The notes under the pieces are model-generated. The model was not told the origin of the DNA. It did no database searches and saw only the letters and a list, made by a program, of their open reading frames with translations. A stretch of 64,000 nt of DNA from Scyliorhinus canicula (Eukaryota): contig NC_052151.1 in the NCBI RefSeq assembly GCF_902713615.1, positions 157,189,050 through 157,253,049 of the forward strand. The letters are read 5' to 3'. Position numbers and translations under genes: made by a program. Below, in pieces: positions 1-64,000 of this stretch. Within the stretch, counting starts at the first letter, position 1. Every line of letters begins with the position of its first letter.

Positions 1-151
1 CCGATAGCGCACCCATGCCCTTGGGTTTCCCGACGGCATGGGGTGGCCCAATGGGAAACCCCATTGGCCAGTTGCGGGACTACAGATTCACGCTGCCCGT
101 GGGGACGCACCACACAGGAAAACGCGAATAGCGGACCCGAGAATCCCGCCC
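1..151. mobile_element. Right end of PIF/Harbinger-type non-autonomous element, truncated by window edge
   Basis: Ends in GAGAATCCCGCCC, the same terminal repeat as the elements at 605-2055 and 1146-1801. Confidence 0.65.
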
Positions 152-432
152 ACAATCTATCGAGCTGGGGCTTCCACTTATGCCAGAGAGCATAACTAGA
201 ACCCATAAATATAGATAATCACCAAGAAATCCAACAGGGAATTCAGAATAAATTCTCTATCGCAGGGAGTGGTTAAAATAAACAGTATAGATCGGGGAAG
301 CTAGACAAGCATACAAGGGGGAAGAGAATAGAGAGCTAATAATGATAGATTTAGATGAAGAAAGATGGGAGGAGGCTTGGGTGGAGCATCAATGCCAGCA
401 TGGATGGCCTGTTTCCATACTGTATATCTAAT
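152..432 (+). mobile_element. Degraded CR1 LINE 3' end
   Basis: Resembles the CR1 ORF2 C-terminus and tail (agggaattcag...ggatggcctgtttccatactgtatatcta). Confidence 0.5.
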
Positions 433-604
433 GTCATATAACTAATATATAATTTTCCAGTCAAAAAATAGTGGGGAAGTAATCTGCTTTCAAGCCCCTT
501 ATAACACAATTTGGCATCGGATGTTCCTTTGAGAAGTACTTAGTCAGTCAGGACTCCCTCATGACAACAGAGGCATGATCAGAAATTTGCCAGGTAGGAA
601 TCAT

Positions 605-2055
605 GGGCAGAATTCGCCATTTCTGTGACGAAGTGCTGCACCTGGACCGATTCCGCAACCGTTGAGGGGCTAACACCGGTGCCCCGTGAAGCACAGTCAG
701 TTCCCATGAAAAGCGGTGCGGGATTGGCCGGGTCCATGATTGATACTCGGGAGGCTGACAAGCTGCAGCTGCTCTCTCCCCACACAAACACTTCACGAAG
801 CCAAAAAGATGGGACTGGTTGTGCTGGAGTGTGCCCATACAGCTGATGGGTGCGCTAGGGCCAGAAGGCACCCAAGGGGGTGCCCCGGAGGATACACCTA
901 TACGACCCCTGGCACTAGATATAAAGTGGGCTGTTAGCGGTGTGCACAGCTGCATGCTGACTTGCTGGCCGCGGCAATGGTGCTCCATGTCCGTCCACTC
1001 CGACCCCACAGCCCACCTCCTGACCACCCTCCACTACTCCCCCCGGCACTGGCAGAAGCCCCTCCTGCCTGTGGCACAAACTATGTCGATATTGGGCACT
1101 GTCCACATGCCCTCTCTCTTCCTCAGCAGCCACACCGGGTTCATGGGGCGAGATTCTCCGCAAATGCGGAGAATCGTAAAGGCTACCGTCGACAGGCCGT
1201 GACCCACCGCAGCCTTCACGCCCACTTCCGGGCCGATTCTCCCCCACGGGCGAGGCTAGAAGCACAGCCCCGTGCGTCATGGCGGCACGGCCTTGACGAC
1301 GGTCGTCAAGGCCGCACGTCAAGCATCACGCCGGCTGACGCGGCCAATGACGTCGGCCGCGCATGCGCAGGTTGGACAACGCCAACCCGCGCATGCGCAG
1401 TTGCCGTCTTTTCCCTCAGCCGCCCCGCAAGTCGTGGCAGCTTGATCTTGCAGGGCGGCGGATGGAAAAGAGTGCATCCGTTACGGACGCACGGCCCGCA
1501 ATCTGTGGACACCGATCGCGGGCCTATGCCCCCCTTGGCACGGCCATGGTACTGCCGTGCCAATCGGGCCCCCAGATGCCCCAAACGGGCATCTGGCGCC
1601 CGTTTCACGATGGCAGCGAACAGGTGTGTTTGCTGCCATGTTGAAACGGGCGTGAAGGCCCGGCCGCTCGACCCAACGGCGAGCGGCAATTCGTGGCGTG
1701 GGTTGGGCGTGGGGGGGGGGGGATAGCGGGAGGGCATGAAAAATGTCGGGAGGCCCTCCTGTTATTCTCCCCCCCGGCGTGGGGGGCGGAGAATCGCACC
1801 CATGTGTTTGAAAGCACAAGTAAACCATGCTGTCAGGAACTCAGCCAATCGGAGGTGAAGAATCGCGGGTGGATCCACTAATGATATGTAAATGGTATTT
1901 AAAGTACTCACTGAGGAAAGCGCAATGACACTGTTTTTGAGGTGATGAAGAATCAAGATTTGGCTTCAAACTGGCGCCTGCTGCGATTTGGCATCGGAAG
2001 CTATTCTCCGATCACACTCCCCGATTTTGGGATCGGCTAACGGAGAATCCCGCCC
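605..2055. mobile_element. PIF/Harbinger-type non-autonomous DNA transposon, 3-bp TSD CAT
   Basis: TIRs GGGCAGAATTCGCC (605) and GGAGAATCCCGCCC (ends 2055); CAT at 602-604 and 2056-2058; left end resembles the Myb-encoding element at 56845. Confidence 0.8.
1146..1801. mobile_element. Harbinger-type MITE nested in the 605-2055 element, TSD ATG
   Basis: TIRs GGGCGAGATTCTCCGC / GCGGAGAATCGCACCC; ATG at 1143-1145 and 1802-1804; inverted homolog at 53889-54535. Confidence 0.85.
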
Positions 2056-2649
2056 CATATCTATACTGTAATGATGGAGACTAACACGCTCAGACGCTGT
2101 GAAACAGGAGACCTTCCCGATGTTCTGGTGGTGGTCATTGGTCGGGCAAATTACTTGATAATAATATGAAATTTGTATAGTTAAAGGGAGATTTAATAAA
2201 GATGTAGGGTTTTGGTTGAGTAAGTAGTGAGAGACTGATATTTGAAAAGAGATTCAACAGTGAATCTGAAAGGGTATTGGATAAATACTTGGAAATAATA
2301 GAACAATTGCACAGCTATGGGCATCAAACAGATAAGTGGGATCAGTTGCTCTTTTAAAGATCTAGCATACGCACAATGGGCCAAATAGCCTCCTTCTGTG
2401 CTGTATCATTCTATGATTCTGGTACTTTCTACATTTCTTACTTGGAATATGGTTTGCTACTGAAGGGTCACAATTTTACATAAGAGTCCTAGAAGCAGAA
2501 CAAATATTAGTTTCTGAGCACACTTTTGGATAACAAACTACCTGTTTATCATGAATGGTGTTTGTTCTACTGTAACTACCAGCTGCAGACTATTTATTAC
2601 CTGCTTGGAGCTGCATAGAGCTCTCAAACATCAATTACATGGTTGACTT

Positions 2650-3420
2650 ATACAACAACAACAATTTGCATTTATTTAGCATTTTTAATGTTGGAAAACA
2701 CCCCAAAGCACTCCACAGAAGTGTAATCGTGTAATTTGGCACTGAGCCAATGAAGGAAGTGTTAGGAGAGGTGATTCGAACTTGATCAAAGAGGTAGATG
2801 TCAAGGAGACTCTAAAAGGTGCACAGAGGTGAAGAGATGGAAAGATTTAGGGAAAAAATGACAGCATTTGAGGTATATTCAGCTGAAGGTACATGTGCCA
2901 ACAGTGAGTGAAGACAATGTAGGAGACTAGAGTTGGAGCAATGTGGACTTTTGTAAATCTACAGGAGATTACAGAAGTAGGGAGGGACAAGGCAGGGACG
3001 AGGCTGTGAATGAGGATTGTAATTTTGAGGTGTTGGTAGAGTGGGAGCTAATGTAGGTCAGCAAGTACTAGGGTAATGAATAAGTGGGGCTTGATCGATG
3101 TTTGAGTGTGGGCAGCAGAGTTTTGAATGGCCTCAAGGTGATGGAAGAAGGGAGACTGGCCAGGAGAGCATTGGTCTGGAGGTTACAAAAGGTCTGGGTT
3201 TAGCATTATGGCAGGGAGGAACCAGGTGAAAAATTTGGCCAGATGGGCAAAGAGAAAGGAGGATGCAGAAGAATTGATAGTCTCAATGCTATTGACAAAG
3301 AAACCCTTAAGTGTTGTTGGATGCGTGATTGGTGGGGAAAGCAAGAGTGATATTAGAGAGATGATGGAAGAATAGAAGTGAGGGGTTATCTTTGCATACC
3401 ATGATGATACTGGAATAATT
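2650..3420 (-). mobile_element. Old degraded L2-like LINE remnant
   Basis: Starts with an (ACA)n/atttgcatttatttagc L2-type tail read in reverse, followed by a purine-rich decayed body. Confidence 0.4.
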
Positions 3421-3435
3421 AAAGAACAATAACAA

Positions 3436-3762
3436 GGGCAGCATGGTGGTTAGCATAAATGCTTCACAGCTCCAGGGTCCCAGGTTCAATTCCCGGCTGG
3501 GTCACTGTCTGTGCGGAGTCTGCACGTCCTCCCCGTGTGTGCGTGGGTTTCCTCCGGGTGCTCCGGTTTCCTCCCACAGTCCAAAGATGTGCGGGTTAGG
3601 TGGATTGGCCATGCTAAATTGCCCTTAGTGTCCTTAAAAGTAAGGTTAAGGGGGGGGTTGTTGGGTTACGGGTATAGGGTGGATACGTGGGTTTGACTAG
3701 GGTGATCATTGCTCGGCACAACATTGAGGGCCGAAGGGCCTGTTCTGTGCTGTACTGTTCTA
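3436..3762 (+). mobile_element. tRNA-derived V-SINE (HE1-like) with CR1-type tail
   Basis: Pol III B box GGTTCAATTCCC, V core (gcgtgggtttcctccgggtgctccggtttcctcccacagtccaaaga), tail gggccgaagggcctgttctgtgctgta. Confidence 0.9.
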
Positions 3763-4791
3763 AAAAAAATAAGACCCAATAACATTTTGATGTTGTTCGA
3801 CCAGATCTGTGGTGAATGCCACCTTTTAAATAAGACATTAAAGTGAGTCCACATCAGTCTTCACAGTTGATTGTCAAACAACGTAGGCAGTACTCTGAAG
3901 AAGAGCAAGGAGTATTCCCCTGTGCCTGGATGATCCCTCAAGCGACAGCACTGAAATAGATTATCTGGTCATTATCACATTCCTGTTGTTGGGGTTTCCC
4001 ATTTGCAAATTAGTTGCCGTTACAACCATAGAATTCCTGCAGTGCATAAGCTGGCCTTTTGGCCCATTGATCATGCACCGACCTTCTGAAATAGCACCCT
4101 ACCAAGGCCCATCCCTGCCCCATCCCATAACCCCACCTATCTGCACATTTCAGACCTAACAGTGATTACATTTCAAAAAAAACGATTTTAAACGACTGTA
4201 TTTTGCATTTTGAGGTGTCCTGATGGTTGGAAACGTGCTACGTAAAAGCAAATCTTCCTTTCTTCTTTTTAAAACATTTTAACGTTAGGGGAGAGCCACC
4301 AGGCCGGTTAGCAAAGGTTCAAAGAAAAAAGGTTAAGATGAAAGTTCCAAGCCACTTTGGTGTAGATTTTCATCTTTAGTGGAAGAAAACCAGGTGGATC
4401 CTGTTACAGTCACATATTCCTTCCTGTCCATTTTTCATGTATTCATGCTGCTGAGGCAATGCTTGAAGTCAGACAGTAAAAATGCAGATCTACCCATTTA
4501 AATTAGTTGTGGTTCTATCTGTGAGTGTCAAATTGAAGCAGTGTGATGCTCACTCCTGGAGGTGGTCTCAAGTACTATCAGTATGAGTCAATGAGTTCAC
4601 ACTCACACTACACAAAGCAAATTTTGTCAATGTGAAGACAAGGACATTTTGCATCAACATTGGCCTTTGCCCATACGACTAATACCAAGTAAATCGAAGG
4701 CTCACACATATTGAATTAGAAATAAAGTTAGTGAACAAGAACAAACAAAGAGGAATACTGGAATAAGTAAACACCTGTGCAAAGGACTCAC

Positions 4792-4840
4792 CATTTCATT
4801 TGTCTTTTTTTGTGGCTTCTTTGTTGTAATTTGCAAATAA
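4792..4840 (-). CDS. DCDC2-family gene, coding exon following the first DCX domain (D-YLQITTKKPQKKTNEM)
   Basis: Acceptor ttatttttcctcag, 49 nt, donor ATG|gtgagt. Phase fits the upstream exon (GA|T = Asp), giving FKTLDYLQI, which matches the family FKxLxY motif. Confidence 0.88.
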
Positions 4841-5244
4841 CTGAGGAAAAATAAGATTATTAATAAGATTAAACGGCATGGCAAATTTAATGAAGTTGAA
4901 ACCAGCAACAGTTATGAACCAATTTCACAAGTCTTGGTCATGTTTAATATTTATTGTAGAAAAAGATCAGGTCTTTTCAATTATATTTACTTGGAATTTT
5001 TATATGTTGTACTTCTGTCACTAAACACGTAAATTATAATGATTTCACTTTCTGAATTACTCCAGATTAAGGACCTTTTTATTCTGCACTTTGCATTCAC
5101 ATAACCAGACCAACTGCACAATTAACCTATTTCCAGGAAACACCAGCCAACAAAACATTCCAATACATTGTATTTTGACCAACAAAACAAGGTCATATAT
5201 TTCCCTTAAACCTCCTTCATAAAATCTTTTTCATAAAATAGTTT

Positions 5245-7922
5245 GACAAAAATTTGCAGCAGCGCTGGCCCCGCATTTTGGGGGATGTTCAACGACTCAC
5301 TGTCAAAGGGGGCCCAAAAAGGACAAAGACCTGTCAGAGTGTGGAGCATACAGACCTGTCCCTTTCTTAAACACTGATGCAAAAGTCCTCGTGAAAGCGA
5401 GGCGCCTGGAGAGCTGACTGCCAGAAATGATTGTGGAAGATCAGATCGAGTTTGTTAAGGGCAGACAACTATCAGTGAACATCTGCCTGGCTGAACGTAA
5501 TAGTGACCCATCCGGGGAGAGGACATCAGAGGTGATCGTCTCCCTGGACACTGAGAAAGCCTTCAATCAAGTAGAATGGAGGTACTTGAATTGTTTGGGT
5601 TTGGAGCAGGGTTCACTTTGTGGGTGAACCTCCTGTACAGTGCCCATCCGGTGAGCATACGAACGACACCAACTCCAAATGCTTTCTACTGCACAGGAGA
5701 ATGAGGCGTAGCCCGTTAACCCCGCTCTTGTTCACACTGGCAGTTGAACCACTGGCTATCGCCCTTAAATCAGCGGGGTTATGGAGGGGCAGATGGGCAT
5801 TCAGAGAGTGGACAGGCAGCATAGTGTCTCGCTCTATGTGGATGACCTGCTCCTCTATATGTTGAACCCCCTAGCCAACATGGGAAAGATAACTGGACTC
5901 CTGAGGGAGCTCACTGCCTTCTCAAGTTATAAACTCAACCCGGGAAAGAGGGAAATCTTCCCGGTGAGCTCTTGAGAGGGAAGAGTGGAGCTGGAAGAGC
6001 TACCGTTTAAAGTGACCCAAATCGGCAAGAACGAGGCATTCCCGGTGAACCCGAAAGGGGGAGGGATAGATCTGGAGAGACTACCATTCAAACTATCCCA
6101 AAACAAATTCCTCTACCTGGGGATCCACATAGCCCATGTCCAGATAGCCCATGACTGGACACAGATCCACAAGTGGAATCTGACCAGTCTGGCGGAGGAA
6201 GTAAAAAAGGACCGACTGAGATGGGATTAATTCCTGGTTTCCCTGGCGGGGAGAGTGCTGACGATCAAAATGAATGGACTGCCGAGTTTCCTCTTCCTGT
6301 TGAGACCCATATCAATCTTCATTGCCAAGGCCTAACTCCACAAAGTAGACAAAATTATTGTGTTGTTTGTGTGTGTGGGGGGTAAGAATCAGAGGATCAC
6401 TAAGTCAACTCTGTAAAGGAGGAAAAACATGGGTGGTCTAATCTAGCCTTGCCAAATCTACAGTACTACCACTGGGCAGCCACAGCCGTGAGGGTGGGGG
6501 GATGGATACAAGAACCAAATATGCAATGGGTGAGACTGAAGGTGTCCTCCTGCAAAGGAACGACCTTCTAAGCCCTCGCCACGGCAGTGCTTCCGTCCCC
6601 CCCTATCAATGTAGGCAGCCAGTCTAGTGGTGGTAGCCACATTGAAGACGTGGAACTAAATGAGGCTGCATTTCCGGTCTAATCGGGGACACCTTTAAAT
6701 AATGGAGACAGGATGGGGGGGGAACGCTCGTGGTTAGGGACCTTTTACATCGGGGACAGACTCCCGACCTTGGACGAGCTGACGGAGGACCTGGTCTGCT
6801 GATGGGACAGGAGCTCAGGACCTCCAAATGAAACACTTTCTCCGCAAGGAGATGGCAAGGGCTCCGAGAGACACAATACTAGTGGAACTAATTAACACGG
6901 ACAGTAAGGAGGGGGGAACTGTGGAAACAAAAACGAACAGTTGCTGGAGAGGGCAATGAAGCTAGATGGAAATGGGAGGTTAATTGGGGACGGAAGTGAG
7001 TTGGGGATCCTGTAGTGAAGCACTGAGGACCTCCTCCTGCACAAGGCTAAGCCTCATCCAGTTTAAAGTGGTGCACAGAGCCCACCTGACTAGAACCTGA
7101 ATGAGCAGGTTCATCCCAGAGGTGGAGGACAAATATAAAAGCTGCCAGAGAGGCCCGGCCAACCACACCCACATGTTCTGGGCCTGCCAGATTTGTCGGG
7201 TTCTGGACAGGGTTCTTCGAGGTGATGTCCAGGGTTGTGGGGTTGAGGATGGAGCCGTGCCAGGAGTGGCAGTCTTCGGGGTATTGGACTAGCTAGATCT
7301 TCATATGGGGAAGTGGCCGATGCCCTGGCTTTTGCTTTCCTGATCGCCCGCTGAAGAATCGTGCTCGGCTGGCGATCAGCAGCACCACGACAGCTGCAGG
7401 CCGGCTGGCAGACCTGTCGGAATTTCTCCACCTGGAGAAGATCAAGTACACCATCCGAGGGTCGGACGAGGGCTTCCACAAAGCGTGGGGTCTGTTAATC
7501 AGCCTGTTCCAAGATCTGTTCGTGGCTAACAGCGACTAGGAAGAGAGGGGTGGAAGAGAGAGAGGAAGTCAAGGGAAGGCACACACAAAAGAAAGGGGCA
7601 GAGAGGGAAGGGGAGGGAATGGAACTGAAGGGAAGCACAAAACGAAGCACGGGGACAAGGGGAGGAGGGGAAGGGTCAAAGAGACCCCCCACCCCTCCCA
7701 AAAATAAAAACTAAAAGCCCCAGCAGAAAGAAGCGGAGCATAACACACCACATCCAGGGCAAAAGGCAACACAAGAGGGAACTAAACTACCAACGAGGGA
7801 AAGGGAGGGGGGACCTCATGTAAAAATCATTGTAAATAAGACACAACATTGTTTGTAAATACCAGATGAATTGAGCTGTTACTCTGTAAAAACTGGAAAA
7901 CACCAATAAAAATATATTTTTT
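5245..7922 (+). mobile_element. Degraded L1-clade LINE, ORF2 RT through 3' UTR
   Basis: Fragments SLDTEKAFNQVEWRYL, PLTPLLFTLAVEPLA, VSLYVDDLLLY, CQRGPANHTHMFWAC; AATAAA near 7905; many stops and frameshifts. Confidence 0.9.
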
Positions 7923-9300
7923 TTAAAGTAAAGTGACCCAAACCACGTTCAGGTATCAGGGGATCCAAGTGGTCCACACCTGGACAATGGTCCACAAATA
8001 GAACCTCTCCAGCCTGGTGAAGGAGGGAAGAGGGACCTGCAGAGATGGGACTCACTCCCTCTTTCACTGGCGGGAAGGGTACAAGCGGTCAAAATGAACG
8101 TGCTGCCTAGGTTCTTCTTCATATTCAGATCACGCCCAATCTTCACCTCATATCCTTCTTCACCAGGGTTGACAAACTAATCATGGCCTTGGTGTGAAGG
8201 GGAAGAGTCCCTGGGATACGCAAGACCATCTTACAGCGAGGACGACACGTGGGAGGTCTAGCCATACTGAATCCCCTATTCCAACACTGGGTGGTAAACA
8301 CGGAGAGGGTTAGCGGATGGCTAAGGGAACCAGAGGCGGATTGGGTCCGAATGGAGCAGGCCTCCTGCATGGGGATGTCTCTCCGAGCGCTGGCCACTGC
8401 ACCACTCTCGGCACACACACATACACACACACTTCAGGAACCCGGTGGTTGTGGTCACACTAAAGACATGGAAGCAGTTCAGGCTCCATTTCAAGCTTGA
8501 CAAGATACCCATAGAGGCCCACATCTGCAACATTGGTTCACACCGGCAAGGATAGACGGCATATTTGGGACGTGGAGGGAGGTCAGAGGATCACTGAAAG
8601 TGAAGGACATGTACCTGTACGATAGACCGGCGACCCTGGGGGAAATCTCAGAGAGGCTCCAACTCCCGAAAGGGAATGAGCTCAGATACCTGCAGTTGCA
8701 CAGCTCTCTACAAGGAGACAAACACGTTCGCCCAGAGAGCCGGACACACATTTAGGGGCACAATGGTAGGGCTCGACTGGTTTGGGGACAACAAATGTGA
8801 CGACATTTATGGATGACTCAACAAAAAGGTCAAGACCCCTCTGGACGAGACCAGATGGAAATGGAAGGAGGAGCTGGGCATGGAGATGGGGTGGGGTGGG
8901 GGGGTGGGGGGGGGGGGGGTGAACTCAGGATCGGTGCGCTGCATAAGATCAACTCCACCTCCTCCTACATAGGGTTAAGTCTGATGCAGCTCAAGGTCGT
9001 GCACAGAGCGCACCTTACCAAGACACACATGAATGTGCCGGAGGTGGAGGATAGGTGATAGCGGTGTCAGGGGGGCCCAACCAACCACACCAACATGTTC
9101 TGGTCATGCCCCAGACTCCGGGAATTCTGGATGGCCTTTTTCGAGTTCTTTGCCCAGAGTGCTGGGGGTCGACGTGGAGCTGTCCCCATCTATGGCAGTC
9201 TTTGGAATGTCAGAGCATCCAGAGCTCTAGACAGGGAAGGGAGCTGACGGCCTGGCCTTTGCCTCACTGATCGCTAGGCTAGAAGTCGACAGCCCATATA
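7923..9300 (+). mobile_element. Second degraded L1-clade ORF2 fragment
   Basis: Motifs KMNVLPRFFFIF, GGLAILN, QLKVVHRAHLT; homologous to 6200-7400. Confidence 0.85.
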
Positions 9301-9422
9301 CAAAAGAATTCATTAACATGCCTGGTTATGAACTGAGTCTTTGATCAAACAAAAAATGGCTCTTTCCCAATTAACAGGTCGTATTACCTAACCAATAGTT
9401 TGCAGAATTTGTCAGTTCGACA

Positions 9423-9737
9423 AATAATAATAATAATCTTTATTATTGTCACAAGTAGGCTTACATTAACACTGCAATGAAGTTACTGTGAAAAGCCCCT
9501 AGTCCCCACACTCAGGCGCCTGTTTGGGTGCACTGAGGGAGAATTCAGAATATCCAATTCACCTAACAGCACGTCATTCGGGACTTGTGGGAGGAAACCG
9601 GAGCACCTGGAGGAAACCCACGCAGACACGGGGAGATCGTGCAGACTCTGCACAGACAGTGACCCAAGCGGGAATTGAACCCGGGACCTGCAGCTGTGAA
9701 GCAGCAGTGCTGACCACAATGCTACCGTGGTGCCCCC
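9423..9737 (-). mobile_element. V-SINE with (ATT)n-type tail
   Basis: tRNA-like head, V core and tail ...gtaagcctacttgtgacaataataaagattatt. Confidence 0.9.
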
Positions 9738-9903
9738 ATTTGTCATTCTAGCAAAATAACTCGAAATAAAACTGCAACTGTTCAACACCTTGTCAATCGT
9801 GATGTAATGCAATAAGGATTATCAGGCTTATATAATACCAACTAAGCTTGTCTAGACATCTTGCTATACCACAACAGGATCAAAGGTACAATATGGTACT
9901 CAC

Positions 9904-10190
9904 TCCAGGGTTTTAAACTTTTCCACTCCCGCCGCTACATAGCTAGCTCCGTTTTCCAGATCATCCAGATCCAAGACTCTGTGTCCTTGCTTAGGGGTGT
10001 AGATGTTCCTGACAGCTCCAAAGGGTGCGTTGATGCCCTTGGTTACCTGGTTAAGGAAAGTGTCAAAGGTGGAGACTTGTTTGTTGATGAGAAACCTTCT
10101 GCCAGTGAAGAACGGATCTCCATTTCGGTAAACTATTACACTCTTAGCTGGCGGTAGCTGAAGGGGAGCTCCTCTTGATGCTGTGGCCAT
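9904..10190 (-). CDS. DCDC2-family doublecortin-domain protein, exon encoding the first DCX domain (closest to DCDC2C/DCDC2 from recall)
   Basis: MATASRGAPLQLPPAKSVIVYRNGDPFFTGRRFLINKQVSTFDTFLNQVTKGINAPFGAVRNIYTPKQGHRVLDLDDLENGASYVAAGVEKFKTL; donor GA|gtgagt at 9903; candidate acceptor ttttaaag|GGA just before the ATG. Confidence 0.93.
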
Positions 10191-12057
10191 TCCCTTTAAA
10201 AGTAACAACAACAATCATAACAAATGAGACTGGAAATGTCAGCAGTCACTTTTGTTCACAGTCACTGAGTTTAGTGCAGACCGTCAAGGTTTAATGTTCT
10301 CCAGAAGGTCCCACTGTCAAATTGTGTGGAACACAAAGCCAATCAGCTTGTTTGTCTGCTACCTCAGGTTCAACCTCACGACAACAACTAAAGGTAGAAA
10401 TCATTCAACCACAAAAAAAACCTCTGACTTGGGGGGGAAAATATGTAACCTTGAAATAAAACAACACAAAACTACTTAGGTTAAGAAACAGTTCCAGGAC
10501 ACATTAGGTCGAGTTAATGATTGCACATCAAATATCAATTCAAAGCATTGCATTTGAATACTTATTGTAGTATTAAAACAAAAAGCAATAACGAATAGAA
10601 AAACCACCTTTCAGAAATGCTCATAAACACAAACTCCACATATTCTGCATATTTTAGTCAGCTGTTTGCTTAGGTGTACCTCAGCAATATAGCTTTCACA
10701 TTACAACAACTTACATTTATATAGTGTCTTCAACATAGTGAACCACACAAGACAGCCCCAGTGAGAGACCTTTGCAGGTTGGAAGGAAAATAGCTCAACA
10801 AGAGATTTAAGTAGAGAGTTTCAGAACGTAAGGTCGCGGTCAATGGTTGGATGGTGAAGAGTCAGGCTATGTGTGGCGAGGGAATGTGTACGAGATTAGA
10901 GTCAAGAGAGTAGAGCGCACACACTGGCCCATAGGACTGGAGAAGGTAATGAAGGATAAATCAGGCAGAATTTACAAATAATATATTGGAGAGCTGGGAG
11001 CCGATGGAGTTCAGCAAGGATAGACGTATAAGGTGAGCTTGGTTGTGTACGGGTTCAATTTGGAAAAATTGGACTTTATACAGACTGCAGCGAGTGAAGT
11101 CTAGAGTGAAAGGAAAGTGGCTGTGTGGGCCCAAGTATATGCAGGGAAGTTTTGAAAATGGTACATTTGAAACCACATTTTGCCTTAATAAATAGATGGT
11201 TGTAATTAAACCTTTGTGAGTTTCCTTTTCAGCTGTGAGATCAGTTAATCACCAAGCCGGAACATAAAATAATCATCAGGTGAAACACCAAAATATATGA
11301 ACAAAGAACTCCTTCGCTCCAAAAGTACAATCAGAAATATGAGATGCTGGAACAATATCATTTTAAATTATCATAAAGGGTCAGCCACCCCAAAGAGACT
11401 CCGGAATATGGCGACTAGGGGCTTTTCACAGTAACTTCATTTGAAGCCTACTTGTGACAATAAGCAATTTTAATTTTCATTTCATTAGGAGCACCTAACA
11501 AGGCTGCAACACATCAAGAATCACGTTGCAAGGCAGAAATATACAGGTTTGGCAAACCTTATACGGTTTACATATTGTCATAAATTTTAAAATAACAAGC
11601 TGAGAGCACCTTCAAACATATTACAGCAAATTTTTAATCTTGCTTAACTGGCCATGCAAGGATACGAAGGAGTTCTCGTTGACAGTATGCCAGGTCTTAA
11701 TGTTGGACAGAGGTCGACAGTGGATAATGTACTCAGCGGTTTGATGAGACAGTTCACCTTAACTTTTCTCAGCCAATTTGAACTGTATGGATGTGATGCA
11801 CCTAAGTAATGTTGGAAAGAAATTTCTGACCAGATTCTTGCAATATAAATGTGCCTTAATGTTTTTTTTAAGTGAACAATTTCTCTCTTTCATGAGGTGA
11901 CCTTGCGGATGACCATGGAACTGAGGTGATATTCTCCTGCTGTTCTCTATTGCCCACAAAGCTATGCTGAACTCTTGGAAGGCATTCTACTGCCTCAGTG
12001 ACACCCATCTCAAATCATCATTTTCCTTGCCAAAGCAGGCAGGACAATACATATGAA

Positions 12058-12488
12058 AAAGCAAATTACTGCGGATGCTGAAATCTGAAACAAAAACAGA
12101 AAATGCTGGACAATCTCAGCAGGTCTGACACCATCTGTGGAGAGAGAAGGGAGCTAGTGTTTTGAGTCTGGTTGACTTTTATCTCACAGCGCCAGGGTCC
12201 CAGGTTCGATCTTTGGCTTGAGTCACTGTCTGTGCAGAGCCTGCATGGGTTTCCTCCGGGTGCTCCGGTTTCCTCCCACAAGTCCTGAAAGACGTGCTGT
12301 TAGGTGAATTGGCCATTCTGAATTCTCCCTCTGTGTACCCAAACATGGGCCGGAGTGTGGCGACTGGGGGATTTTCACAGTAACTTCATTGTAAGTGTTA
12401 ATATCAGCCTACTTGTGACGATAATAAAGATTATTATTAGATGCTGTCAGAGTTGCTGAGATTGGCCAGTATTTTCTGGTTTTGTTTG
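12058..12488. mobile_element. Palindromic Penelope-end-derived repeat interrupted by a 5'-truncated V-SINE (about 12181-12439)
   Basis: aaaatgctggacaatctcagcaggtctgacaccatct and its inverted copy agatgctgtcagagttgctgagattggccagtatttt flank the SINE; the same motif ends the Penelope element at 16210-16250. Confidence 0.65.
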
Positions 12489-12949
12489 AGGACAATCGCA
12501 TCTCCTTAGATTTCAGCCATGGTTTTAGTTATAAAGTCATACAGATTTACAGCACAGAAAGAGGCCCTTTGGCCCAATGTGTTTGCGCCAGATGGATCTG
12601 CGTCTGCATGGATGAATGAATCGTCCATGTGGTTACATGAATGTGCTATTTCTGAATACTGACCCTGCACTCAACTGGAGCATATTTTTTACAAGATTGC
12701 TGAGCTACATTCATTTATTTGAAAATAAACAATAAAATGACACAAAAGAGGGAAGTTAATGGCTCAGACTTTGGCACTTGCTGTTCCTTACATTTACACT
12801 AGCTCACTGACACACTGACTTTCTATGGACTGGGTTTTGTAGTTATTAGCCATACAAATCAGCATGGCATCCCCTGCAGGAGATTAGGGATCTGTGTGAA
12901 CAGGGAAAAGCAATAGTGTGTTTCATTAACCAATCATATTGAAGAATCC

Positions 12950-13888
12950 TTCATGAGACACACAATGTTGGGGGAGGGGAGGGGATACCATGTGAGAGGC
13001 TACACCCCAAATCGTTCACCTCCATCCCTTGTATCTCTTGGATACCGCGTTCTGTGCTTTCCCAGGACAAGGAGATCTGCAGTGTCTGTTGTAAGGTGAG
13101 GGAGACTTTGGGCAAAAGTTTTTTCTGTGTTTCCATATTATTTATACCGTAGACCAAACGATCGCGGAGCACATCGGATAAAGTAGCTCCAAACTCACTA
13201 TCTTCGGGAACCGTGATCCATACTCAGTGAAGGACTCACCAGGGCGCCTCTCTGCAGTATTAAACCGATACCTTTGAAAGATTACTGACGGAGTGGTTAA
13301 TGTGTTGCGCCACAATTGCCATGAGTTGGTTGAACGATTGCGTATCTGGCGCCGCCATGTATGTGAGACTCCGGATCACCCGCATTCCACAGGCTGTCAA
13401 CAGTATGAATGTCTGGCTCTCGCTCTCCATGATGTTGTTGGCCCGGAAGAAGTAACGCCTTCTTTCTCTGTACTGGTTCCAGTCTTCTGCATCGGCATCA
13501 AATGCATCCAATCACCCAAACAGAGGCATGGCGAATCAAGTAAATCCAAACCTGAGTCCATATAACTGGGGAGGTGGCTCAGCCGAAGTGGTCACAGTGT
13601 CAACGGCAAGCCAGTTTACTCCTCATTGCCAGTTTAATAAGGACACGGGGAGTCCACACCGTGTAAAATAAAGAAACATAGCTTTATTTACAACATGATA
13701 GTTACACTTTCCAGTAGATCCCTATGGGGTTCCTGTTCCAGCCGGTGCCTTATTGGCTGACCTTTCATACAGGAATAACAGAGATTCCCCGTCTTAGTGG
13801 GGCAGCTCGTGCTCCGCAAGAGCCATGGGGAAGTAATCATTCCCACCTCGTCAGGTATCCATTGTGAAGGTTCATCACCTGGATAACA
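12950..13888 (-). mobile_element. Truncated Mag-like Gypsy: 5' LTR, PBS and degraded gag
   Basis: gag fragments DAFDADAEDWNQYRER, LRDRLVYGINN; PBS tggcaatgagga (tRNA-Ser-like) near 13620-13631; LTR about 13633-13888. Confidence 0.8.
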
Positions 13889-15508
13889 ACCCACCTGTCC
13901 CAGAGCAGAATACCATCCTCCACACTCAGTTCAGACAACTTTGAGGCGAAGGCACGCAACTTGCCTGGCTGCTGTTGAAGCTGACCACCATGTAACACTA
14001 GATCTCATACCTTGGCGAGAACGTGGTCCATCTGAGTCCAGTTGCGGACATGCAATGCAGTGACCAGTAGGCAGTCCATGAAATTCAAGATGGCGGCCAT
14101 TTCTTCACTTGGTGGGGGGGAGAAGGGCGCAGTATTGGCCTGCAAAGGCAAATGGCTCCTTGTGTCGGCATGCACAATGTGGGTACCTGGCCGATGCTCA
14201 AAGAAACATTCAGAAGCAGCCTGCAACAGCTCCCAGTGCCAGATCTGGGCAGGATTGCCCTGTCTTCGCAGAAAAGACCTAGCAAGGGCTTATGGTCTGT
14301 AACGATAAAGAAATGGCAGGCATAGATATATTCCTGAAACCTTTTCACCCTTAAGACCACCGTCAGAACCTCCTTCTCAATCTGCGTGTATTTACATTCA
14401 GCCTCAGCCAGCGGTCGGGAGGCAAAAGAGATCGGCCGCTCCACCATCCAATGGGCCAGGATGGCCCCAATTCCATTGGGTGACGCATCACACTTGATGA
14501 TCAAAGGTTTGGCCAGATCATAGTGAGTCAGTACTCTTGTGAATAACAATCGTCTGTTGGCACGCAGAATAGCAACACTCAACACCCAGGCCTGGTATTT
14601 CTTAAGGAGCAGATGTAAAGGAGCCAGTAAGGCCACGAGATTTGGGACAAACGTTACATAGTAATTAACCAGCCCCACAAACGAGCAAAGTTCTGTGGCA
14701 TCCTTCGGGGCGGGGGCCAACTGGATGGCGCACATTTTCTCAGCAATCCGAGTACAAGCTGTCACGGTCCACCTGATACCCTAAGTAGACCACCTCCTTC
14801 ACATGGAACATACACTTTGCACAGTGCAGATGGACACCATACTCCGAGAAGTGTTGTAACACCGCCTTAAAGTTCTCCATATGCTTCTGCCAGTAGCCCC
14901 TGTGACCAGTATGTTGTCCAAATACACTGCAACGCGCGGCGACCCCCGCAGGAGAGCTGTACTGACCATGAGTTTATAATCCCTGCACAAACAGATTGTT
15001 CTGTCCGGTTTCATGTCAGGGACAACTGGTGCCGCCAAACCCGCGCAGCATACGGGCCAAATAATGCCAAAATAGTGTTGAGTTCAGCTTCCATCTTCTC
15101 TATCAAGACATAGGGCATGCCCAATAATATCACGGTTAAGCTTGCGAGTTAACCTGGATCTTGGCCACAGCCCCTTTTATGGTCCTTAAGCGAGGCTGGA
15201 AGACTTCAGGGTACTTGGCAAGCACCTCACACATGCCACCAGAACCCACTTGGAGAGTGTGCTGCCAGTACAAGAGCAAATGGTGCAACCAATCACGCCC
15301 CAACAGGCTAGGTCGTTCCCTTGAATGATAAGAGGGAGGTGAGCCAGCTCGCAGCCATAAACGACGGGAGTCAACTCCGTCTCTACAATACGCAGCTGCT
15401 CCCCATTATACATGGCCAACTGAAGCACTTTCCGCCAATACCAAAGTCTGCACACCCTTTATGCAGTCAAAGGTGTTCCATGCCACAACACAAACCATCG
15501 CGGCAGTA

Positions 15509-16597
15509 TTTATTTTATTCGTTCATGGAACGTGGGCATCACACGTGGTCTCCTCTATATCGGAGAGATCAAATGTATACTGAGTGATCGCTTTGCTGAG
15601 TACCTTCGGTCTGTGTGCATTCAGGACCCTTCCCGTTGCTTGCTAATTTAACACAAGACCCTACTCCCATGCCCACATGTCTGTCCTTGGCCTGTTCCAG
15701 CGAAGCTCAACGCACACTGGAGGAACAACACCTCATCTTCCGGTTAGGCACGCTACAGCCTTCCGGTCTCAACATCGAATTCAACAACTTCAGATGGTTA
15801 GCTCTACCCCACCTCGCCCCTTTTGTTTTCATTCCATTTTACTTTAACTGTCTTTTAAATTTTATTTCTTTTTTGTCTTTGTTTATATTTCCCTCCCCAT
15901 CTTATCCTCCCTCTCCTTACCTTTTCTCCCCTTTGCATCCCCTTTCCCCCCGACATCTGTCACAGCTTACCCTCTGATTTTAGTTTCTCTGCTGTCGAGC
16001 CTTTCACACCTTTTGTTCTCTCTGGGGACTGCCATTAGCACTCTTTCCCCATGGTTTCTGTGGCTATTAGCACCCGGTTTCCCTTGATTTCTGTGGCTAT
16101 GACTTATCTTTCATTCTCACTCCACAGTATAAATATCTCCCACTTTCTATGCCTTTTAGTTTTGGCAAAGGGTCATCTGGACTCGAAACCTTAATTCTTT
16201 TCTCTCCCTACAGATGCTGCCAGACCTGCTGAGATTTTCCAGCATTTTCTCTCTGTGGGCATCACAGGCTGTGCCAGCATTTATTGCCCATCCCTAATTG
16301 CCCTCGAGGGGGCAGTTAAGAGTCAACCACATTGCTGTGGGTCTGGAGTCACATGTAGGCCAGGCCAGGTAATGACGGCAGATTTCCTTCCCTAAAGGAC
16401 ATTAGTGAACCAGTAGGGTTTTTGAGACAATTGACAGTGGTTCCATGGTCATCATTCGACCTTTTTAATTCCAGATTTTTACTGAATTCAAATTTCACCA
16501 TCTGCAGTGACAGAATTTGAACCAGGGTCACCAGGGTATTACTCTGGGTCTCTAGATTATCAGTCCAGTGACAATACCACTACGTCGCCAACTCCCC
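15509..16597 (-). mobile_element. Deu-type (SacSINE1-like) tRNA SINE split by a Penelope insertion
   Basis: tRNA-like head near 16597, body 16255-16590, tail resumes at 15543-15509; second copy at 34035-34337. Confidence 0.75.
15544..16254 (+). mobile_element. 5'-truncated Penelope-like element (GIY-YIG C-terminus), 12-bp TSD
   Basis: LYIGE...EEQHLIFRLGTLQPSGLNIEFNNFR; GTGGGCATCACA at 15532-15543 and 16255-16266. Confidence 0.85.
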
Positions 16598-17820
16598 TTC
16601 TCAAAATCCATGTTCAACAAGTGGTCGCTCGCCTGCACCCGAACCCGAATGGGAACCCCACAGGGCGCTGCCACACAATTCAGCAGAATCACGGCATCTT
16701 CTTCCTGCTCATCCAGATGAAAAGCCTGGTCCCAAGGCAGACTCTTACCCCTACTGGGGCGCCTGGACTGCTGGGACCCTCGCTGCCTGTGGTACCACCC
16801 GGGCTGGCGGCAACACATCGCACACAGGCCTGAATCACCCTCAGCAGAAACTGGGAATGTCCCTCGCAATGACAGTCAGGCCTGCGACCATAAGCCGGAA
16901 TCTCTTCAGGAGTCGGACCAGGGGGAGGGAACTCCACGGCAGGAACCGCGCCCCAGGGCATTCACCTCCATCCCTTGTATATCCAGCACCTCTCGCTCAG
17001 CACTCTCACAGGATAAGGAGAGCTGCGACATTTGCTGAAGGCTATGGGAAGGTGCGGCCAAGAGCTTTCTCTGCATCTCCATGTTGTTGATGCCGCAGAA
17101 CAGACACTCGCACAGCATCATGCAGACGAAGCAGTCCCTTACTCACAGAACTTAGCAATTTTTCTCAGTCGGGTCACAAACTTGGTGATTGACTCACCCG
17201 GGGAACATTCTGCCATGTTAAAGCAATACCGCTGAACAATAACAGATGGCGTCAGGTTGAAATACAGACCCGCAACCGTCACAAGCTATTCGAAGGTGTG
17301 GTGTCAGGCATTGGAGTATTCAGAATTAGACTCTGAATTACTCCATATGTATGGGCATCACAAGCGATCAGCATCTGGCAATCGCTCTTCGTGATGTTAC
17401 TTGCACAAAATAAATAACGTATCCGCTCCGCGTATTGATTCCAATCCTCGACTCCAACATCAAATGCATCCAACTGTCGAACAGAGACATGGCGAAAGAA
17501 ACAGGATCCAACCTAGATCCACTGAGTGAGGGAGGTGGTTCAATCGACAGGGCTGCAGCACCGAAAGCAACTAGTTTACTCCTCGTCACCAGTTTTAAGA
17601 TGTCACAGAGAGTCCACACTGAGTTGCATTAAAGAAACTTTGGTTTATTTATAAGGCTACAATACACCGTTTCCGTTCATTCCCAATCGGTGTCAATCTG
17701 GCTGACCTTATACATGACGTAGGTGATTTTCCCCTGCCTCCTTAACATGGGTTCATACTCCGAAAGGGACACAGGGGAGACAATCATTCCCACCCCGTAA
17801 GTCCCATGCTGGTTATGACA

Positions 17821-18360
17821 CTCTCCCAACTTTAACGCTAGATATCCCAGGCCCTCAAAATTTGATCACTAAGGGAAGACGAAAAATGGATCAAATTGTG
17901 TTTTTCCAGCACTGTATGTGGGCCAGGAGGAGTAAGAGTGGCTCTCATCAACCCCTTCAAGAAAACCTATTACCCTTTCCAGCAATAGAACCTTGACCTT
18001 CCCCATTATCTGATGCCGTCCTGCTGTTCGCCATGGTTCCCGTGACCTATTCCCCTTTTCACAATCTTTCCAGCCACTTTAACAATCTTCTCCCCTTCCT
18101 CGCTGATCTCTCCAACCTCCCCCACCCCATCGATGTCGCCTCCAACTCTAATCTCCTTTTTCCAGCTGTGACCTGGTGCTAAAGAGCTACCCACCCAATG
18201 GCCTGCCAACCTTTCAATCTGGTTCGCTGTGGACAGGAAACAGATGCAAAAAATGGTAAGCAGGCTTGTCCATTAATTTCAGTTAGGCCTGAGCGACACC
18301 ATTCTTGAGTTTCCCAACCATCCAAATGCCTCTCCACCCTACTCCTTCCCATTATTATCA
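17821..18360 (+). mobile_element. Highly degraded L2-like RT fragment
   Basis: Decayed YRPISNL-type segment (ctcatcaaccccttcaagaaaacc...cctattccccttttc); no ORF. Confidence 0.35.
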
Positions 18361-18639
18361 AGAATGTGAATCAGAAATAGCAGAAGCTGGAATAGTTAAT
18401 TCAACACTAAACTGTATGGAAAGCAATTTAGGACTGAAAGATGGAGTTAGGAGGTAGGGATGGAAAGAAAAAGTAAACTAAATGTTTAATTTCAATATTT
18501 TATTTCTTTGATTTTTCAACAAAATCTGAAGGAATGAGACTCCACGTTTGTAAAAGCTAATTTTCAGTTCCAAGAGGTTGTTTGGTGGTAATTAAGATTT
18601 ATCAGATCACAAAAAAATTCAAATGTTCAGTGAGTATTA

Positions 18640-18980
18640 CATAGGATTTACAGTGCAGAAGGAGGCCATTCGGCCCATCGAGTCTGCACCGGCTCTTGGA
18701 AAGAGCACACTACCCAAGGTCAACACCTCCCCCTATCCCAATAACCCAGTAACCCCACCCAACACTAAGGGCAATTCTGGACACTAAGGGCAATTTATCA
18801 TGGCCAATCCACCTAACCTGCACATCTTTGGACTGTGGGAGGAAACCGGAGCACCCGGAGGAAACCCACGCACACACGGGGAGGATGTGCAGACTCCGCA
18901 CAGACAGTGACCCAAGCCGGAATCGAACCTGGGACCCTGGAGCTGTGAAGCCATTGTGCTATCCACAATGCCATCATGTA
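18640..18980 (-). mobile_element. V-SINE
   Basis: Head, V core and tail ggcctccttctgcactgtaaatcctatg. Confidence 0.9.
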
Positions 18981-20929
18981 AGTACAGAAACTTCACATCT
19001 TTTTGTTATTTCCATACCAAATTACCAAATGTCTCAGCGAGATACGATTATTTTATATTTTCTGGCAGAGTGGGGTAATTTGAACAGCACTTTTCGTATT
19101 TCCACACTTAACTATGCAACCATCAAGATTTGCAGTCCAAATGACTATTCAGTCACAGTGAGAGCTGATAGCCTCAGTGTCATTTTTACCACAAAATCTA
19201 AGCAAATGTTATTAGGGCAATTTACAAAATTGTCATCCCAATGGGTGAGACTCCTAGCTGGGCACATGATTTTGTAAAATTAGATCTAGTCTGTAAGGTG
19301 TAACTGACATTCATCTATTATTCCGTATGTTTCTGCAAATACTTCCTCTGTCAATGTTTTCCTTTATAGTTGCCCGTGATTACATTTATGATGACAATAG
19401 TCCATATAAATCTATGACGCTATAATTACGCCTGTCACAGTGTAGCACCTCACAATTTGAAGCTTTCAGCTTCTCAACCTGCACTAATAAAAATCCATAT
19501 GTTCTAAATCAACTTAGAATCCGCAGAATCCGTAGAATCCCTACAATGCAGAATGAAGCCATTCAGCCCATCGAGTCTGCATTGACCCTCCAAAAGAGCA
19601 CTCTACCTAGGTCCACTCCCCTCAACTATCCCCGCAACCCCACGCATCGATCATGGCCAATCTACCAGACCTGCCCATCTTTGAGCTCCTGCTTGGCTGT
19701 TCAATTTGCGCTAACTTTTGCTGTGCATTCAAAACCTAATATACATGCATTACATTAAAATCTAAATAAATAATGAAAATAAAGACGGAAATAATAACTG
19801 TAAAAAGAGATTCAACTGCATTTTCTGAATGCTCCAATTATCCCCCATCTCTTAACATTGCTTCGCCTGAAGTTCACATCTATTTCCCTTGTGCGATACC
19901 AGAGGAGATTTGCTCATGCTATATATTAGTATAAATGCATTGCATATGGTTGGCATCCTAAGCAATCAATGAAATACGACATTATGTTCGAAAAATAACT
20001 TACCTGGGGGAGCTGGCTGCTGGAGTGAATTAGATACTTGCTTTTTTACCTCAGCAATTTGAGTTCAAATTTAACTCAGGTTTATGAGATGAAAGTTTTC
20101 TTCATATGCTGGCTGTAAGTACACTAAAATAAAATTACTGGAACATTCTATGTCCAATTACCTGTGGATCCACAGACCACAGTGAATTCAGCATTGATTA
20201 ACATTAAATAGCAATTGCGTACAGAGAAGCCAGAAAACGACTGACATGGGAATTGAAAAGAAATTTACATCAGTCGAGCAGAGCTTGCCATACTAGACCT
20301 GAGACACAATGTTTGCCAGTGCACATAATCTGTTTCTCTGTCTGATCTGATCAGTGACGAGAATGTGCTCCAAAAGCTAGACTCGGCACCCAACTCAAAC
20401 GTGCCTCAACTCAATGACCTCAGACCAAAGAAGAATCACAAACTGGAATCACCACCACCTACCTCATAATCTGCATCTCCTTCCAATAATTGTTCCATGA
20501 AGGTAAATTCGAATACCATCTCCCTCCTGGGAATGAAGAGGCTCAGGTTATGAAGTCTATCTTCACAGCCTTGGCAAACCTCATGCTCAAATGCAATCTT
20601 ACCCTTAGGAGCTATACTGGACTTGATTGAACTGCTTGACCATACTCTTTGCTGTATCTACAAGCTTCGAGGTTTGATCAATTCATTGACGATTCCAAAG
20701 AAAGAAGCCTGTCTCCTTAGCATCACTTCCATAGTCTACCTGACCTCCTGCTATACAGAACATAACCTCACTATTTCTTAAAGGTAACGGCAGAGCTATT
20801 GCTGTGCAGTAAATTACTAGGGTCAATTTCCGACTAGTTAAGCAGATCAACATTATTGCAAATATCTTAATTTATTGCTTTAGCTTTCTGTCAGAAGGAC
20901 GGCACAGTGGTGCAGTGGTTAGCACTGGA

Positions 20930-23900
20930 GGCCCAGGAGACGACAGTGCGGGATCTGGAGAAAGCGGCCACCAGCCAGAGCGATCGTATCGCCTCGCTCA
21001 AGGCTGAAGTGGTAAGGTTGGTAACAACCTAGAGAGCGCTCAAAGGGAAGGTGGAAGATCGAGAGATCACGTCTCGCCGCCAGAAGCTAAGGATTGTCAG
21101 GCTACCTGAGGGCACAGAGGGCAGAAACCCGACAGAGTACCTGGCGCAGATGCTCAATAAGTTGGTCAGGGGGAGGAGGTGGAGTTTCCCCAAGCCCCCA
21201 GAGGTAGACCAGGCTCACAGGTCACTATAACAAAGGTCCAAAGTAGGAGAACCTTCACGGACGATTATAGCAGAACTCCATAAAAAGCAGGATCAGGAGC
21301 GAATTCTAAACTGGCCAAGCAGCACACTGTCCTGAAAATGGGAGGGACACACAATCTGAATCTATCAGGACATTGGGACCGACCTGGCCAAGCAGCGGGC
21401 TGAGTTCAATGGGGCCAAGCTGGCTTTATTTAAGAACAAGGTGCGGTTCAGAATGTTGTACCCGGCAAGGCCCTGGGTAACACATGGCAATAAGGACACT
21501 ATTTAAACACGCCGGAACATGTAGGCAAGTTCATCCAAAAAAAGCAGCTGAGATGGCAGCAATAGCGGTCATATATGGACCAAAAACAATGTTTCTTTGT
21601 TCTCTGGACTGGACACTTGCACAAGCTGGGGGTGGGGAGGGGGGGGGGGGGGGGGGGGCAAGAAGGCAGGGAGGGTGAATAAAATGGGCGGAGCTGTTGC
21701 TCTATTTATTTATCTCGGTGAACCACAAGCCTTTCCTTATATCGATCAAATGTCCACACAACCAGTTGGTTAGTTCAAAAGATGGTTTATTTACATATAC
21801 AAGAGTTATCGCAACATGCAAACACAATATCTACTGCGAATTAAACTACACCTGTCAGCTACAATAAGCTATACTTAATTTCAGGGTGACCGGCACTGTG
21901 CAAATGGATAAGGCCTTTATCTGGATTTCACTTGGCTGGTTCGATGAAAATGGCTCTGTCTCTGCTGGGCTCATCTGTCAGGTAGCAATCGTTGGTCTTG
22001 AACTTAGCTGGCTGTTCCTGCTGCAATTGGGTGGCACAGACCGGATCCAAAAGAGACAGAACACATGGCTGTGCTCTCTTTGATCCCCCTGGGATTTTGC
22101 GCTCTTTGGGGCGGTCCTTAACCTTGGACACAATAGTTCAATGGGGCTCTGATCACTCTCTTCGATTTCGGCCAATAAAGGGGCGGGTGACTTGGTAGCT
22201 GGGTGGGTCTTTGGAAGGTCATTGACCTTGGCAGTTGTGCTTTCTGAGCAAAGGAGTGGCGCCGATCAGTCTGTGGCTATACCGGTTGCTTGATTGGAGT
22301 TCTATTGTCCTGGTTAAAGAGACCATTAAAATGTAAACGAGCAGGGGTTTCAGTCAGGTCTGGTTACCTGTATTTTAGATACACATAGGCTGCATATCTG
22401 TCTGAGTCCTGGGTTGGTCATAATTCCCATGGTCCTTTGCAGGTGGCCATCGTGGATGGCCACAGAGGATAGGAGAGCTGCTCCCAGGGGAGAGCCACCA
22501 CACTAGTTAATATGCTAGTGCACAGAAGGAATAGGAGAGGTGGGCTGCAGTGCAGCTCCTAAAAGGGAGGGCCGGCAGAAGGGGGGGACAAAACAATAAC
22601 TCAGGAGAAAGGGGGAGGAGAAGGCTAATGGGGGGGGGAGCAAGGGCAAAGGCAACTGTGCTACAGTATGAGAGCGAGGAGGGGTGGCCATACTGTTTAG
22701 TAAAAGCAAAACCTTTACAGCGACGAATACGATGTCGGACCCAGGGAATGGTATGTAATGGTCAGCAGTGTCCTGGAAAAGGCACTGGCGGATCTTGTGA
22801 ATGTATATGCCCCCAATTACGATGACGCAGACTTCATCCAAAATAAACCATGGCAGAAATCCTCAACCTAGATTCCCACCAACTCATCATGGTGGGGACT
22901 TCAACTATATACAGGACCCAAGGACGGGTAAATCCAGCCCCAAAGCGGGGAAACAATCGGCTATAGCAAGGGAGCTGAAAGCTTTTATGGAGCGGATGGG
23001 GGGTTGGACCCATGGAGGTACAACCATCCAAGGGAGAAGAAATGCTTCTTCCGATCCTCCTATTCTATCACTGGGCAGCCACAGCAGAAAAGGACGGGGA
23101 TGGTTCAAAGAGCCATGAGCGAAATGGGTAAAAGCGAAGAGAGCTCCTGTAAGGGGATATCCCTCAGTGCTCGTGGCCATTCTGAGTACCTGGAATCAAC
23201 TCAGGCACATCTTCTGACTGTTCACAATGTCCACCACGGCCCCTACCTGCAAGAATCATAGATTTACCCCTGCAAAGTTAGACGCCTCCTTTAAAAGGTG
23301 GAGACAGGATGAAGGAATATTGACAGGAGGTGACCTATACATAGACGACAGAGTAGCGGCCCTAGGGGAACTGATGGACAAGCTCCAACTCCTGAAAGGG
23401 AATGAGCTCCGATACATGCAGATAAGGAACTTCCTCTGCAAGGAGGCACTAATGTTCCTCCAGCTACCAGGACATTCCCTACTGGACAGACTTTTAACCG
23501 TGGGGGAGCGAGGGAAGGGTAACTGCGCTGGCATGTACAGATGTCTACTGGAAGAGGTACAGTCACTGCTGGACGAGACACAGAAGAAGTCAGAGGAAGA
23601 GCTAGGTATGGAGAAAGGGGAGGACTATGGATCAAAGGAGTGCACAGGGTGAATTCCACCTCCTCATGAAGGTAGTGCACAGGGCGCACTTGACCAGGAC
23701 ACGCGTGCTCATGCTCCCGGAGGTGCAGGACAAATGTGAACGGTGCCAACCACAACCACATGTTCTGGTGCTGTTCCAGGCTGGTCGGTTCCGGACTGTC
23801 TTTTTCAAGGCCATATCCAAGGTCGTGCAGGTGAGGGTGGAGCCATGCCCACTAGAGGCAGTCTTAAGGGCATTGGAACAGCCAGAAATTTTTAAAGGCA

Positions 23901-24240
23901 GAGGGGTGGATGCCCTAGACAATGCCTCCCTGATTGCCTGCCGGAGACTCCTGCTTCGCTGGAAATCATCAGTGCCGCCCAATGCCGTGGGCTGGCTGTC
24001 CGACTTACCAGACTTCCATAAATTGGAAAAAAATAAAATTCTCCATCTGAGGATCAGAAGAAGGCTTCCACAACATGTCACCAGCCTGATCCAAGACCTG
24101 TTTGTGACCAATAAGGGAGGGGGAGGGGAGGGTTGAGGAATAGCAGGAGAAGGGGAGGAGGGAAGACACCAATCACAGCAAGCAAGGCATAGGGGACAAA
24201 GGGCAAAGAAGCACATGGGTGCGACCACAACAAAACTCAC
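20930..24240 (+). mobile_element. Internally deleted L1-clade LINE (ORF1 and ORF2 pieces) with solo LTR inserted
   Basis: ORF1 RIVRLPEGTEGRNP near 21090, homologous to 62388-62843; endonuclease remnant GGDFNYIQDP; C-terminus MKVVHRAHLT. Confidence 0.85.
21695..22464 (-). mobile_element. Solo LTR
   Basis: TG...CA ends (tgttgctct...gatggccaca); 4-bp TSD GAGC/GAGG; same family as 41009-41789. Confidence 0.75.
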
Positions 24241-24357
24241 TAATGTCTCTTAGGGAAGGAAATCATCTGCCATCCTTGACTCCAGATTAACAGCAATGCG
24301 ATTGACTCTGAGATGGCCTAGCAAGCCACACAGTTGAATTCAGCCACTGCAAAAACA

Positions 24358-24703
24358 GGGGCAGCACGGTAGCACAGAGGTTAGCACAGTTGCTTCACAG
24401 CTCCAGGGTCCCAGGTTCGATTCCCGACTTGGGTCACTGTCTGTGCAGAGTCTGCACGTTCTCCCCGTGTCTGTGTGAGTTTCCTTCGGGTGCTCCAGTT
24501 TCCTCCCACAGTCCAAAGATGTGCAGGTTAGGTGGGTTGGCCATGTTCAATTGCCCTTAGTGTCCATAAAAGGTGAGCTGGGGTAACTGGGTTACGGGGA
24601 TAGGGTGGAGGTGTGGGCTTAGGTAGGGTGCTCTTTCAAATTGCCGGTGCAGACTCGATGGGCCGAACGGCCTCCATCTGCACTGTAAATTCTATGATTC
24701 TAT
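24358..24703 (+). mobile_element. Full-length V-SINE
   Basis: A box tagcacagagg, B box ggttcgattccc, V core, tail aattctatgattctatg. Confidence 0.92.
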
Positions 24704-26342
24704 GGCCTAGCAAGCCACTCGGTTGAATTTAACCATTACAAAAACAGAAAAATGGAATGAAACAGACGGACCGCCCGGAATTGACCCAGGCACCAGAAAT
24801 GACAACAGCAAACCCAGCTCTGTTGACCTTGCAAAGTCCTCCTTACTAACATCTGGGGTCTTGTGCCAAAGGTGGTAGAGCTGTCTCACAGACTAATCAA
24901 GCAACGGCCTGACATAGTCATGCTCACAGAATCATACCTTATAATGTTCCAGACACTACTGTCACCATTCCTGGGTATGTCCTGTCTCACCAGCAGAGGT
25001 GCTGGCATAGTGGTATACAGCCAGGAGGGAGTTGCCCTGGGAGTCCTCAACATCGACTCTGGACCCCATGAAGTCTCATGGCTTCAGGTTAAACATGGGC
25101 TGATTACTATGTACTGGCTAGCATCAGCTGATGAATCAGTACTCCTCCATGTTGAACACCACTTGGAGGAAGCACTGAGGGTGGCAAGAGCGCAGAATAT
25201 GCTCTGGGTGGGGGACTTCATTATCCATGACAAAGAGTGGCTTGGTAGTACCACCACAGACTAAGCTGGCCGGGTCCTAAAGGACATAGCTGCTAAACTG
25301 GGACTGCAGCAGGTGGTGAGGGAACCAACAAGAGGGAAAAACATACTTGACCTCATCCTCACCAACCTGCCTACTGCAGATGCATCTATCCATGGCAGTA
25401 TTGGTAGAAGTGACCACGGCATAGTCCTTGTGGATATAATGGTTCATCTTCACATTGAAGATACCCTCCATCGTGTTGTGTGGCACTATCACCATGCTAA
25501 ATGTAATAGACCAAACAGATCTAGCAACTTGATTTGGCATCCATGAGTCACTGTGAGCCATCTGCACCAGCAGATTTTTATTCAACCACAATCTGCAACA
25601 TCATACCTGGCATTTCTCCCAGTCTACCATTACCAGCAAGCCAGGGGACAAACCCTGGTTCAATGGAGAGTGCAGGAGAGCATGCAAGGAGCACCATCAG
25701 GCATACCGAAAAATGAGGTGTCAACCTGTTGAAGTTACAACACAGACTAATTGTGTGCCAAACAGCATAAGCAGCAAGTAATAGACAGGGCGAAGCTATT
25801 CCGCAACAAATGCATCAGATCTAAGCTCCGCAGTTCTCCATATCCAGGCATGAATGGTGGTGGGCAATTAAACAACTCACTGGAGGAGGAGGCTCTACAA
25901 ATATCCCCATCCTCAATGATGGAGGAGCCCAGCACATCTGTGCAAAAGGCAAGTCTGAGGCATTTTCAATAATCTTCAGCCAGAAGTTCCGAGTGGATGA
26001 TCCATTTTGGTCTCCTCCAGAGGTCCCCAGCATCGCATATGTCAGTCTTCAGCCAATATGAATCACTCCATGTGATATCACAAAACAGCTGAAGGCACTG
26101 GATACTGCAAAAGCTGTGGGCCCTGACAATATTCCAGCAATAGTACTGAAGACTTGTGCTCCAGAACTTGCCGCACCCCTAGCCAAGCTGTTTCAGTACA
26201 GCTACAACACTGGTATCTACCCGGCAATGTGGAAAATTGCCCAGATGTGTCCTATACCCAAGAAACAGGATAAATCTAACCCAACCAATTACCGCCCTAT
26301 CAGTCTACTCTCCATCATCAGCAAATTGATTGAAGGAGTTCT
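24704..26342 (+). mobile_element. CR1/L2-group LINE, endonuclease and start of RT, 3'-truncated
   Basis: IVMLTESYL, GDFIIH, PTRGKNILDLILTN, GRSDH, GPDNIP...NYRPISLLSIISKLIEG. Confidence 0.88.
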
Positions 26343-28600
26343 TGTATTATTATAACTATCAGCATTACAAGGGGTAATGTAGTGTAAAGAGTACCCACTA
26401 GAGGGAGCTACAGATACAACTATATAAAACAGTGATGCTAGATCTTAGGGGAGGAGTGTATGCAGGAGATAGCTAGTGAAGGTAAAAATGCAGTTAGTGT
26501 GAGAAGGTTAGATTGTAGTGAGATTGGCAGTAGATGAGTGTTGTTCGATGTTTTTGATCAATTGTATTCTAAAGGACTAAGTGTCAAAACCCAGTCGAAA
26601 CACCACATGGTACCAGGAGTTTATTCCTTTAAAGAAATAGTAATTAGATTAGGTTAGAATCGCATTAGAAATAGAAGATACTCAGAAAAAATCTACAGTA
26701 AAGACTGATCAGAAGATGGAAGGTCTTCAAGAGACAAGGTAAACTATACCAGAACTGGGCTTTCTTTAAACAATAGTTTGAAGTAGTTGTTTCTGCCTCC
26801 ATGCTTGAAAATGCATCAGACCAAAGTAAAATACCACTCCTACTAAATGTGGCTGGACCGCAAGCATTGGAGCTATTCAATTCATTTCAATTTAGTGCAG
26901 ATGAGGACAAAAATAAATGCAGCATGGTGCTCCAAAAGTTTGACACACACTGTAAGAAACAGGTGAAAAATCTGATGAGCACTACATGTTAAACAAATGG
27001 CTGCAGTTCAGAGGAGAGTCTGTAGATTCAGACATCACAGCTCTTAAGCTGTTGAGCGCAGTCAAGTAATTTTTCCTCAGTCTCAGAGTCTATGCTGCGA
27101 GATAAAGTTGTATTTGGAATAAACGGTGAATGGGTGCACGAGAAAAAATTAAGAAGGCCGGTGTTGTCAATTGAAGAAACTATAAATAAGGCCAGCGAAC
27201 AGGCATCGAACAAATATGCCGAATTCGTGGCTAAGGAAAATCAATAAATGTGGCTGACGCCATTGATGCTGTGTCGCAGCAAAGAAAACTGCGTACAACG
27301 GCTGGCGGCAATTTTGAATGTCACATCACAAGCATGATGATGTGCACATGGACACTCCCCACAGTAAAAAACATTGTCCGGCAAGAGGGAAACATTGTTT
27401 CAATTGTGGCAAACTGAACCACTTTTCAGCACAGTGTTGTTTATCAGCAACTGTTCCAGGAACCAAATTTAAACAGTCTTATAGTGATGGCAGATGGATC
27501 CAAAGTGTGCAAAGTGCTGAGAAAAAAATCCAAAATCGTAGCGGCTAGAGAGGATTGCTCACCACATTCACTTTTGGATATCTTCATCATAGAAGCTACC
27601 ACTCGGATTGATTTACTGGATTGGGAAGAAAGACCAGTAAAAGCACTCTCAAAGATAATAAAGGAGTGGACTGTCTCATTTGAAATAAATGGAGAATTGA
27701 TCCCATTTAAGATTGATACAGGAGCGCACGCAAATATTATCACGTACCGATTGTTAAAGCAAGCAATCAAAAAACCTCTGATAAAGCAGTCCGCCTGTAA
27801 ACTCACAGATTACAATGGCAACACGATAGCCTCAAAAGGGCCATGCTGTCTCGGCGTGAAGAGTGGGAAAATAGAGATACCCATCGACTTTGAGGTGATA
27901 GAGGGTGAGAAATCTTCATTGATTGGTGTTGATGCTGGGGAAACATTGCAGCTAATTGAAAGGATTCACTCAACCAGTACTTCAGATGACACAGTCCTGC
28001 TCAAGCGAGACAGGATAGTGATACCTGCCAGTTTACGTTTAGGGATTCTCCAGCAGATTCACGAGGGTCACCAAGGCATCGAAAAGTGTCATGGGCGAGC
28101 CAGACAATCGGTGTATTGGCCCGGAATAAACCAAGATATCGATCAGTATGTTCAAGATGTCCAATTTGTCAGATGCATCAGCCTGCACAGAGCACAGAAA
28201 CCATCCGTTTTTTTGGTGAAGATTGTGACCGGTCCATGGAAAAAGATGGGCATGGATCTATTTCATTTGCAGGGTCATGATTACTCGATAGTCACAGCCT
28301 ATTACTCCACCTTTCCAGAGGTGATGTTGTTGAAAGATTCAACTGCCAGATCAGTGATAAAGGCAACAAAATCGATTTTTGCATGCCATGGTATACCTCT
28401 TAACGTTGTCTGTGACAATGGTCCATGTTTTTCGAGTTGGGAGTGGACACAGTTTGCAGAGCAAAATAATTTCAACCATCTGACTAATTTCAACTCAGTC
28501 TAACGGGAAAGCCGAGAAACGAGTAGGGACAATTAAGAAGTTATTCTGCAAAGCGAGTGCCGATGGTCAAGGAATGTCATTAGCGTTAGTCTGGCCTTCT
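26343..28600 (+). mobile_element. Gypsy element: 5' LTR, tRNA-Leu-like PBS, gag, PR-IN fusion lacking RT/RNase H
   Basis: LTR ends 26607, PBS TGGTACCAGGAGT; zinc knuckle CFNCGKLNHFSAQC; ORF 27484-28503 joins FKIDTGA directly to HEGHQGIEKC...CDNGPCF. Confidence 0.88.
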
Positions 28601-30129
28601 ATTCAATGTAGCGATTTAAGTTAACTTGTTTCCATTGTACCTGGGAATCCCCGGGTATCGTCTCATTAGTATGCTAACTTGTTTTCTTTCACAGTGCTGT
28701 CTGGTTTCTGCAGCAGTCAGAATACACAAGCGCTTTTGCAAGCTGCTTGCTTTTGCAACATGTCTATTTTCCCTGCATTCTTTGTAATCTTCCATTTTGT
28801 GTTGGGCAGTGGCCACCCCAGGTGGCTACAACTTACAGACAAAAGTTTAAAAATAAAGGTACAGAAACAGTTTGGACAGACTTATATTAAATTTGAAAGG
28901 GTTAAACAAAGCGATTTTGATGGTGGATGAGAGCATTAAAAATAGAAGAAACCTATGAGGCCCTTAGAGAAATACTTCTGTTGGAAGAATTTAAAGGCTA
29001 TCTACAATGATAAGAACTCATGTGGAGGAACTAAGAGTTAAAACTGTAAGACATACAGCAGAGCATACTGACAATTATTAGTTAGTTCATTGGCCAAGCC
29101 TTTCCTCAACACTCTTTTAATTCTGAGAAAGATAGAAAATGGGAAGGTGCGAGAAAGGACAGTTAAACAAGAGAGGGAGTGGTTAAAAATTACAAGGACA
29201 CTTCACCTGAAAATAAAAAGATAGTGCTGAAGGGATGAGAAATGAGGAAAGTGAGATGCTTTCATTGTAATAAACTTGGCAACACCAAGTCAGTATGTTG
29301 GGTGATAAATGGAAAACCGGTTGGAGTTATAAATCTTAAAACAGGAAATATAAGTTTAGAGGCTGGAGAACAGGAAAAGCAGGCAAGATGTATATGCAAA
29401 GGAAAAGAGAAAATAATAGGAATGAAAAAGCTTGTACAAGTAGTACAAGAGGAGAGTGACCAGCAGATGGCTGATGTGTTTAGGATCTTGTTTGCGAAGG
29501 TCAGGTATTTTCATGTGGACAGATTAGAATGGGGAATGCTGGGACTCTTATTTTCCTCTTCTAATAAGAATCGATAGTCCGGTTGATGAGGTTCAAAATA
29601 TAACTTTATTGTCAGACACTTGGCTGGTATATACTCATATATGAAGTGGCCTTTCGGCGATTACAAAATGAATTAAAAAATTGGCCGTTTTGTGATTACA
29701 CTTGAATATGACACTAGCCACTTGGCAATTACAAAAGAATAAAACCTTAGAAAATAATATCAAAAACTACATTGACAACATGGAAATACACTGCAAAGCC
29801 TAAGCACAAACAAATGACTGGACATACACTAGCGAAAGCTGGTTTAGAATAAAGACCTGCAGCATGAATCACTCTTTGTAAAGGTCTTTGTCTTCGGTTT
29901 AACCCCTTCCTCGTGTCATATTGGCTCCTCACCTTGAGCAGTAACCCTTCAGTTTGTTTAACTGAATGTCTGTCAGTTAGATGATGAGATCTTGGACACC
30001 CATTGGTCTCAATTGCTACAGTCTGACATCAGATTTGTGCCTGAAACCTATCTTGATTAATGTATAGCAACCCTGTAAGAAATTATAAGAGTGAAGGTCT
30101 TTACACTGGCTACAAAGGCTTAATTGATT

Positions 30130-31170
30130 ACGATGATGTGGAAATGCCGGTGTTGGACTGACAGGAGCACAGTAAAAAGTCTTACAACACAAGGTTAAAG
30201 TCCAACAGGTTTGTATCAAATCACTAGCTTTTGGAGCACTGCTCCTTCCTCAGGTGAATGAAGAGGTATGTTCCAGAAACATAGATATAGACAAAGTCAA
30301 AGATGCAAGACAATGCTTTGAATGCGAGCATTTGCAGGTAATTAAGTCTTTACAGATCCAGAGATGGGGGTAATCCCAGGGTAAAGAGGTGTGAATTGCC
30401 TCAAGCTAGGACAGTTGGTAGGATTTCACAAGCCCAGGCCAGATGGTGGGGTATGAATGTAATGCGACATGAATCCAAGGTCCCGGTTGAGGCCGTACTC
30501 ATGTGTGCGGAACTTGGCTATAAGTTTCTGCTTGGCGATTCTGCGTTGTCGCGCGTCCTGAAGGCTACCTTGGAGAACGCTTACCCGGAGATCAGAGGCT
30601 GAATGCCCTTGACTGCTGAAGTATTCCCCGACTCGACGGGAACATTCCTGCCTGGCGATTGTTGCGCAATGTCCGTTCATTCGTTGTCGCAGCGTCTGCA
30701 TGGTCTCGTCAATGAACCACGCTTCGGGATATCCTTTCCAGCAGCATATGAAGTAGACAACGTTGGCTGAGTCGCACGAGCATGTACCGCGTACCTGGTG
30801 GGTGGTGTTCTCACGTGTAATGATGGTACCCATGTTGATGATCTGGCACGTCTTGCAGAGACTGCCATGGCAGGGTTGTGTGGTGTCGTGGTCGCTGTTC
30901 TGAAGGCTGGGTGGTTTGCTGCAATGGTTTTTTTGAGGTTGTGTGGTTGTTTGACGGCAAGCAGTGTGGGTGTGGGGATGACCTTGACAAGATATTCATC
31001 TTCATCGATGATGTGTTGAAGGCTGCGAAGAGGATGTTGTAGTTTCTCCACTCCGGGGAAGTACTGGACGATGAAGGGTACTCTGTCGGTTGTGTCCCGA
31101 CTCATCGATCAACAGTTCCAACGCGCCACAGCAAAAAACCACACCGACCTCCTCAGAAGACAAACACGGG
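30130..31170 (-). mobile_element. Penelope-like element 3' portion (GIY-YIG endonuclease)
   Basis: DRVPFIVQYFPG; ANVVYFICC...ETMQTLRQRMNGH...KLIAKFRTHEYGLNRDLG. Confidence 0.9.
30221..30258 (-). ncRNA. Minimal type I hammerhead ribozyme motif of Penelope (G12 mutated to A)
   Basis: Minus strand UUCAC-CUGAGGA-A-GGAGC-AGU-GCUCC-AAAA-GC-UA-GUGA: stem I UCAC/GUGA, stem II GGAGC/GCUCC, palindromic AGCU stem III. Confidence 0.65.
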
Positions 31171-31919
31171 ATCCAGAAACAGTTTTCCTGGCCCGGACCA
31201 CATAAAGATGTAGGTAACTTCTATTGAACTTGTCGCACTTGTCAATTAAAATGGAAACCACAAGCTGAAATAAAACCAGCACCTTTGATCTCCTTTGCAG
31301 TTTCTGAAGAACCTTTTACAAGAGTTCTAATCAACTGTGTGAGACCCTTGCTGAGAACGTGAGGTGGAAATTGATACTTGTTAACTATTATCATGGATAA
31401 ATCCACGAGGTGTCCTGAAGCCATTAAGAACCATTACAACTAATAGAGTGGTAGAGGAATTAACCAAGTTATTTACGAGATATGGCTTAGCAAAGAAGAT
31501 ACAATCAGATCTAGGGTCAAATTTCTTGTCAAGGTTATTTAAATAAATCATGACTAGCCTGGAGATTAAACAGTACCTTTCATCGGCTTATCATCAAGAG
31601 CCACAGAGAGCATTATAGAGGTGGCATCAAACTTTAAGAACCATGATGAGAACATAAAGCCATGATTGGGACAAAGGGGTTCAGTTTTTATCATTATAAT
31701 TTGCCATTAGGGATGCACCAAATGATTTTACCAGATTTAGTCCTTTTGAATGTGAAGTTAGAAGACCGCTGAAATTAATCCAAGAAAAATTATTAAGCAA
31801 GAAGTCAGAGACTACATGTTTAGACTATGTCTCAAATTTCAGAGAAAGACTGAACGCAGCTTGTGAAGTGGCAAGGAAATATTTAAAGACAACACAACAG
31901 GGAATGAAAGTGATGGCTG

Positions 31920-32247
31920 ATAGAACATAGAACATACAGTGCAGAAGGAGGCCATTCGGCCCATCAAGTCTGCACCGACCCATTTAAGCCCTCATTTCCA
32001 CCCTATCCCCATAACCCAATAACCCCTCCTAACCTTTTTGGACACTAAGGGCAATTTATCATGGCCAATCCACCTAACCTGCACGTCTTTGGACTGTGGG
32101 AGGAAACCAGAGCACCCGGAGGAAACCCATGCAGACACGGGGAGAATGTGCAGACTCCGCACAGACAGTGACCCAGCGGGGAATCGAATCTGGGACCCTG
32201 GCAGTGTGAAGCCGCAGTGCTATCTACTTGTGCTACCATGCTGCCCT
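31920..32247 (-). mobile_element. V-SINE
   Basis: Head, V core, tail ...ctgcactgtatgttctatgttcta. Confidence 0.9.
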
Positions 32248-32775
32248 AAGGAAAGCACAGACTTGTAGTTTCGTAACAGGGGGGAAAGTGCTTGTGTTAT
32301 TATCCGTGTCAGATGAACCAGTGATAGCCAGATTTAGTAGGTCTTATCAAATCAAACGAAGGTTGAGCGAGGTACGTTATCTGATATGCATACCAGATAG
32401 ATGTAAATCAGAGTGTGTCGTATCAATCTGTTTAAGAAATATTGGGATAGAGGAGATGAGGACAAGCATGAGGTATTGATAATAATGAAACAAGGAGAAG
32501 GAAAAGGGTTAAATTCTGACAATGACTTCCCTAAAATTCATTTGGATATTGAGGAAGTCCTGAAAAATTTAAACAACTGATTAAGTTATCTTCCGGATAA
32601 GAGCAAGAGCAAATTGAAAGTGTTACTGCAGTCCTATAAATGTATTTGTGAGGATAAATTAGGTAGAAGGGAGGTAGAAATGCATGATGTGGATGTGGGG
32701 GATACAATCCAGTTAAAGTGGCATCCATACATGTTAAATCCAGGAAGATTATCACAAGTACAAAAGGAAATTGAA

Positions 32776-32950
32776 GGATTGGCCATGCTAAATTGCCCGT
32801 AGTGTCCTAAAAAGTAAGGTTAAGGGGGAGTTGTTGGGTTACGGGTATAGGGTAGATACGTGAGTTTGAGTAGGGTGATCATTGCTCGGCACAACATCGA
32901 GGGCTGAAGGGCCTGTTCTGTGCTGTACTGTTCTAAATTCTAAATTCTAA
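32776..32950 (+). mobile_element. 5'-truncated V-SINE
   Basis: Near-identical to 3601-3762; (TTCTAAA)n tail. Confidence 0.85.
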
Positions 32951-34034
32951 ATACATGCTCCAAAATGACATTATTGAATTGAGTTCTAGTGACTGGAGCT
33001 CCCTTATCGTACTGGTGCCAAAGCCAGATGTGTGGTGTACAGGAGAATGAATACTATCACCAAGATTGTCCCAGAATTTCCGTGCCTCCCCATGAGTATA
33101 CAGCTCAAACTGTGAACTTCATCCTCCACCATGCCATATAAACAAATGATTGTAATTTTTTTGTTGATTTTAAAAAGAGTCCCGTTTCATGGTCATCATG
33201 ACAGCACAGTGGACTGGTAGAACAAGAGCAAATACTCATGATTCAGTGCTGGGAAGGACCACTCTATCTATCAGGACTCTATTGAAATTCGGGGCCCCAG
33301 TGGGGGACTCCCTGCCGAGCCGCACTTTATCCCATTTCCTGCACTGAGGAGCTCCACTCGCTGGAGTTGCCGTGACCCCGCTTTGCAGTCAGCGGGAGCA
33401 GGGGCTGCACCTCATCAACAACAGAGGCTGGAAGAGACCCTTCATCGGCTGCTCAAGAAACTCAATTGAGCTCTTGCAAGGTATCTTGGTGATGGGAAAA
33501 TTTCAGGTACGCCTCCACCACCTCACCTCCGCAAATAAATGTGCATCCTTCCCGCCTCCCTATATCACTATACGGGCCACCTTGCCTCCCAGCCCATCTC
33601 CAGCTGCCTGATAAAATCCAGCATAATGGGGTTGCTTCCCACAACCAATTAAAATTTCTTGTTTTGTCAGTTCAATAAGCTTAGAGGAAAAACCTACCCA
33701 ACAAGCAGTTACAAAGCATAAACACCCACAATGCATATCAAAGTGTTTCTTTATTAGAATACATATTAGGAACATGGTTCTGCACATGCGCACCAATGAG
33801 GAGGCACCATGCGCAGTGTGCCTGTATTTTTATTTTATGGTCGAGGCCGTCATTTTTGTGAAATCGTTCTGGCATTTTTAAAAGCCGGCTGCTGTGGCTG
33901 TTGCGCGCGGATTCGCGCAATCGGGAGCGCTGCGTCGGAAGACTCCGCGACCTTCCCGACACCCGCCTGCAGGTGGCGACCCCGGCTTTGAAAATATCTG
34001 GGCCAAAGGACCTCTTTTTGTGCTGTAAAATGCT

Positions 34035-34337
34035 TTTTTAAATTTGGTAATGGGATGGAGACATCGTTGGCTGGGCCAGCATTTAATGCCCATCCCTGAG
34101 GGCATTTGGGGATTGCTATAGATCTGGAGTCACATGTAGGCCAGATAAGGTAAGGACAGTAAATTAGGGAACCAGATGGGGTTTTTACAACAATCGACAA
34201 TGGTTTCATCATTAGACTTTATAATTCCAGATTTTTATTGAATTCAAATTTCACCATCTGCCATGGTGGGATTCGAACCCGTGTCCCCCTGAGCATTACT
34301 AGTCCTGCAACAATACCACCACACCACCGCCTCCCCA
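34035..34337 (-). mobile_element. Deu-type SINE
   Basis: tRNA-like head with B box gggttcgaatccc on the minus strand; homologous to 16255-16597. Confidence 0.75.
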
Positions 34338-34862
34338 TAATGACTCTGTGACTCACACTCTCTTTCAGTAATCATTTAAATATTTGAGTTGGTTGAACAT
34401 GGTTGGAGCACTAAAAGTCTTAACTGAAACCAGAGGAAATGTCATTAGTGATTATAATTTCAACGCTCAAAATATTTCATTAGAGGAAAGAGTATTTTAC
34501 CTTTTGACAGTAACAAGGAGAGAAAATATATGTGCATTCTAGAAATTGGAAATAAAAACAGAAAATGCTGGAAATACTCAGCAGATCATAGCAGCATCTG
34601 TGGAGAGAGGAATAGAATTAACGTTTCAAGTTTGTGACTTTTCATTAGAACTGGGAATAGTTCGAAATGAGAAAAAGGGTTTGGAGCAAAGGGTGGGTGG
34701 GGCAAGGACAAAAGGAAGATCTAGAACAGGGTGAAAGGCAGGAGTCAGTCGTCCAGGTCTTTTGTTTCTTTCCTTGTCTCATCACCTTTGGACATGGAGA
34801 CTAACTCTCCTGTCTTTCAACCGCTCATGAAATTGAGCTTGGTCACTCCAGGGTGGCAGGGT

Positions 34863-35222
34863 GGGGCAGCATGGTAGCAGTGTGGATAGCACAATTGCTT
34901 CACAGCTCCAGGGTCCCAGGTTCGATTCCGGCTTGGGTCACGGTCTGTGCGGAGTCTGCACATCCTCCCCGTGTGTGCGTGGGTTTCCTCCGGGTGCTCT
35001 GGTTTCCTCCCACAGTCCAAAGATATGCAGGTTAGGTGGATTGGCCATGATAAATTGCCCTTAGTGTCCAAAATTTCCCTTAGTGTTGGGTGGGGTTGCT
35101 GGGTTATAGGGGTAGGGTGGAGGTGTTGATCTTGGGTAGGGTGCTCTTTCCAAGAGCCGGTGCAGACTCGATGGGCCGAATAGCCTCTTTCTGCACTGTA
35201 AATTCTATGATAATCTATGATA
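34863..35222 (+). mobile_element. Full-length V-SINE
   Basis: Head, V core, tail aattctatgataatctatga. Confidence 0.92.
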
Positions 35223-35369
35223 ATCCTTCACAAATTATCTGCACAGTCTTACTTGTGGTGATATTTCCTTTACTGACCATGGCGTTTTACCTATATACAA
35301 GACTTAATCATGTGAGCATTATTGAGTTGGGTAATATTACTGGGGTAAATCAATCCAACAATCAGATGG

Positions 35370-35700
35370 CTGGCGACACTGTGGTCTCGTGTTTAACACT
35401 GCTGCCTCAGTCATCCAGGTTCGATTCCCAACTTGGGTGACTGTTTGCATGGAGTTTGTACTTTCTCCCTGTGTCTGCATGGGTTCCCTCCGGGTGCTCC
35501 GGCTTCCTCCCGCAGTCCAAACATATGCAGACTAGGTGGACTGGCCACGCTAAATTGCCCTTAGTGTCCAAAGATGTGCAGGATAAGTTGGGTTACTGGG
35601 ATAGGGCAGAGAAGTGCGCCTAGGTGGGGTGCTCTTTTAGAGGGCTGCTGCATACTTGCTGGGCCAAATTACCTCCTTCTGCACCGTAGGGATTCTATGG
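35370..35700 (+). mobile_element. Older V-SINE
   Basis: Diverged head, core and tail. Confidence 0.85.
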
Positions 35701-37094
35701 ACCTTCTTCCGTGCTGTAAAATTGAATGATTCTAACTATCCAATTCCTTGTTATAAGCCTGGAGATCTCCAAGTTGAAATAAAAATGACTGTAATAAGTA
35801 GTAAATATTATATAATTCATTAATTCATGTGCACCTTCAATATTTTCTATCCATTCTTGACATTATATCCTTTTCTACACAATTTTAACAGCCATTTGTA
35901 CAATTAACATAAATTAATGAAGAACAAAATTAAAAGAGCATAAACAGGGGTGAATCAATTCACTGCACAGGACACAGTGAAACTTCACCACCCCCAACAC
36001 TCCACCCACCATATCAATTCTACATCTCAATAGGATGCATTGTACGGCACAATTTAGATGATCATCTAATGACCACAAGTTTTATTTGTCAGAAATATGA
36101 ACAAAAATCACTCTCCTTTAAATGTTTTAGGGGTTCTGTCCATCATACAAAAAATACACTTTGCTCGTGCATTTTATGACATATCTCAAACCCTCCATCA
36201 CATTGCAGTTTACTCCTGATCATTTACCTGAGTTTCATCATACACCGCACCAGACCACTCGTTCCATCATGTCTGAACCAGCTCTTTGAAGGGACGAACC
36301 AATTATTCCCACGGTCTGCCCCTTTCCCCACAACCATACGAATTTCTCCTTGTCAAATAAACAGCGAATTTCCTTTTGGAAATGATTATTAAATCTGCTT
36401 CCACCATTCCGGATGGTAACAACTTGCCGCGTGAAATACAGGCGTATTTATTTCCGCCGGATTATTTGAAGCCTTTTGTGTGCTTAAAAAAATGAAGCAT
36501 CGAATCAAATTAATTAATGGGAAAATGTAACGCGGAGCACATGATCATGCCACATTAACTAAGATTAGAAGCTGAGAGAAGTTGAGAGAATTGGGGCATC
36601 CAATTTTCTCTGTTTGCATAACCTTACTGTAAAATCACTTCACGAGGCAGTGTCCTTTCGTTGTACTTCTGCTTAAATGAATTTAAAGATGTTCGGCAGG
36701 TGTCAGAGACAGCGGTGGGTGGTAATTGCACCAATTTGGAACTCCCTTTCTGTAAATCAGGAATTTGGTGTTGTTCAGGGGTTGCAGTGGAATTAACTGT
36801 GCTTCGGGCATTCCGATGTGTTATCAACCCTTTGGGAGATATCCAATTCTATACCTTGAGGATAGATTTTAATAGCCGTCCCACTCGAGGGATTTTCTTG
36901 CCAGCACACGCAGAATGAGTGTCTGCTGGATCACAATAGTGTCTGAACTTTTGTTAACGGGCGGAGTGGGGGGAGGGGGGGGGGGTTCAAGTCCTATCCT
37001 TCCAACAATCCAGTGAGAGTGAAAGGGAGAGAGAGTCTGTGACAGAAGAGGTGGGGAAATAGCGATGTAATGGATAGTCGCTGAGCTCACTTAC

Positions 37095-37207
37095 TTAACC
37101 GTGCAATGGGTGTCCTGTGCTGGCTGTGCGCCGCGCCACTCCTGACTGACTTGTTGCAGCCGCTCGCTCAGTGTTGGCAGTCGGTTGCTGCTGTCACCAG
37201 AACCCAT
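37095..37207 (-). other. Candidate upstream exon of the DCDC2-family gene
   Basis: Unique CpG-containing DNA; ATG at 37207, open for 37 codons (MGSGDSSNRLPTLSERLQQ...) up to a consensus gtaagt donor at 37094; no homology recognised. Confidence 0.3.
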
Positions 37208-39057
37208 TCAACCGGTGATTTATTTCAACCCACACTGAAGTACTGGCCCTGGTCAAACAATGCAAAGGCTCCGACTTTCCTTCTTATCATTGGCTACTTT
37301 TAAACGTTTCCCACAGCCAAGGGCAAGGGTGAAAACCAGATTCCAGAGGGGTGTTTAACCAGAGCATCTCACCTTAATGTAAGACACTGGATTTTTCTCA
37401 CCTTCACATTCTTTCCAATAGTTATTTCTCTCGCTTTCATTCTTAGAAGTGGACGCCCCTTTCTGTCTCTTTCAGTCCTTGTCTCTTGCTCTCCTTTCTC
37501 TCTCCCCTCCCTCCCTCCCCCTAATTCCTCTCCCTAATTCATTTTCATTCCTCTTGTTGTCATTCTTGCCTTGCCACCTTCCCGCCTGACACACTCCCTG
37601 TCCCAAGACCGATTTGAGGCTGTTCCAAACACGAGTTGCAGGAGTTCACCCACGTGAGTTTGGGCTCGGCATTTTGAACAGAGCGGGAACCCAGAAATAC
37701 TCCTGAGTGGCGTCGCGTCCCAAACCTGCCACCTCCGCCATGATAACGGAGGCGGGCGCGTGGTAACCTGAAGGTTGTCCTCGCCAGTCAGTCACACGCG
37801 GCCCTGGCTAGGTAACACATCACCATTCACTTCATCATCACTGGATCGAACTCCTTTCCTATCAGCGCCTTTTCCACACTCTGCGGGAGCTCAAGAAGGC
37901 GCAGCTCCACCTCCTCAAGGGCATTGGGAATGAACACTGAGTTACCTCACCAACAGCGTCTGCAATCTGAAAATCAATAAATTCTCACCCACCCTGTCCC
38001 ACATATGGTTCTTTCTGCCGCCCATCTCTCAGGAAGATTTCGGGGTTTCGAAATAATGGTCAATTTTAGAAACGCCGTGATCTGCTGAGCATTCCCCGCG
38101 CTTTCTGTCAGAAATGTCGGATTTCAGTTTTTGTTCACTGTACACCCTCTGGTTCTGGGGCTGACTGGAAAGTAAGGAGCAAAGACATTATATAAACTGC
38201 GCACCGTTGAAACCAATCCCCACTTCAAAAAAATGACATCCTTTATAGCAAGTTAATATAAGGACAAAGTTTTAATCCTCAACTCCTCCTCTCTGGAGGA
38301 ACGAAAGAGCGGTATAAAGACTACAACATTGAAGTAAACTGTTGAAACCATAAATGAGAGCCACAAAGGGAGTGCGAGTCGAGCGAGGTCTGCAGGCTTC
38401 TTTAACTAGCTTGCAAAACATGTTCCAAAGTATGCTTCATGCCTTACATGGCCATAATTAGCAAACCATTAATCTTGCTTTTTTAAAAAATCTAATTTAG
38501 TCACCACAATGAAAGCCGCTTGAGAAGGACTCCCCTGAAGCAGATAACAATTGTAAATAAATAATTGATCCACGTCTGTACAATCAGAGAACAAGCTAGT
38601 TTCGCTGCAAATCTCTCACTCGGCATGAATAATACCTACTTCACACACCCAAGGCCGCCACTGTTGCTGTTAATCTTGGGCACAATCACTGGTCTTTATA
38701 CCTTTAAGTCACGTTAAGGTATCGATTCACCGATATTAGAAGGTGTGAAATCGTTCTGGGAGTAGTACTGTCATCGGAGAAATATGCAACACGAATATAC
38801 CATTGGCCACTGGTGCTTAGTAACTCAGACACTGTCTCACGTTTATGCGAAACTCTATTTTTGGAATGGTGGCAGGAAGGATAATGTTTTAGGCACTGAA
38901 ATAAGGAAGGTAAGAGATTCTGCGTTTTAAAAAAGTATTCATACCTAAATATTTTATAACCATTAATTAGTTTTCTGATATCTGAGAGTGTAGTCTTTCA
39001 GCCTTCACAAAAGAATTGCTCCTTTGACATCTCGCAATTGCTAGGGATGTGAAAATC

Positions 39058-39342
39058 CATAGAATCCCTACAGTGCAGAAGGAAGCCATTCAGGCCCATC
39101 GAGTCTGCACTGATCCTCCGAAAGAGGACTCGCCCTAGGCCCACTCCCCCCACCCTAATACCTAACCCTGCACATTGATCATGGTCAATCTACCTGACCT
39201 GCACATCTTTGGAGTATGGGAGAAAACTGGAGCACCTAGAGGAAACCCACACAGACACTGAAGAACATGTAAACTCCACGCAGTCATCCAAGGTGCAATT
39301 GTATCGGATCCCTGGCGCTGGGAGGCAGCAGCACTAACCACA
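39058..39342 (-). mobile_element. Diverged V-SINE
   Basis: V core and tail on the minus strand. Confidence 0.85.
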
Positions 39343-39377
39343 GATCTTCTAGAGCTTTGCTTGATTAACTTTGGCAG

Positions 39378-40245
39378 TAATAATAATCTTTTTTATTGTC
39401 ACAAGTAGGCTTACGTTAACACTGTTATGACACAGGGTTCAGAGAGCCCCAAAGTGTATCATGGAGTTCACCTGACCCACAATTTTTAATAGATTATGGT
39501 ATGGGGAGCACACAGTCCACTCTACAGGTGTGGTACAGCAGAAGTGGAAAAGTATTTTTTTAAAGCAAAACAATATTTATTCTATGAACTCAAGTTACCC
39601 TTTTTAAAACATACATTGAAGATCTTAGCAACCATCAATTCAAATACAACCCCAAAAGAGTACAACACTAAGTAATCCTTAATAACTTTCCAAACAACAT
39701 CCAGAAGACAAAAGAAACACCTTTTAACAGAAGCACATCAGGTTTAAATTCATTACTGAAAACATTTATAATTCTGAATTCACCAAATGATCAAGAGGTA
39801 GTCGTTTCATCAACAGCACACCTGCTTTGTCTGGCTTCAGCTCCAACACTGAAAAGAAAACTAAAACACACCCTGCAGCAAACAACCTAAAACGAAAGTA
39901 CAAAGCTGACAGACAGCCCAGCTCCACCCACTCTCTGACATCACTGCAGTAATAAACACCCATTTCTTAAAGGTACTCTCACATGACAGCACTTCAATGA
40001 AGTTACTGTGAAAATCTCCTAGTCACCACACTCGGGTATCAGTCCGGGTACACAGAGGGAGAATTCAGAATGTCCAATTCACCTAACAAGCATGCCTTTT
40101 GGGACTTGTGGGAGGAAACCGGGGCACCCCGAGGAAACCCATGCAGACATGGGGAGAACGTGCAGACTCCGCACAAACAATGACCCAAGCCGGGATTCGA
40201 ACCCGGATCCCTGGTGCTGTGAAGCAACAGTGCTAACCACTGTGC
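39378..40245 (-). mobile_element. V-SINE ((ATT)n tail) split by a solo LTR
   Basis: Tail 39378-39422 continues the body at 39989-40245. Confidence 0.85.
39423..39988. mobile_element. Solo LTR
   Basis: tgttatg...catgaca inverted ends; TSD ACAC/GCAC; interrupts the SINE cleanly. Confidence 0.78.
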
Positions 40246-41008
40246 ATGGGAAATTTTACAGAACCTTCCCTACAGAAATTAACTTTAAGTGGAGTCCACC
40301 ATAAAGTTAAATTATACAACTTCTGCAGAAGCAGTGAGTATGATGGTGTGAATGGCCTTTATCTGTTCCATTTATTCTCGGGTTAGTGTTAGTGTGAGTA
40401 CCAGAGGTCATTTTTCATGAGAAAAGACATTAAAGGACAAATTCCAAAGTGCAAACACAACCACCCAAGTAAACCATGTGGAAGAGAACAGGCTAGTCGG
40501 GATGTAAGAATTGGAAATGCCAAACTTTGATTTTAAAGTCTATATATTGTACATATAACAAATGGCTGAGGAAAATAAAGTGTTTCCCAATTTTGAAGTC
40601 CTGAAAAAGAGTAAGTCACAGGAATAGAACCATGGAAATCTACAGCTTAGAACATAACCATTTGGAACATCATGTGCCAGATCCTTGTTGGAACACTTAA
40701 AAACTGATTACACTTCCTATGACTTCCTAATAGTCTAATGTTTTCCTCTACTTCAAACATTGCCTGATTTTGCCTTAAGAGGTCTAACATTCTGTATCAA
40801 CTATTACCTGTGTTCGGATACTGGACCAGACCCCAACATTTGTTAGGATAGCGGACAAGAACCCCAAACAATATTTCCAATGTGTAAAACCATGAGGAAA
40901 GGATATTGCACCCCAGGTGTGTTGACTCTGACCAATGGGTATCTTTTATGTCAAACAAACTTTAATTTAAACATAAAATTAACCACATTAGCATGAAATA
41001 AAATAGCT

Positions 41009-41789
41009 TGTTGCTCTTTTATCTTTATTAATAATAACCACAAGACATAAGTATGTTCCTTGTATTGGACAAATGACCACACAACCAGTATATTAGGTCA
41101 ATTATTGTTTATTATTAAACACAGGCTTGGTTCTATGCGTAATAATCTACACGTGGCTACGTATTAAACTATACCTAAACGTTTAAATGACCTTTACTTC
41201 ACTTTCAAGTGACTGGCTCTGTGTAGGTTAAACAAGGCCTTTGTCAGAATCCCCACGCGTAGCGGCTGGAAGTCGTCAGGTATGTCTAGGCTGTAGCTCG
41301 TCCTTCAGGTAACGATCGCGGGTTCTTGAACTTGGCTGGTCGAGGTGCTGCAGTTGGTAGGGGCAGAGGCCAGTCCCAAAAGAGACAGAATATTGGTCGC
41401 ACAGTTCTTCTTATCCTCCAATCTTTCACGCTCTTTTGGGTGATCCAAACTCGGAATCCAATGGATCGATAGGATTTTGATCACCCTAATCAATTCTGGC
41501 CAATTTGGGGGGGGCACCTTGATAGCTGGGCAGGTCCTAGTTGTCATTGTCGAAGACACGTAGGCACTCCCAAATAAGGTAAATAGGCACCCCCTAGTCT
41601 ATTACTGCTGCTATGTTTCAATCTGTGTCCCATTGTCCTGGGGAAATCAGTGATTGACCTTTAGCAGGTGCAAGTATCGATGTAGGTCTGGGTTCCTCTG
41701 CACAATACACAGGGACTGTGTATCGCCTGTGTCCCAACCTAACCACAATTCCCATTATCCTTTGTGGACGGCCATTTTAGATGGCCACA
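41009..41789 (-). mobile_element. Solo LTR inserted in the Gmr1 3' LTR
   Basis: tgttgctct...gatggccaca; perfect TSD AGCT (41005-41008, 41790-41793). Confidence 0.82.
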
Positions 41790-43713
41790 AGCTTTACAAT
41801 GATCAGTTAAACAATTCTAAAACACAAGGAAAAACTTAAACTTACGATCTATACCTGCTACTAACTCCAATTAAGCAACCCAATACAGTTCAAATGCTAC
41901 TTATAAATAGAGTTAAGAGATCACATGTTTAGTTGTGTAGACCTTTGGAGAGAGTTCCATTCAAGAGCAGATTCGGTATACTTCTGATCAACCCAGCAGA
42001 ATTTGGCAAAACTGTTGTTCAACTTAAAATCCTTCTGTCTGGTCCGACCCAAATCCTATGCCAAACTGTAAAACTACAAATAGACCTGGATCCTTCCATT
42101 AATTACATTATCTGTATCCCACTAAGATGCCACTTAATCTGCTTAGCTAGGACTAAGTATAAGCCCTCACAAGTTATCTACTCTCCAGAGAATCTTCAGC
42201 AATCATAACAATGTCCCATTAGCCCTTTATCTGTAATCAATTAAATGGATAGAATCAATCATGACCTCAACTCTTGCGATTTTACCACTTTAGCAGACAC
42301 AGTCTGGATGCCTTAACCTAGGTTCTTTAATAATATTACTGTGACAAATATATGCTTTGTCCCAGATTTTTAAAAATATTTTCTTACATTTATCACACCT
42401 CCCCCTTAAAAAATGAACCAGCAGTATGGAAAGATGCCTTCATTTTTCAAAGCCACTACTATTACGTTATATGATACAAATCTAATCATATTTATGCATG
42501 CTAATTTAAACATTAATATAGTCCATTTAAATCTTTCATTCCAAACTTTGAACATTCCATTTTCTTTACAACTCAAAGTCATGTTAAAGCATCTGTAATC
42601 ACATTTCTCATTCTGCTACATGTATCATTATCAAGTTAAATGGTTGAAGCAATAAATTCCATCAAAACAGTCTGGCATTTCTATCTTTAAACCTCATTGG
42701 ATTATGGCCTGTATAAGCAATTGTCTCTGAAGAAGTGTCAGGAACATAAATGTCAAAATATTGCAAAGCCAATACCAAACTCAATGTCTCCTTCTCAGTG
42801 GTTGAATATTTATTTTGATGGACATTTTTGTTTTTTTGGAAAAGTGACCAACAGGTCTATTATACTTTTGTTGTCTTCTTGTAACAGTACAGCACCAATG
42901 CCAACATCATTCACATCAATGGCCACCTTAAATTGCTTGTCTTAATTCCAAAACTAGTGTGGCAGTCAATTCAGTTTTCAGACTGTCGAATGCCTCCTGA
43001 CATTCTGACGTCCAATGAAACCTCCAGTTCTTTTTTAAGAATTCAGTCAGTGGGCCAACCACACGGCTGAAATTTGGCATGAATTTTCTGCAGAAATCAC
43101 TCATGCCCAGAAATCTCAGAACATGTCTTCTCATTGATTTTATTGGGAACTCCCCAATAGCTTTAGTTTTCACACCCCGTGGTGCCAACTAATCATGTCT
43201 AACAGTATGGTCTAAGAATGTGACTTGGGCTTTCAGAAGCTCACTTGTAGTCAAATTTATCAAGAAGCCAGCCTCCTGTAGTCGATCAAAAACGTCCTTT
43301 AAATGTTCCAAATGCTCCTTCCGCTTTTGACTGAACACCACCGGATACACAATTCTTTAGTCCAGAAATTACCTTGCTGGTTAGTTTGTCGAATCTTGCT
43401 GGTGTTCATTCCAAACGGAATAACTTTAAACTGATACAGACCATTTGACATTACAAAAGCTGAAACTTCCTTCATCTTCCGTTTAGTAATTCAATTTTGG
43501 TAATGAATTTTGCTTGCCCCACCTTTTCAATACAGCCTTCCAAATGAGGAATAGGATATGAATCTGGCTTCATAACTGCACTGCCATTCATGCAATCCAC
43601 ACACAGTTGTTACGCTCCATCTTGTTTTGGGACCATCACAATAGATAGAGAAATACAGCACAGAACAGGCCCTTCGGCCCACGATGTTGCATCGAACTTT
43701 TGTCCTAAGTTAA

Positions 43714-43922
43714 TCAAAGAATTTTGGACAATTTTTCATGGCCAATCCACCCAACCTGCACATCTTTGGACTGTGGGAGGAAACCGGAGTACCCGGAGGA
43801 AACCCACGAAGTCACGGGGAGGATGTGCAGACTCCACACAGACAGTGACCCAAGTCGAAATCGAACTTGGGACCCTGGAGCTGTGAAGCAATTGTGCTAT
43901 CCACAATGCTACCGTGCTGCCC
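43714..43922 (-). mobile_element. Shortened V-SINE embedded in the CR1 3' UTR
   Basis: Head and V core lie between the ORF2 stop and the CR1 tail; AAGTTAA repeated at 43707-43713 and 43928-43934. Confidence 0.85.
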
Positions 43923-43955
43923 TTAAGAAGTTAACCTACACTCCATTATTCTACC

Positions 43956-45578
43956 CTAATCCATGTACCTATCCAATAGCCGCTTGAAGGTCCCTAACGT
44001 TTCCGACTCAACTACTTCCACAGGCAGTGCATTCCATGCCCCCACTACTCTCTGGGTAAAGAACCTACCTCTGACATCCCCTCTATATCTTCCACCATTT
44101 ATCTTAAATTTATATCCTCTTGTAATGGTGTGTTCCACCCGGGGAAAAAGTCTCTGACTGTCTGTTCTATCTATTCCCCTAATCATCTTATAAACCTCTA
44201 TCAAGTCGCCCCTCACCCTTCTCCGTTCTAATGAGAAAAGGCCTAGCACCCTCAACCTTTCCTCGTATGACCTACTCTCCATTCCAGGCAACATCCTGGT
44301 AAATCTCCTTTGCACCTTTTCCAAAGCTTCCACATCCTTCCTAAAATGAGGCGACCAGAACTGCACACAGTACTCCAAATGTGGCCTGACCAAGGTTTTG
44401 TACAGCTGCATCATCACCTCACGGCTCTTAAATTCAATCCCTCTGCTAATGAACGCTAGCACACCATAGGCCTTCTTCACAGCTCTATCCACTTGAGTGG
44501 CAACTTTCAAAGATTTATGAACATAGACCCCAAGATCTCTTTGCTCCTCCACATTGCCAAGAACCCTACCGTTAACCCTGTATTCCGCATTCATATTTGT
44601 CCTTCCAAAACGGACAACCTCACACTTGTCAGGGTTAAACTCCATCTGCCACTTCTCAGCCCAGCCCTGCATTCTATCTATGTCTCTTTGAAGCCGATAA
44701 CAGCCCTCCTCACTATCCACAACTCCACCAATCTTCGTATCATCTGCAAATTTACTGACCCACCCTTCAACTCCCTCATCCACGTCGTTAATGAAATTCA
44801 CAAACAGCAGAGGACCCAGAACTGATCCCTGCGGTACACCACTGATAACTGGGCTCCAGGTTGAATATTTGCCATCCACCACCACTCTCTGTCTTCTATC
44901 GGTTAGCCAGTTTGTTATCCAACTGGCCAAATTTCCCACTATCCCATGCCTCCTCACTTTCTGCACAAGCCTACAATGGGGAACCTTATCAAATACCTTA
45001 CTAAAATCCATGTACACTACATCCACTGCTTTACCTTCATCCACATGCTTGGTCACCTCCTCAAAGAAGTCAATAAGACTTGTGAGGCAAGACCTACCCC
45101 TCACAAATCCGTGCTGACTATCCCTAATCAAGCAGTTCCTTTCTAGATGCTCAGAAATCCTATCCCTCAGTACCCTTTCCATTACTTTGCCTACCACCGA
45201 AGTAAGACTAACTGGCCTGTAATTCCCAGGGTTATCCCTATTCCCTTTTTTAAACAGGGGCACGACATTCGCCACTCTCCAATCCTCTGATACCACCCCT
45301 GTTGACAGCGAGGACGAAAAGATCATTGCCAACGGCTCTGCAATTTCATTTCTTGCTTCCCATAGAATCCTTGGATATATCCCGTCAGGCCCGGGGGACT
45401 TGTCTATCCTCAAGTTTTTCAAAACGCGCAACACATCTTCCTTCCTGACAAGTATCTCCTCGAGCTTATCAGTCTGTTTCACACTGTCCTCTCCAACAAT
45501 ATGGCCCCTCTCATTTGTAAATACTGAAGAAAAGTACTCGTTCAAGACCTCTCCTATCTCTTCAGACTCAATACACAA
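43956..45578 (-). CDS. CR1 ORF2 reverse transcriptase (5'-truncated, 540 uninterrupted codons)
   Basis: NYRPVSLTS, QHGFVRGRSCLT, YMDFSKVFDKVPH, GVPQGSVLGPLLF, KFADDTK, RPHLEYCVQFWSP. Confidence 0.95.
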   Translation of the reverse strand: MCIESEEIGEVLNEYFSSVFTNERGHIVGEDSVKQTDKLEEILVRKEDVLRVLKNLRIDKSPGPDGIYPRILWEARNEIAEPLAMIFSSSLSTGVVSEDWRVANVVPLFKKGNRDNPGNYRPVSLTSVVGKVMERVLRDRISEHLERNCLIRDSQHGFVRGRSCLTSLIDFFEEVTKHVDEGKAVDVVYMDFSKVFDKVPHCRLVQKVRRHGIVGNLASWITNWLTDRRQRVVVDGKYSTWSPVISGVPQGSVLGPLLFVNFINDVDEGVEGWVSKFADDTKIGGVVDSEEGCYRLQRDIDRMQGWAEKWQMEFNPDKCEVVRFGRTNMNAEYRVNGRVLGNVEEQRDLGVYVHKSLKVATQVDRAVKKAYGVLAFISRGIEFKSREVMMQLYKTLVRPHLEYCVQFWSPHFRKDVEALEKVQRRFTRMLPGMESRSYEERLRVLGLFSLERRRVRGDLIEVYKMIRGIDRTDSQRLFPRVEHTITRGYKFKINGGRYRGDVRGRFFTQRVVGAWNALPVEVVESETLGTFKRLLDRYMD

Positions 45579-45615
45579 TCTCCCGCTACTGTCCTTGATC
45601 GGACCTACCCTCGCT

Positions 45616-47842
45616 CAGGGCCAGCTCAAGGTACCGGCAACTCGGGCAGTCGCCCGGGGCGCCATGTGCTAGGGGGCGCTAGGAACCCTTTACAAATGTT
45701 CAGTCATTGCTGTGAATTGCTGGTACAGTGAGATTTATTTAGTGACTTTTGAACAAGTCCTCAACGGGAAGGGAAGACGCATATTTGCTTTGATGTCTGC
45801 CGAGATAGTGAAGCAAGCCCGGTTCTACATTTGGGTTCACATATGGAGGGGGAGGGGGGGGGATTGGTAAACACAACCATCGGGCCTGCTGCTGGGGCCA
45901 CAGGGCTGACCCGCCGCCTATAAATGTCAATAACGTCTTGTTAGAATCAAATACCTGCAGCACTCCACCACCTCTTAGATCAAAGCAAATCACTGAGGAT
46001 GCCGGAGACGGAGACAATCCACCCTCCCATCCCCCCACCCCACCCAGAACAGACAGAACAATCTCAGCAGGTCTGACAGCCTCTGTGGAGATAGAGATCT
46101 GCAGATGGGATTAGCTTTGTATTTGCAGTTCTGCTTCCCGTTCACTGGACGAAGAATGATCCGGACTCCAAACCTTAGCTCCGAGGTTCTCTCTCCACTT
46201 CGTGTGACCCCCCACCAAAAAAAAAGGTTAAGAGTTCCAGTCGCCTGAATCAACAGCCTTGGCTCTGGGAAATACTAATTCTGTTGTAAGAAATCTGCAA
46301 CAACAACAAACATATTGACCAGACAAGAGAACAAGGTGAAGTGATTCTGTCAGCGGAGATTCCCTCTGTGGACGGGGCAGACAGGCTTGGGGGTGGGGGG
46401 GGGGGGAATGGATAATTCCCTCAATTATACACTGTCTCACCCAATGAGTAGATGAGTAGAGTAAAATAAGAATTAATCACAGGTGCGTTTGCCAGTGTAT
46501 TTGGTGTGTTAACCATTAATAAATCACAGTTTCTTACTGTCGTTAATGATTACAGAGAAATGGACACCAATTTGTAGCAATCTGAGTTTTGGCAGAGAAT
46601 TCCGTTTTGTCATTGGGAGGAGAAGGTAACAATGCTGTCAACTTTCAGCCTCTCTCTCTCTCTCTCTCTCCTCTTTCTCAGTGGCTAGTAGCGACATCAT
46701 CAGGCAGTGTTAATAAGGTGGGGTGTGCGGGCAGAGTCTGTCCTCAGGTACTCCAAACCCTCCACTGGACAACAATGCAGAGATCACCCATTGAAAAAAC
46801 CAATGCGTTCTCCAAACTCTTCTTCAGGTAAGCTCCTTCCGCATTCCGAGCCACCCCTCTCTTCCTCTCTCTCTCTGTCTCACTCCTCTTGTTCTCACCG
46901 CGGGGAGGGGGTGAAATGAATCGTTCCCACACTTTTCCCGGAATCACTGCAGGGTTGGTATTGATTAACCTGCCCCTGGCACCCAGCCTGAAATGCCACG
47001 GCCATGTCCCTTTCACACGAGCGGCGTTGCTGCACTTCGGGCATTTCAAGGTCCAGGGCAACGACTCCCACCAAGTGGCAACTGACCTTACCCCGGTCTT
47101 GCTGTTTGCCAATCAGCTCCCTAACTCGCCGGAGAAACCAGAGCTTCACCGGAGCGCCGGCGACGCTTCAGCTGTCTGTCCTTTGAAGTCTCAAAACTCT
47201 TCCGAAACTTTGCTCCAACTTTTTTTCACCCCCTTGACCACACGCCTGAGACCGCTTGACGGTGCAGAGGCCAACAATCACGAGTTCGCTTCAGACGTCC
47301 TTTTGCAGCCGCGAAAAGGGAAAAGTCTGACATCTGGTTAAAGTTACTGAATGTGCAGCACATGCATCTGAGGGAGAAAGTTTCGCGGATCGTCGCTCGG
47401 GTGATTCAGAAACATTTCATTTGTTATCAATTGGACAGCGTTCGGGTCCTGTCCTGACCATCATGGTATGTTTTGAGAGGCAGACAGTTTTTGTTTTTTA
47501 AATGAGAGACAGGTTAGTTGTGTACACAGTGAATTGAAGATCGGTCCTGGACAGAATATAGAAACGAAAAAATTTCTACCCATTAAAAGTTGTGAGGCTA
47601 AATGAGAACTATTTGCCAAATGGCTCTGGGGTGACTCGTGTGTCCAGCAGTGGGTCCGGGAAGCGGTTCGCGTTACTGTACAGAGTGGCTGAGCTGTGAA
47701 CGCCGCCAAGTTGTATTGTAACTGCTGAATTTTTATTCTACATTTTCAGTTTTTCTCCTTGTGAAAATTTAAAAAAATTATATTTGTAAGGGCGCCGAAG
47801 TTCAGCTTGCCCGGGGTGCCAGCAACCCTAGGGCCGGCGCTG
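45616..47842. mobile_element. Non-autonomous hAT (Tip100/MER45-like ends) carrying a captured CFTR fragment
   Basis: Ends CAGGGCCAGCTCAAGG and (reverse complement) CAGCGCCGGCCCTAGG, 12/16 match; 8-bp TSD CCCTCGCT (45608-45615) / CCCTCACT (47843-47850); GGCGCC-rich subtermini; no transposase. Confidence 0.85.
46775..46827 (+). pseudogene. CFTR: CFTR exon 1 coding segment, intact but apparently a transposon-borne gene fragment
   Basis: MQRSPIEKTNAFSKLFF-R| versus human MQRSPLEKASVVSKLFFS; 53 coding nt and phase-2 donor AG|gtaagc as in vertebrate CFTR exon 1; exon 2 not seen downstream in the window. Confidence 0.9.
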
Positions 47843-48827
47843 CCCTCACTCCTAGATGAGCTCCTGTCGCTGCAACTCACTTCAATGGTATTATTCTTAA
47901 GCATACTTTCAATCTCCTTTTGTGCCTGTGCCAACTTTAGTGGATTTAGTCTATATGAATGTTGTTTAATTGGAATATAATTTCCTACCTCTATATCATG
48001 TATAATCACCTTTGTACTTCCTAGTTTGTTACCACAAGTAGCTCTATGTGACTGCAACAGCTCTTTCAGGCCACTCGGAATTTCCTGTGGAAGGTAACTC
48101 AATAATGCATCCAAATTTCTTCCTGCGTCCTCATTGTCCAATCCAATCCATTGGATTTATCTCTTCTCTCTGAATCATAATGACTAACACATCCTCCTCA
48201 TTTCCTTCCCTATCAAAATACATTTTCAGCATATCAACATGACATACCCGTGAGTTTTCCTTCTATCTGGCATTCTTATCAAATTATTCACCTCACTCAA
48301 TTTCCTTTTGATTTGATAAGGCCCACTAAATCTTGTTTTTAATGGTTCAACTACCACTGGTAACAATACTAATATTTTCTCCCCACTAATAAAACCTCGA
48401 GTTTTTGATGTCTTGTCCGCCTCTTTTTTTCATCATGTGCTGTGACGATTTTAAATGCTGTCTAGTGAAATCACCAGCTCTATTTATTCCCTCCCTAAAG
48501 TTGATACATAGTCCAACAAGGTAGTCTCCGAATGCTGAATCACCAATTTCTCTTTGATCAATTTAAGTGGTCCCCTCACCTCATGACCAAAAATCAATTC
48601 AAACGGACTGAATTTGATTGATTTATTAATTGTATCACTAATTACAAATAAAACAAATGGAATTCCTTTATCCCAATCCTCTGGATACTCCTGACTAGAG
48701 GCCCTCAACATATTCTCCAAAGTTTGATGCCACCTTTCGAACACTCCCTGCAATTCTGGACTATATGCAGTTGGTTTAAATTGCTTAACTCCTAAGCTAT
48801 CCATAATGTTCCTGAATAACTTTGACA

Positions 48828-49148
48828 TGGGCAGCACGGTGGCACAGTGGTTAGTACTGCTGCCTCATAGCGCCAGGGACCCAGGTTCAATTCTGACCTC
48901 GGAATTTGCACTTTCTCCCTGTGTCTGCATGGGTTTCCTCCGGGTGTTCCGGTTTCCTCCCACAGTCCAGAGGTGTGTAGGTTAGGTTGATTGACATGCT
49001 AAATTGCCCCCTTGTGGTGCAAAGGTTAGGTGGGGTTCTGGAATTGCAGGGGGGTGGGGGGGTGGCCTAGGTAGAGTGCTCTTTCAGAGAGTCGGTGCAG
49101 ACTCGATGGGTCAAATGGCCTCCTTCTGCACTGTAGGGATTCTATGAT
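48828..49148 (+). mobile_element. V-SINE inserted in the Gmr1 integrase
   Basis: Head ggcagcacggtggcacagtggttag, V core, tail ggattctatga. Confidence 0.9.
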
Positions 49149-49226
49149 AAAATTGGAATCCTGATCTGATTGGATTTCTTTTGGTAGTCAGTGTCTGGTA
49201 CAAACTTTTAGTTAAGTCCTCTACAA

Positions 49227-49412
49227 CAGTGCTTCTCAAAGTGTGGTACGCGTACCGGCACCGGTACGCGAGCCATCGTCTGCCGGTACTTGGAGTGTTT
49301 CCAGAAAAGAAAGAGACAGTAATCCTGGATTGGCTTGTTTCGCTCACCGGTCCCTGGCACATTGGAAAAAAAAATTGCCGGTACGCCACATCAGATAGTT
49401 TGAGATGCACTG
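49227..49412. mobile_element. 186-bp hAT (Charlie-like) MITE
   Basis: TIRs CAGTGCTTCTCAAA / TTTGAGATGCACTG; perfect 8-bp TSD CTCTACAA. Confidence 0.92.
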
Positions 49413-49934
49413 CTCTACAATACTTTTAGCTGTAATTTTTCTTAATTGGATGGCCTCCGGAAATCTATTAGACGCATCCATTATGGTCACCAAATACTGA
49501 TTCCCACTTTTCGTCTTAGTATGGGGTCCCATGCAATCAATTAGGACCCTAGTAAGAGGTTCCTCAAATTCCGGAATGGGTATTAAGAGTGCTAGTTTGA
49601 TTACTGCTTGAGGTTTTCCTATTATCTGTCATGTGTGACATGTACGGCAAAATTGAACAAAATCCTTATGAAGTCCAGATCAATAAAAATGATTTTATAT
49701 TTTTGCTTGAGTTTTCCTTATTCCTAAATGACCCCACTACTGGGCTCATTCACCATCCAGAAAACCTCCTTTCTATAACCCACCAGTAATACAGCTTGAT
49801 GAACTTCGGCCTATTTTTCATCTGCCTGAATATGTAAAGGTCTCCACTCCCTAATTAATACATTATTTCAAATGTAATGGAACTCCGGTATACACTAAGG
49901 TTCTACTTTTGTGCATGTGTTCTGATTTTTTAAA

Positions 49935-50900
49935 AATTCATTTACGGGTTGTGGGTGAAGGAACGGCGATATATTTCCAAGTCAGGGTGGTAAGTGACTT
50001 GGAGCGGGAACCTCCAGGTGGGGGGTTTCCCAGGTAACTGCTGCTCTTGACCTTCTAGATGGTAGTGGTCGTGGGTTTGGGAGGTGCTGCACAAGGAACC
50101 TGCAGTGCACCTTTGTAGATGGCACATACCACTGCCTGTGTTTGTCGGTGATGAAGGGATTGAATGTTTGTGGAAGGGTTAGCAATCAACTGGGCTGCTT
50201 TGTTCTGTATGGTGTCAAGCTTCTTGAATGTTGTTGGAGCTGCACTCACCCAGGCAAGTGGAGAGTATTCCATTATGAACCTGACTTGTGCCTTCTAGAT
50301 GGTGGACATGCTTTGGGAGATCAGGTGGTTGGGTTACTCATCAGAGGATTCCTAGCCTTTGACCTGCTCTGGTAGCCACAGTATTTGTATGGCTATCCAT
50401 TTCAGTTTCTGATCAATTATAGCACCCAAGATGTTGATTGTGGGTGATTCAGCGATGGTAATGCCAGTAAATGTCAAGGGGCAATCATTAGATCCTCTCT
50501 TGTAATAAGATAAGGTAATTGCCTGGCACTTCTGTGGCACAAATGTAACTTGCCACTTGTCAGCCCAAGCCTGGATATTATCCAGGTCTTGCTGCATTTG
50601 AACATGGACTGCTTCATTATCTGAGGAGTCGTGGATGGTGCTGAACATTGTGCAGTCATCTGCGAGCATTCCTACGTCTGACCCTATGATGGAAGGGAGG
50701 TCATTGATGAATCAGCTGAAGGTGGTGGGGCCGAGGACACTGCCCAGAGGAACTCCTGCAATGACGTCCTGAAGCTGAGATGATTGAACTCCAACCATCA
50801 CAACCAGCTTCCTTTGTGCCAGGTATGACTCCAACCAGCAGTGATTTTTCCCCCAGATTCCCATTGACTCAAGTTTTGTTCTGGTTCCTTGATGCCATAC
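49935..50900 (-). mobile_element. CR1/L2-group LINE RT fragment
   Basis: GVPLGSVLGPTTFS, MLADDCTMFS, MEYSPLAW...LDTIQNKAA. Confidence 0.85.
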
Positions 50901-51834
50901 TTGATACGTCTGCTTTATCTCTGAATCCTTCTGTTGTAATTCTGCCAATTTTCCTGAATTAAAGATATCAGCTTTATCCTCGACCTGCTCTTGTTCATTA
51001 TCAACCATCTGGTCAAAGGTTGCTTCTGAAAATTAAACTTCAGCCTCCCTATCTTTACTCATTCATTTCTTCTCCTCCTGTCTCAACCTGAGGCTTTATG
51101 ATTTTTTTTTACCATACTATCGAAAAACATCTCAGGGTGTGCTTCTTGCAACACCTCAGTTGCTCGACTTTCTGCCAGCTTTTCAACCACAATAGGCATC
51201 ACTCACACCCGTGATCCAGCTGTATCATTACCCAGGATAAACTGCACCCCTAAAAAAAAGGAATTTTTCTATTACTCTGACTTCCCCACTTCTCACCGGA
51301 CTCTCTAACTTTACCTTACATAATGGAATACTACTAATTTCACCAGTAATCCCACATATTACCACCTTCTTCTGAACTACATATCTCCTTATCTCTGGCC
51401 ATTAAAGATTGACGTACTCCTGCATCTCTTAGGATATTAACCTCCTTACCAACTCCACCCTGTACACGTGAGTAAATCTTATCCGCACTAATAAATCTTC
51501 AAAATGACCTGACACCTTCCTATGAAACAACCTAAAGCTGCCAGTCCTGGAGATCCGCTCTCGTCTCAACTAGGGTATCGATGCCCTCAACCATGTCACC
51601 TGGCCACAGAGGACTCTACAGGTGTTGGGGTTTTGTGCAGAGTAGGACATGAGAGACATGCGGGCAGATGGGTTTTGATTAGCTAATATGGTCGTGCAGT
51701 TCTGATGTGAGGGTAAGTGACAGGAGTGATGCCAGGAGAACAGAGGTGGTGACTCACCCGAGCTGCCCTAAAGAGGTTGTTCATCTTCTTGCTGCACTGT
51801 ATGCCAGTTCAGGACATCACCTGAAGGCCCTCCC

Positions 51835-54800
51835 TGTTGTAGTAACCACTGCTGTATATATTAGGGTATGTATGGGAAGGCCCTGTACTACAGGTATGGG
51901 GGTAGTCTCTGCCTGCTGGCTCCGCCCAGTAGGCAGAGTATAAATATGTGTGCACCCCGTACAGCAGCCATTTCGCCAGCTGCTGTAGGAGGCCACACAT
52001 CTTAGTGTAATAAAGCCTCAGTTGTATTCAACTCTCGTCTTTGTGCAATTGATCGTGCATCAATTTATTACACTAAAGTTTTCAGACGATGGACCTCCAC
52101 ATCAAGCCAGATCACCTGCAGCTGGATCCGCAATCAAGCAACGGCAAAAAGGACTTTGAACACTGGCTAGCTTGTTTCGAAGCTTACATCAGGTCTGCAC
52201 CAGACCCAATTCCGGAAGCTCAGAAGATCCAGATCCTCTACACGCGGCTGAGCTCCAGCGTTTTTCTGCTTATCCAGGACGTGCCAACCTACGATGAAGC
52301 CATGGCGCTATTGAAAGAGAATTACGCTCAGCGGACTAACATGCTTTACACCAGACACGTCCTCTCAACTCGTAGTCAACTCCCTGGTAAGTCAATAGAA
52401 GATGTCTGGCGTGCCCTAATTCCCCTGGTTAGACACTGACTGTCAGGCCGTCCCGGCCACGGAACACTCAAATTTACTCATGCGGGGCGCTTTCGTTATG
52501 GGGATTGCATCAGATCACATCCGGCAGTGACTATTAGAGGGGGCCACGCTCAACCTCGCGGCAACCAAAAAACTGGCGCTATCAATGATGGTCGCCTCGC
52601 GCAATATCCAGGCCTACACCCCCGCCGCGCGGCCCACCCCTCCTACACACTGTGGTCCCCGCAGGAGGATCGAGCTAATGGCCGAGTTCTCCACCTACAA
52701 CTACGAGATTTTGTATCGCCCCGGTAAGCTCAACGAGCCCCCCGATGCCCTATCCCGAGGTACACGTGCCAGCGCACAGGTGGACCGACTCCAGACTCTG
52801 GACGACAACCTTTGTCACCCGGGCGGCACACGGTTGTACCACTTCATTAAGGCCTGCAATCTGCCCTACTCTGTCAAGGAAGTCATGGCCATCACTAGAG
52901 GCTGCCAGGTCTGTGCGGAGGGCAAACTGCACTTCTACCGGCCAGATCGTGCGTGCCTGGTGAAGGCATCCCGACCCTTTGAACGCCTCAGTGTGGACTT
53001 CAAAGGGTCCCACCCTCCACCGACCAGAACATGTATTTCCTCAGTGTGGTCGATGAGTACTCCAGATTCCCCTTCGCCATCCCATGCCCTGACATGACGT
53101 CTGCCACAGTCATCAAAGCCCTCAACACCACCTTCGCTCTGTTCGGCTTCCCCGCTTACATCCACAGTGACAGGGGATCCTCATTCATGAGCGATGAGTT
53201 GCGTCAGTTCCTGCTCCACAAGGATATCGCCTCGAGCAGGACAACCAGCCTTAACCCCAGGGGCAACGGGCAGGTGGAGTGGGAGAACGGGACGGTCTGG
53301 CGGGCTGTCTAGCTGGCCCTACGGTCCAGAAATCCCCCGGCCTCCCGCTGGCAGGAAGTCCTCCCCGACGCACTGCACTCCATTCGGTCGCTCCTGTGCA
53401 CCGCGACTAACGACACACCCCATGAACGTCTCTTTGCCTTCCCCAGGAAGTCCACCTCCGGGGTGTCGCTCCCAACTTGGCTCGCAGCTCCAGGACCCAT
53501 ACTCCTCCGTAGGCACGTACGACTCCACAAGGTGGACCCGTTCTTGGAAAGGGTGCAGTTACTCCACGCCAACCCCCAGTATGCCCACGTAGCGTACCCC
53601 GACGGCCGCCGAGATACTGTCTCTCTCAGGGACCTGGCACCAGCTGGTTCCACACACACACACCCCCAGCCCGGCGCCACCCTCCCCTCCCCTGGCACAC
53701 CCAGCAGCAGCCCCCCCAGGATGATCCGTCCTCCTCCTGCCCATGCCCGAGGATGAAGAGGATCTTGTCACGCTCCCGGAGTCACCAAGGACCCGACCGA
53801 CGCCAGAATCGCCGCCACCACTGAGTCGCTCCCAATGTCAGATCAAGGCTCCGGACCGGCGAAACCTGTAATTGGTTCTGGACGCAAAGGCCGTGATTCT
53901 CCGCAACCACAATGGATGGGAGAATAGTGGGAGGTCCGCTTCCGCACCTCCCGCTATTCTCCCACACCCCCCAAAATGGCGTGTCCGGTTTTCCGACACG
54001 CCGCTCGGAGAAACGCGGCCCGCGATTCTCCGACCCGGATGGGCCGAGCGGCCTGCCGTTCCCGACCTGTTCACGATGGCGGCAACCACACCTGGTCGCT
54101 GCCATTGTGAACATGGTGCGCCAGGTAAGTATGGGGCCGAGGGGGGAGGCGGATCAGGGATCGAGCACCACGACCGTGCTCAGGAGGGGACTGGCCGGCG
54201 TCTCAAGGAAACACACACTTTCCCCTCCGCCGCCCCGCAAGATCAAGCTGCCACGTCTTGCGCGGCGGCAGAGGGGAAAGACGGCAACCGCGCATGTGCG
54301 GGTTTGAGCTGTCCAACCCGCGCATGTGCGGCTGACGTCATTAGGCGCCGCGGCGGAATCATTCTTGGCGTGCCGGGCCTTGAAGCCAGGGACAAGGCCC
54401 GGCCGCCGAGTTTCCCGGTACGGCCCGCCTATCCCCCCGGGTAGGGGAGAATAGGGGGCTGGGAGAGGCTTCCGACGCCGTTGTGAACCTCTCCAGGTTT
54501 CACGACGGCGTTGGGCCTTGCGGAGAATTCCGCCCAAAATGTTTTTCTCTGTATATTAAACTTGTGCTGTATATAGTTCTCCACCACTCCCGCCGGACTC
54601 AATTTTAACAGGGGGTGAATGTGATAGTAACCACTGCTGTATATGTAAGGGTATGTGTGGTAAAGCCTTGTACTACAGGTACGGGGTTAGTCCTTGCCTG
54701 CTGGCTCCACCCAGTAGGCGGAGTACAAATACGTGTGCTCCCCATACAGCAGCCATTTCACCAGCTGTTGTAGGAGGCGACACATCTTAGTGTAATAAAG

Positions 54801-54847
54801 CCTCAGTTGTATTCAGCTCTCGTCTTTGTGCAATTGATCGTGCATCA
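51835..54847 (+). mobile_element. Two-LTR, internally deleted Gypsy element (gag and integrase only), TSD CTCCC
   Basis: LTRs 51835-52062 and 54620-54847 (TG...CA); PPT aacagggggtgaa; gag from 52089; jump to YRPGKLNEPPDALSR and integrase HSDRGSSF. Confidence 0.93.
53889..54535. mobile_element. Harbinger-type MITE, TSD AAA
   Basis: TIRs GGCCGTGATTCTCCGC / GCGGAGAATTCCGCCC; inverted homolog of 1146-1801. Confidence 0.85.
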
Positions 54848-55321
54848 CTCCCCCAATGCTCCAACCTGATGGGCCAACTTCCCGACAATGTGGATCACTT
54901 GTGGTCTGAGGTTTCGTCAACCTCGCGTGGCGGCTGCGGACTGTGTCCAGCGCCGCCACAATCGGGAGGGAAGCCGTTCCGCTGGCTGGGAGGGCTTCAG
55001 CAGGGGCTGGGTGGATTGGTAAGGAGTGGCCCAGGGGTGGCGAGTTGGGTTACAGGGGTGCACTATAGGCCGGGTCTGCGCGCAACCTCCGCAGGTTGCT
55101 GCCGTGCGTATGCGCGGCCATGGACCTACCAATTCTCCGTCTGTATCTTCAGGGAAAGCCGGCGGGTGGGTTACCTGGCGCGGCTGCTGGCTCCTCACCG
55201 GGCGGAGCATTGATGCAGGGGCGGCACCGACCTTTTGGTCGTAATACTAGCCACATGCTCCAGACATAGCCTCAGAATCGGAAAATCCAGCCCATAGTCT
55301 CCCAAACGGAGAATTTTGTCC
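54848..55321. mobile_element. Right portion of a Harbinger-type element that hosts the Gypsy insertion
   Basis: GC-rich; TIR-like ends ggaaaatccagccc (about 55293) and ggagaattttgtcc (about 55321). Confidence 0.5.
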
Positions 55322-56844
55322 ATAGTTTACACAGTGTCTGGGGTGGGGGGGGGATGAAACCAGGCACATTTAAAAATTCACAACGAGAACTCGCATTATT
55401 TACCTATCCTACCTGACTAATTGCTCTTTGGTACTAACAATTAATTCCTCCCACCAGGATGAAATAAATAGTTGATCTGTCCTTGAATATGTGGTGCAGT
55501 CACCTCTGGGGGAAAAAATGTTCCTTTCAAACCACCAGAAAATAATCATTAATGTTCCAGAACTTCAACCCACACGGTGACATGACTGATCAGAAAAAAT
55601 TGCAGTTATTCCATTCCAAAGATAATTATTAGCCAAAGTTTGCCAGTACACAGAATTCTTCTGGATATTTTCAGAAACCTCATGAAAGGGCTCATCACAC
55701 CTGAAACTGTATCTGATGTTTCATTTCACACCCAGAGATCCTGATTGAATGATTTGAATTATTCAGGTAAATGTGTGTGCTTGCAAGTGATGTGTTGGGA
55801 GAGATGCCAGTAAAGAACATGAACTATTTTGTTGTTTCAGTTCTCACTATAACACACACGCACGCAGACACATTCTTTTGCTTTTTGCAGTTCACTTCAG
55901 ACATGTAAGTAGTGGCGATGAACTTTTGTCCTCAACAACATTAGAATGGCTGGGGAATCGGATTGAACAAGATTTTCTAATTGGACGCCCAGTCTTTGCT
56001 GAACTGCAGTAGTTCAAGAAGGTAGCTCACGACCACCTTCTCAAGGGTAATTAGGCAATGGGCAAGAAATACTGACCTAGTCAGTGATGTCCACATCCCA
56101 TAAATGAATAATAAAAAAAAATTGGGGTCCCTGACGTAGACTCTGCCATTCCCGCCTCATCTAGACAGATGTTTCTGTTTCTTTGGTTTCCTATGTCCTC
56201 TCCATTGATCCTTGTACCGAGAAATCCTTTGCCCTGAATCTCTCCTGCCCTCCGCCCAATCACAAACCTTCCCCATTTTTCTTCTCCCACACTCCCTTCC
56301 TTTCATTTCCTCATACTTATTGAATTTCTCACTTTTCTTAGTATTGGTAAACGGTTACAATGCTGAGAGGTTAACTCTAGTTTCTCTTTCCAGACGCTGT
56401 CAGAGTTTCTAAGTATTCCCAGCATTTTCTGTTTTCACTGTGCCATGAGATCACAGCATCTGCACACAGGCAATTCGGTTTGGCCTCAGACTCTTTCGTT
56501 TCCCTTCTGCCTTCAGCAGTAAATACATCCCAGCTTGCTGACGACACCAGGTTTGGTGGCGCAGCAGAAAAACAGCTGCAAAAGAATTGTGATAGATGAA
56601 GTGAGAGGTCAAAATTGTGGCAGATGATATTCAACGTGCGAAAGTGTGAGGTCATCCACTTTGAACCCAAGAAAAACAGTCCTGAATATTTTCTAAGTAA
56701 TGAGAAGCTAAGAACTGTGGAGGAGCAAATTTCTCCCACAACAAAGGGCAAAACTATCTGTTTACTCTGTTGTCTCCACAAAGCGCTATTGCATAATTTA
56801 TAATTTCATGACCTAGAATCTATAGAATTTTTTAAAAAGAACAA

Positions 56845-58220
56845 GGGTGGGATTCTCCATTTCAGAAATCAAGCGTTGAAGCTGGGACTGAATCAGTGGA
56901 TTTCTACCAAAACTAAATCGACGCCGGTCCCGGAGCGATTCAAGATCCGTTAATGGGCTAGCACCGATGCCACGTGGAACTCAACTGATTCCAATGAAAA
57001 GCGGTGTCCGATTCAACGGAGTCAGGATTGGCACCCAAAAGGCTGACAGACTGAAGCCACATATTAGCACTCCAGTCCCCACATACAGTCATCCCAGCCA
57101 ACAAGGTGGCAACACAAGAGCGGTACCCCGGTTTGCAGACGCAGAGCTCGAGACCCTGCTGGACGCCGTGGAGGAGAGGCAGGCCACCCTGTTTCCCAGA
57201 GTGGAAAGGAGGCTGTCACCCTCCTCCGGACACTGGGTCTCAGTGCAGTGGCAGAGGCCGTGAGCCTCTTGGGCCCCAAGCAGTGCAGGAAGAAACTGTA
57301 TGACCTCCCCAGGGCAGCCAGGGTGAATAGGCAACACTGTGCCCCTGGCACTGAGCCCTGTCCCACACACCCATAAACCGCCCCCCACCTGGAGAATGAT
57401 CGCACCCCACCCTACACCACATGCCAGCACCCAGACCCCCCGCCATGGCCGCGTGCCCTGGCCACAAAGGCCACCAGCTGTCCACTCCCTGTGATGCATG
57501 TGTCCGACTGCCTAACACTGTGCACTTTCTGTCTGCCCCCACCCCCGGGAGAAGTGGGAAATAACCGCAGAGAGAGAAGACCGGAGGGGTCTGCCAGACC
57601 TGCGGCCCCTCACCGTCGTGGATCAACGGGCACTGGACCTGGTCAGTGGTCCTGGAGCGAGACAGTCACCGAGGTGGAAGTCAGCAAGGGCAACCAAGTG
57701 AGCACCCGCTGAGTTGCGGTGTCCCAATGGCATGCGTGGCACGGCCCCCACCCCACCTCAACTACACCAACCCCTCACCACCCCCACACCACCCCACCTC
57801 AGCAAACCATGCACCACCCCAACCCGTGATCCAACACATGTCTTCTGTTTTGCAGGATCACGTGGCGGAGAGGCGGGTCTCTCTGGTATCCTCCGCCCAG
57901 ACCCCAACCGAGCGCTGGCTGACATGGCACAGACCCAGAGGGATGTGACACAGACACTGGCTGATGTGGCACAATCCCAAAGGGAAGTGGTCCACTCCCT
58001 GTGCTCCATGGCTGCAAGTATCGAGACCCTGGTCGAGACAGGAGCAGGCCTCCAGGACTGGCAGTGCCAGTTGACGGGGGAGCCTCAGGGGTTAGCTCTG
58101 CTCACACCCCTATCCCATAGAGAACCCCGGGGGCCATTGGACACCCTAGGTGAGGAGGAGGTGATGGGGGCCATGCCAGTGACTTGCACAAGGGAGGTGC
58201 CGGAACACAGTGCCCCAGAC
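56845..58220 (+). mobile_element. PIF/Harbinger element left arm with degraded spliced Myb/SANT-like gene
   Basis: TIR GGGTGGGATTCTCC; RAVPRFADAELETLLDAVEERQATLFP...AVAEAVS...QCRKKLYDL, donor-like agg|gtgaat, then NNRRERR near 57560. Confidence 0.8.
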
Positions 58221-60017
58221 ACTGTGCCATGTCTCTTGGCATCAGGCCGCTCTCTGTGGGCTTGTACCGCTCTCTGTCTCTTGATGTCAGGCCGCTCTCT
58301 GTGGGCCCTGTACCGCTCTCTGACTCTTGGCGACATGCCGCTCTCTGTGGGCTTGTACCGCTCTCTGACTCTTGGCGTCAGGCCGCTCTCTGTGGGCCCT
58401 GTACCGCTCTCTGACTCTTGGCGACATGCCGCTCTCTGTGGGCTTGTACCGCTCTCTGACTCTTGGCGTCAGGCCGCTCTCTGTGGGCCCTGTACAGCTC
58501 TCTGACTCTTGGCGTCAGGCCGCTCTCTGTGGGCCCTGTACCGCTCTCTGACTCTTGGCGTCAAGCCACTCTCTGTGGGCCCTGTACCGCTCTCTATCTC
58601 TTGGGGTCAGGCCGCAGCAGAATCCTGTACTTCTGGGTTAGGATGTCATCTGTGCTGGGCTGAGGATCCTCAAATCCGAAGAACTCATCCATGTCTGTGT
58701 TGGATTCTTAAATGTACAATACATCTCGTTGCGGTTCTGATTTGGTACTGAGGTCGCCACTTCCAATGATGAAATCATCGTCTGAGTCATAATCTTCAAG
58801 GACCATATCATCACTTTTTGTGTCGGAGCTGTAATTGTGCTCGCGATGTCCAAAGAAGTAATCAACGTCTGAGTCGTAGTCTTCAAGGACTAAATCATCT
58901 GTTAGGGTGGTGCTAACTGCTTGTTGCATGGTTCTGCGGAGGTTACGTTCAGCGACTGGTCGAAGTTCAGGCATTGTGCTGTCGTTCCAGGTGAAAGAAT
59001 TGTGTTTTCCGACTTTAATTTTTTTTTACTGTTTTGGGACATTTCACCTTTAAGTGGGCGTAGTCTGGCCCTCTGACATCATGACACTTGTGATGTAGAG
59101 CATAGGAATGGATTGTGCATGCGCAGATCGCTGTTCCTTTACTTTGCACCGTTTTCGCAACTGCGCATGCGTGGCTTCTCACGTATGCGCAAACGGACCT
59201 TCCTTTTCTGTGCGCTCTTGTGTTTTCCTCGCAGTATGTTTGAAACTTTTCCAGGACTGTCTGGAAGTCTCTCTTGTCTTGCCCTTTGGAGTACTTGATG
59301 GTCTTGAAGATTTCTGCTGCTCTTGCACCTGCAATGGTGAGCAGAAGCTTTATTTTCTCTGCATCAGCCACGCCATCTAGGTCGGACGCTACCAGGTAGA
59401 TCTTGAATCTCTGCCTGAACGCACGCCAGTTTGCACTGAGATTGCAGTGGTACCTGAGCTGCTGTGGAACTGGAATCTCAAACATCTTGCCTGGGTGCTG
59501 TTGCTGGAGTCATGGATATGTTGAGTTGAACTATATAGATTTAACAAGCACTAACAGGTACCATGTTGTGTTCTGCTTCTTCATGTAGCATAAGCTGCTT
59601 CTTTGATGTATACTCTGACAAAGGAAGGTTCAGACTTGGTGATAGGTTTAACACATTTATTGAACAGTTAACAATTCTCCTACTTGAGTTCAACTCTCAT
59701 GCTGATATCTTGCTATAGGAACAATCTAACTAACCATTCTGCTCTAATGCATGCGGTGGGTGTGATGCTTTCAATCCGCCCTGTCTCTCTGAGTGTAGCC
59801 TCTGGAAAGAGAAAGAGCATGTGTGCCCTGTCCTTTTATATGTGGTAGTGTCACCTCTGGGTTCGTCTTGACTGCCCATTGGTCGTGTCCTATCTTACTG
59901 ACCTATTGGTTGAATGTCTGTGTGTCATGATGTCTCTGGTGCTCCCTCTAGTGTTTATTTAGTTCTAGTGTATCTACATTAACCACTTGTGTATTCACAG
60001 TGATGCATATCACCACA
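58221..60017 (-). mobile_element. Truncated Gypsy: 5' LTR (59564-60017), PBS, gag N-terminus
   Basis: LTR followed by TGGTACC; ORF 59015-59485 NLSANWRAFRQRFKIYLVAS...KIKLLLTIAG. Confidence 0.8.
58233..58614. repeat. 45/46-bp minisatellite, about 8 copies
   Basis: Unit ctcttggcgtcaggccgctctctgtgggccctgtaccgctctctga alternating with a 45-bp gacatg/ggcttg variant. Confidence 0.95.
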
Positions 60018-63000
60018 CCTGCATTCTCAGCTGGTGTGCCAACAGGCAGCTGGCTTTGTCTCCGTGTTCGTATAGGGTCCCACGTGCCTGGCGCTGTTGG
60101 TGTACTGCTTTCCTGGAGGAGAGCAGATCAAAGTTCCTTTGTAGCTCTTTCCTGCCCGCCAGGGGCTCTATGGTTGGGGCCTCGGAGTATTTACGGTCTA
60201 CCTCCAGTATGGAGTCGATCAGCTGCTGCCCTTTCTTCCATATCTCTTTGCACTTTGAAAGTGATGATTTTCCCTCTTAGTACAGCCTTTACCGTTTCCC
60301 AGAACGTGGAGGGTGAGACCTCCCCGTCTGGTTGTTCTCCGTGTACTCTGCTATGGCCTGCGATATCTTTTCGTTGAAGACCTTGTCAGCTAGTGTGGCA
60401 ATGTCTAACCTCCATGTGGGGCATTGGGCCCTGCCCGTCTCCAGCCTCACGTCCATGTAGTGTGGAGCGTGGTCTGATATCACAATTGCGGAGTATTCCA
60501 CTTTGTCTATCCCTGGAAGCACCGTTTTCCCCACCACAAAGAAGTCAATTCTGGTGTATACGTTGTGCACTGGGGAGAAGAAGGAGAATTCCTTCTCCCC
60601 TGGGTCTGCGAACCTCCAGGGGTCCACCGCTCCCATCTGTTCCATTAGGTGACCAAGTTCCCTTGCCATGCTTGAGGTTTTCCCCGTTTTGGGGTTTGAT
60701 CTGTTAGTCGTTGGATCCTGTACACAGTTGAAGTCCCCCCATGGTTAGCCGGTGAGTCGCTATGTCGGGGATTTCTGCCATGGTCTTCTTGATGAAGCTT
60801 GTGTTGTCCCAGTTGGGTGAGTACACGTTAACTAGTACTGGGTGGCACAGTAGAACAGCGGTTAGCACTGTTGCTTCACAGCTCCAGGGTCCCGGGTTCA
60901 ATTCCTGGCTAGGTCACTGTCTGTGCGGAGTCTGCACGTTCTCCCTGTGTCTGCGTGGGTTTCTTCCGGGTGCTCCTGTTTCCTCCCACAAGTGCCGTAA
61001 GATATGCTTGTTAGGTAATTTGGACATTCTGAATTCTCTCTCTGTGTACCCGAACAGGCGCCGGATGTGGCAACTTGCGGCTTTTCACAGTAACTTCATT
61101 GCAGTGTACTTACAAGTAGTGTAAGCCTACTTGTGACAATAATAAAGAATATTATTATTACTACCGGTGCCCCATCCAGGGCCCCACTGACCATGACCCT
61201 GGGTCCGTAACCGTCTTTGTCGCCCTAAACATCGTCCTCTTGCTGATCAGTAATGCCACCCCCCCCCCCTGGCCCTCGTCCCATAGCTGGAACAGTAGGT
61301 TTGTCCCACCCAGCCCTTTCTTACCCGCAGTCGGTCATGCTCTCTCAGGTGTGTCTCTTGGAGGAAGGAAGACTATGTCGGCCCTCATATTTCTTAGCTG
61401 GGTGAGGACTCTGGATCTTTTCTCTGGGCCGTTGAGTCCCCTTATGGTCCAGGTGACTATCCTGGTGGGGGGCTTCAGTTCCCTCGCTCCTGTGGGATTA
61501 ACCATACTTACCTGGTGGACGGGCCCCTGCCCTCTGGGGTTTCCTTTGTTAGGGGGCCGTCCAGGATGGCCGCTGTCACTGCTCTCTCCATGCGGTCGGA
61601 CCCCTGCGCTCCAGGGTTTCCCTTTGTCCAGGGGTCACCCGACATGGCCGTCCACTGTGCGTCCACCAAGCGGGTAGTCCTCTGCACTCTGGGGTCTCCG
61701 TTAGCCCAGAGACCATACTGGGTGGATGCTTGCAGCAATTCCTTGTTTCGAGCCCTTGGTTGTGGTACTTTGTAGCCCTATTGCTATTCCTTTTCTAGCC
61801 TTGTTTGTCCCTCCTTCCCTGTGTCCCCCCCAGGTCTCTCTCTCCCTCCCTTTGTCCCCCCACCCCGGTCTCTCCCCTGCTCCCCCCTTTTCGCCCCCTC
61901 TCCCGTATACCACGCCTTTGTCCCTCTTTCCCCTGTTCCTATCCCCGTTTCTTCTCCCGCCTCTGTTGAGTGGTTCTCCCCCACCCCCCCCCCCAACCCC
62001 CCGGCCTGGCACCTTCTCCCCTTTGGGGCCGCACTGCGGCCCTGCTTTGGTGCATGCCCCAATGCTAGCTTTCCTGCTAGTACGGTGGCCCCCCTCTCGG
62101 GAGTTACTGTCTCGCTTCTCCCTTGCCCGGCCTCTGCGGTTTTCTGCCCGCTCTTCCTCCATCCTACCCTGCACTCCTCTCGCTTGCTCTCCCTTCTCCG
62201 CTACTCTCGTTCCCTCGTGCTGGGGCCTGGTCTCCCACCTGAAGCGGTCCCTCAGTTAGTGGTTTGCTTTTTGTTCAGGGTGGGCTCGCCGTGGCCGGGG
62301 TGGAGGCGGGGTGGCCTGGCGTTGCCTCACCCCTCCCCTCCCCCCTCCGCCGGCGTGTTGTTGCCCCTTGCCAGGGGCCCCTTATTTCTACCCTAGCTCT
62401 TGGTTTTCCAGCCCGTGTTCCTCAACAAACTCGTTTGCTTCGGCGGGTGCTGTGAAGAAGTATTCTCTTTCTTGGTATGTGACCCAGAGTTTCGCTGGGT
62501 ACAGCATACCAAAACACACTTTGTTTTTGTGAAGAGCTGCTTTCACTCTATTGAATTTGGCCCGTCTCCGAGCTAGGTTTGCCCCAATGTCCTCGTAAAC
62601 TCTAATGGACTGTCCTTCCCATTTGCAGGTTCTGTTTTGCCTGGCCCCACACAGGATTGTTTCCCTGTCTTGGTACCAGTGCAGGTTAACTATAACTGCC
62701 CTCGGGTGGTCCCCTGCCTTGGGCTTCGGGCGCAGCGACCATTTCTGATGTGTTGGGGAAATGTTTCTTCCCACTAAGATGCCCAGCATCTCGGCCACGT
62801 ATGCCGTGGGATTTCTACCCTCTATCCCCTCTGGTAGGCCCACTATCCTGACATTTTACCTTCTCAAGCGGTTTTCCTGATCATCCACTCTGCCCTTCAG
62901 GCTCCCCTGTGTTCTGCCCAGTCTCGCCACCTCCTTTTCCAGGGCCGTGATCCGGTCGCTCATGTCAGTCGCGGCTTTTTCCAGCTCCTTAATGGTCGCC

Positions 63001-63950
63001 TCTTGGGCTTCCAGCTTCTCCTCTTGGGCTTCCAGTTTCTCCTCTGCTCTGCCCAGGGCATGCTGGACCTCCGCCAGGGCCTTGGCCATTGCTGCCTGCA
63101 CTGCGGCCTCTATGTCCGCTCTGGCCTCTGCCTTGTTTTCCTGCTGATGTTCCCTCAGCGCCTTGGCAAAGGCTGCCTTCCAGTTCCAGATCCCTCCTGG
63201 CCCAGGGGGGAAATGCTCCTGTCTGCCCAGCTCTTTTTGTTGCGGCGAACCTTCCGTTCCGCCGCTTCATGCGCTGATTAGCTCATCTGAACGAGCTCAC
63301 ACATTGCCCCGTCTGCTTGTGGTGCCCTTTCTCCCTCAGCTTTGGCTCCCTTCTGGCATTTTTTTCCCCTCCCCATTTTATTTTTTCTTTTCTTTCCCCC
63401 TATTTTCCCCCCTTTTTCTTTTCCCCTCCCTTCTCTCCTTTACCACTTTTGTTTATAAAATTCTTTTCAAGAAAATTAGTTTTTTTTTAAAAAGTGAAAA
63501 CATTTCTTTTTCTTTAAAAGTTTTCTTTTCAAAGTTTTTTTTTGAAAAAGGGGAAGTTTTTTTTTCTTTTCCCTCACTCACCCAGGGTCGAGAGAGAGGC
63601 TTCTGGTTGGGCCGGGAGTCCCTCTTTGTTCCACCGTCTGCATTGCGGTGGTCGCTGCCGGGGGGCGGGGGAGGGGGGTCGGTCCTTGCTGCTGGCTCGG
63701 TCCCTGCTGCTGGCTGGGTCCCCGCTTTGGTCTGGGCCGCCGCTCATCTTACACCGCGCTCTCCTGCCGGGGTGGGGGGGGGGAGGGGGTCGTCGGTCAT
63801 TCCTGCTGGCTCAGTCCCCACTTTGGTCTGGGTCGGCGCTCGTCCTGCCCTGCGCTCTGCTGCCGTGCGTAGGGGGAGCGCGGGGGGGGGGGGGGGAGGG
63901 GGCGCTGGATCGCTCCGTTCCCCTGAGTGCCCAGGTCACCCGCTTTAATG
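60018..63950 (-). mobile_element. L1-clade LINE 5' half (GC-rich 5' UTR, ORF1, ORF2 endonuclease)
   Basis: ORF1 coiled coil and GLPEGIEG...LYPAKLWVTY; endonuclease IVFLQETHL, YTRIDFF, ISDHAP; disrupted frames. Confidence 0.9.
60840..61158 (+). mobile_element. V-SINE ((ATT)n tail) inserted in the L1 endonuclease
   Basis: Head, core and tail; splits the L1 motif APVVLVNVY. Confidence 0.9.
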
Positions 63951-64000
63951 AGCTTTGGAGTCCGGGTTTTTCTTTGTCCCCACTCTCTTGTTGTGGGGGG

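Follow-up and report, generated by a model that had tools for sequence, protein, structure and literature searches.

A probable Pack-hAT transposon carrying the 5' end of CFTR, inserted in a LINE of Scyliorhinus canicula

Capture of gene fragments by cut-and-paste transposons is common in plants, while most animal cases are tiny and single-copy. Pack-TIRs, including Pack-hAT and multicopy elements, were already described in animals in 2021, with 4 of 370 multicopy across 100 genomes and a median capture of 224 bp; their definition requires a parental copy and distinct target-site duplications (TSDs) in addition to TIR-transposon sequence around non-transposon DNA, and sharks are unmentioned in the main text of that study (Tan et al. 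2021, PMC8277862). The closest described systems include Pack-hAT-N8_XT of Xenopus tropicalis, a three-copy element with 291 bp of the CAPSL 5' UTR (PMC8277862), HelibatN3, for which chimeric transcripts are documented, the Pack-MULEs of rice, and a hAT of Dothideomycetes that carries histone H3 (PMC6710886).

The DNA analysed here, referred to as the window, is a stretch of 64,000 nucleotides from Scyliorhinus canicula. A first-pass annotation of its letters had drawn attention to a segment with CFTR exon 1 between transposon-like ends. We find that this segment, 45616-47842, is most probably one copy of a non-autonomous hAT-type TIR transposon, a "Pack-hAT", with the 5' end of the chloride-channel gene CFTR as its interior. 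A capture of about 2 kb that includes a first exon, a start codon and a strong donor, in about 10-20 copies and shared between shark species, would rank among the larger multicopy cases in vertebrates. Such a case would be a natural experiment on whether the 5' ends of genes, once captured, give rise to new promoters or chimeric transcripts, and it carries two practical risks: copies of the element could pass for the first exon of CFTR in annotation, and reads from the CFTR 5' end could be misassigned to element copies in mapping.

Insertion site and ends of the element

The segment lies within two nested retroelements, and the flanks and ends are arranged as follows.

43046-43642, minus strand: downstream half of a Gypsy RT, starting IVMVPKQDG and in frame with the upstream half; a weak RT_RNaseH_2 match lies at 42931-43188
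43643-45615, minus strand: 5'-truncated LINE (CR1-like), with a 540-aa RT ORF at 43956-45578 (RVT_1, E 1.5e-33) and a 3' tail ending ...TCTATCT
45608-45615, no strand assigned: left TSD copy CCCTCGCT, consisting of LINE ORF2 sequence; other CR1 copies continue CCCTCGCT-CTAGTCATT
45616-45697, plus strand: left transposon backbone, with TIR CAGGGCCAGCTCAAGG, very high-copy to about 45679, and subterminal block CCCTTTACAAAT at 45686-45697
47732-47842, plus strand: right transposon backbone, with TIR end ...CCTAGGGCCGGCGCTG and a mean bin depth of about 14,000
47843-47850, no strand assigned: right TSD copy CCCTCACT, from comparison of the flanking 8-mers
47854-48141, minus strand: upstream half of the Gypsy/Ty3-type RT, ending ...IEVSCSDRSSS

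The final 3-5 bases of the LINE are found beyond the insertion, at 47851-47853. When 43643-47853 is removed, the two halves of the Gypsy RT join in frame (...SCSDRSSS/IVMVPKQDG). Since the LINE that holds the element splits a Gypsy RT whose halves abut in this way, the site is not the ancestral position of the promoter, and the in-frame restoration confirms the earlier reading of a CR1 ORF2 target within a Gypsy RT. CR1 copies elsewhere read CCCTCGCT-CTAGTCATT uninterrupted at the insertion point, with the TSD sequence present once, and these paralogous empty sites are represented by 11 contigs in X1 and 26 in X2; the window itself contains no other CR1 of the same family for an in-window comparison. 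That just 3-5 bp separate the insertion from the LINE's 5' end is taken as coincidence.

The first bases of the element are CAGGG and the last are CGCTG. The left TIR, CAGGGCCAGCTCAAGG, extends from 45616 and the right TIR, CAGCGCCGGCCCTAGG on the reverse strand, finishes at 47842; they are imperfect, agreeing at 12 of their first 16 bases and at about 26 of 35 columns when aligned with a gap, and further inward lies another inverted block, CCCTTTACAAAT/ATTTGTAAGGG. A scan of the whole window for the TIR end pattern matched only twice, at the two ends of the element. The flanking 8-mers CCCTCGCT and CCCTCACT are identical at 7 of 8 positions, giving an 8-bp TSD whose single mismatch is a CpG-type G/A change, the G being carried by the majority CR1 sequence. 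The TIR-bounded segment, its 8-bp TSD and the one CpG difference proposed in the first-pass annotation were all found in place. The right flank reads CCCTCACT-C-CTAG, as against CCCTCGCT-CTAG in other CR1 copies, and this one extra C makes the element boundary uncertain by 1 nt. The TIR alignment by itself is weak and not significant: of 3000 end pairs drawn at random from the window, 105 scored no lower. Of 200000 random positions, 8 combined a TIR match of 12/16 or better with a TSD match of 7/8 or better. What makes the element structure convincing is the read evidence presented below, not the TIR alignment score. DNA folding of the element ends revealed nothing remarkable.

The captured interior and CFTR exon 1

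Between the two backbones the following features are observed.

45698-47731, plus strand: low-copy captured DNA of about 2.0 kb forming the interior, whose uniform word depth points to amplification as one block
46058-46095, no strand assigned: core of a highly abundant repeat (SINE-like or LINE-tail-like), recognised by self-matches and a depth in the thousands
46641-46681, plus strand: CT microsatellite upstream of the exon, skipped as a repeat in the read-depth analysis
46684-46774, plus strand: putative 5' UTR of the copied exon 1, with words of the region present in RNA-labelled runs
46775-46827, plus strand: coding part of CFTR exon 1 (53 nt), MQRSPIEKTNAFSKLFF plus the two leading bases of codon 18
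46828-46833, plus strand: splice donor GTAAGC; unspliced read-through meets a stop directly (AGG TAA)
47000-47400, no strand assigned: region downstream of the exon with raised CpG content, obs/exp 0.8-1.08 compared with a window mean of 0.49

The exon reads ATG(46775)-MQRSPIEKTNAFSKLFFR-AG followed by GTAAGC, with the exon/donor border at 46827/46828. A PDB search with the end of the ORF returned a single match, to residues 1-18 of CFTR (6d3r), with 15 of 18 residues identical and an E value of only 0.22 because the match is short. ATG, frame and donor are all intact, in agreement with the earlier description of an intact CFTR exon 1. The donor of human CFTR exon 1 likewise follows 53 coding bases (c.53+1). 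The interior of about 2 kb is assigned a probable CFTR origin, an identification that rests on about 60 recognisable bases. In a six-frame motif search of the window, including the 17 kb downstream, exon 1 alone was matched and no motif of CFTR exon 2 or later exons was found. Across 46684-46827, 55-91% of 11 sampled words were present in RNA-labelled runs, and contigs across the donor (46827/46828) were unspliced in the one RNA-labelled run examined.

The element spans about 1.1 kb upstream of the exon and about 0.9 kb of intron after the donor. The upstream 1.1 kb is CpG-poor and includes the SINE-like piece, whose core matches the window at 12097-12147, 12439-12479 and 16201-16236 and has 63-90 contigs diverging on each side. 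The upstream region also contains CGACATCA and ATTGG, which may represent CRE-like and Y-box-like motifs, respectively, and which are not counted as evidence. When the element was compared by BLAST with the rest of the window, no second copy of the ends or interior turned up, only the SINE-like core over 38-50 bp, and an Rfam search over 43-49 kb found nothing. No internal ORF exceeds 150 aa; the 150-aa ORF had zero matches in a large protein collection, and a Pfam search with nine internal ORFs gave nothing significant and two sub-threshold chance matches. No hAT transposase is encoded in the element or by any ORF elsewhere within the window, and the proposal of an element without transposase is borne out by the lack of a transposase or other domain inside it.

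Copy number and alternative origins

Copy number was estimated from assembler word depth in public reads with one locus-specific contig as the yardstick, so that the values are rough. This error-free 151-nt X1 contig, specific to the right flank of the element, runs from 47824 within the TIR (19 nt) into the Gypsy flank with zero mismatches and has a depth of 2.7. Outside the SINE-like core, the word depth of the interior is uniform, at 24-66 in X1 and 36-138 in X2, which suggests about 10-20 copies of the composite element in the genome. Both termini are very high-copy, with mean bin depth in the 10^4 range, and TIR-transposon sequence at this depth thus flanks non-transposon DNA at a depth of 24-66 on both sides. 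The interior is represented by contigs of 407-1080 nt in runs where the mean contig is 59-98 nt. The majority interior contigs extend from the left backbone (starts at 45650-45686) to the right backbone or close to it (ends at 47709-47761); because they join the interior to the transposon ends, the amplified unit is the interior plus these ends, without the flanks of the window copy. Among the rows listed, no contig departs from the element at a capture boundary. Sequences of other family members part from the window copy after 45679 (left) and before 47732 (right), and one X2 contig links 45679 to 47789, corresponding to a short MITE form.

Two DNA samples, one RNA-labelled run and a further species all yielded backbone-joined interior contigs, and the composite element is therefore also present in a second species. 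All four runs differ from the window letter at 45737, 45909, 46266, 46807, 47010 and 47478 and contain 14 nt extra at 46979-46981, from which it follows that the window copy is a minority variant of the family; a low-depth X13 contig has the letters of the window copy at 46800 and 46807. The recent mobility claimed in the first-pass annotation fits a multicopy family of low divergence.

It is very unlikely that the segment is the native first exon and promoter of CFTR and that its resemblance to a TIR element with a TSD is coincidental. The intact ATG, frame and strong donor, the occurrence of exon-1 words in many RNA-labelled runs and the X13 contig with window letters would be in keeping with a native exon; the segment, however, splits a LINE ORF2 within a Gypsy RT that is restored exactly and in frame, the window letters are in the minority at no fewer than six sites in all runs, and the 17 kb downstream are without an exon-2 motif. 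The interior depth, about 10-20 times that of the locus-specific contig, likewise argues against a native exon and contradicts the idea that this is the sole CFTR exon 1 in the genome. An assembly artefact, in which repeats misled the assembler into a chimeric join of a CFTR-bearing element with unrelated CR1 and Gypsy sequences on its two sides, is comparably improbable. A misjoin would yield no matching 8-bp duplication of CR1 sequence, the 3-5 further CR1 bases after the duplication and the in-frame Gypsy sequence beyond them are not expected from one, and the 151-nt X1 contig leads from the TIR into the Gypsy flank free of mismatches, even though flanks and termini are high-copy repeats and no contig among those listed spans an outer junction with 31 nt or more on either side of it. 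A further idea, that the 2.2 kb became part of the LINE while the LINE was being retrotransposed (5' template switch or transduction) and did not insert later, is the least probable of these origins and was rejected on the basis of orientation, TIRs and TSD. The element is only 3-5 bp off the LINE 5' junction, as this origin would have it, but it is antisense to the LINE, its upstream DNA looks non-transcribed and its intron is unspliced, its TIRs are its own and belong to a family of about 10^4 copies, and LINE sequence is duplicated on both sides.

A minor possibility is that the segment is a TIR element with CFTR exon 1 of a class other than hAT (Mutator-like, P or Zisupton), or a composite "macrotransposon" of two MITEs flanking a native exon. 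No autonomous partner is found within the window, the 1-nt boundary ambiguity makes a 9-bp duplication (CCCTCRCTC) formally possible, and the divergence points of the family vary (45679 on the left, 47732 or 47789 on the right). The TSD CCCTCGCT, with C at positions 2 and 7, also fails the hAT target preference nTnnnnAn, which is weak and not strictly defining. On the other side, a symmetrical TIR alignment is obtained only if the termini are CAG and the TSD is 8 bp long, and the end motifs CAGGG and CAGCG agree with 5'-YARNG, the motif with which hAT TIRs begin by definition. A composite of two elements would show a complete MITE with both TIRs, and neither end has one.

Proposed origin and comparison with known systems

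For a Pack-hAT, the ends (about 64-82 bp on the left and 54-111 bp on the right) would derive from a very abundant MITE-like family, and the interior would be host DNA, a DNA-level copy of the CFTR 5' end comprising upstream sequence, 5' UTR, exon 1, donor and about 0.9 kb of intron. Capture may have occurred by template switching or gap repair inside a MITE copy (FoSTeST / gap-filling model, Tan et al. 2021), with amplification afterwards in trans by a transposase. The window copy inserted into ORF2 of the CR1-like LINE, itself earlier inserted in the Gypsy RT, with duplication of 8 bp; later changes in this copy are a few private substitutions, a deletion of 14 bp and, in the TSD, one CpG transition. 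The copies are probably for the most part passive passengers, in which the exon would be without coding constraint. We consider it unlikely that some of the approximately 10-20 copies each work as a portable promoter of CFTR type with a first exon that splices into neighbouring genes, or that the family persists across species by titrating regulators of CFTR. If portable promoters were present, transcripts would be predicted from CFTR-expressing, salt-secreting tissues, and new genes would be wired into the elasmobranch CFTR expression programme.

The CFTR element would share with Pack-hAT-N8_XT the non-autonomous hAT ends around DNA from the 5' end of a gene at several loci (PMC8277862), and their origin is presumed alike, by template switching followed by transposition. 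They differ in that the CFTR element carries about 2 kb with a coding first exon and donor, in about 10-20 copies, in a cartilaginous fish. HelibatN3 carries the same kind of module, promoter-proximal DNA with a first exon and part of intron 1, is likewise dispersed as a DNA transposon and can give host transcripts start codons and splice sites. Unlike the CFTR element, it is a rolling-circle Helitron without TIRs or TSD and is present in about 1000 copies, and its chimeric transcripts are documented. The rice Pack-MULEs and the Dothideomycete hAT share with the CFTR element the transduplication of host-gene DNA between TIRs and its subsequent amplification, and the carrier of histone H3 is also a hAT (PMC6710886). 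The fungal hAT, however, is a complete element whose hundreds of RIP-mutated copies carry a whole coding sequence (PMC6710886), and Pack-MULEs are plant elements with long MULE TIRs and 9-11-bp TSDs. The CFTR element is thus of a rare but already described kind of animal gene-fragment capture, with an unusual capture size and copy number.

The element: termini and captured CFTR exon

The element (45616-47842, 2227 bp) is best read as a non-autonomous TIR transposon whose ends derive from a MITE-like family on the order of 10^4 copies, and whose interior duplicates the 5' end of CFTR at the level of DNA. Its 5' start is CAGGGCCAGCTCAAGG at 45616 and its opposite-strand end is CAGCGCCGGCCCTAGG, terminating at 47842; a degenerate end pattern matches only twice in the 64-kb window, at these two ends. 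Gapped alignment of the ends gives ~26 identities in 35 columns, a similarity that is non-significant by itself (105 of 3000 random end pairs equal its score), and a second, more internal inverted block pairs CCCTTTACAAAT (45686-45697) with ATTTGTAAGGG (47783-47793). The 8-mers outside the ends are CCCTCGCT and CCCTCACT. On the right, CCCTCACT-C-CTAG is followed by Gypsy sequence, and the extra C leaves the element boundary uncertain by 1 nt, with TIR symmetry kept only under the 8-bp target site duplication (TSD) reading. With its 8-bp TSD, its YARNG-type termini and TIRs that are short and imperfect, the element is predicted to be a hAT; its TSD does not fit the weak target preference of that superfamily.

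The ATG at 46775 opens MQRSPIEKTNAFSKLFFR, and its frame meets AG/GTAAGC at 46827/46828 after 53 coding bases, while unspliced read-through past the donor encounters an immediate stop. When an 80-aa ORF ending in the exon-1 peptide was compared with all solved-structure sequences, the sole match was CFTR (6d3r), residues 1-18 of which align over their full length with 15 identities; the E-value of 0.22 reflects the very short match. The first-pass annotation had proposed an exon-1 copy with ATG, frame and donor in an element devoid of transposase, and both proposals are borne out, the second by internal ORFs that do not exceed 150 aa and have no significant Pfam match. A CFTR exon-2-like motif is absent from all frames of the window. 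Retrocopy origin of the interior is ruled out by the included intron. Only ~60 bases of the 2-kb interior are recognizable as CFTR, and the upstream 1.1 kb is a putative CFTR promoter and the whole 2 kb putative CFTR-locus DNA. The part upstream of the exon is CpG-poor (observed/expected 0.26-0.44) and includes a SINE-like piece; a CpG-richer stretch at 47000-47400 (0.8-1.08) lies downstream of the exon.

Insertion into a LINE nested within a Gypsy element

Features of the insertion site and repeat core copies in the window
43956-45578, minus strand: LINE ORF2, a 540-aa ORF (RVT_1, E 1.5e-33)
From 47854 upward, minus-strand translation: Gypsy-type RT start, ...PIKQHSYRLNPLKLAQAQKEIESMLKNNTIEVSCSDRSSS
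From 43642, minus-strand translation: Gypsy-type RT continuation, IVMVPKQDG.QLCVDC...YPIP
46058-46095; 12097-12147, 12439-12479, 16201-16236: ~40-50-bp repeat core, ...CAGCAGGTCTGACAGCCTCTGTGGAGA...

The left flank of the element is the 5' part of the minus-strand LINE ORF2, whose frame extends upstream as ARVGPIKDSSGRLCIESEE... to 45615, and the 3' tail of the LINE finishes ...TCTATCT at 43643. The two Gypsy RT halves meet on a codon boundary and restore S.S.W.SP-IVMVPKxDG, the usual stretch of Ty3/Gypsy RTs, which indicates that 43643-47853 is an insertion into Gypsy, consisting of a 5'-truncated LINE carrying the 2227-bp element and one duplicated 8-mer. An ancestral promoter location is ruled out, since the LINE with the element interrupts the Gypsy RT; the earlier view that this is very unlikely to be the ancestral position of a CFTR promoter is thus upheld by the rejoining of the RT halves once 43643-47853 is removed. 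Other LINE copies match the left flank to 45616 and then read TAGTCATTCTCATATT... (11 contigs in X1 and 26 in X2, same-species DNA runs), the uninterrupted LINE sequence being ...CCCTCGCT-CTAGTCATT. These contigs are paralogous empty sites, so the 8-mer is LINE sequence that was single before insertion, and the LINE reaches 3-5 bases past it. They carry the G of the left TSD copy, which is therefore ancestral, and the TSD mismatch is a later CpG-type transition, as had been suggested at first reading. The element sits merely 3-5 bp from the LINE 5' junction, a nearness we treat as coincidence.

The window is a retroelement nest in which a host gene is not evident. A second, diverged Gypsy RT start at 32542-32781 (plus strand) has 50% protein identity to 47854-48141 and likewise breaks off soon after ...KEIEGL; LINE-3'-tail-like sequence follows at ~32800-32900 (translated ...GRRACSVLY...), and could represent a separate LINE insertion, placed a few codons upstream of where the 47.8-kb copy breaks off. 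LTR-retrotransposon pol fragments lie at 27484-28503 (plus) and 14085-14765 (minus), one with aspartyl protease, integrase zinc-binding and rve core domains and the other with RT-RNase H. The repeat core reaches depths in the thousands, with dozens of contigs parting on both sides, and is probably a common module of this genome, of SINE or LINE-tail type. A GC-rich tandem array at 58233-58615 (46-bp unit, 8.4 copies, 90% matches) can also be read with 91-bp and 137-bp periods, and strand asymmetry is strong and increases across 60000-64000 (AT skew -0.30 to -0.51, GC 53-58%), with a short 21-bp repeat at 62999-63045.

Copy number, variation and transcription

Logan contigs of four public runs were placed on 45116-48342: X1 and X2, X13 (RNA-labelled) and X16 (another species' DNA). 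The termini are of very high copy, with mean bin depths in X1 of ~24,000 (left) and ~14,000 (right) that true depth exceeds because the high-copy part fills the bins only partly. Other members of the end family part from the element after 45679 and before 47732; a single X2 contig, with 25 nt on one side, runs from 45679 straight into 47789 and weakly suggests a short MITE form. Interior depth is even across 45764-47707 (24-66 in X1, 36-138 in X2, excluding the 38-bp SINE-like core at 46058-46095), which indicates that the 2-kb interior moves as a single unit. Interior contigs reach 400-1080 nt in these shallow runs, where the mean contig is 59 nt (X1) or 98 nt (X2). Set against the depth of 2.7 for the sole error-free locus-specific contig (47824-47974, into the Gypsy flank), the interior has roughly 10-20 copies, a rough figure as word depth is not copy count.

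Majority interior contigs begin at 45650-45686 (X1, X2, X13, X16), inside the transposon backbone, and finish at 47709-47761 (X1, X2, X13). Amplification thus involved the ends and the interior but not the flanks of this locus, which argues for transposition and against segmental duplication. The composite is also present in the second species (X16). Neither outer junction is bridged by a listed contig of the four runs that extends 31 nt to each side. Near-identical element 31-mers occur in X14 (organism B) and in X16 (organism C), at 43-49% of sampled words; either the family predates the split of the species or the species are very close.

The window copy is a minority variant, ~0.3-0.5% different from the family majority: all four runs disagree with its letter at 45737, 45909, 46266, 46807, 47010 and 47478 and have 14 additional bases at 46979-46981. 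Exon codon 9 is AAC (Asn) in the X1 majority and ACC (Thr) in the window, and an X16 contig has an additional A in the A-run at 46793, a frameshift, so that coding constraint on the copies is not apparent. Poly-G-rich direct repeats (45844-45867 and 46388-46411) show contig back-joints (46406 to 45844) and differ in length between runs; they probably give rise to variation in assembly and in length among the copies.

X13 contigs cover the whole element, and one (46376-47123) crosses the donor unspliced with family-majority letters. Either read-through transcripts of copies or carried-over DNA would account for this, and it gives no evidence that the captured promoter or donor is used. In run searches, 24-50% of the words sampled from the element were present in X13-X20. 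For 46684-46827, 55-91% of the 11 words were present in X25-X31, runs not listed as containing the whole element, which suggests that a mature mRNA with a near-identical exon 1 exists, most simply native CFTR mRNA; if so, this would imply recent capture.

Comparison with known captures

Our literature search turned up no publication describing a transposon that carries CFTR, or Pack-TIRs in sharks. In a survey of 100 animal genomes, Tan et al. 2021 listed 370 Pack-TIRs with a median capture of 224 bp; only four of these were multicopy, of which three came from Xenopus tropicalis and the fourth from alligator (PMC8277862). Among the four, Pack-hAT-N8_XT carries 291 bp of CAPSL 5' UTR on three chromosomes (PMC8277862). 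In fungi, histone H3 has been captured by a hAT (PMC6710886). The Helitron-borne HelibatN3/NUBPL of bats, at ~1000 copies (PMC4224331), resembles the element in that its module also comprises upstream DNA, first exon and part of intron 1. The type of capture is thus already known, and the element stands out by its capture size, copy number and host lineage.
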